Below are positions 1 through 64,000 of a DNA stretch of 64,000 nucleotides, piece after piece; position 1 is the stretch's first letter; every line of letters starts with the position of its first letter. The position numbers and the translations under genes were made by a program. The DNA is from Schmidtea nova (Eukaryota): the NCBI GenBank assembly GCA_044892505.1, contig CM097884.1:80476001-80540000 (forward strand), given 5' to 3'. The notes beneath the pieces are model-generated. The model saw nothing but the letters and a program-made list of their open reading frames with translations. It made no database searches and was not told the origin of the DNA.

Positions 1-23521: not shown

Positions 23522-25846
23522 ATTTTATTTATTGATTATAATTTTTTTTATCAATCGATATTTAATCGAAAAATTTTAAATTATTCATTTAAAGTAATAT
23601 TTAATTAATATTATAAAATGAAAAATCAATGATTTTATTTAAATTTTATCATGTATTAATTGGTGACAAAAGATCAATAAATTTTATGGAATAGGCAGAT
23701 TTTTGGAAATTCTTATCAAATTTTTGTTTCAAATATTAAAATGTCCCAAATACGTCAAATATAAAATAAATTATTAACAAATTATTAAATATTAACAAAC
23801 TCTTGAACAAGGCAATGCCGAAATACATATTGTATATGAAATATTTTGATCTAGTGTNNNNNNNNNNNNNNNNNNNNNNNNNNNNNNNNNNNNNNNNNNN
23901 NNNNNNNNNNNNNNNNNNNNNNNNNNNNNNNNNNNNNNNNNNNNNNNNNNNNNNNNNNNNNNNNNNNNNNNNNNNNNNNNNNNNNNNNNNNNNNNNNNNN
24001 NNNNNNNNNNNNNNNNNNNNNNNNNNNNNNNNNNNNNNNNNNNNNNNNNNNNNNNNNNNNNNNNNNNNNNNNNNNNNNNNNNNNNNNNNNNNNNNNNNNN
24101 TAAATAAATAAACATAACTTTACAAAAGTTTTGAAAATCTCTGATTTCCATTAAAAATATAGAAATCTTGACATTATATTGCATATGCACTTGTAACATG
24201 TAACAATAATTTGATACAGAAGTGATAATTGCCAATTATATCATAAGTATCTTTAATTATGTTTAATTTAATTTAATTTCAATTTCAGATATTTTCAATT
24301 TTAAGACAATAGATAAATCTTTTCTCAGTGTGTTTGGTTTTAATTTAATAAATGAATAACAGTTGGTTTCTCTGACTCTTAAAATTTCTTAATATTTTTT
24401 TAAAAAATTTGTTTAAGGTTTGTAAAGAGTTTCAAAACTCCTTTTAAATTTAAAATTATTTAATTAATTAATTAAACTATTAACATTTTATATATTCTAT
24501 ATTAATATAATTTTAAATATATATGGCCAGTATCTTCATTAATATTAGAATTACAAATGCCTCAGTGTTTATATATTCAGAGATAAACTTGGGAAATTTG
24601 AAATTGTTGTGTTAATTAAATGAATGATTATGGAAGAAGATTTGAATTTAATTACTTCTAACAAGGTTTTTTTTAAATTTCTTCCTTCCTAGCTAAATAA
24701 ATCCCACTTCTGACACCATTTTTTGGAAATGTAACTGAATGAAAAATTAATAAACCAATACATAAAAATATGTGATTAAAATATTCATTTGTTGTTTATT
24801 TGTAGACTTGTAGGATTTAAAATTGCTCTTCTTCTTTTAAACTTGTATTTTTTGTACTTCTTCTTTTAACTTCTCTTTTAGTGCTTGTAACAAAATTGGG
24901 TTTTTAGTGCTTCTGACAAAATTGCTTTTTAGTGTTTCTTTCTTTAAACGTGCTTTTTGAACAATACTCTTTTTAAAATTCTTTTCTTCTCACAAAACTC
25001 CTTTTTTAAACAACTACTATATATATATATATATATCGATATGTTATTTTTCTTTTATAATGTTATATAATTAAAAATATATTTAATTAAATTTTAGTTA
25101 CTTTTTATATATAAATAATAGATAAATGACTGAGGCACTACATTTATAATCATTATTTTTTTAATAACCCGTTCAATTAATGACTTTAGAACTTAATTAA
25201 AATTCTTTGGCAGTTTCTTAACAATTTTCACACGGTAACTTTCTTTCGTGTTCTCATTGTAAAAAAAATAATTAAATGTCTTATTATAAAGAGAACCATT
25301 AATAAACATCAAATTTTGGAATCGAAATCATTTTCAAATTAAAAAATAAATTATTTAAAATGTTAATGCATTTATTTATATAGAAACTGTCTTAAAATTA
25401 AAAAATAATGTTAAAAAATATATATATTAGTTTTTTAAAAATTTAAATTTTTAAATTTTTAAATTTTAAAATTAAAATTTTAAAAATTAAATTGTCAACA
25501 TCAAAATTAGAATGTGTCTCAAAAATATTTGTTTGAATAAATCGTAATTTTGGAATTATAAAAATGTAAAAGAAAATTTTTACAAAAAAAATTAAAAAAT
25601 AATTTTATTTACTAGAAAAATAGGATTTCAGCACGGCCAAGTACATAATTATTTAATAACTAAAAATTAATAACATAAATGAGGAACATAAAAAAGTTAA
25701 ATATTCATTTGACAATAAAAAAAATAAAATATAAATAAATTGTTTAACATAAAAATCTTTTAAAAAATTGAAACTATTCGTATTTGCAACTTGACTTTGC
25801 CTCTTTTAGTAAGTTCTTAACCTTTAATATGTAATCGTGCATTTTT

Positions 25847-26070
25847 CTACCCAGAAAATCAAATTTAATATAAAAAGTTTAATATGGCCTCGACAGTTTG
25901 AAGCACTAAAACAATTTTTATCATCCGGCCATGGGATATGTATAAGCAAAGATATACGCTCCACATTCGTATTGTGGCCAGGTATTAAAAATGTCAATGT
26001 ATTGTTATAAAAATTCCGTTTCCATTTTAGAAAAAAAGTTAATTTCACAGCGGTCAAATTTTATCATAGT
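25847..26070 (+). CDS. Candidate exons of an unidentified spliced gene
   Basis: cag|KIKFNIKSLIWPRQFEALKQFLSSGHGICISKDIRSTFVLWP|gtatt, a ~49-nt intron, then in-frame EKKLISQRSNF; an upstream GTAAGT donor is at ~25810. Full model not resolved. Confidence 0.35.
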
Positions 26071-26241
26071 CATTAACTTGTTAATTCTTTCTTCTTTCCT
26101 GAAACTGTATTAATTTGGCTAAATAAGTACGTAACATTTAAAATTATACTTTTTTCTTATGGGAAATTATAAGTTTCTTCTACTTCCTACTATTTTGGCC
26201 TTCTTATAGGACCATCCATTTAAAAACTGAATGCTTTAAAT

Positions 26242-28993
26242 CAAGGGTGTCCAACCTTTTAGCTTCCCTGGGCCACATTAGACTCAAGATGAGTTGTTTT
26301 GGGCCGCACAAAAAAATTTCACTTACACTAATAATGGCTGATGAGAAAATAAAACTTATGTTATATAGTTAACATATTTATGTATTTTATATATAATATA
26401 TAATAAGAAATTAATAAGAAATTAATAAATATATAATATATTTATTAATTTCTTATTCCAAAAGTAAAAGACAAAGCCAAATTCAGAAATTAGTTAGACA
26501 CTTGACTTTGTTTTTGATATACTAATGCGTCAATATTTTCTTCGATGGAAGTAGTTGCGATTCTTAGTGATTGCTCAAAGTGCTCATCAGATAGTTTCGT
26601 TCTAATTTTATTCTTTGTGTGCTTCATCCGTGAAAATAACTGCTCACAAATGTAGGTGCTTCCAAATAGCGATGACATAAATAGGGCGTGGTTGTGAAGC
26701 GAGAGATCTTTTTCTTTGGGAAGATATATCTTATAAAAATCGAGTAAAGAGACTTGATGAAATTTTTCTTTATGTTGAATGTCAGATTGTAACTCTATGC
26801 ATTCTATTTGAAAATTGGCTGGTAATAAGTTAATTTCGACTGAAAAAGGGGTCGCAAATATACTAAAAAGTAGATCATTTTTCCGGAAATATTGGAACCT
26901 ATTCTCAAACTACTGTATCAAATCGGAAAGCAAAGTTACATATTTTTCGTTGTTCAGAGGACCGTGTTTCGCCAACGTGTTGAAATGCATAAAATTGTTT
27001 GCCTTAATTTGTGATTGCCATAATTTCAGTTTCATTTCAAATGCTGATAAGGTTTGAAACATTGTATTTATAAGTTGGTCTTTACCTTGAAGACGCAAAT
27101 TTAACTCAGTTAAATGAGTGGTCAAGTCTACTAAAAATGCCAAATCGGTGAGCCAGTGTTCATTGTCAAGTTCGGGCACAAATTTCCTTTTCGATTCCAT
27201 TAATGGCTTGATTTCATTTTGCAAATCATAAAATCTTTTCAACATGTTTCCCCGGCTTAACCATCTAACTTCCGAAAAGTAAATGATATCCCAATATTCC
27301 GCATCCATAATTTTAAGAAATTCCTGGAATTGACGATGATTCAATCCCTTGGCTCTTATAAATTTTAAAGCGTCAATGACAATCGGCATCACGTTATTCA
27401 TCTTTAAACATTTTGCGCATAAATTTTCCTGATGTACTATGCAGTGATATTTCATAAAACGTAAATTTTGGGCGGCAAATGCATCGTCTTCTACTATTTT
27501 TACAAGTCCTTCTGGTTTACCTACCATTGCCGGAGCACCATCAGTTACTATTCTAGATATATTCGCCACGGACAAAGAAAATCGTTTTAGTATAGTTTTC
27601 ACCGCTTCATACAAATCTCTTTATTTAGTCGTGCCTTTTAATGGCACTAAAGAAGCTATTTCTTTAGTGACGTTATATTCTTTATCAATACCTCTAATAA
27701 AAATTGCCAATTGAGCTGTGTCAGTAGCATCAGTACTTTCATCTATCGCCAAAGCATAAAATTTAAAATTAGCTGCTCTACTCTCCAAACCTGCTTCGAC
27801 AGATTTTCCGATTTCTTCAATTCGCCTGGCTATTGTCTCGTGAGACAAACTGATTTTAGAAAATTCTTCTTTTTTATCAGAGCAAATTATATCTGCAACT
27901 CTTTACATGCATAGCTTAATAAACTCACCATCAGCAAATGGTTTGGAGTTTTGTGCTATCAAATTTGAAAACACATAACTAGCTTTTACGGTAGAATCCT
28001 TTTGAGTTGTATTTTTTTAAAAAAACTTTGTTGAGATGATAGACCTTTTTTCAATTCTGCTATTTTGTCTTTACGACACATTCCTGAATTAAATTTACTA
28101 GCATGTTTTTGCGTATAATGCCTCTTCAAATTATAGTCTTTGAAAACAGGTATAAATTCCCGACAGATTAAACACATTACCTTAGTATTTGCCTCAACAA
28201 AAAAGTAGTCATCTGTCCACTTTTCGTTGAACAATCTTCTTTCTTCCATAATTTTTCTCTTTCTTTTTCGTTCGGTTTATTTTTGTGGCGCTGTGGAAGC
28301 CATGTTGAAATTAAAAAGATTGACAAATATTTTAAAAATGCAAATAAATACCTCTCGTGATATTATTTTAAATTTGCCTCCTAAATTTGTTTTTTAAGTT
28401 GGTAATGCCAATAAACATTAAATTTGAAAGCATTTTAATAAATTTTAGAATTTGATACAACGAAATCATTTTTTTTAAATTTAGACTCTAAATTAAAAAA
28501 ATGATATTTTTTTAAGATTACTAAAATATTTTTTAAATTTTATTTATAAAAATTTCAGAAGCACAAAAATGTACTGAAAAATGCACATATTTCAAAATGT
28601 TGTACTCACGTACTGAATCTCATAAAAATGGACTGGATTCAGTACAATTGTACTGAAACGGTAGCACTGCCTGTTTGCCAGCTATCAGAAAAGCGAGTTA
28701 CCGCGTGCTTTAGATTTAAAAATCCCGTGGTACAAGTGCAACACTGGTACAAGAGCACATTGAAGATTAAATACAATAGCACTAACATAATGATTAGAGA
28801 TTGTTTGAGAATAATTTTATGAATTATTATAAATTAATAGCTTCATTAAGTTGAAGTTTTTTTTTAGTGTTATTAATGGTATTTGCAGCCGAAATCACTC
28901 ATAATTTGTGGAAGTTTACGATTTGGCGTTGGGCCGCATTCATAGCAGTCTTGGGCCACATGTGGCCCGTGGGCAGCGGGTTGGACAAGCCTG
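26242..28993 (-). mobile_element. hAT transposon (Charlie/SPIN/GTF2IRD2-like) with TIRs and 8-bp TSD; transposase disrupted
   Basis: TIRs CAAGGGTGTCCAACC / reverse complement CAGGCTTGTCCAACC; TSD CTTTAAAT at 26234-26241 and 28994-29001. ORF pieces 27986-28249 (BED: MCLICREF...NLKRHY), 27621-27848 (YALAIDESTD), 26910-27614 (VTDGAPAM, YHCIVHQENL, EVRWLSRG) and 26490-26678 (FGSTYICEQLFS). Confidence 0.97.
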
Positions 28994-29049
28994 CTTTAAA
29001 TGGAATCATTCATATGCTTAACCTATTAACCGAGTTGCGAGTTAGGTAA

Positions 29050-31560
29050 TGTTTCAAATAATTGAGTTGCATCCTCATGAAATATTTTTATTTCTTGCAT
29101 TCTTTGATAGACCATATTCATCATCTTTTAAAAGTTTTTTAGTACTTGCTAGTAAAACTTTAAAATTTCTTTTTTCTACTGCTAGCTTAAAGTTACTTCC
29201 AAAACATCTAAAATTCCGTACATTGGTACTTTCCTCAATTTTTAAAATTTGGTTATGGATTGCACTAGCTTGACTATGCACTAACCAAAGATATACGTAA
29301 CGGAGAGAAGTATTATCTAAATCTAGTTAAGTTTTTGGCTCTTTGTCATCAAATAGAAAAGCGATTTTAAGGCTTCAAATAATTTTTAAATTCTTTCTAT
29401 TACCGACAAAAGAGAAAGTCATCTTCTTTTGGAATAAGAAAGTTAAGTTTTACATTCTAGATTTTTGATTTGAAAAGAATCTTATAAATCTTTCATTTTT
29501 GAATTTATAAATAGAAAAATAATGGAAAATCTTGAAAACTATTTCAGCAATATCACACGATAATCGATCTGCTGCTGTTTTTAAATTTATATTTAGAAAA
29601 ATGGGCAGGGTAACCTATACTTTCAACTTATAAAACCTATACAACTTATACAACTTATACAACCTATACAACCTATACAACTTTTGCAACCTATACAACC
29701 TATTCAACTTATACAACCTATTCAACCTATACAACCTATACAACTTATACAACTTATACAATCTATACAACCTATACAACCTATACAACCTATACAACTT
29801 ATACAACTTATACAATCTATACAACCTATACAACCTATACAACCTATACAACTTATACAACCTATACAACCTATACAACCTATTCAACCTATACAACCTA
29901 TACAACTTATACAACTTATACAACCTATACAACCTATACAACCTATATAACCTATACAACCTATACAACTTATACAACCTATACAACCTATTCAACCTAT
30001 ACAACCTATACAACTTATACAACCTATACAACCTATACAACCTATTCAACCTATACAACCTATACAACTTTTGCAACCTATACAACCTATACAACCTATA
30101 CAACTTATACAACCTATACAACCTATACAACCTATTCAACCTATACAACCTATACAACTTATACAACTTATACAACCTATACAACCTATACAACCTATAC
30201 AACCTATACAACTTATACAACCTATACAACCTATTCAACCTATACAACCTATTCAACCTATACAACCTATACAACTTTTGCAACCTATACAACCTATACA
30301 ACTTATACAACCTATTCAACCTATACAACCTATACAACTTATACAACTTATACAATCTATACAACCTATACAACCTATACAACCTATACAACTTATACAA
30401 CTTATACAATCTATACAACCTATACAACCTATACAACCTATACAACTTATACAACCTATACAACCTATACAACCTATTCAACCTATACAACCTATACAAC
30501 TTATACAACTTATACAACCTATACAACCTATACAACCTATACAACCTATACAACTTATACAACCTATACAACCTATTCAACCTATACAACCTATACAACT
30601 TATACAACCTATACAACCTATACAACCTATTCAACCTATACAACCTATACAACTTTTGCAACCTATACAACCTATACAACTTATACAACCTATTCAACCT
30701 ATACAACCTATACAACTTATACAACTTATACAATCTATACAACCTATACAACCTATACAACCTATACAACTTATACAACTTATACAATCTATACAACCTA
30801 TACAACCTATACAACCTATACAACTTATACAACCTATACAACCTATACAACCTATTCAACCTATACTATATACCGAATCCTTCCTTTAATTTTGTGAAAA
30901 CATTGTTTTTTCTCATTCTTTGTATATCAACAACATTAACATTAACGTTGTCCCAACAAAGTGCGACACATCTTTTAAAGTCAGATTTCTGGTCTTTTAA
31001 TGTCTGAATACAAAATCTTAAAATAAATTGAGATTTTACACCTTTTAAACTACTTAATTTCAATGGTTTGACATGAATTCTACTTTTATTGAAAGATTGG
31101 ATAACAAATGGATGAAATAATATGCCACAAACTCTACACACAATCACTCCAGTTGTCCCAATACAGATTTTATAGATAACACTGCTGGACTTAACAAATT
31201 CCTAATACGACATGATTCGCTACGCTTCAATAAAATATACTAGCTTAATAGACTCTACTATGGCAACCATTTCAACGGATCTACTCATTGGAAGATTACT
31301 TTCAGAGAAATTCATAAAAGAATGGCAGAGGTGGTTCAAAATAATGAAAACACCAATAAAGACTCAGATAAAACTGGTCACAACACTTCTTGACAAGAAA
31401 TGGATTGATTTTACAAAGTCGCGCAAAAGGAATTGTAGAACAAAGGTTACTAGGTGTATTTATTAGATTGAACTTCGTTAATGGATGATTTTTAAAAGGC
31501 ATTGAGCTTAAAGTAAGGGAATGAACCAGCGGAATTATTTATGGAAAAAATTATAAAAAA
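29050..31560 (-). pseudogene. hAT transposase remnant (same group as the 50142-52408 element) split by a minisatellite
   Basis: Right of the array: CVALCWDNVNVN...RKNNVFTKLKE. Left of the array: IGYPAH...TAADRLSCDIAEIVFKIFHYFSIY...YSKRR*LSLLSVIERI*KLFEALKS...LWLVHSQ. Collinear with DNTNLNFGG..NNVWRKL...GCMAHI...DIEAIVVKI...TRFLTL of ORF 51142-51927. Confidence 0.8.
29633..30867. repeat. 9-bp minisatellite (CAACCTATA and variants), ~1.2 kb
   Basis: Units CAACCTATA, CAACTTATA, CAATCTATA, CAACCTATT, CAACTTTTG in tandem. Confidence 0.99.
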
Positions 31561-31779
31561 TGAAGAAAAGATTGTTTTCGAACAATATCAAAGTTAAAAA
31601 GTAAAAAGAGAAATTGAGATCAAAGATCTTAAGAAAATGAAGCAGATTAAGGGAACAATAAAAAGATAGAAAGAGTAAACATAATTATTGGAAAGATCAA
31701 CACGGTGAGATCTATACCGGCTACTGTCAGTAAAAGGACTTACAGAAACATAACACAAGGAGCAATCATAGAAGCAAAA

Positions 31780-31930
31780 TACCAAAAAAGGAAAAAAAAA
31801 AAAAGGAAATATTAATAAGAGGTTGGATGTGCAAAAAGACTGAATGTATAAGCAGAAAGTGCAATATGAAAAAGAGGATACAGTGTTTAACAAGTGGGGT
31901 TGAAGGACATGACGAGAATGTCCAACAATC
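31780..31930 (+). pseudogene. Possible Gag zinc-knuckle remnant
   Basis: GWMCKKTECISRKC and IQCLTSGVEGH..(frameshift)RECP resemble two degenerate CX2CX4HX4C knuckles. Confidence 0.3.
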
Positions 31931-32049
31931 CAGTGTAACCGATGAAATGCATAAGACTTCCTTACAATAATCTCTTTTTCACTTGCTTAAATCATTCAGA
32001 CTGTCATGATAATGACTTCACAATTTCCTGTTTAATTGCTTTTCTTGTT

Positions 32050-33200
32050 TTGATCGAATTTGAGTTTTCTTTAATTAATTAATTAATTAATTAATTAATG
32101 ATTTTAAGTTTAAACACATTTCTTTCATGTTTCCCAATTTATTTTTGAGAAAACCATTCATTTCCTATTGTTCCACGCCATCCTACCCTTGACACACTTT
32201 TCAAAATTAAAATTGAACTAATAATATTCAAACTGAATTGAGGCTTTCTTCACGCTTTTGCTATTATTTTTTTAGATCCTTCCGTATTTCTACAAATCTC
32301 AAAAAAGTGTTTGTACTATGCAATTAGTTGATAATTTGCCTCACAGCAATTGTCTTGTCTAACACACTCACAATATCAAATGAAGAAGATTTCAATTCTT
32401 TTGCGAAGTTCCTCCGAGGAAATTAAGTACAAAAACCAAGATTTGAGTAAGAAGATGGTTTGACATGTAACCTATATGTGTGCTGCCAAGGAAAATTATT
32501 CCAAGAACTTTCTCTATTATAGGAAAATTGTCAGAAATAACCGAAACAGCTGTATTACGTTATAAGACTTTAAGAGTGGAGCTTTTGGCTCAACTTTCTA
32601 GGAGTACTCGTTGAAATATTGCATGTCATTTTGTTGAGTCTTAGATATGAACATACAATTTACATTTACAATTACAATTGCCAATTATTTATTAAATATG
32701 TGCTCTGCTGGTATGTAGAGGAGATTGGTAATGCATATATAGAGCTCTTTACACTTGTGACAGTAGTGGCCTCACCTCAATGTTGTCTACTAAAGTGCAG
32801 ATGTTGAATTGAATATATTGGTGCCTCACTGTTCAACAACTCAACTAGTGCTTCACTTGTTGTCAAAAGTTTATCCTTGAAGCAACAGACACTTTCATGG
32901 ATAATGACTATAATGACTTTCTTATCAATAATGACAGAATTTATCTGGGTTGCAAAGGTTCGTCGAAGAAATCTTCCTTGATTTTCTGTCCTATGATGGC
33001 CATGATTTTATTTTGTATATAAGGACTAGTAACTTAGCAACTGCACTTTTCAAACAATCCTCAATAATTTTGCAATTTTTAGAATGAAGCCTCATAAGCT
33101 GCAGGAAGTAACGACAGTTAAATGATTCTGCATTTCCACAATGACCATGTACACTCTTGTTTCCCAAAATACTTAACTTTTTCAATCACCTTTCATACAT
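32050..33200 (-). pseudogene. hAT transposase remnant, ZMYM1/DUF4371 type
   Basis: GHCGNAESFNCRYFLQLMRLHSK (~RGH.E...N.GNFL.L) and TSPYIQNKIMAIIGQKIKE, followed by decayed catalytic-domain-like text. Confidence 0.6.
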
Positions 33201-33485
33201 ATGTACAGTGTCGTTCTATTTGCTAATTAAATTATAAACCATTTATATTATTATAGCTTGTCATTTTTATTTAACACAAATTGTCAGCACCATCGTTTGT
33301 ATATTTAAATAAAACAATTTAAATAAAACAATGAGCAATGCCAAAATTTTGTTTAAAAAGGAAATCATCGATTTATAGTAAAAACTAAATAAAGATAGAT
33401 GAAATTTTAAGTGCAAAAAACAAATCACAGTTGAACAAAACTAAGTGGTTTTTCAGTATTATCGATTCCATAATGGTTTCTCATT

Positions 33486-33749
33486 TGATAGTTTGACCTT
33501 TGCATTAGATAGAGTTAATATTTCCTTTATTAGTAATTTTTGGTAATAACGATAACTTATTTAACTATTTCTTAGATGAATTTTAATACAAAATAAATGT
33601 CTACCTTATTCGTTGTCGATTGGTGACTTATACTTATATTTTGTATTAAAATTAATGTAATAAAAAATTATGTGTAAATTATAACATTTACCAAACGACA
33701 CTCATAAATGAAATATTAACTCTGTCTAATACAAAGGTCAAACTATCGA
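33486..33749. repeat. Diverged foldback element (family unrelated to the 3149 family)
   Basis: GATAGTTTGACCTTTG(C/T)ATTAGA(T/C)AGAGTTAATATTTC at 33487-33524 pairs with 33710-33748; inner arms ATTTTAATACAAAATA also pair. Confidence 0.8.
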
Positions 33750-34459
33750 ATAAGAATCCCAATATTCACTTTATTGGTGAAAATCGCATTAGTAATTTGA
33801 ATCAATTAACAAAGAAAATTTTTAATTTATTACTATTGACAAATTCTAGACAAATTTTGGATTTCTTTTACAATAAAACAAAAAAAAATTAAATAGTCAG
33901 TAATATATAAAAGTATATTTTGATAATTTTTACAATGTTATTTATAAAAATTTAACAATAAGCATAAACGTGAATTTAGTGCTCTATGTCATCAACACAG
34001 TGATAAAATATATTCAATTTTATTAAAAATGTAAATATATATTTCAAATAAATTATTAATATGAACACACTGATAATATATTTTCGGAAGAAAGGACCAA
34101 TTATATTAAGTTTTTGCTAGCTGAATTTTTATAGACATTAATCAAATTTGCTGAAAATTTTTCCCGTCAGTCGATTTCTTGAAATTTTTTTTTGGTTTTG
34201 ATAAGTGCTTTTATTGTTTCCGAATTCTGTTTGGTAAATGCAGACCTGAAAGTTGATTAATGTTTTTTCGATTAGTTGAAGATTACACGATTTTTATCTA
34301 AGTTTGTTTAAATTGGCCGTTTTTAAAATTAATTATTTTAATATTTCCATTTTTTATTTTTATAATTTTTATAAATTTATTAAATTTTTATTTTTTTAAT
34401 TATGGATATTGCATAGAAATATTAATATCACTGTTGGCGCAAAATGTAATAAAATATTA

Positions 34460-34785
34460 TCATTGAAATAGTTCATCCTTATTGTTTTTTAATATAGCTT
34501 GCACTTGATCTGCCACTAATTAGGAGTATAGCCCGACACCGTATTGGCTCATGATTGGTGTACTATCTTCAGCTTGTAGCGCTCTCATAAATATCTTGGT
34601 TCCTGATCTAATATTCATTTCCGAAACATTCATCAACTTCGCTTTAATCATAACGAGTCCGAATTTCCTTAAATTTTTGACAGTGTTAAAAACTGACAGA
34701 TCTATTAGGCTTTTGTAGCGGATATTGTCTAACATATCACTTGGATAAGAGATTAGTTTTAGGAGGAAAATCTCTCTTTAAGAAC
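34460..34785 (-). pseudogene. HSP90: HSP90 N-terminal ATPase-domain fragment, intronless and decayed
   Basis: S*REIFLLKLISYPSDMLDNIRYKSL...SGTKIFMRALQA....MSQYGVGLYS*LVADQV aligns by eye to [27 protein letters not shown]...[34 protein letters not shown]. Confidence 0.85.
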
Positions 34786-35321
34786 ACAAGGGTTCGACAA
34801 CCACGAGGATCACCGCCATCAAACCCCAAACCAATAGATTTTTGAAATAAGACTAATATTCAAAATATTTAATCCAAAATCAAGTCGATTTCGAATAAAA
34901 AAATGTTATTTATGTAAATTCACTTAGACAACACAATCGATTTAAATAAAAATCCAATAAACAACAACAAAATATTCGATAATAAAAAATCTAAGCTCTA
35001 CCAAAATCCAACACACACGACAGAGAAACTCAATTGTAAGACGACAATAACAGGTATCCATCGAGTTACACAGTAAATTGGTTTCAAGTAAGTCGAAACC
35101 ACGTAAGTCGAGACTCGGGATCAATGCAAACTATAATATGGAATTTCAATGCAAAGGAATATATAAATATATCGTATTTTCTTTTTAAATAAAAATTCCT
35201 ACAAAACTGCATAACTCGAGGAATACCTGTACATCGATGGCTAAAGAAGAAACCGGTCCCAAAATAACTCAACACACAAACTTGAGCAGAAAAAACACTA
35301 ATATAACATAAACACATGATC

Positions 35322-35430
35322 AGATAGAGAATTAATTCTCTATCTCATTTCATATTTCAAAGAGGCACACTCATGAGCTAACTCAAAAAATAATTCGTAC
35401 ACACTTAGATAGAGAAATAATTCTATATCT
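35322..35430. repeat. Two copies of a 24-bp palindrome
   Basis: AGATAGAGAATTAATTCTCTATCT (35322-35345, perfect) and AGATAGAGAAATAATTCTATATCT (35407-35430). Confidence 0.85.
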
Positions 35431-35989
35431 TAGATTCCCCGAAACAGCCACTACAGAACAATTCTGACAATATACATATATAACAGGATATCACGTAACA
35501 GTAATAAGTGCAGTAATAAGTGTTATTCAAACTTGCTAGGATTCTTTTTTCGTCAAGCTTTAATTCAAAAAATAACGAAGTAGAATATTATGGCCTGGAT
35601 TTTGGAATTGCAAAATGTTTTAAAGAAATTTTGTAAAATGTAAATTATTCAGAAATTAAAGAGGAGCATAAGAGGTGTCAATAGTTAATCAAAAGTAATT
35701 AATTAGACACACACGTCTCGTTATACGATTTAGGTACGTTCTTAAAACATTTGTCATAATGTGAAATCCCGGATAATTAATAAATCCAAAAAACATTCCA
35801 GCTTTTCTCTAACACTAACGTTTTGCTTGAAGTTTTTAGTTATATGGCTTTTAGATTTATCTCTTATTTTCTAAGAATGTACCTAGGCCGTATAATTAAG
35901 ATTGAGTGTATTGGAGGCTGACAAAACAGCATATATTTTAAGCGGAGAAACAGGAAATAAATAGCTATTTGAAATATTATTGTATATAA

Positions 35990-36265
35990 TAGACACGTCC
36001 AAGCTGTGGTATGAGCCATATGCTGCTCTTTGGCATTTTTTGTGGCTCAATAGTTTAGTAAGTTGTAACTGAAATTTAATATGTAAATTTAAAATATAAA
36101 CATAAAATTTTCATAAATAATATAAAATAAATATTTTTAAAAATAATTATTAATTATGGTAATAAAAATAAATTTAAGTTTACATTGAAAATCTTGCGGC
36201 TCTACAGTGTTTTGCGATTTTCAAACATGACTCCGCAAACATAGAGCTTTGAGCAGCCCAAGTAT
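35990..36265. mobile_element. Degenerate hAT-type MITE
   Basis: GTCCAAGCTGTGG..GAGCCATATGCTGCTC...GTGGCTC at the left end and GCGGCTC...TTTGAGCAGCCC at the right end resemble hAT MITE ends; TSD not evident. Confidence 0.35.
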
Positions 36266-36509
36266 TTATAATTATTTCAAATTGAAAATGGATTCCTAGT
36301 AAGTAAAGATTTAAAATTACAAATTAATTTTTTAATTAAAATGTATTTGACACACCAATTATTGGAATGAGAAAAACAAAATGTCGTTTAACCATTCAAA
36401 AGTTGGCATGTGCAGGATTAATGGGGATTGAAACTTGAGATCGAAAATATTTCCCGGGGAAACTCGAGAGAAGAAAAATACTCATACGATTATTTATGAG
36501 AGATGCATA

Positions 36510-36640
36510 TATACACGCTAGAAAAAGGTTGTGCCGAAAATTTGTGTACTGTTAAAAAATTGTTTGATTCATACTCATTATAAAAAAAATATAAATCTCT
36601 GAAATAGAAAAGAAAGATAAAGATCAAAAGTGAAAATAAA
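36510..36640 (-). repeat. Foldback element, diverged half-copy
   Basis: AAAGGTTGTGCCGAAAATTTGTGTAC...AAAGATCAAAAGTGAAAATAAAAGA matches one arm plus the tail. Confidence 0.7.
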
Positions 36641-36729
36641 AGATTTTAATGGTTATTTCTTTGTAAATAATTATGAGATTAAATTATTTATTTTAATAAT
36701 TGTCAAAAATGGATCTACAATAATTCTCA

Positions 36730-37065
36730 ACCAATAAGTCGTGGCTTTCTTCAAATCAATCGGCTTTATCCATGCCTCAACCCGGTCTTACATTATAAAA
36801 GGTGTTTTTGTGTGTTAAGTTGGACTCCATTGGAATAATTTATTTTGAGTTGTTAAAGCCAGATGAAATAGTTACCGCTGATGATTATTTCCAGCAACTA
36901 GAACGATTACATCAAGAATTGTTGAAAAATGACCGGTTCTGGTCAACAGAGAGCATCTTATACTGTAACATGATAGTGTTAGGCTTCATGCAGCAAAATT
37001 AACCAAGAAAAAATAAAGAAACTTGACTGGAAAATTCTTCATCACCCAATATTGCATCTTCGTAT
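36730..37065 (+). pseudogene. mariner transposase remnant
   Basis: KVFLCV..DSIGIIYFELLKPDEIVTADDYFQQLERL...LHDSVRLHAAKLT (~HDNARPH). Confidence 0.85.
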
Positions 37066-37084
37066 GAATGTGATTTTCAGGAAA

Positions 37085-37300
37085 AGTATTCATTAAAGTT
37101 GTTCCAACTTTGTTTTTATATTTATCTGGAGTGAAGAGCAATTTTCGCGTCTCCTGAAAGGCACTGATGAGATTCAAAAGTTCAAAACTAGTCTGCTATT
37201 GGGTATTTGCACTGGGTATCACAAAGCTTTACATTTTATTACTTGTTTAAAAACAAACAGTCATTCGACAAATATTTTTCAAAAGAAATTTAAATAACAA
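37085..37300 (+). mobile_element. Penelope-like pseudo-LTR fragment with hammerhead ribozyme (37157-37200)
   Basis: GGCA-CTGATGA-GATTC-AAAA-GTTC-AAAA-CTAG-TC-TGCTATT; homologous to 55100-55205 (-), 55257-55335 (+) and 55515-55705 (+). Confidence 0.65.
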
Positions 37301-38046
37301 ACGAACTTCATTGAGCAAAACTTTGTTTGCAGAGTTAAATATACTACGTACAGGATATTAAAACATTCCTGAGTAAAAAAAAAGTTTTATTGAAAAAAGA
37401 AAAATTACCCTAAAAAAGAGAAAGCTCATTTTAAAATTAGTCTAAAGTTGATTGACTATGCTCTTTTTTCAATTGCCTATACAGAGTTCATGCATTTAAC
37501 ATTAATCGCTCAACAAAAACACATTCATAAATCAGGATCATTTTCACAGAAACAAATTAAATGTTTTCCATGTCATTAAGCATCTTTTTAAATCTTTGGT
37601 TGTCAAAACTTTTTGTGAAGGAACATTTTTACATCATTTTATTTGTCTTCTTTGCTAACAAAATTTCCTAAATCTTTTATTGAAATAAACATATTTTTCT
37701 GTATTCAATGACTTTCTAACATCCTCTGCATCTTATATTTTCGAAACCAATTGATTAAGGCATTCGAATAACTTAATTTCTAATTTCTTAAATATTAATT
37801 TCTTAATCCAACCTCTGGCCATATTGTGCTCAAAACTTCATTTAAGTATTTTTTAATGAAATAATTACTACTTGATTCATTGGTTGAATCATAGAAGACG
37901 TGTTTGCTGAAAAAGACCCACTTTAATTGGAATGAATGTATCTAAGGTTTTAAAATCAGTAGGATATCGGGGAGCATTGTTTAACAACAAAAGAGATTTT
38001 TTATCCAAAGTTTTTTTGCAATATCGTGGTTAGTCAACTAATCAGT

Positions 38047-38110
38047 CAGGGCCGGCCGGAGACCGGTGTAAACGGTGCGACTGCATAAGGCCTCCCACTG
38101 CTCAGGTCCG
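38047..38110 (+). mobile_element. Isolated hAT-like terminus
   Basis: CAGGGCCGGCCGGAG...GGTGCGACTGCATAAGGCCTCC, a GC-rich start typical of hAT 5' ends; partner end not found. Confidence 0.4.
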
Positions 38111-38300
38111 TGTTATTCCTGTTTTAAAATAAAATGTTATTAATAAATTATTTTAATATATTGTTTTTGAAAAGAATTACCATAAATAACTTTATAATAA
38201 TTTAAAATATATAATTAATTATATTAATAATAGTTTTTCTATAGTAATATTATATATGCAAATAGTAAAACTAAAACTGAAATTATAACATTAATTTTCA

Positions 38301-38540
38301 TATCATAATTATCTTTTTTCATCTTTGATCTTTTGTTATTATTATTAAAAATAATTCTCATAATGACTATAGATCAAAATTTTTTTTATAAACAATAACA
38401 CAATATTTCGGCACAGTCTTTATCAAGTGTGTATTTGTGTATACACACTTGATAAAGGCTGTGCCGAAATATTGTGTTATTGTTTATAAAAAAAATTTTG
38501 ATCTATAGTCATTAAGAGAATTATTGATAATAATAATAAT
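38301..38540 (+). repeat. Foldback element, copy 4, subfamily B (plus degenerate neighbour at 38550-38705)
   Basis: Tail plus ~85-bp arms ending ...TTATCAAGTGTGTAT-TTGTGT-ATACACACTTGATAA...; near-perfect pairing. Confidence 0.95.
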
Positions 38541-39120
38541 TTTCATAATTATATGGCTATAAATCAAATAGTTTTTGGGGTTTTTGGGTTGTTAAGTACA
38601 CGATATTTGACACAGCCTTTGTCAAGCCTTTACACACTTGATAAATTTATATATACACTTTATTAACTATAGTCATACAATTATAAAAATTATTGATATA
38701 AATAAAAATAAATAAATAAATAAAAAGTAATTTCCGAATTTTTTTCCAGTTTATTTAAATTTCACTTGATTTAACAGAAATAATATTTTTCTTCAAATTA
38801 TTCGTTGACATATCTTCTATCCATAAATTTAACCCTTTCTCCATTTTTTCTAAAATTGAACTCCTCAAATAAGTTAATTTTTCAACCGTTAAATCTGTAC
38901 AATTCTGAGGAGACTGTTTTACTTTTTTTGATGGACTTAGTATGGTTGCTAAAGTTGATTGGGTTAATCTTAAAGAATGTGTGACATCGAATTTTCTTTA
39001 TCCACTTTCTACACATCTTTCAATAATTGGATAAGTTTCCAAAGAAATTAATTTTTATTCTTTGATTCTGACATTTTAACTAAAAAATCATTTCTATAAA
39101 AATTTACAAAATATCCATTA

Positions 39121-40351
39121 TAGCGTTTCTCGGATAAAAAACTATTTTAACAAATAAAAAACCTATTAAAAATTAATTTATTCAATAAAATTTATTCTAC
39201 ATATTAAATCTTGAAATTTAATCTTAATACCCATGACTACAAGTAAAAAGCAAATGACTGACGAAATTCGCAAAATGATCATTGATAAATTTGAATCTTG
39301 AAAATCATCTACAACAATTTCATAGGATCTTGAATTAGAATATGAAGCTGTTAGGAGTGTAATAAAACTTTACAAAAAAGATGGTCGTAGTAGCAAGAAA
39401 CTCAATGAAGGGCTAAAGTTAAAAAGATCACGCCGGACATTTAAAATTTAATAAATTCAAAAATTGAACAAAATGTATCAATTACATTAAAATCATTAAA
39501 GGAATGTATTTTTTCTGAGAAAAGAGTGGCTGTATCATTGCCACCTATTGAGAGGTCACTCAAAGATATGAATTATTTTTTATAGAGTATTATTAGTTCC
39601 TGAGGCCCACGATACCGCAGATAATATGGAAAAACGCTCTGAATATGCCAATAGCATCTTGCTACTTGATGAAGAAAAAACAATTTTTATTGACGAAATC
39701 GGTGTAAGTTGTTCACTTCGGCTCGCTTATAGAAGTAGTATTGTGGGAAGTCCAGCAAGAAAAAATGTTAGAGCGATTCGCTCTAAAAATTATTCAATCT
39801 GTGCAGGCATTGCAAAAAATGGTTTGATTGCTCATCACACTCAAAATAGCGCTTTTAATGGAAATAGTTTTATACTATTTATTAAAGATTTATTTGTGAA
39901 GATGAGAGAAAAAATATGAATAATTATACAATCATAATGGACAGTGTGGCTTTCCATAAAATATCTGAAGTTCGAAATTGTATTGAGGAACATGGTAATT
40001 TTCTATTGTTTCTTCCACCTTATAGTCCTCAGTTAAATCCAATTGAGGAGTTTTTTAGTAAGTGGAAACATTTTGTAAGGGTGGCAAACGCAAATACGAT
40101 TAATGAACTTGAAAATGCAATTATATTACGATGTACAATGGTTACCGCTGATGATTGTTTAGGATTCTTTAGAAATGTAAGATCATATTGTTTCTTAAAA
40201 ACATTTTTTAATATAATTTATTTGTAATATATTAAATATAGTTTAATTATGATTTAAATAAAACATTTTATTATTCAATTTTAATAGTTTTTTTATTTGT
40301 TAAAGTAGTTTTTTTATTTGATAAAATAGTTTTTTTATGTGAGAAACTCTA
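39121..40351 (+). mobile_element. Tc1/IS630-like DD34E transposon, full length, transposase disrupted
   Basis: TIRs TAG(C/A)GTTTCTC..ATAAAAAACTATTTTA.CAAATAAAAAA, flanked by TA (39119-39120 and 40352-40353). Transposase ~39233-40227 with IFIDEIG, IIMDSVAFH and LPPYSPQLNPIE (34 residues between D and E); stops and frameshifts. Confidence 0.93.
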
Positions 40352-41135
40352 TATGACATGTAGTCAAAGGAACCTACGTCAATAACGGCAATGCGTCACA
40401 CTGGAAAAAACTCATTAATTGTAAACAATCTCTAATTTAAAGGAATGAGTCGGCCGTTAGCCTTAAATTAGAATATTTTTAATTAAACTTTTTAATTAAT
40501 TAAAAATACATTAAATAAAGTTTGATATTGTAGACTTTGTTATAATCGAAGCTTTGCTACCATAGGTAATGTTAACGAAGGTAAAACTATCTTCATTTTT
40601 TTCAGACAATAAATTAAATAAAATTATTGAATTTATGAAAAATAAATTTTTCAACTTTTGTCTAAAAAATCGAAAATAATTCAAAGGTTATAAAATTAAA
40701 ATTTTTAATGATAATTGAGTATTTGAAGGATTGCTTTTACTTGTTGAAAGGCAAGTAAAAAGTGTTAAAAATTATAATTTTGTCGAAGTTTTGAAAATTT
40801 TAAAGAGAAAATATTAAAATTATTAATTCTTTTTTTTATTATTTTAAATTATGTTCAAATTTATGAAAAATTAAATTGAACAATTATTTTAACAATTATT
40901 CCTATATAAAAGGAAGAAAAATTCTTTCATCGAAATTTTAAATCTTGTTTATAATAATAATTGTTTTTTTTAATATTTTGTAGGAAATTATTTTATTTAT
41001 TATCTTTCAAAGTAAACTCGTTTATTTTAGATATTTAACAAATGTTATTATTTGTTTATTTTCGAAAACAATTACGATTTTAAATTATATTTTAAATTTT
41101 TAATAAATTAAAGGTAAAAATAATTAAAATTTTAG

Positions 41136-41273
41136 ATGTTTTCCTAAGTACTACCATATCTCAGCGTCATCCAATTTATACATTTGTGGAAAATCAGAAT
41201 CTTCTCCAGATATAAGTTCTATCAGTACGACTTACCAAACAGCTTTCAGTCATTTATCAAAAACAGCAAATAG
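41136..41273 (+). CDS. Candidate isolated exon
   Basis: tttag|138 nt open in one frame (CFPKYYHISASSNLYICGKSESSPDISSISTTYQTAFSHLSKTAN)|gtaaat, embedded in very AT-rich sequence; partner exons not resolved. Confidence 0.3.
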
Positions 41274-41758
41274 GTAAATATGAATATTTTTAATAAGTTT
41301 AAAATATATTTTTTTTCATGTTGTTTGAAACAAGAATAAACAGTTAATTTATTAAATACTGTCGAAAGAAAATTTCCAAATAATATTTATTTATCAAATT
41401 TAAACAAATATTATTTTAAAAATATTTCATTGAAAAAGTTTGTCTATTTATTTATTTTAAGAAAATTCTAAAATTTATTATGTTATTCCCTTTTATTGAA
41501 AATAAAAAATAAAAATGTTAATAATATTTGATGTCCTGTTGTTATTATTTTTTAAAAAACAATTAATAGACATGAAATTTATTTGAAAACTTAAATTCCC
41601 AATGTTTAGAAAAATATATTTTAAAAATTTATTTAAATAAATAATTTTGAATATTCAAACAATTTTCACAGAAAAACATATAATTTAAAAATTAAATTCG
41701 AAAATTCTGAATTTTATCAAATACGCTGATAAAATTAATAAAATTGCAATTGTAAAAT

Positions 41759-41998
41759 TATCATAATTATCTTTTTGTTTCACCTTTGATCTTTTTTTAA
41801 TATTAATATGAATAATTCCCATAATGGTAAGACTATAGATCAAAATTTCTTTAAATAAATACACAATATTTCGGCACAGCCTTTATCAAGTGTGTATTAA
41901 ATTAATTGAAATACACACTTGATAAAGGCTGTGCCAAAATATATTGTACTTATTAAATAAATTTTGATCTATAGTCTTACCATTATGGGAATTATTGT
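41759..41998 (+). repeat. Foldback element, copy 5, subfamily A
   Basis: Tail TCATAATTATCTTTTTGTTTCACCTTTGATCTTTTTTT, then paired arms with a ~14-nt AT loop. Confidence 0.95.
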
Positions 41999-42359
41999 AA
42001 TTATTTTATATTTAAATCTGGTTTAATAATCATTTTTTACAGATCAAAATATACATTTTTTTTATTTTCAACCGATATTTTTGATATTGTTTTTTTTTCA
42101 AATGTAATGTAACACTTAAAATGGAGTACCAAATTTTTGACTAGAATTGGAAAAAACGAATCTGTAAAAACATCATAGGTAAAGAAGATTAATGATTTTA
42201 AAATTTTAAAATTGTAATTTAAAATTTCATTTTAAATATACAATTTCACCATTTATTATAAAATTACAATTCTTTTATGTACTAACTTCTTCTTGATCAG
42301 CTTAGGTTAGAACTGTGATTCTACAACATTTTCTGTCAACCACTGTTGATAATATTTTA

Positions 42360-43000
42360 CCTTTTAAGGACGGGATTTTTTAAAAATTTGTTCAATAACA
42401 TCAAATTATACTGATAAACACATACATTTGACTCGAACTTGTATCATACCAAGGAGCACTATTTGAATATCCTTGATGTGAACACTGTTGATGATAAGTA
42501 TTTGTTTGAATAACAATATCATTTATAAATTCTTCATCTAAGAAATGTTCAAAATAATCAATTGAAAAAAAACAATCTAATTCAATTTCTGAATTTGCAC
42601 CTGGATTAGATGTAAAATTCCATTGTTTCGGCTGAAAATGACCATCGAACCAGTCTGAACTTGATAAATTTGATTGACTTTCACTATCTGAATCAGAATA
42701 ATCTTCGATTTCAGTTTCAGAACCAGACTCTTCATCACAAAAAATTTCAGAAATAGTAGAGTTAGAATTATTCATTTCAGATATAAAATTCGAAATAAAA
42801 CTTTTTTTATAAAAACTTCTCAATTTATTGATTTTATGAACAGGATGTGATTTTATAATAGGAAAAAATATCAAAATTTTTTAATTTATCAAAATGTGCA
42901 TCTTTTAATTATTTTTCAAACGATTCCTAAATAAAAAAAATTGTTAATCCGTTCTCAAGATATTTCAGTTACTATATAAAGTATGCCCGTCCTGAAAGAG
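42360..43000 (-). mobile_element. Internally deleted piggyBac element
   Basis: Right end CCCGTCCTGAAAGAG|TTAA (TTAA at 43001-43004); left end CCTTTTAAGGACGGG (12/15 match). ORF 42401-42874 has an acidic N-terminus and NFTSNPG...DYFEHFLDEEFINDIVIQTNTY...W.D, as in PGBD-type proteins. Confidence 0.85.
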
Positions 43001-45139
43001 TTAATAGCAAATAATTGGAAATTTGGCCAACTTCATCCTTCGGTTACCTTATTGCTTAATTATCATCAAATTTCAATGCTTCCCCACTTGCTAATGGCGA
43101 ATAAATGTAAATTGAAATTAATTGAAACATCATAATATATTTGTTACCTTTTTTTTAAAAAAAATATATAACGGAATCTGAAAATTATTCCAATTCACTA
43201 ATAAAACACCTTGAAAAAATAAACGAAGAAATGACCAGCAATTACGCTGAAATTGCACAAAAAAAATTAACAAAATTTAAACAAAAAATCCAATGTAAAA
43301 TTTACACGTTAATTAATATTTGTTGAAAGTTATTTTTCAACTTTCAACTGGATTACGGAAAAATACGGCTAAAATGTTTCAAGTAAATAAATAAATAAAC
43401 ATATTTGAATTTCATTAAAATAGTTTTCGTGTATGTATTAAATAAATAAAAAATTTATATTACGTATTAAATTACCACATGTAAAATTTCCCTATAAATA
43501 TTAAATGATAAACTTTGCTAAAAATTCGTATATTTAGTTTATTTATTTTAGCTATGTAGTCTGTTTTCCATATGCTTTTCAAAATCCAGAGTCATTATAT
43601 ACAGTTTGAATATAATAATATTCGTAAATAAAATTACAATTAATGCATGAAAGATCATCGTGAATTGTCACCGATGAAAATATGCCTCACTTTGTCCGAT
43701 TTATTGAGGGGAGGGAAATTTTAGTTTAAATAAATGTTATTTTTCAATTGTCGCATTAATTTGTTTTTCAATCTTAAAATTCTGAAGAATTAATTATTAA
43801 ACATTTAATAATTTATTAAATTTATATACAGTAAATTTTCGATAAATGTCAAAAGATGAAAATTAATTTTTATAAAAAAGTGACACATAATAAATATTGG
43901 TAGTCATCGGATTTTAAATTATCCCGCAGAAAGCTTTTGTGTTAAATTTTTGAGGTTCGTCTAAAATGGTCCAACGTGAGATGAGAGTGCGTGAGAGATT
44001 TGGGGCAAGTTAATAAAAAGGCTGAAAAATGTAAAATTAACAATAAGTGTCATATTCGTACAAAAATATATTTAAAAATAAGAAAAATCAAAAATTGACA
44101 TCGCGGGGGAAATTGGTATGTACGGACGGCTAAGGGAAAGACAAGTATGAATATGATAATAAAATAAAAATGGGGGTCCCTAGAAAAAGAGATTCGATAA
44201 ATAGAAATTAATTAAAATTAATGAATAATTTATTAGTTATGTAGAAAACCTGAGTCAACTAGAAATCCGAGTACATGGGAAACCTGAAATAATTGAAAAC
44301 CCGAACAAAATGGAAACCCTGCATAAAATTTAATTATCGGAGTCGCACGCCGAAATTATTAAATTATAAGGAACATTATTCATCTAAATTCGGCAAAAAT
44401 TCAATAATAAAAAAATAATTACATTATGTCATATTCTGAAAATCTAATTGATATGTTGACACAATAAAATTACTATAAAAAGATTAGCTTGATTTTCTTT
44501 ATTTAAGAGTTCAATAGTTTGTAAATTTCATTGTTAGGGGTTTCTTGTTCTTGACTGTTTTATCGTCTATTTTCTGATGGGTTTGGTTTTTTGTATGTTT
44601 TACAGATTGTTGGGAATATTTCGTCGTTTTCTTTTATAAGCTATAGTGACAGTTTGAATTTTAGTTTCATATTTGAACCACTTTCATACAAATTCACATG
44701 CTATTTTCCTTTAAGTTTACAAATGGTTAATGAAAACAGTGTTAAACAGAATTTCATGAATTCTCCTCTATCAATCCCAATTTTAATCAAATTTATCCAT
44801 CTCACTGTACGGATAACCGACGTTCATTGCGACTCCAGTGAGTACGGCTTCATAATATTGCGACCTACAATTTAAATAAAATATTGTCTTAAACGCTGAC
44901 TTTGACAAGTGCGAGAAATCGTCATAATGAATGATAGATCTTTATTTCTTTCTCTCACATGCATATGCGTATGGACGTGTACAAATGTAGTTAGTCATTA
45001 GCGTGAGTGAGATAAACTAAACTCAAAACGTACTCCCTAGTATGAGTTGTAGCTCAAGATTTGAGTGAATATTTTGGGTTTGAGCTTAGATGCGATTTCA
45101 AACTTACGCATGTTAATTAAATTTTTGAGCCCTTCGTAA

Positions 45140-46500
45140 TTTTTAAAATGTGAAAAGGCAACTTAATAAATCGGTTAAGAAAACTGGCAATGTGATGACT
45201 TTGAAAAACAAAACTAAAATTTATTGAAAAGATAAAAAATTGAGGTAAACTTACAGCTATATGAAGTGATTTTAAATTGGCTGAGTCTAAAGTGCGATCA
45301 ATTGTACGACTAAAAGATAAAATTAAAAAGGCTGGTGAGAGTGTTACTCCAATTATAGCGACAAACGTTTCACAAAAATGAAGTGTTTTGATGATGGAAA
45401 TGGAGAATTTATTAAGAAAATGGATAGAGGATCTGAATCAAAACCACATGCCTATTAGTACTCAAATCATAATGAGTAAATCACTTAGGCTTGGGGATCA
45501 TTTAAAATTTCAAGATTGAGGAGAACAAGTATTTAAAGCAAGCAAAGATTGATTTGATCGGTGTAGAAAACGATCAAACTTGCATAACCATAAAATTATT
45601 GGTTATTTGGCTAGTGCAGACGTAGAAATTGTAGAAAGGACAAATTATCCAACAAAATTAATTTTTAATGTGGATGAGACTGTACTTTATTGGAAACGGA
45701 TGCCAACACGTACGCTTATTTCCATTGAGAAAACTGCTTCTGGTTTAAGCCTTCAAGGACCTTCTAAATCTTCTTCTCGGTGGAGATGCATCCGGAGAAT
45801 TAAAATTGAAACCTTAGTTGAACTACCAATTGAAAATCTTCGTACCCTTACAGGCTACTCTAAAGAAAATTCACTATTTTTTGGCGAAGTAACCGTAACG
45901 CTTGGATAACACAGTATTTATTTGTGGACTGGTTTAAAACTTGTTTCTGTCCAGCAATAAAAAATACATTACCAGTATAATGGACTTAAACCTCGAGCTC
46001 TTCTGGTATTGGACAATGCGCCGGTACATCCTCTGGAACTTGAAATGCTGTACACTGATTTTCCAATTGAAGTGGTATTTTTACTTCCAAGTACTACTTT
46101 CATCTTACAGCCTATGGATCAAGGCGCAATAGCAGTCTCAAAGTTTATTATTTAAGAAAAACGATACATCAACTCAACGAAGAAACTGATGGAGGTAATA
46201 GATGCCATGTGGCTTTGGTGGAAAGCTACCAAAAAATCGACGAATTGTGGAATGAAGTCACCCAATCGTGTATGAAGGGTGTTTGGAGAAAATTGTTTGG
46301 TAAAATTTTTAAAGTTCACTGCAATTATGAAAATAATATTCAAAATATCATTGAAGGGATAAGTCGTATAGATATTTCTGGAGGCATCAAAGATGTCGAT
46401 AAAGACGACATTCAGACTTTGTTAAAATCACACGGCGAACCCTTGGCTAATGAAGAGCTGCAGGAAATGGACTGTCATACTGTCTTCGACGGTTCCTGAC
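45140..46500 (+). pseudogene. Tigger1-like (pogo) transposase remnant
   Basis: MEMENLLRKWIEDLNQNHMPIS, FKASKD*FDR, IFNVDETVLYWKRMPTRT, NAWIT..LFVDWFK, LVLDNAPVHP, LQPMDQGAI. Confidence 0.92.
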
Positions 46501-47275
46501 AAGAATTGTTACAAACTACTTAATAATATTCTTTATGGTAAACTCTCAAAAACCTTAAAAAAATATCAAATTCAAGATTGTGTAATTCAGCATCAAAACT
46601 GATTACGTGCACTTCAAAACCCACTTAAAGAAAAACATACAAAATTGACGATGACTTAATATATGTGCTTCTTAATAAGGACTCTGTGTTTAGATAGACC
46701 CAGCTACATTGGGCAAACCGTACTGGAAATATCTAAACTTAGAATGTATGAACTCTAGTATGGAGAATTGCAAAAATATCACAATGAATTCAATTGTGAG
46801 ATTAATATAGTTGCCGGTGATACAGGCTCTTATTTTCTTGAGGTTAAGAATTGTAAGCTGAAAACTCTTTTGTCTGTGATGGATGGAGATAGGCTTTTGG
46901 ATACCTCAAATTATGATCCGGAACATCTTTTATATTCTAGAAACCTTGATTCCGTCATTCGAAAACTCACAGATGAAAATAAAGGTCTGAAATATAAGGA
47001 ATTGTTTTTTCTAGACCAAAGTGTTCTATTTTGTTAGGTGAAAGAAGAGTCCATTAAAGCGAATGGAATAACATTGAAGGGTACTGACTTGAAACATCAG
47101 TCTTACCTGGATTGTTATCATAATAATTCTAGAGTTTCCGTTGACCAGTCTCAATTTGTAAGTAAACATCATCAAATCTTTTCTAATAAGTCTACAAAAA
47201 TTGCCTTGACTAATCTTGATGACAAAAGACTTTGGATAGGTTAAAATCAGAGTCTTGCTTAGGGTCACCATACGG
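46500..47275 (+). pseudogene. Polinton/Maverick protein-primed DNA polymerase B, C-terminal part
   Basis: YKLLNNILYGK (motif B), RPSYIGQTVLEISKLRMY, AGDTGS (YxDTDS), DTSNYDPEHLLYS...IRKLTDENKG, IKANGI, SKHHQIF...KIALTNLDDKR. Confidence 0.9.
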
Positions 47276-48970
47276 GTATGAATTTGGTTATGGGGGGGGG
47301 TTAATAATATGGAAGAAGAAATCAATAATGCCGATGATGCCGATGATACCGATAATGTTGTTTTTGTTGATATTTTAATGAAAAATATTTTATTTCAAAA
47401 ATTGTTGTTTACTTTTCTTGTTATTTATAAATATTATTTGTGAAAAATATTTTAAAATTTGTTCGGCATTCGAAAAGTAATGACATTATTTTATTTTGGG
47501 CAAATTTTTGGGAAATGTGGGAGTCTATTTTACATGTAAAAGTTAGTCAGATGAGATTTCAAGAAAATATTGTTTTACCTTTTTTGTTCGGCATTCGAAT
47601 GGTAATAAAATTATTTAATTCTGATAAAGCTTTTACTAATTGCAACTTTATCCGGTGTTTGTGATTTGAGAAATGTGGGAGTCGAGGGTTTTACGTGTGA
47701 AATTGTATAATTTCATGTGTTTTTATATGATTTGTCGAAAAAGTTACATGTTTTTTATAAATATTTACATGTTATTTATAAAATTAACAGAAAAAATTGA
47801 AAAATCTCATTAATTTTTGATAATTCTTAAAATAATTTAAAAATTTGTCGAAAATATTTCATAAAATTTTAAATATTTTAAAATTTTATTTTTTCACCAT
47901 CGATTACACAATAAATTGTTATGTAACCAACTGATTCATTGATAAACTAATGCGACACGTAATTATAGATTTTTGCGCAATATAAAACATGATTAAGTAA
48001 CTTTCCAACCTTATGTAATTTTTTACCCCTTCCAAAAAAACTAGGGGGTAAGTAATTTTATAAAGTTTAGGGATACATGACTTGCGTCAGCGTGCTCACT
48101 TCCCTCTACTGTCAAGTGTCAGTCAGAATCTAATTTATTATACGTTACGAACCAGGAAGGGAGATCTTCCTTTGGGATACTTATCCCTACGCTTAATCGG
48201 AAAAAGAGTGCATATAAAAAGTTATTGACACTGCGTAAAGAGCTTTTTTATCATAATATTATGTCAAATAGTTGTAAAGAGTGTCATACTTTTGAATAAA
48301 TCTTACTGTGTTATGTTTTTCTTGAATCAATCTCATAAGAATACCAAGGAGTCAGAAAAATAGCACCGAATAATGAAGGAAAACCCAACATTCCTAAAAA
48401 AATAAATTTCATTTTAAAAACTACTTTTCCCAAAGATAAGGGACCTAAAAAGTGACATAATTCGCTAAACGTTTAAATGAAGTTTTTTGTTTTTGTTAAA
48501 ATAAAATTTTTTTACGAATAATGTGACTTAGCAAAAAAGAATATATCTGTCGAAAGCTATATAAATTCTAAAAGTCAAAATAATAATATATGTCTCGGTG
48601 GGACAGTTTGAGTGTTGAGTATGTTTGAGATATCGTGAAAACATTTGAAAAAAACAGTTTGAAAATATTTTTAAATCTGAATTTTAAATGTATATTTGTC
48701 ACTCTTGAAATTAAATAAAAAATTGTAATAAACAATTCCAGGAATCTTAACTAAAAGCAGTAGAATATTATTGGAGAATTTACATACATTTCACGACATA
48801 AAATCTGATCTCAGTTTAGAAAGAATTTGGAATGAATAAGCATTTGTTTGTCAAATAACATGTCCTACCAGATGGTCTTTAAATTAGATGCGTTAATTTG
48901 CATTGGATATCTCAAAACGGATCTCAAGGTCTTTTTAAGAAAATTTGTAAAAATTAACCTTAAAAAGATC

Positions 48971-49146
48971 AATAAAAAATATGAAAATAATTAAGTCGTC
49001 AGTTTGTCATTATAAACATAGTGAGATGAATATATTAAAAAATTATAATTGTAAACAATAAAAAAATATGAAAATTAATTAAGTCGTCAGTTTGTAATTA
49101 TAAACATAGTGAGATGAATATATTAAAAAAATTATAATTGTAAACA
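48971..49146. repeat. Tandem duplication, ~87-bp unit x2
   Basis: AAATATGAAAAT(T)AATTAAGTCGTCAGTTTGT(C/A)ATTATAAACATAGTGAGATGAATATATTAAAAAA(A)TTATAATTGTAAACA repeated. Confidence 0.95.
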
Positions 49147-49982
49147 TTAAATATTGCGAACACAGTAAATTAATTCTCCAGGCTTTGTTTTAATATTGAT
49201 TTTAGAAATAAATTTTAGAAAACTTTTTGAATTATATTATTTGCAAAATTAAGAAAATTACTAATTTTAATATCTTTGAAATATTTAGTTTTGTGACATT
49301 AACTTGTTATTATGATTTTAATTTCTTTTAACTACTTACTAGTTCAATAATTTAAATCCAGATTGACCAAATAAAAGTATTTAAAAATGATCGATTTAAA
49401 ATAAATAAATGTGTGAGTGTATTTCATGCAAACAAGAATCGACTGGTTAAAATTAAACTCAGGATAGTCAGTATAATAACAAGCGTGCTATCCGAGTGAC
49501 GCTTGGGGTAAACAGTTAAGTGGATAATTGTTTTATCTTTTTTATGTCATTTATCTAAATCATTTATTGTAAATAGCCCTTTAAGGTTTATACCAATGCG
49601 ACACCAAATTACTTCTCTTTTGTAATATTTTTCTTTGATTTTCTATGAAATTTTTATTTCTTCGGAATACATTTTATGATTAATTTGACTGTTAAACATT
49701 TTCGAATTTTTTTCGAATAAAACTTCAAATGTTAAGTACTTTATTGATTTGAATGTTCTTTTAAAGATTTATTTTTCAGCTCTTCTTTTAAGAAGTGGGA
49801 ATAAACAAAAATAAAAGGACATTAAAATGAATTTTTAAAATCTTCCACAGTTCTTCAATACTTGAACTACCAAATCAGTCAAAATGAATAGTTTAGAATG
49901 TTAAATTTAAAATAGTTATATTTATATTTAAATTTTATATGCTTGTCTTTGTGATTGTTTTCTTCATTCCTACTTTCTTTAA

Positions 49983-52900
49983 CCTTCATTCTGTGCATTG
50001 GGGTCAAATGGACCCCAGTACATTTAAAAAGTGATTTTAAAAGAATTGAGCCAAGTAAATTAACCCGCCAACTCGGATTGCCTCAACTAATATATTTTAG
50101 ACACAATACAAAAAAACCGAATCTAAACCACTGTATATAAATAGGCTGGTCAGGAGGTTTTCTGAAAATTCCGGGACATTTTTGTTAAAAACCGAGACAT
50201 AGTTGAAATTGTCAGTAAAATAGAGAAAATATGTCAAAATTACACCTTTATTAGTTTTATTATTGAAACTTTCATATTATAAATTTTTCTAATCATATTT
50301 TCCACTTGAGTGCACCTTATCGAGGAAAACTGTATTCATTTTAATCATGTCGTAGAATTGACTGCAATTAAATTCCGCATTGAATTGGATAGTAAATAAG
50401 GAATCGAGAGTCGCTATTTCCAATCTGTTTTTCTGATCTCTCCATATTTTTTTGCTAACGAAAAAAGTCGCTCAACCTCGGTTGAAGTACCTGGTAAAGA
50501 AAATGCGAACTCCACAAGCCTTTCCAAATTGACGAATTGAGTAACAGTTTGTCGAAAATGCGTGAAGATTTGGAACCATACTTCATCAAGAGCAAGCTTG
50601 CTGGTAGTCCAGACGTTCATATTGGATTTGACAAAGCTTTTCATCAATTGAACTTCATCAAACAATAAGTCTCGGTCGATCTTCGATTGAATTTCCTTTC
50701 CATATCTGTCTTCAGCATATTTAAAAGATTTTTTGACATCATTCCAAGCTGGATACTTTCTCAAAATAATCAATGAAAATATTTCAGATCCCATCAACTG
50801 ATTTTTCCCATTAATCAATATATTCAATTGTTGTCCAATAAAAATTTTTGACTTTGTCCTTGATGTTTTCTTGATTTCGTTTGTCAAACTTTTAATTCTC
50901 AGATTGAGCAGCAGTTGGCAAAAAATTACAATTCATACGATTGATAAGCTTGACTTTCAATGTTGCAAGCTCATCGAAAGCTTCAAAAGAAGTAGTTGAT
51001 GATGCTTCAATAAGCTTGATGGAGTCACTGATGTTCTTGAGCTGATTGACAATGAAGAGAACCCAAAACTTTCCTTGAGCATTGTTGAAGAAAGAACGAG
51101 TCACTGGAGCACATTTCTCTAAGCCTAGAAAATATTGTTTTTTAAGGCTCAAACATTTCGATAATTCTTTTGACTGCAGGCTCGAGAGTGAGGAATCTAG
51201 TTCCAGAGTGGCTTTTCGTTGGAATGAAGACTTCATCAATGTCTCGGCATAGGTTCTTAAAATGTTCAGTACGCACAGTAAAAATACGGAAATGCTTATG
51301 AATTTTCACAACTATGGCTTCAATGTCTACCTCGAGAATTTCACATCCAGCTCCAGAAGCGTTTTGCGCTATGTGTGCCATACATCCATTGGCAATTATT
51401 TTTCGATTCAATTCTCTTTGAAGTTTTCTCCAAACATTATTCCCTCCATTCCTCTCCACGCCTCCAAAGTTTAGGTTGGTATTATCAGCAGCGTATGCAA
51501 CAACTTTATCTAACAAGCTTTCCTCCCTAATCACTTTCACAATTTCTTTGAAGATTGTCTCTGACTGATCATTAGGAATCAATACAGTAGCAAATTTCTT
51601 GTTGACAACACCTTTGACTGGATCAAAATATCGTAAAACGATCGGCAGCATTTTATTGTTTCCATGGTTTGATGTGTCGGTAATAAGAGAGACAAAATTT
51701 GCCTTGCTTATTGCATCTTTGATTGGTTTGTCAATGAATGGAGCATATACTTTGGAGATCACTTTTGCAGTCTTTGTCTTTCCGAGTGAAAACTTTGGAT
51801 CATAGAGTCCTCTGATAAGTCCAGCAGTACAGTCATTTGAACGAAATGAATAATTGTGTTTTGCATTGTGAAATACAAAAACTGCTTCTTTTCCAGCTAC
51901 CTTTTGCTCCTCATTTGTTGCTGTCAATTTCTGAAAATAATCGCTGACGACGAAAATATCTCGACGACCACCATGAACGATAAGAAATCAACTTGAACAG
52001 ATTGTACAAAGCGCCCGTGATTAATCATCCTGAACTTTTTGTAAATATCCAAACTCGAAAGAGTATTTATCATTCCATGAGGTTTTTCGATGTTTACTTG
52101 CTGATGACATTCTTAAACTAAACATTCTTAATCAATTTTTTCAATCAATCAATTATTAAATTCATACTAACAAACATTTTACAACTGAAACAAATGGCTA
52201 TGTGTATTGATTTTAAACCAATTTTCAGATATTTCTCAATGTAAAAATGACCTAGCTGCGAATGACCTTTTAAATATTTCCGTTACGAATATATTCAAAG
52301 CTTAAAAAAGAAAAAAGAATTCTAAATGGGGAGATATTGTAGCCAATTCCGGGACAGAGGTGCCAATCCGGGACTGTCCCGGATGATTCCACGCAAATGG
52401 CCAGCCTATATATAAATTTGTTACGACAATTTCAAATAAAGTAAACGCATTTCGGCACAATGGTGTCCAGTTGACCCCATATATTTAGAAATAGAACAAG
52501 AACAAGAAATAAAAAAAGAAAACATATGATATTATGCTCAAAACAAGAAATACAAACAAAAATGGAGCCCAAATCCTTCACGTGTTACCCGAGTTCGATA
52601 TTTTCAAATATTGAGAGAAAAAGAAGGCCTAACGGAACAAACCGCGCAAAACTTGAACTCACATTTACTAGCATATAAAGAATATCTCACAGAAACATTA
52701 GTTAATAAAATAGTTGCTGAGACTAATTACCAAACAAGACTGGACCGGTTGTGTGATGACAACTGACAGTATTCCGCGATGTTTGGAACATGTTTGCGGC
52801 AAAAATAAAAGAACCATACAAGCCGCCATAACACTTAACAATAGATGAACAGCTCGTAATAACTAGTGGCTGATGTTCTTTCAGACAATATATACCGTCT

Positions 52901-54139
52901 AAACTGGGTAAGCATGGCATAAAGATTTTTTAGATTTGCGACGCGAAAAACTCGTAACCATTGAAGGCCGAAATTTTATAAGGAAGCAACCTAATCAACC
53001 ACATTCAATTAATTATTCGTTAAATCTAGTTTATCGCTTATCTTTGCCATATGTAAACAAGGGACAAACAGTGACTATGAATAACTTCTTCACAAGTTGT
53101 CGATTAACGGAAGAGTTACTAGAAAAAAACAACAATCATTGGAACTATAAGTGCAAATAAACCTGATTTACCAAAAGAACTTGCAAACAAGACCAAGATT
53201 AAGAAGAGGGAAGTTAATTCTTCAAAGTTTTTCTTCGAGAATAACCTCACACTAGTAAGTTATGTTCTGAAGGCGAACAAGAATGTCCTCCTACTATCTG
53301 CTTTATACAACGATGATAGTGTTGACCTGATTTCAAATAAACCCTACATATAATTAGATTATAATAATTAGTTATAATAATTAGTTAGAACACAAACATG
53401 CAAAAGGAAGACAAAATGATGTTCAATGGTTTTGTTTTTCAATATGATAGATATTGCAAGTATTGCAGCCTATAATTTATTCAAAATTGGCAATCCAAAT
53501 CTATTTATTCCGAAAAGGCCTCCGACCGTAAATTATTTTTGAAGGAGTTAGCCATGCAATTAGCTAAGGATAATATATTTAATAGGTTATCCAACCTCAA
53601 AGCAATGAAGAAAATGTAAAAATAGCTATTCAACAAATAAATTTTAAAGTGATCGACCTTCTACGCGTTCCAATAGCCGAAAATTCACCAGCAAACAAAA
53701 CTGCCAGTAAACGACCACGGTGTTACATATGCCCTTGATCCGCTGATATTAAAACTCGAATACAAAGCTATATATGTGATCAGCCATCTTGTGCAACACA
53801 TACAAAAATTATATGCGAATAAAGTCTTAACGAAGAAGTAATAAAATCGCCCGAAGAACAAGACGACGAGATATATTTTTCATCTCATACTAAGTGTTAT
53901 ATTTTTTATGTATTGAGTCTGAATTTTTTATAGTTACTTTTATGTATTAAATCTGAATTGTTTTGTTTATTTCATTTATTAAAGTTAAATTATCTTTTGT
54001 TATGAATATGTTATTATAATTAATAAAAATTTAAATAAAAACTAAAATTTTGTTAGTTTTCCTTAAAAGATATATCTATATATATATATATGTATGCCTA
54101 TGTATGGACGCCGGAAATTTTCAATGCACAGATTGACGG
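49983..54139 (+). mobile_element. piggyBac transposon with TTAA TSD, decayed transposase and nested hAT
   Basis: TTAA|CCTTCATTCTGTGCATTG (49979-50000) and CAATGCACAGATTGACGG|TTAA (54122-54143), 16/18 match. Transposase ~52500-53830: TIDEQLV...CSFRQYIPSKLGKHGIKIF*ICDAKN, VTMNNFFTS, and a C-terminal Cys-rich RCYICP...CDQPSCATH. Confidence 0.93.
50142..52408 (-). mobile_element. hAT transposon (Blackjack/Tip100-like termini) with 8-bp TSD, frameshifted transposase
   Basis: TIRs TAGGCTGG(T/C)CA; TSD TATATAAA at 50134-50141 and 52409-52416; subterminal CCGGGAC motifs. Transposase from ~52110 in pieces 51142-51927, 50892-51239 and 50414-50887 (SLITDTSNH, ADNTNLNF, GCMAHI, SLPGTSTEVERLFS). Confidence 0.96.
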
Positions 54140-55145
54140 TTAAACTAATATGTATATAATATGCTTAGATATACCAACTCCGGTCATTTGAACTAGCCAC
54201 CATACAGTGAATGCTCGTATGAGCAATCAAAATAAACACACAACATACAAGTATACTTGTGTGATAATTTAGTATAGTATAATAATCAGTTCAAATTATC
54301 TTTGAGCCATAACTGGTGTTGTTTAATATATCTGTCTGAAAAATAGCGGCATCTAATATTATTTGCCGAAACGGTTGACAAATTTATTTACTGGAACTCC
54401 ACATATTTTTTTTCTCTACGATTGGTGATTTCTCTCAATGCTTCTGTCTATTGTCATTTTTGTGAAGTCTTAAATAAAGTAAGTATTGTACAGAACAAAA
54501 TATGTTTAACTAACTCTAAATCCTTTGTTTTATAGTATTGAAGGTAATTATGGTAACATTATCGCGAAATTCTAATGTTTTGGAAATTGTAACGAACATA
54601 AAGGAAGATTACTCCGGTATAAATTCAGAATCAAAATATAATAAAAATTTATCCAACAATAACAATGAAAATGAATCTTCCTTTTATGATAATATAAATG
54701 AACAATCTGTGAGTGAAAATTAAATTGAATAATCTGAAGATGACGATGAAAATTTTTATAATACCAATAGAAGGATATATAGAATACTATTCGTTCATAA
54801 TATGAAGTTGAAATTGAAGGATATCAGTTGACCAAGATTTGTAATGGTAGCAATGTGTGAACAAAATTATAAAAGGTGGTATTGCATGAATGGACTCTAT
54901 GCAGGATATTTTCAAGGATAAACCTTGCCAACTGCTATGGGAAACAAAATACCGTGCTAGATAATGCCAGGAGCTCGTTTTAGAAACGTTTTAAATTCAA
55001 AAATGCAGGGGGGAAAGAAGGTCACTATGTGAACCTTCTTTTGTCTTTCGAATTTTTATTTTCTTGATTATTTATTTTCATTCTTTTAGACTTATATTTC
55101 AATGTAATAAAAGGTAAAACCTTGTGATACCCAGTGCAAAACCCC

Positions 55146-55189
55146 AATAGCAGTCTAGTTTTGAACTTTTGACTCTCATCAGTGCTATT
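55146..55189 (-). ncRNA. Hammerhead ribozyme copy with core mutations
   Basis: AAUAGCA-CUGAUGA-GAGUC-AAAA-GUUC-AAAA-CUAG-AC-UGCUAUU: perfect 7-bp stem I, but GAAA>AAAA and GUC>GAC. Confidence 0.6.
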
Positions 55190-55587
55190 CAGGAGGCGTG
55201 AAAATTGTTCTTAGTGCCAGGTAAGTATAAAACAAAGTCGATCATTGAGTATCGATGCACTGGGTATCACAAAGCTTTATCTTTTATTGTTTGTTTAAAA
55301 ACAAATAGTCATCTGAAAAATATTTATCAAAAGATATTTTACGTGATTGAAATAATAAAAAAAGCTAAAGCAGTCGAGTGCGCTTGCAAACAGTTTCTGT
55401 TGAAAACTTTTAGTGCAAAGAAACGAATATGATATTCATGCGCCATGTTTGCAAGATACATATTATCTGTAAGCCCTAGCGTTTTCAAGTGATGTGATAT
55501 CCGGTGTACCAGTAACAGTATTCAACAAAGTTTTTTTGACTTTGTTTTCTACATACCTAGTGTGAAACTAATTTTCGCGTCTCCTGC

Positions 55588-55629
55588 ATAGCACTGATGA
55601 GAGCCAAAAGCTCGAAACTAGTTTGCTTT
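55588..55629 (+). ncRNA. Minimal type I hammerhead ribozyme (core intact)
   Basis: AUAGCA-CUGAUGA-GAGC-CAAAA-GCUC-GAAA-C-UA-G-UU/UGCUUU: stem I, catalytic box, 4-bp stem II, GAAA, palindromic CUAG stem III and a GUU cleavage triplet. Confidence 0.75.
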
Positions 55630-58600
55630 TGAGGTTTTGCACTGGGTATTGCTTGTTTAAAAACAAACAGTTTTCAGACAAATATTTTTCAAAATAAATC
55701 AATGTGTTGTTTTTTGTTTACCTTGAACTTTCAGCAGCTTCTTTTTCCTGTGTATTAAATAGAATATATACTTAATTGAAATTCTTCCCATAATCTGATC
55801 TTAGTTTGTTAACGTCAGTTGTCATGTACAGAAAGGATAAATCGGTGTCAATAAATTGCAGCTTTTAATTGGAGTCGCTGAAACTCTATCGACTCCCAAC
55901 TTGTTGAATAACATTTTTTAAGAACGTTAATAAAACGTAAAACGGTATTATTTATTTTCTTTTAAGATGAAAATAATGTACAATAAGATTTTCAAGTCTG
56001 TTCTTAAAGAATATCTAACAATTCCGATAAACTTATCACATAGAGTTATCGCCACCTTATTTACAATAATTGAACAAAATTCATAAAGCTATGTAAAAGA
56101 GAAGAAGCGACTTTTTGAAGTAAAACCTCAATTGCCCATATATCTAGTCAAAATTGTAAAATGAATAATCACCAGTTGAAAGAGTCAAATTTATATGAAT
56201 CGTTATCTAAAGTAACTTGGAGTTACTAAAGATTTTCAACTAGTGGAATGGACACTTGGCTTGCTAATTAAGAAAAAGAAAATGTTAACTATTAATTAAC
56301 CAAGTTGTTTTTGTCATTGCAGATTGTATTAGAAGACAATCTAATAGATAACCAGAGTCATCACATGCTTTCTGGAGGCCCCTTGTAACATTTCGGAATG
56401 AGGCCCCTCAGGCGAAAGTGATGCGCAGTCCATTTTACCTCACATTTTTTATAAAAAATAATATGGCGACAGAGTTCATATAGAAATTGACTTCCTGCAT
56501 AATGCTTGATAACTTTAGAAATGGTATTCTCATACGGAATGAAAAATTTTCGAATGAAAAATAATTCCGATTTAGATATCTTGATAAAGAATATTTCAAT
56601 TTGATCTCCATTTGTCATCTCTAAGCTGTCATTCTGATTTCTTCAATACTTATATTCTATAATTTATTCTTAAAAAGGTGAATAAACTTTTCTCCATCAT
56701 ATTTATAGAGTTACATTGTTTTGTGGGCCCCCTGCAACCGCAGGTGGTTAGGCAACGTTTCTGTTGATAACAGTGTGTTATTGGTTGCAATCTATATGGA
56801 TCCTAAGCGAAGGCTAATTTTAAATAACCAATAGCTTGTTTGATAATAAGTTTCACGCGAAATAGCTGCTTAATTTCATTTTTCAAGGTAATTATTTTCA
56901 GATTCTGAATACCAAACCTTTGATACGATCTCATTAATGATAAAAAAAGTCACCCACAAACAATGAGAAGTTCATGAATTTTGAAAAATATCTAGATAAT
57001 GAAAACAAATTCAAACCTGGTCATTCGATCGAAGTAAAAGAATAATTGGAGCTAAAATTAAACTCGTTAGCTTAATTTAATCAAATATTTATGAAAGCAT
57101 AATCACAAGTAAAGAAAATTTATCAGAAATGAAAGCTTGATGTAAAGAATGTTATACCAAAATATACTAAAATAACAGAATGTAGCCATTATTTTTTTTC
57201 ACAATTACTAACCCAAAAACCGCGTTAAAAATATTGGGTTTGCCAAATTTAATACAACACCAAGGAGCATTAAGTAGTGGCAGTTAGACAGCAATTAAGG
57301 TATCTATAATAAGAATTTAAATTATATATAGATAGAATACATACCTACTGCAGATAAAGACAAAAATTAAAATCATAGCCATAAATTACGGGCACATACT
57401 ATGGAAGAGGAGGAAAATAAATTAGGTCAGAAAGACACACATACATACCACACAAAGCCCTATAATAAAAATACACACACAGACAAATATTAAGTGACAA
57501 TCTTTAATTAAGGTATTTTAAAAATAAAATGATTTATAAAGACATTTCAGAAGCTTCATCAGAATTAACAATACCATTTATAAGAGAGGATCAGGAGAAA
57601 TGCAAATTTAAAATTATATTAAAAAATTTGTAAAAAATTATTTTTTGAAATGCAGAAATTGAAGTTATTATGCCTTAACCAGCCAAGTCTGTACAAGGAA
57701 AACATCAAAAAACGTAAAATAAATTTGAATTTTTATTTTAACTTAAAATTTTACAGATATACAGAACATGACAATATAATTACTAAAGGAAGTAATGAAA
57801 CGGGGTGAAGACTTTCAAGAATTTGGTAGGCAAATGAGTTTTGAAAAGTATCCGAAACATACTATCGAGTTGAAAAAAATTGGGCTTCTTACAACATGGG
57901 AAAGATGCAGAAAACATATCAGCCTAAAAAATGTAGAAAAGGATCACAATTATTTTCAAATAAAAATTATAATGACTTGGTTTTTCAGTATTTGATAAAT
58001 ATATAAAAAATATGTAAAATAAATTGATATTTATCTTAAAATATTAAATAAATTTCAAATATGCTAAAATAGTTTAAAACATTATAAATAATTATTACTC
58101 ACCAACTGCACATAATATGTCTTCGTCGCCCTTAATTACAGACAATCTGATGAATAATAAAGTGAAAACCACAGAAGATGTGTGTGAATATCTATAAAAA
58201 GGGTGAAATCTTAAAGGTAATAAATGTAGTACAACAATTAATTAATAATTGAAAAAAGTAAACAGATCAATATTTTGCGGGGAAACAGGCATGAACGGAT
58301 GACAATAGTATGACATATAAGATAATAATAAAAGATTGATGAAGGGTACCCTAAAAAGATATAAAAAAACAAATAAACTTTATAATTGTATGAAAACCCA
58401 AGCTGTAAACATAATTAGCGCATAAATTGAATTATTTTGAGAAGCCGGTGGCCTTTGGGGCTGAGAGCAGAGCGGTTAATTATTAGATTTTTTTAGAAGA
58501 TTTCGTTTTTCAGTTCATTTTTTAATTTTTTAAAAGAACACTAAATAATGAATGACAATTTTAATCAAATAGCCAATTGGTAGAAAAATCAAAACAAAAA

Positions 58601-59462
58601 GAAAAGCATTAAATTGAAAGAATGGAGTCAAAGTATAGAAATTATCAAAATTTATAAATATCTTCCTTTGGACTATCTACCTTATTATTTGGTGAGAAGT
58701 GCAGATAAATCTTGAAAGTGTTTTGTCAATTTTATAGATTAATTTTTAAAGTTAATTAAGTTAATTAATATATTCAATTTGCACAAAGAACACGAATGGC
58801 CAGATTTCGATCCCAACTTAAACAAATATAACCCAACCGACGTTTTTTAACAGCTCTTTGTTTAATCAAATATAATCTTTGCGCTAACTGGAATTAAATC
58901 ATAATAGACTATTTTTTAGAAAAATTCTTTAAAAATAATAATGCCAACATATAATCATCATGTATTCATTATATAAAGACTTTTAATATGTTGAATATCA
59001 TGTTGAATATTTTATGCATGAACACAATGGCACAAAGATCCTGTGGGGATTTACCAATCATTGCATAATGATTGCTGCAATGTTTGGTTGTATGTCGGAT
59101 GGAAAGTCAAGGTGCAATGAGGAGTCGGGATATTGCATCATAATAATCGGCGTGATTGCATCACGATTTTCTCAAATCATTACGTTGAGATATTTTGACC
59201 TCTATCAAATGATGAGCTTAAAATAAATATTGCACAACTTGTTTTTCTCCTTTTAATTTTTATTTTAGATCATGGAGCTACAGATCCAAAATTAAATATT
59301 TACTTTGATTAGTTATTATGACTTATTAAATGTTCACAAACTAGAAGCTTTGTATAAATTTTTTTTGATTTTTTTTCCTTTCTATTTTTATTCATATTAA
59401 TGTATCTGGTATCAGAACCATTTTATGTATTAAATTGTTAATCTTGAATGTATCGTCTATAT

Positions 59463-59786
59463 CAGTGCTCCACAACCTTTTCGTAGCCGTGGACCTTTTG
59501 GATGAAAAACTATGTCACCACGGACCACTACTGTTGATTTTTATAAACAATGTAATTGGCGTCGGAAAAATATGATGAGCGTTGTTTAAAAATAGTTTGT
59601 ATAAACTATACTTTTCTTCTATAATTTATTATTTTATTTCAAGGAAGGATTATTGTGAATTAAAAAAAGGGGGATGTAGTTATATTAGGAAATTTACATA
59701 AAACTTGTATTTCAATTAATAAAATTTCTCAAATGTCCCGCGAACCGAACAAATCAGCTCCTCGGATCACAGGTTTGAGAACGAGG
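59463..59786. mobile_element. hAT-type MITE (324 bp) with 8-bp TSD
   Basis: TSD GTCTATAT at 59455-59462 and 59787-59794; degenerate TIRs CAGTGCTCCACAACCT / CCTCGTTCTCAAACCT; GGACC subterminal motifs. Confidence 0.85.
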
Positions 59787-59974
59787 GTCTATATTATTAA
59801 TAGAAAATTACATTTTTCGAAATTTTGATTATTTATATTTTATAAGCCGGAGTTTTCTTAAGATAACGACTCAGAAGTTCAGAATACTTTTATTTCCCAC
59901 TGATTTCCCATCCCTGGTCTAGTTGCAATCTCATTTAAAAATTGTAAATTTATTTAAAAAACTTTGTGAATATA

Positions 59975-61270
59975 CGTGGTGCGTTCAAAAAGTTTCCGGC
60001 CTACCCCAGAAAAAAGTAAAAGCAAGAAACCACAATTATATTTTTATCAACACAAATACCATTACTTCTCGAACCAATTACCTCCGGCATCGACACACTT
60101 CTGCCAACGACCAGGGAGGGCTTCGAATGCCCCATGGTGAAATGAGGGTGGAAGCTGGACAAAAATCCGATTTACAGCCTCCTCTGAATCGCCTGCATCC
60201 ATGAAATACTGTCCCCGCTGTTGCTTCTTCAATTCCGTAAATAGGCAGTAATCTGAGGGAGACAAATCAGGGCTGTATGAAGGGTGGCTAATCATCTCGA
60301 AGCCACAGTCATTGAGTTTTGCTTGGGCAATGCAGCTGGTGTGAACTGGCGCATTGTCATGTTGAAACTAGTGAGGGAGACCATATGGTTTTCGGCACTT
60401 TCTACGAGCTTGCTCAACGAGATTACCGTAATATTCTCCGCTGATTGTCCGTCCATTCTCAAGAAAGTCGGTGAGGATCACTCCCTTATGACTCCAAAAC
60501 ACAGTCAACATGAGTTCCCGTCTGTGCGACATTCCGGAACGAGACTTCCAAACCTTTCCTTCTTCCGTCTTTCTCCATTCCATAGACTCCCGCTTTGATT
60601 CAGGCTGATGTAGGGGCAACGGTGTCTCATCAACAGTGATGATGTTTTGGATAAATCTTTCTCCATACTTGCGGTAAATGGCGAGGTTCATGAGACACGC
60701 ATTCTTTCGGTTATTGCACATCTCAGTTGTCAAAAAGCGAGGCACAAAGCGAGACACCACCTTGTTGAAGTTAAGGTCTTTCAATAATTGCACTACGGTG
60801 CCGTGTGATATTTGTAGGGATTCTTCCAGCTGCCTGTTAGTTATACGGCGATCTTCCAGTACCATTTTCTCCAATTTTTCCTTCACATCTTCATTTCTCG
60901 AAGTCGTTGGTCGACCCTCTCGTTCCTCATCTGACACACTTTGCCGACCCCGTTTGAATTCAGCAATCCAAAACTTGATGGTAGACTGAGAGGGACACTT
61001 TTCGCCATAGGCTCGATTCAGATTTGTCATGATTTCCTAGTTGGTTTGGCCGAGAAGAACACAAAAGCGAATAGCACTGCGATACTCAATTTTTTTCCAG
61101 CGAATGCACTTGCAACGACATTTCCATCTGCAATAGATAAAGTAAATAAATTAGGTCAATAAGATTTTCAACATGAAATTTTCAATAAATTTCCAATAAA
61201 ATAAACCTATTTCCATTAAAAAATCAATTTGTTAAGTAGGATAGGCCGGAAACTTTTTGACCGCACCACG
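59975..61270 (-). mobile_element. mariner (DD34D) transposon, full length, nearly intact
   Basis: 29-bp TIRs CGTGGTGCG(T/G)TCAAAAAGTTTCCGGCCTA with TA TSD. ORFs 60368-61030 and 60062-60295 share one frame, split by a single TAG; ITVDET / QHDNA / YSPDLSPSDY with 34 residues between the second and third D. An extra stop and a frameshift lie near the N-terminus. Confidence 0.97.
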
Positions 61271-61719
61271 TATTTAATTTCGGTTTTATTTAAAAAATGG
61301 TTTTTAATAAATGATTTGCCGAATTGATTACAAAAACATTAGGTAGCTTAAAATATGTATCAAACTCTGCAAATATCATTTCACTATATATTTTTAAATC
61401 CCAAATATAATGATACATCTAATTCTGTTATTACGCAATAGATACGTTTCCCAAAAATTTGATAAAAATCAGGTAAAAAAGATACGGTATCCATATAAAA
61501 GTAGAGGATTGGTTCTACATTTGTAATCTCAACTAAAATAATGTGATTAGAGTATAAAAACTCCGATTATGTCTATATTTGCGAATCACTTAAAAATATA
61601 TAAAAAAACTTTGAAAAAGTGAAGATAACTTTAAATATTTTTATAGCATGTAATTTGTTAACACGTTCACTGTCATCTGTTAAGCATTTTATTATTTAAA
61701 ATAATAAAATGCCTGACAG

Positions 61720-61974
61720 ATATCAGTGAACGGATTTTAAACTATGTACATAAATGTTTGTTCTCGCTAAAAAAGATTTTTTTGAATCGCGTTAAATCTA
61801 ATTCAGGTAAAAAATTTACGCGATTATTATATTTTATATAATTTAACATATTTATTTATTCATTTTAGTTTAGAAAATTTGGATTGCATCTCTGACTCTT
61901 CAGATGTATTTCTATTATGTCAGTTTTCTAAATGTGAATCAAAGATCGGATTTTCTCTAATTGGTAGCAGTCCT
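61720..61974 (+). CDS. Two candidate exons of an unidentified spliced gene
   Basis: cag|61720-61806|gtaaaa, a 67-nt intron, then tag|61874-61974|gtaagg join in frame: DISERILNYVHKCLFSLKKIFLNRVKSNSENLDCISDSSDVFLLCQFSKCESKIGFSLIGSSP. Confidence 0.4.
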
Positions 61975-62265
61975 GTAAGGGTGGATGCAGTAAAATACGG
62001 TAGTCATAATATTTTTCAATTTCTTATAAAATTTTAAAAGGAAAATAAAAATGAAAGAGTAATATTAAACAATGTGTCCCACAACATTTTTTGCGACATT
62101 ATAAAAATCATTAAACGCCTAACATTAAAATTAATAAAATACACCCATATCCCTTATTACAGCCTAAATTGTAAAGCGAAATGTAGTATAAATAAGCAAT
62201 ACAAAACATATTTCAGCCATTCTCTAATAAAAGGAGAACAGCTAAAATTTTGTTTGCATTGACTA

Positions 62266-62420
62266 GTTACCGTATACTCGTTGAATTTATTTTTATGATT
62301 TCGTCGTTTGTGAATCTTGTAAATAAATTGTAAACACCGCAGACGAGTATAAGCCGCATAGAGGGTCCGGAGTGAGTAGAAAATTGTATAGGCCGCGGCT
62401 TATATACACTTTACGGTTTT
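62266..62420. mobile_element. pogo-type terminal/MITE remnant
   Basis: TACCGTATACTCG...ACGAGTATAAGCCGCA...GCGGCTTATATACACTTTACGG, the TACCGTA + TATAAGCCG palindromic pattern of pogo-like ends. Confidence 0.5.
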
Positions 62421-62747
62421 TTGATTTTATTCCAATTTTCTAAAAACGTAAAATGACCGTATAGCAAGGTAAGGGTGTAGACTGAATCATACTACAATGT
62501 TAAATATGATATAGGGCCAGATAATTCGAGCATTATTTTTTACAGATTAATGAAACGTCATCATAATACATAAAATCGCTGCAGTCTTTCATAAATTACC
62601 TAAAACTACACATTAAACCTAGTCGAATATAAATATGAAACTAGGCAACAGTTATTCTTTACATCAAATATTTAATAGTTCCTTTTTCTTTGGTCAAAAT
62701 AATACTATAGTATTTATAAATAATTATTAAAAAAATATTCATTTTTT

Positions 62748-63134
62748 GGCACTTATTCACTTTACGCCCCCNNNNNNNNNNNNNNNNNNNNNNNNNNNNN
62801 NNNNNNNNNNNNNNNNNNNNNNNNNNNNNNNNNNNNNNNNNNNNNNNNNNNNNNNNNNNNNNNNNNNNNNNNNNNNNNNNNNNNNNNNNNNNNNNNNNNN
62901 NNNNNNNNNNNNNNNNNNNNNNNNNNNNNNNNNNNNNNNNNNNNNNNNNNNNNNNNNNNNNNNNNNNNNNNNNNNNNNNNNNNNNNNNNNNNNNNNNNNN
63001 NNNNNNNNNNNNNNNNNNNNNNNNNNNNNNNNNNNNNNNNNNNNNNNNNNNNNNNNNNNNNNNNNNNNNNNNNNNNNNNNNNNNNNNNNNNNNNNNNNNN
63101 NNNNNNNNCTGGGGGCATAAAGTGAATAAGTGCC
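62748..63134. mobile_element. TIR element (MITE-like) whose interior is an assembly gap
   Basis: GGCACTTATTCACTTTA(C/T)GCCCC at 62748-62770 pairs with 63112-63134; TTT on both flanks; interior is N. Confidence 0.75.
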
Positions 63135-64000
63135 TTTGTTTCTTCATCATTAATAGATGTTTAAACTTTTTTCCTATTATAAGAAGTTAATAATGTTTTT
63201 ATTGATCATTTTTTGTATTTAATTTTAGTGAAATCTACCTACGCTATTAGGTTACTTTGTTACCTCTGTTTTTTATAATTCATAAGTTATTTTTTTTATT
63301 TTACATATTATTTGATTACAAATACATGTATCTTAGACTTGTTATTTGTACTGATATAATCAGGTAAATCTGATATATCCTTGAATAGCTTTCTTATATA
63401 TATATATATATATATATTTGTGACCTGCAGTCTAAAGCATGTGATAATTAGACGAAATTAGAGATATTTATAACAAGAAATACCGTCAATTGTATTGATA
63501 TAATTTACAGCAATTGTTTAGGTTCGAATTTCACAAATATTAGCCTTTTATTGTAATTATAAAATTAGAAGTTTAGTTTTACTTGAGTATGACGCTCTCA
63601 TATCAGATTCAAAAAAGAAACATCTAATTGGATTTTGGGAAAAACAATAAAACACTGACCACTAAAAAATTAAAGAAATAAATAATACGAATATTTTTTA
63701 AATACGGAAGCTTTTCGGGGAATATAATGATACTGGACAATAAACCAAAATAGAGAATGAATTGTCAGACTGATTTCAACTTGTTAAGGATAATTCAATT
63801 CAAATAACTGAGAGTCACTAAGCATTCATTTTTACTCTCACTGTATTAACTTCGCTGATGTTTTTATGTGCCACACAATATTTGTGAGGCCAAATTAACC
63901 CACTTTCCATGATAAGATTTAACTGAAATATGTCAAGTAGATTTTTTGTCGAGAACACTGCATGCTATCAAAATTTCAAATCAATCCGATCACGGAAAGT

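What the first reader, a model, noticed from the sequence alone, without database searches (positions are those of the whole stretch)
55100..55705. Minimal hammerhead ribozymes in an inverted + tandem pseudo-LTR arrangement without an RT gene
Seen: three CUGAUGA-containing copies in the window with consensus AAUAGCA-CUGAUGA-GAGC-CAAAA-GCUC-GAAA-CUAG-UC-UGCUAUU; the copy at 55588 keeps the whole catalytic core. At 55.1-55.7 kb one inverted copy precedes direct copies. Established: Penelope-like retroelements carry minimal type I hammerheads with a short palindromic stem III that can work as dimers, and show inverted plus tandem pseudo-LTRs. No RT or GIY-YIG coding sequence is recognisable between the copies. 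Inference: a short non-autonomous Penelope derivative or retrozyme-like element in this lineage.
Basis: partly seen in the sequence, partly recalled or inferred. Interest (0 to 1): 0.7.

Follow-up and report, generated by a model that had tools for sequence, protein, structure and literature searches.

The report
Penelope-borne retrozyme carrying U1's tip
This is a decayed copy of a very abundant 382-base mobile repeat with a hammerhead (self-cutting RNA) motif, likely copied around the genome by Penelope-type jumping genes, and the repeat carries an exact copy of the first 17 bases of the host's U1 splicing RNA, likely picked up by a copying slip and of untested use.

Summary
Window 55104-55694 is one insertion of a ~380-bp repeat: an inverted 138-bp arm, then a 439-bp direct arm. 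Only the copy at 55588 keeps the catalytic core. The ribozyme is a canonical type I hammerhead, not the 'minimal' kind. The family has at least 3,677 exact 36-base copies and long tandem arrays: a non-LTR retrozyme. Its insertions show Penelope marks: head-to-head inversions (34 of 88 loci), two 3' ends about 35 nt apart (114 of 131 arms), ends in TAA/TTA repeats. Two autonomous Penelope-like families here end the same way, but neither shares its tail sequence. An older sister family gives four compensatory pair changes in the ribozyme. Extra: the unit holds nt 1-17 of the host's U1 snRNA, 76 nt before the cut. The sister family has tRNA-like boxes in that slot. The U1 piece is predicted to be locked in a hairpin, and no copy starts at it. 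No RNA data. The scan noted this family before in this genome, and a U1 tip in another genome.

The parts
55104..55241 (-). Inverted, 5'-truncated arm (unit positions 272 to 30 of the older-type unit); ends at the proximal 3' site, no tail extension
55141..55196 (-). Hammerhead copy with broken core (G12>A, U16.1>A)
55212..55228 (-). U1 snRNA 5' piece, 14 of 17 nt match (nt 1-13 exact); on the + strand it reads as a consensus 5' splice site
   Evidence: match counted by eye
55242..55255 (.). 14-nt junction between the arms, not assigned to the unit
55256..55694 (+). Direct arm: one full unit plus tail (unit 375 to 72), about 83% identical to the young unit, 20-nt deletion after 55649
55505..55560 (+). 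Decayed copy of the long hairpin whose 3' arm is the U1-like strand (predicted from family units)
   Evidence: bounds approximate
55549..55565 (+). U1 snRNA 5' piece, decayed, 11 of 17 nt match
   Evidence: counted by eye
55580..55635 (+). Canonical type I hammerhead, core intact, GUU triplet, cut predicted after 55623; one stem I mismatch and two in its extension
55650..55694 (+). 3' end running to the distal site: the Penelope-type 'tail', present at this end of the insertion only
   Evidence: PMC8557442 passages
37078..37294 (+). Separate solo, 5'-truncated copy of the same family; hammerhead broken (G12>A, stem II mismatch)

Best explanation
The locus is a decayed insertion of a 382-bp non-coding retrozyme that is likely transcribed from tandem arrays and likely copied into AT-rich DNA by the reverse transcriptase and endonuclease of an autonomous Penelope-like element, and whose unit carries nt 1-17 of the host U1 snRNA, likely captured by a template switch. 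Shown: the unit, its arrays, the inversions, the two 3' ends, the U1 identity, and pair-preserving changes in the ribozyme between two families. Inferred: multi-unit RNA is bound by a Penelope protein, reverse transcription starts inside the RNA at one of two sites about 58 and 93 nt after the ribozyme cut site, and it stops at random or at the base of the U1 hairpin; an inverted second arm forms at the 5' end. Inferred from other animals: the ribozyme cuts multimers to monomers that are circularised. The U1 strand is predicted to be paired in a ~25-bp hairpin, so it most likely now serves as structure, not as a free splice-site binder or a start site.
For: 3,677 exact 36-mers, with 380-383-bp tandem arrays; 17 units of one array differ by 0-2 nt. 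Head-to-head inversion in 34 of 88 loci picked by a tail motif; 114 of 131 arm 3' ends in two zones; 23 of 29 young ends run into TAA/TTA/TA repeats (by eye). Same two-end pattern in an 856-aa RT+GIY-YIG family (43 of 46 rows, some loci overlapping) and a 903-aa RT family (34 of 38 rows). Two internal RT start sites, ATT cleavage and the tail are shown in vitro for an anole Penelope (PMC11167929). Ribozyme: families A and B differ by 4 double-sided and 2 single-sided pair-keeping changes, none breaking a pair; 65 of 102 copies keep the core. U1: longest common word 17 nt against a maximum of 15 in 2,000 shuffles; it begins exactly at U1 nt 1; 47 of 69 copies have nt 17. Circular fold z -7.7 and -9.6 with U1 nt 1-17 paired. 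12 of 131 5' ends lie in the 9 nt just behind the U1 piece (scan p 0.02).
Against: No helper identified: the tail does not match either autonomous family better than shuffles, and only two families were examined. No cleavage, expression or circle was observed. 8 of 9 Xenopus retrozyme dimers did not cleave in vitro (bioRxiv 10.64898/2026.07.22.740005), and cleavage was not needed for insertion of the anole element. 5' ends show no peak at the cut site (1 of 131 at 360-363). Stem II is identical in A and B, so it shows no covariation. The template-switch origin does not explain why the hairpin includes about 12 nt upstream of U1 nt 1. The 5'-end cluster was seen after the fact. Family B rests on 15 loci at about 80% identity.
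Confidence: 0.75

Rival explanations
1. The U1 piece marks a transcription start: each unit works like an snRNA gene, with its promoter in the upstream part of the unit, as reported for newt satellite 2. It would have replaced the tRNA-type promoter of the sister family.
For: Host U1/U2 genes share an ATGCA-type motif at -67 to -70 (6 of 7 promoters gave an anchor), and the unit's best profile hit lies at -71. The young unit has TATATAA at -29. The sister family has a B-box match in 12 of 19 copies and a relaxed tRNA call in this slot. The newt and schistosome precedents are cited in PMC2220036.
Against: The -71 hit is on the opposite strand. No upstream homology to 9 U1 loci beats shuffles. 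The TATA is absent from the older subfamily. 0 of 131 5' ends fall at the U1 start. Only about 45 nt upstream of the piece are specific to this family, and they form the hairpin.
Confidence: 0.12
2. The U1 piece is kept for a splicing-related role. The RNA could expose it as a U1 mimic that pairs with 5' splice sites, or the antisense strand's perfect donor site could recruit U1 snRNP to read-through transcripts of inverted arms.
For: Nt 1-16 are unchanged between the old and young subfamily while the partner arm changed. About 3,974 linked U1-plus-ribozyme motifs against 4 U1 genes with this 5' variant. An unchecked scan note reports a U1 tip in a hammerhead repeat of another genome.
Against: The piece is predicted to be fully paired. 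Copy-level identity (96%) is close to that of its neighbours (91-92%, which include subfamily-variable sites). The subfamilies are too close for the lack of change to mean much. No Sm site or U1 stem-loops align.
Confidence: 0.1
3. It is a satellite-like DNA repeat spread by recombination, with a chance hammerhead-like motif.
For: Near-identical tandem arrays exist; the window copies do not fold as hammerheads.
Against: Dispersed, 5'-truncated, inverted copies with fixed 3' ends; compensatory changes.
Confidence: 0.03

Closest known systems
Metazoan non-LTR retrozymes (Cervera and de la Pena 2020, PMC7229834; Li, Clavereau and Pollet, bioRxiv 10.64898/2026.07.22.740005)
   Same: Tandem 150-450-bp non-coding units, one canonical type I hammerhead each, highly self-paired predicted circle, co-occurrence with autonomous Penelope-like elements; reported in platyhelminths among others.
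   Different: Here the Penelope insertion marks (inversion, two 3' ends, microsatellite targets) are counted on the retrozyme itself; 'inverted' does not occur in PMC7229834. A U1-derived piece is not mentioned in the parts read. RNA, cleavage and circles untested here.
Endonuclease-positive Penelope-like elements (PMC4209133, PMC8557442, PMC11167929)
   Same: 5' truncation, inverted 5' arm, partial tandems, 30-40-bp tail at one end, AT-rich targets, hammerhead upstream of the 3' ends.
   Different: No ORF; canonical rather than minimal hammerhead; no sequence link to the two autonomous families examined.
SINEU of crocodilians (Kojima 2015, PMC4494074)
   Same: U1/U2-derived sequence added to a non-autonomous retroelement, attributed to template switching.
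   Different: SINEU heads are at the 5' end and use Tx1 LINEs; here 17 nt sit inside a circularly permuted, ribozyme-bearing unit, in a hairpin.
Schistosome Sm-alpha and newt satellite 2 (seen only through passages of PMC2770079 and PMC2220036; original papers not held)
   Same: Hammerhead repeats with a small-RNA-gene module: tRNA-Gln(TTG)-like in Sm-alpha, resembling sister family B; snRNA-type promoter in the newt.
   Different: Family A carries transcribed U1 sequence, with no good evidence for the promoter.

Membership tests
Non-LTR retrozyme | Short non-coding unit in tandem copies, one type I hammerhead per unit | tested here: met
Non-LTR retrozyme | Highly self-paired unit RNA | tested here: met
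   circular fold z -7.7 and -9.6; prediction only
Non-LTR retrozyme | Self-cleavage and accumulation as linear and circular RNA | not testable with these tools
   needs bench work
Non-LTR retrozyme | This locus active (two consecutive complete ribozymes, criterion) | tested here: not met
   one sense ribozyme at this locus; met by arrays such as L032
Canonical type I hammerhead | Conserved core, 6-bp helix I, 4-bp helix II, short palindromic helix III | tested here: met
   Rfam score below gathering cut-off
Canonical type I hammerhead | Covariation of stems | tested here: met
   between families A and B in stem I, its extension and the palindrome; not in stem II, not within a family
Minimal PLE hammerhead (min-HHR) | Long helix II with an unpaired 5' base, short helix I, little or no helix III | tested here: not met
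   the autonomous families do have this form
Penelope-like element (autonomous) | RT plus GIY-YIG ORF | tested here: not met
   no tblastn match in the window; no ORF of 100 aa over the locus
Penelope-mobilised element | Inverted 5' arm, partial tandems, two 3' ends 30-40 nt apart, AT-rich targets | tested here: met
Penelope-mobilised element | 3' sequence shared with an autonomous partner | tested here: not met
   two families examined; others not
snRNA-promoter repeat (newt satellite 2 type) | Host snRNA promoter motif at the right place and strand; start at the snRNA-like base | tested here: inconclusive
   right place, wrong strand; no 5' ends at the base
SINEU | U1/U2-derived head at the element's 5' end, Tx1-mobilised | tested here: not met
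   U1 piece is internal; Penelope-type ends

The most novel reading that the evidence does not exclude
This retrozyme lineage swapped a tRNA-type module for the splice-site-reading tip of U1 and keeps it under selection: a catalytic, Penelope-borne parasite RNA that uses a U1 mimic, switched on and off by a hairpin, to engage the spliceosome or nascent transcripts, at about a thousand times the gene dose of the matching U1 genes.
Probability: 0.15. Interest if true: 0.8.

Novelty: new variant of a known kind. Interest (0 to 1): 0.5.

Why it matters
That animal retrozymes ride on Penelope machinery has been argued from co-occurrence and phylogeny. This family shows the mechanical marks, with young arrays and two candidate helper families in one genome, so the in vitro assay published for the anole element can test it directly. 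The U1 piece and the tRNA-headed sister show small-RNA modules being exchanged in front of one ribozyme. If the U1 tip has a use, it would link a ribozyme retroelement to splicing. If not, it is a clear record of a template switch.

Tried and rejected
RNA evidence: no RNA holder listed; the 4 runs laid are contigs of unknown kind, two with what I recall as a tagmentation adapter, and say nothing on expression. Rfam on the whole window missed the ribozymes and gave only sub-threshold miRNA hits on hairpins. Rfam hammerhead search of the genome returned 2 weak hits, one of which led to family B. A by-eye likeness between the older tail and the 856-aa family's tail was rejected (p about 0.4); likewise the 903-aa family. 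A pair of ribozymes 4.4 kb apart (L031) proved to be separate short copies, with no Penelope match between them. U1A- and U1-70K-like words 3' of the ribozyme (recalled motifs) do not align with host U1. Cleaved RNA as template: no peak at the cut; 11 of 131 5' ends at 362-373 may be a sampling effect. A-B homology outside the ribozyme is significant in only 2 of 19 B copies upstream and 1 of 19 in the tail, and in 0 of 19 in the swapped slot. Rfam gave no tRNA hit on 9 B loci; ARAGORN finds none at default settings. Coats 1994, Cremisi 1992 and Ferbeyre 1998 were not held. The supplement of PMC7229834 could not be read and bioRxiv supplements are closed; either may list this family.

Full report
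1. Observation. The three copies are real. The locus is one insertion: a minus arm at 55104-55241, a 14-nt junction, and a plus arm at 55256-55694 that spans one unit plus a tail. Only the ribozyme at 55580-55635 keeps its core, with the cut predicted after 55623. The bare pattern is weak evidence (4 hits against 1.2), Rfam missed all three in the window, and none folds better than shuffles.

2. The family. The genome (1.25 Gb) holds 3,677 exact copies of a 36-base ribozyme stretch, control 0, many in 380-383-bp arrays; one array has 5 minus units followed by 18 plus units, and 17 units checked differ by 0-2 nt. Young units score 27.6 bits on Rfam Hammerhead_1, under the cut-off of 34. An older and a younger subfamily can be told apart (46 and 16 of 62 segments); the window copy is of the older type. 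65 of 102 ribozymes in loci picked by a tail motif keep the core. By PMC4209133 (parts 1-2 of 4 read) the motif is canonical type I, not minimal.

3. Selection on the ribozyme. A Rfam search of the genome led to an older family B (40 loci scored, 15 fetched). Between 79 distinct A copies and 16 B copies the commonest pairs differ on both sides at four places (two in the stem I extension, one in stem I, the middle of the stem III palindrome) and on one side at two, with no pair broken; stem II is the same. Within a family copies simply decay.

4. Penelope marks. Of 90 loci fetched on a tail motif, 2 were dropped as repeats of the same place. Of 88, 34 have a head-to-head inversion; 114 of 131 arm 3' ends fall in two zones. 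In young loci the zones are sharp, about 58 and 93 nt after the cut, and 23 of 29 ends run into TAA, TTA or TA repeats (by eye). The window insertion ends at the near site on one arm and the far site on the other, matching the one-sided 30-40-bp tail of PMC8557442 (passages). PMC11167929 (parts 1-2 of 4) traces that tail to two internal RT start sites and ATT cleavage. Two young autonomous families are present: 856 aa with RT and GIY-YIG and 903 aa with RT (its C-terminus is 33% identical to the first family's, with no Pfam GIY-YIG hit). Both have minimal hammerheads and two 3' ends (43 of 46 and 34 of 38 rows). Neither shares tail sequence with the retrozyme beyond chance, so the helper is not named.

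5. The U1 piece. Unit positions 288-304 equal nt 1-17 of two of the six host U1 variants compared, 76 nt before the cut. The longest shared word in 2,000 shuffles was 15. The older consensus matches 16 nt. 15 of 62 aligned copies match 17 of 17, 15 match 16. A pattern linking it to the ribozyme core has 3,974 hits; 4 U1 genes carry this start. A splice donor on the other strand would explain 11 nt, not 17. Family B has no homology in this slot (0 of 19) and has tRNA-like boxes there: B-box match in 12 of 19 copies, an ARAGORN call (Lys or Gln) only at relaxed score, no Rfam tRNA hit. Sm-alpha of schistosomes is tRNA-Gln-like (PMC2770079 passages).

6. What the piece does. In circular folds (z -7.7, -9.6) it is the 3' arm of a ~25-bp hairpin. 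No 5' end of 131 lies at its first base; 12 lie in the 9 nt just behind it (scan p 0.02, post hoc), which fits reverse transcriptase stopping at the hairpin in an RNA that starts further up. A promoter reading has one hint: a host snRNA motif at -67 to -70 and the unit's best hit at -71, but reversed; there is no upstream homology and the TATA is not in the older type. Copy-level conservation is not clearly raised. I therefore favour capture by template switch, as proposed for SINEU (PMC4494074, abstract and Discussion), with a structural role now.

7. Known and new. Non-LTR retrozymes are known (PMC7229834: passages, parts 2 and 4 of 6, section 14; bioRxiv 10.64898/2026.07.22.740005, parts 1-3 of 5). 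I found no paper on a U1 piece in a retrozyme: one search gave 1 paper (a plant RNA review, listing only), one search gave 0, and searches gave none by listing. The library lacks most subscription papers, and unseen supplements may list this family. PMC6155905 and PMC2220036 were seen as passages; the newt and schistosome originals were not held. The scan has noted this family in this genome and a U1 tip in another genome; I had found both features before those calls. Those notes suggest a flatworm host, which I did not test.

8. Verdict. Real, a known kind of element, a dead copy at this locus. The new elements are the counted Penelope marks, the U1 capture and the tRNA-headed sister. Interest 0.5.

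Noticed in passing
window 3150-3420, 15007-15160, 38336-38540, 41767-42010: Near-perfect hairpin repeats that hold a minimal hammerhead with the U3/A8 core variant on each arm; the same repeat follows a GIY-YIG match in L067. Likely head-to-head stubs of a Penelope-like element.
   Followed up: partly
L106, L153-L167: Family B: older hammerhead retrozyme with tRNA-like A and B boxes before the ribozyme and head-to-head copies; resembles Sm-alpha.
   Followed up: partly
L308 (G000:C1:4733000-4742999): Very young Penelope-like family: 2,698-bp tandem units with a 903-codon open frame, first ATG at the start of the ribozyme's stem II as in the anole element.
   Followed up: partly
L071: 856-aa Penelope-like family whose minimal hammerhead has U at position 3 opposite G8.
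   Followed up: partly
L086-L105, L138-L152: Several divergent U1 variants, one in ~2.5-kb tandem arrays; U2 in a 930-bp tandem array; shared ATGCA-type motif at -67 to -70, a candidate snRNA promoter element.
   Followed up: partly
window 29480-31000: Long 9-bp tandem repeat.
   Followed up: no
window 50414-51987 (-) and 60062-61036 (-): Broken reading frames that look like hAT-type and mariner-type transposases (recalled likeness, not searched).
   Followed up: no
window 62748-63134: Inverted repeat arms around a stretch of N.
   Followed up: no
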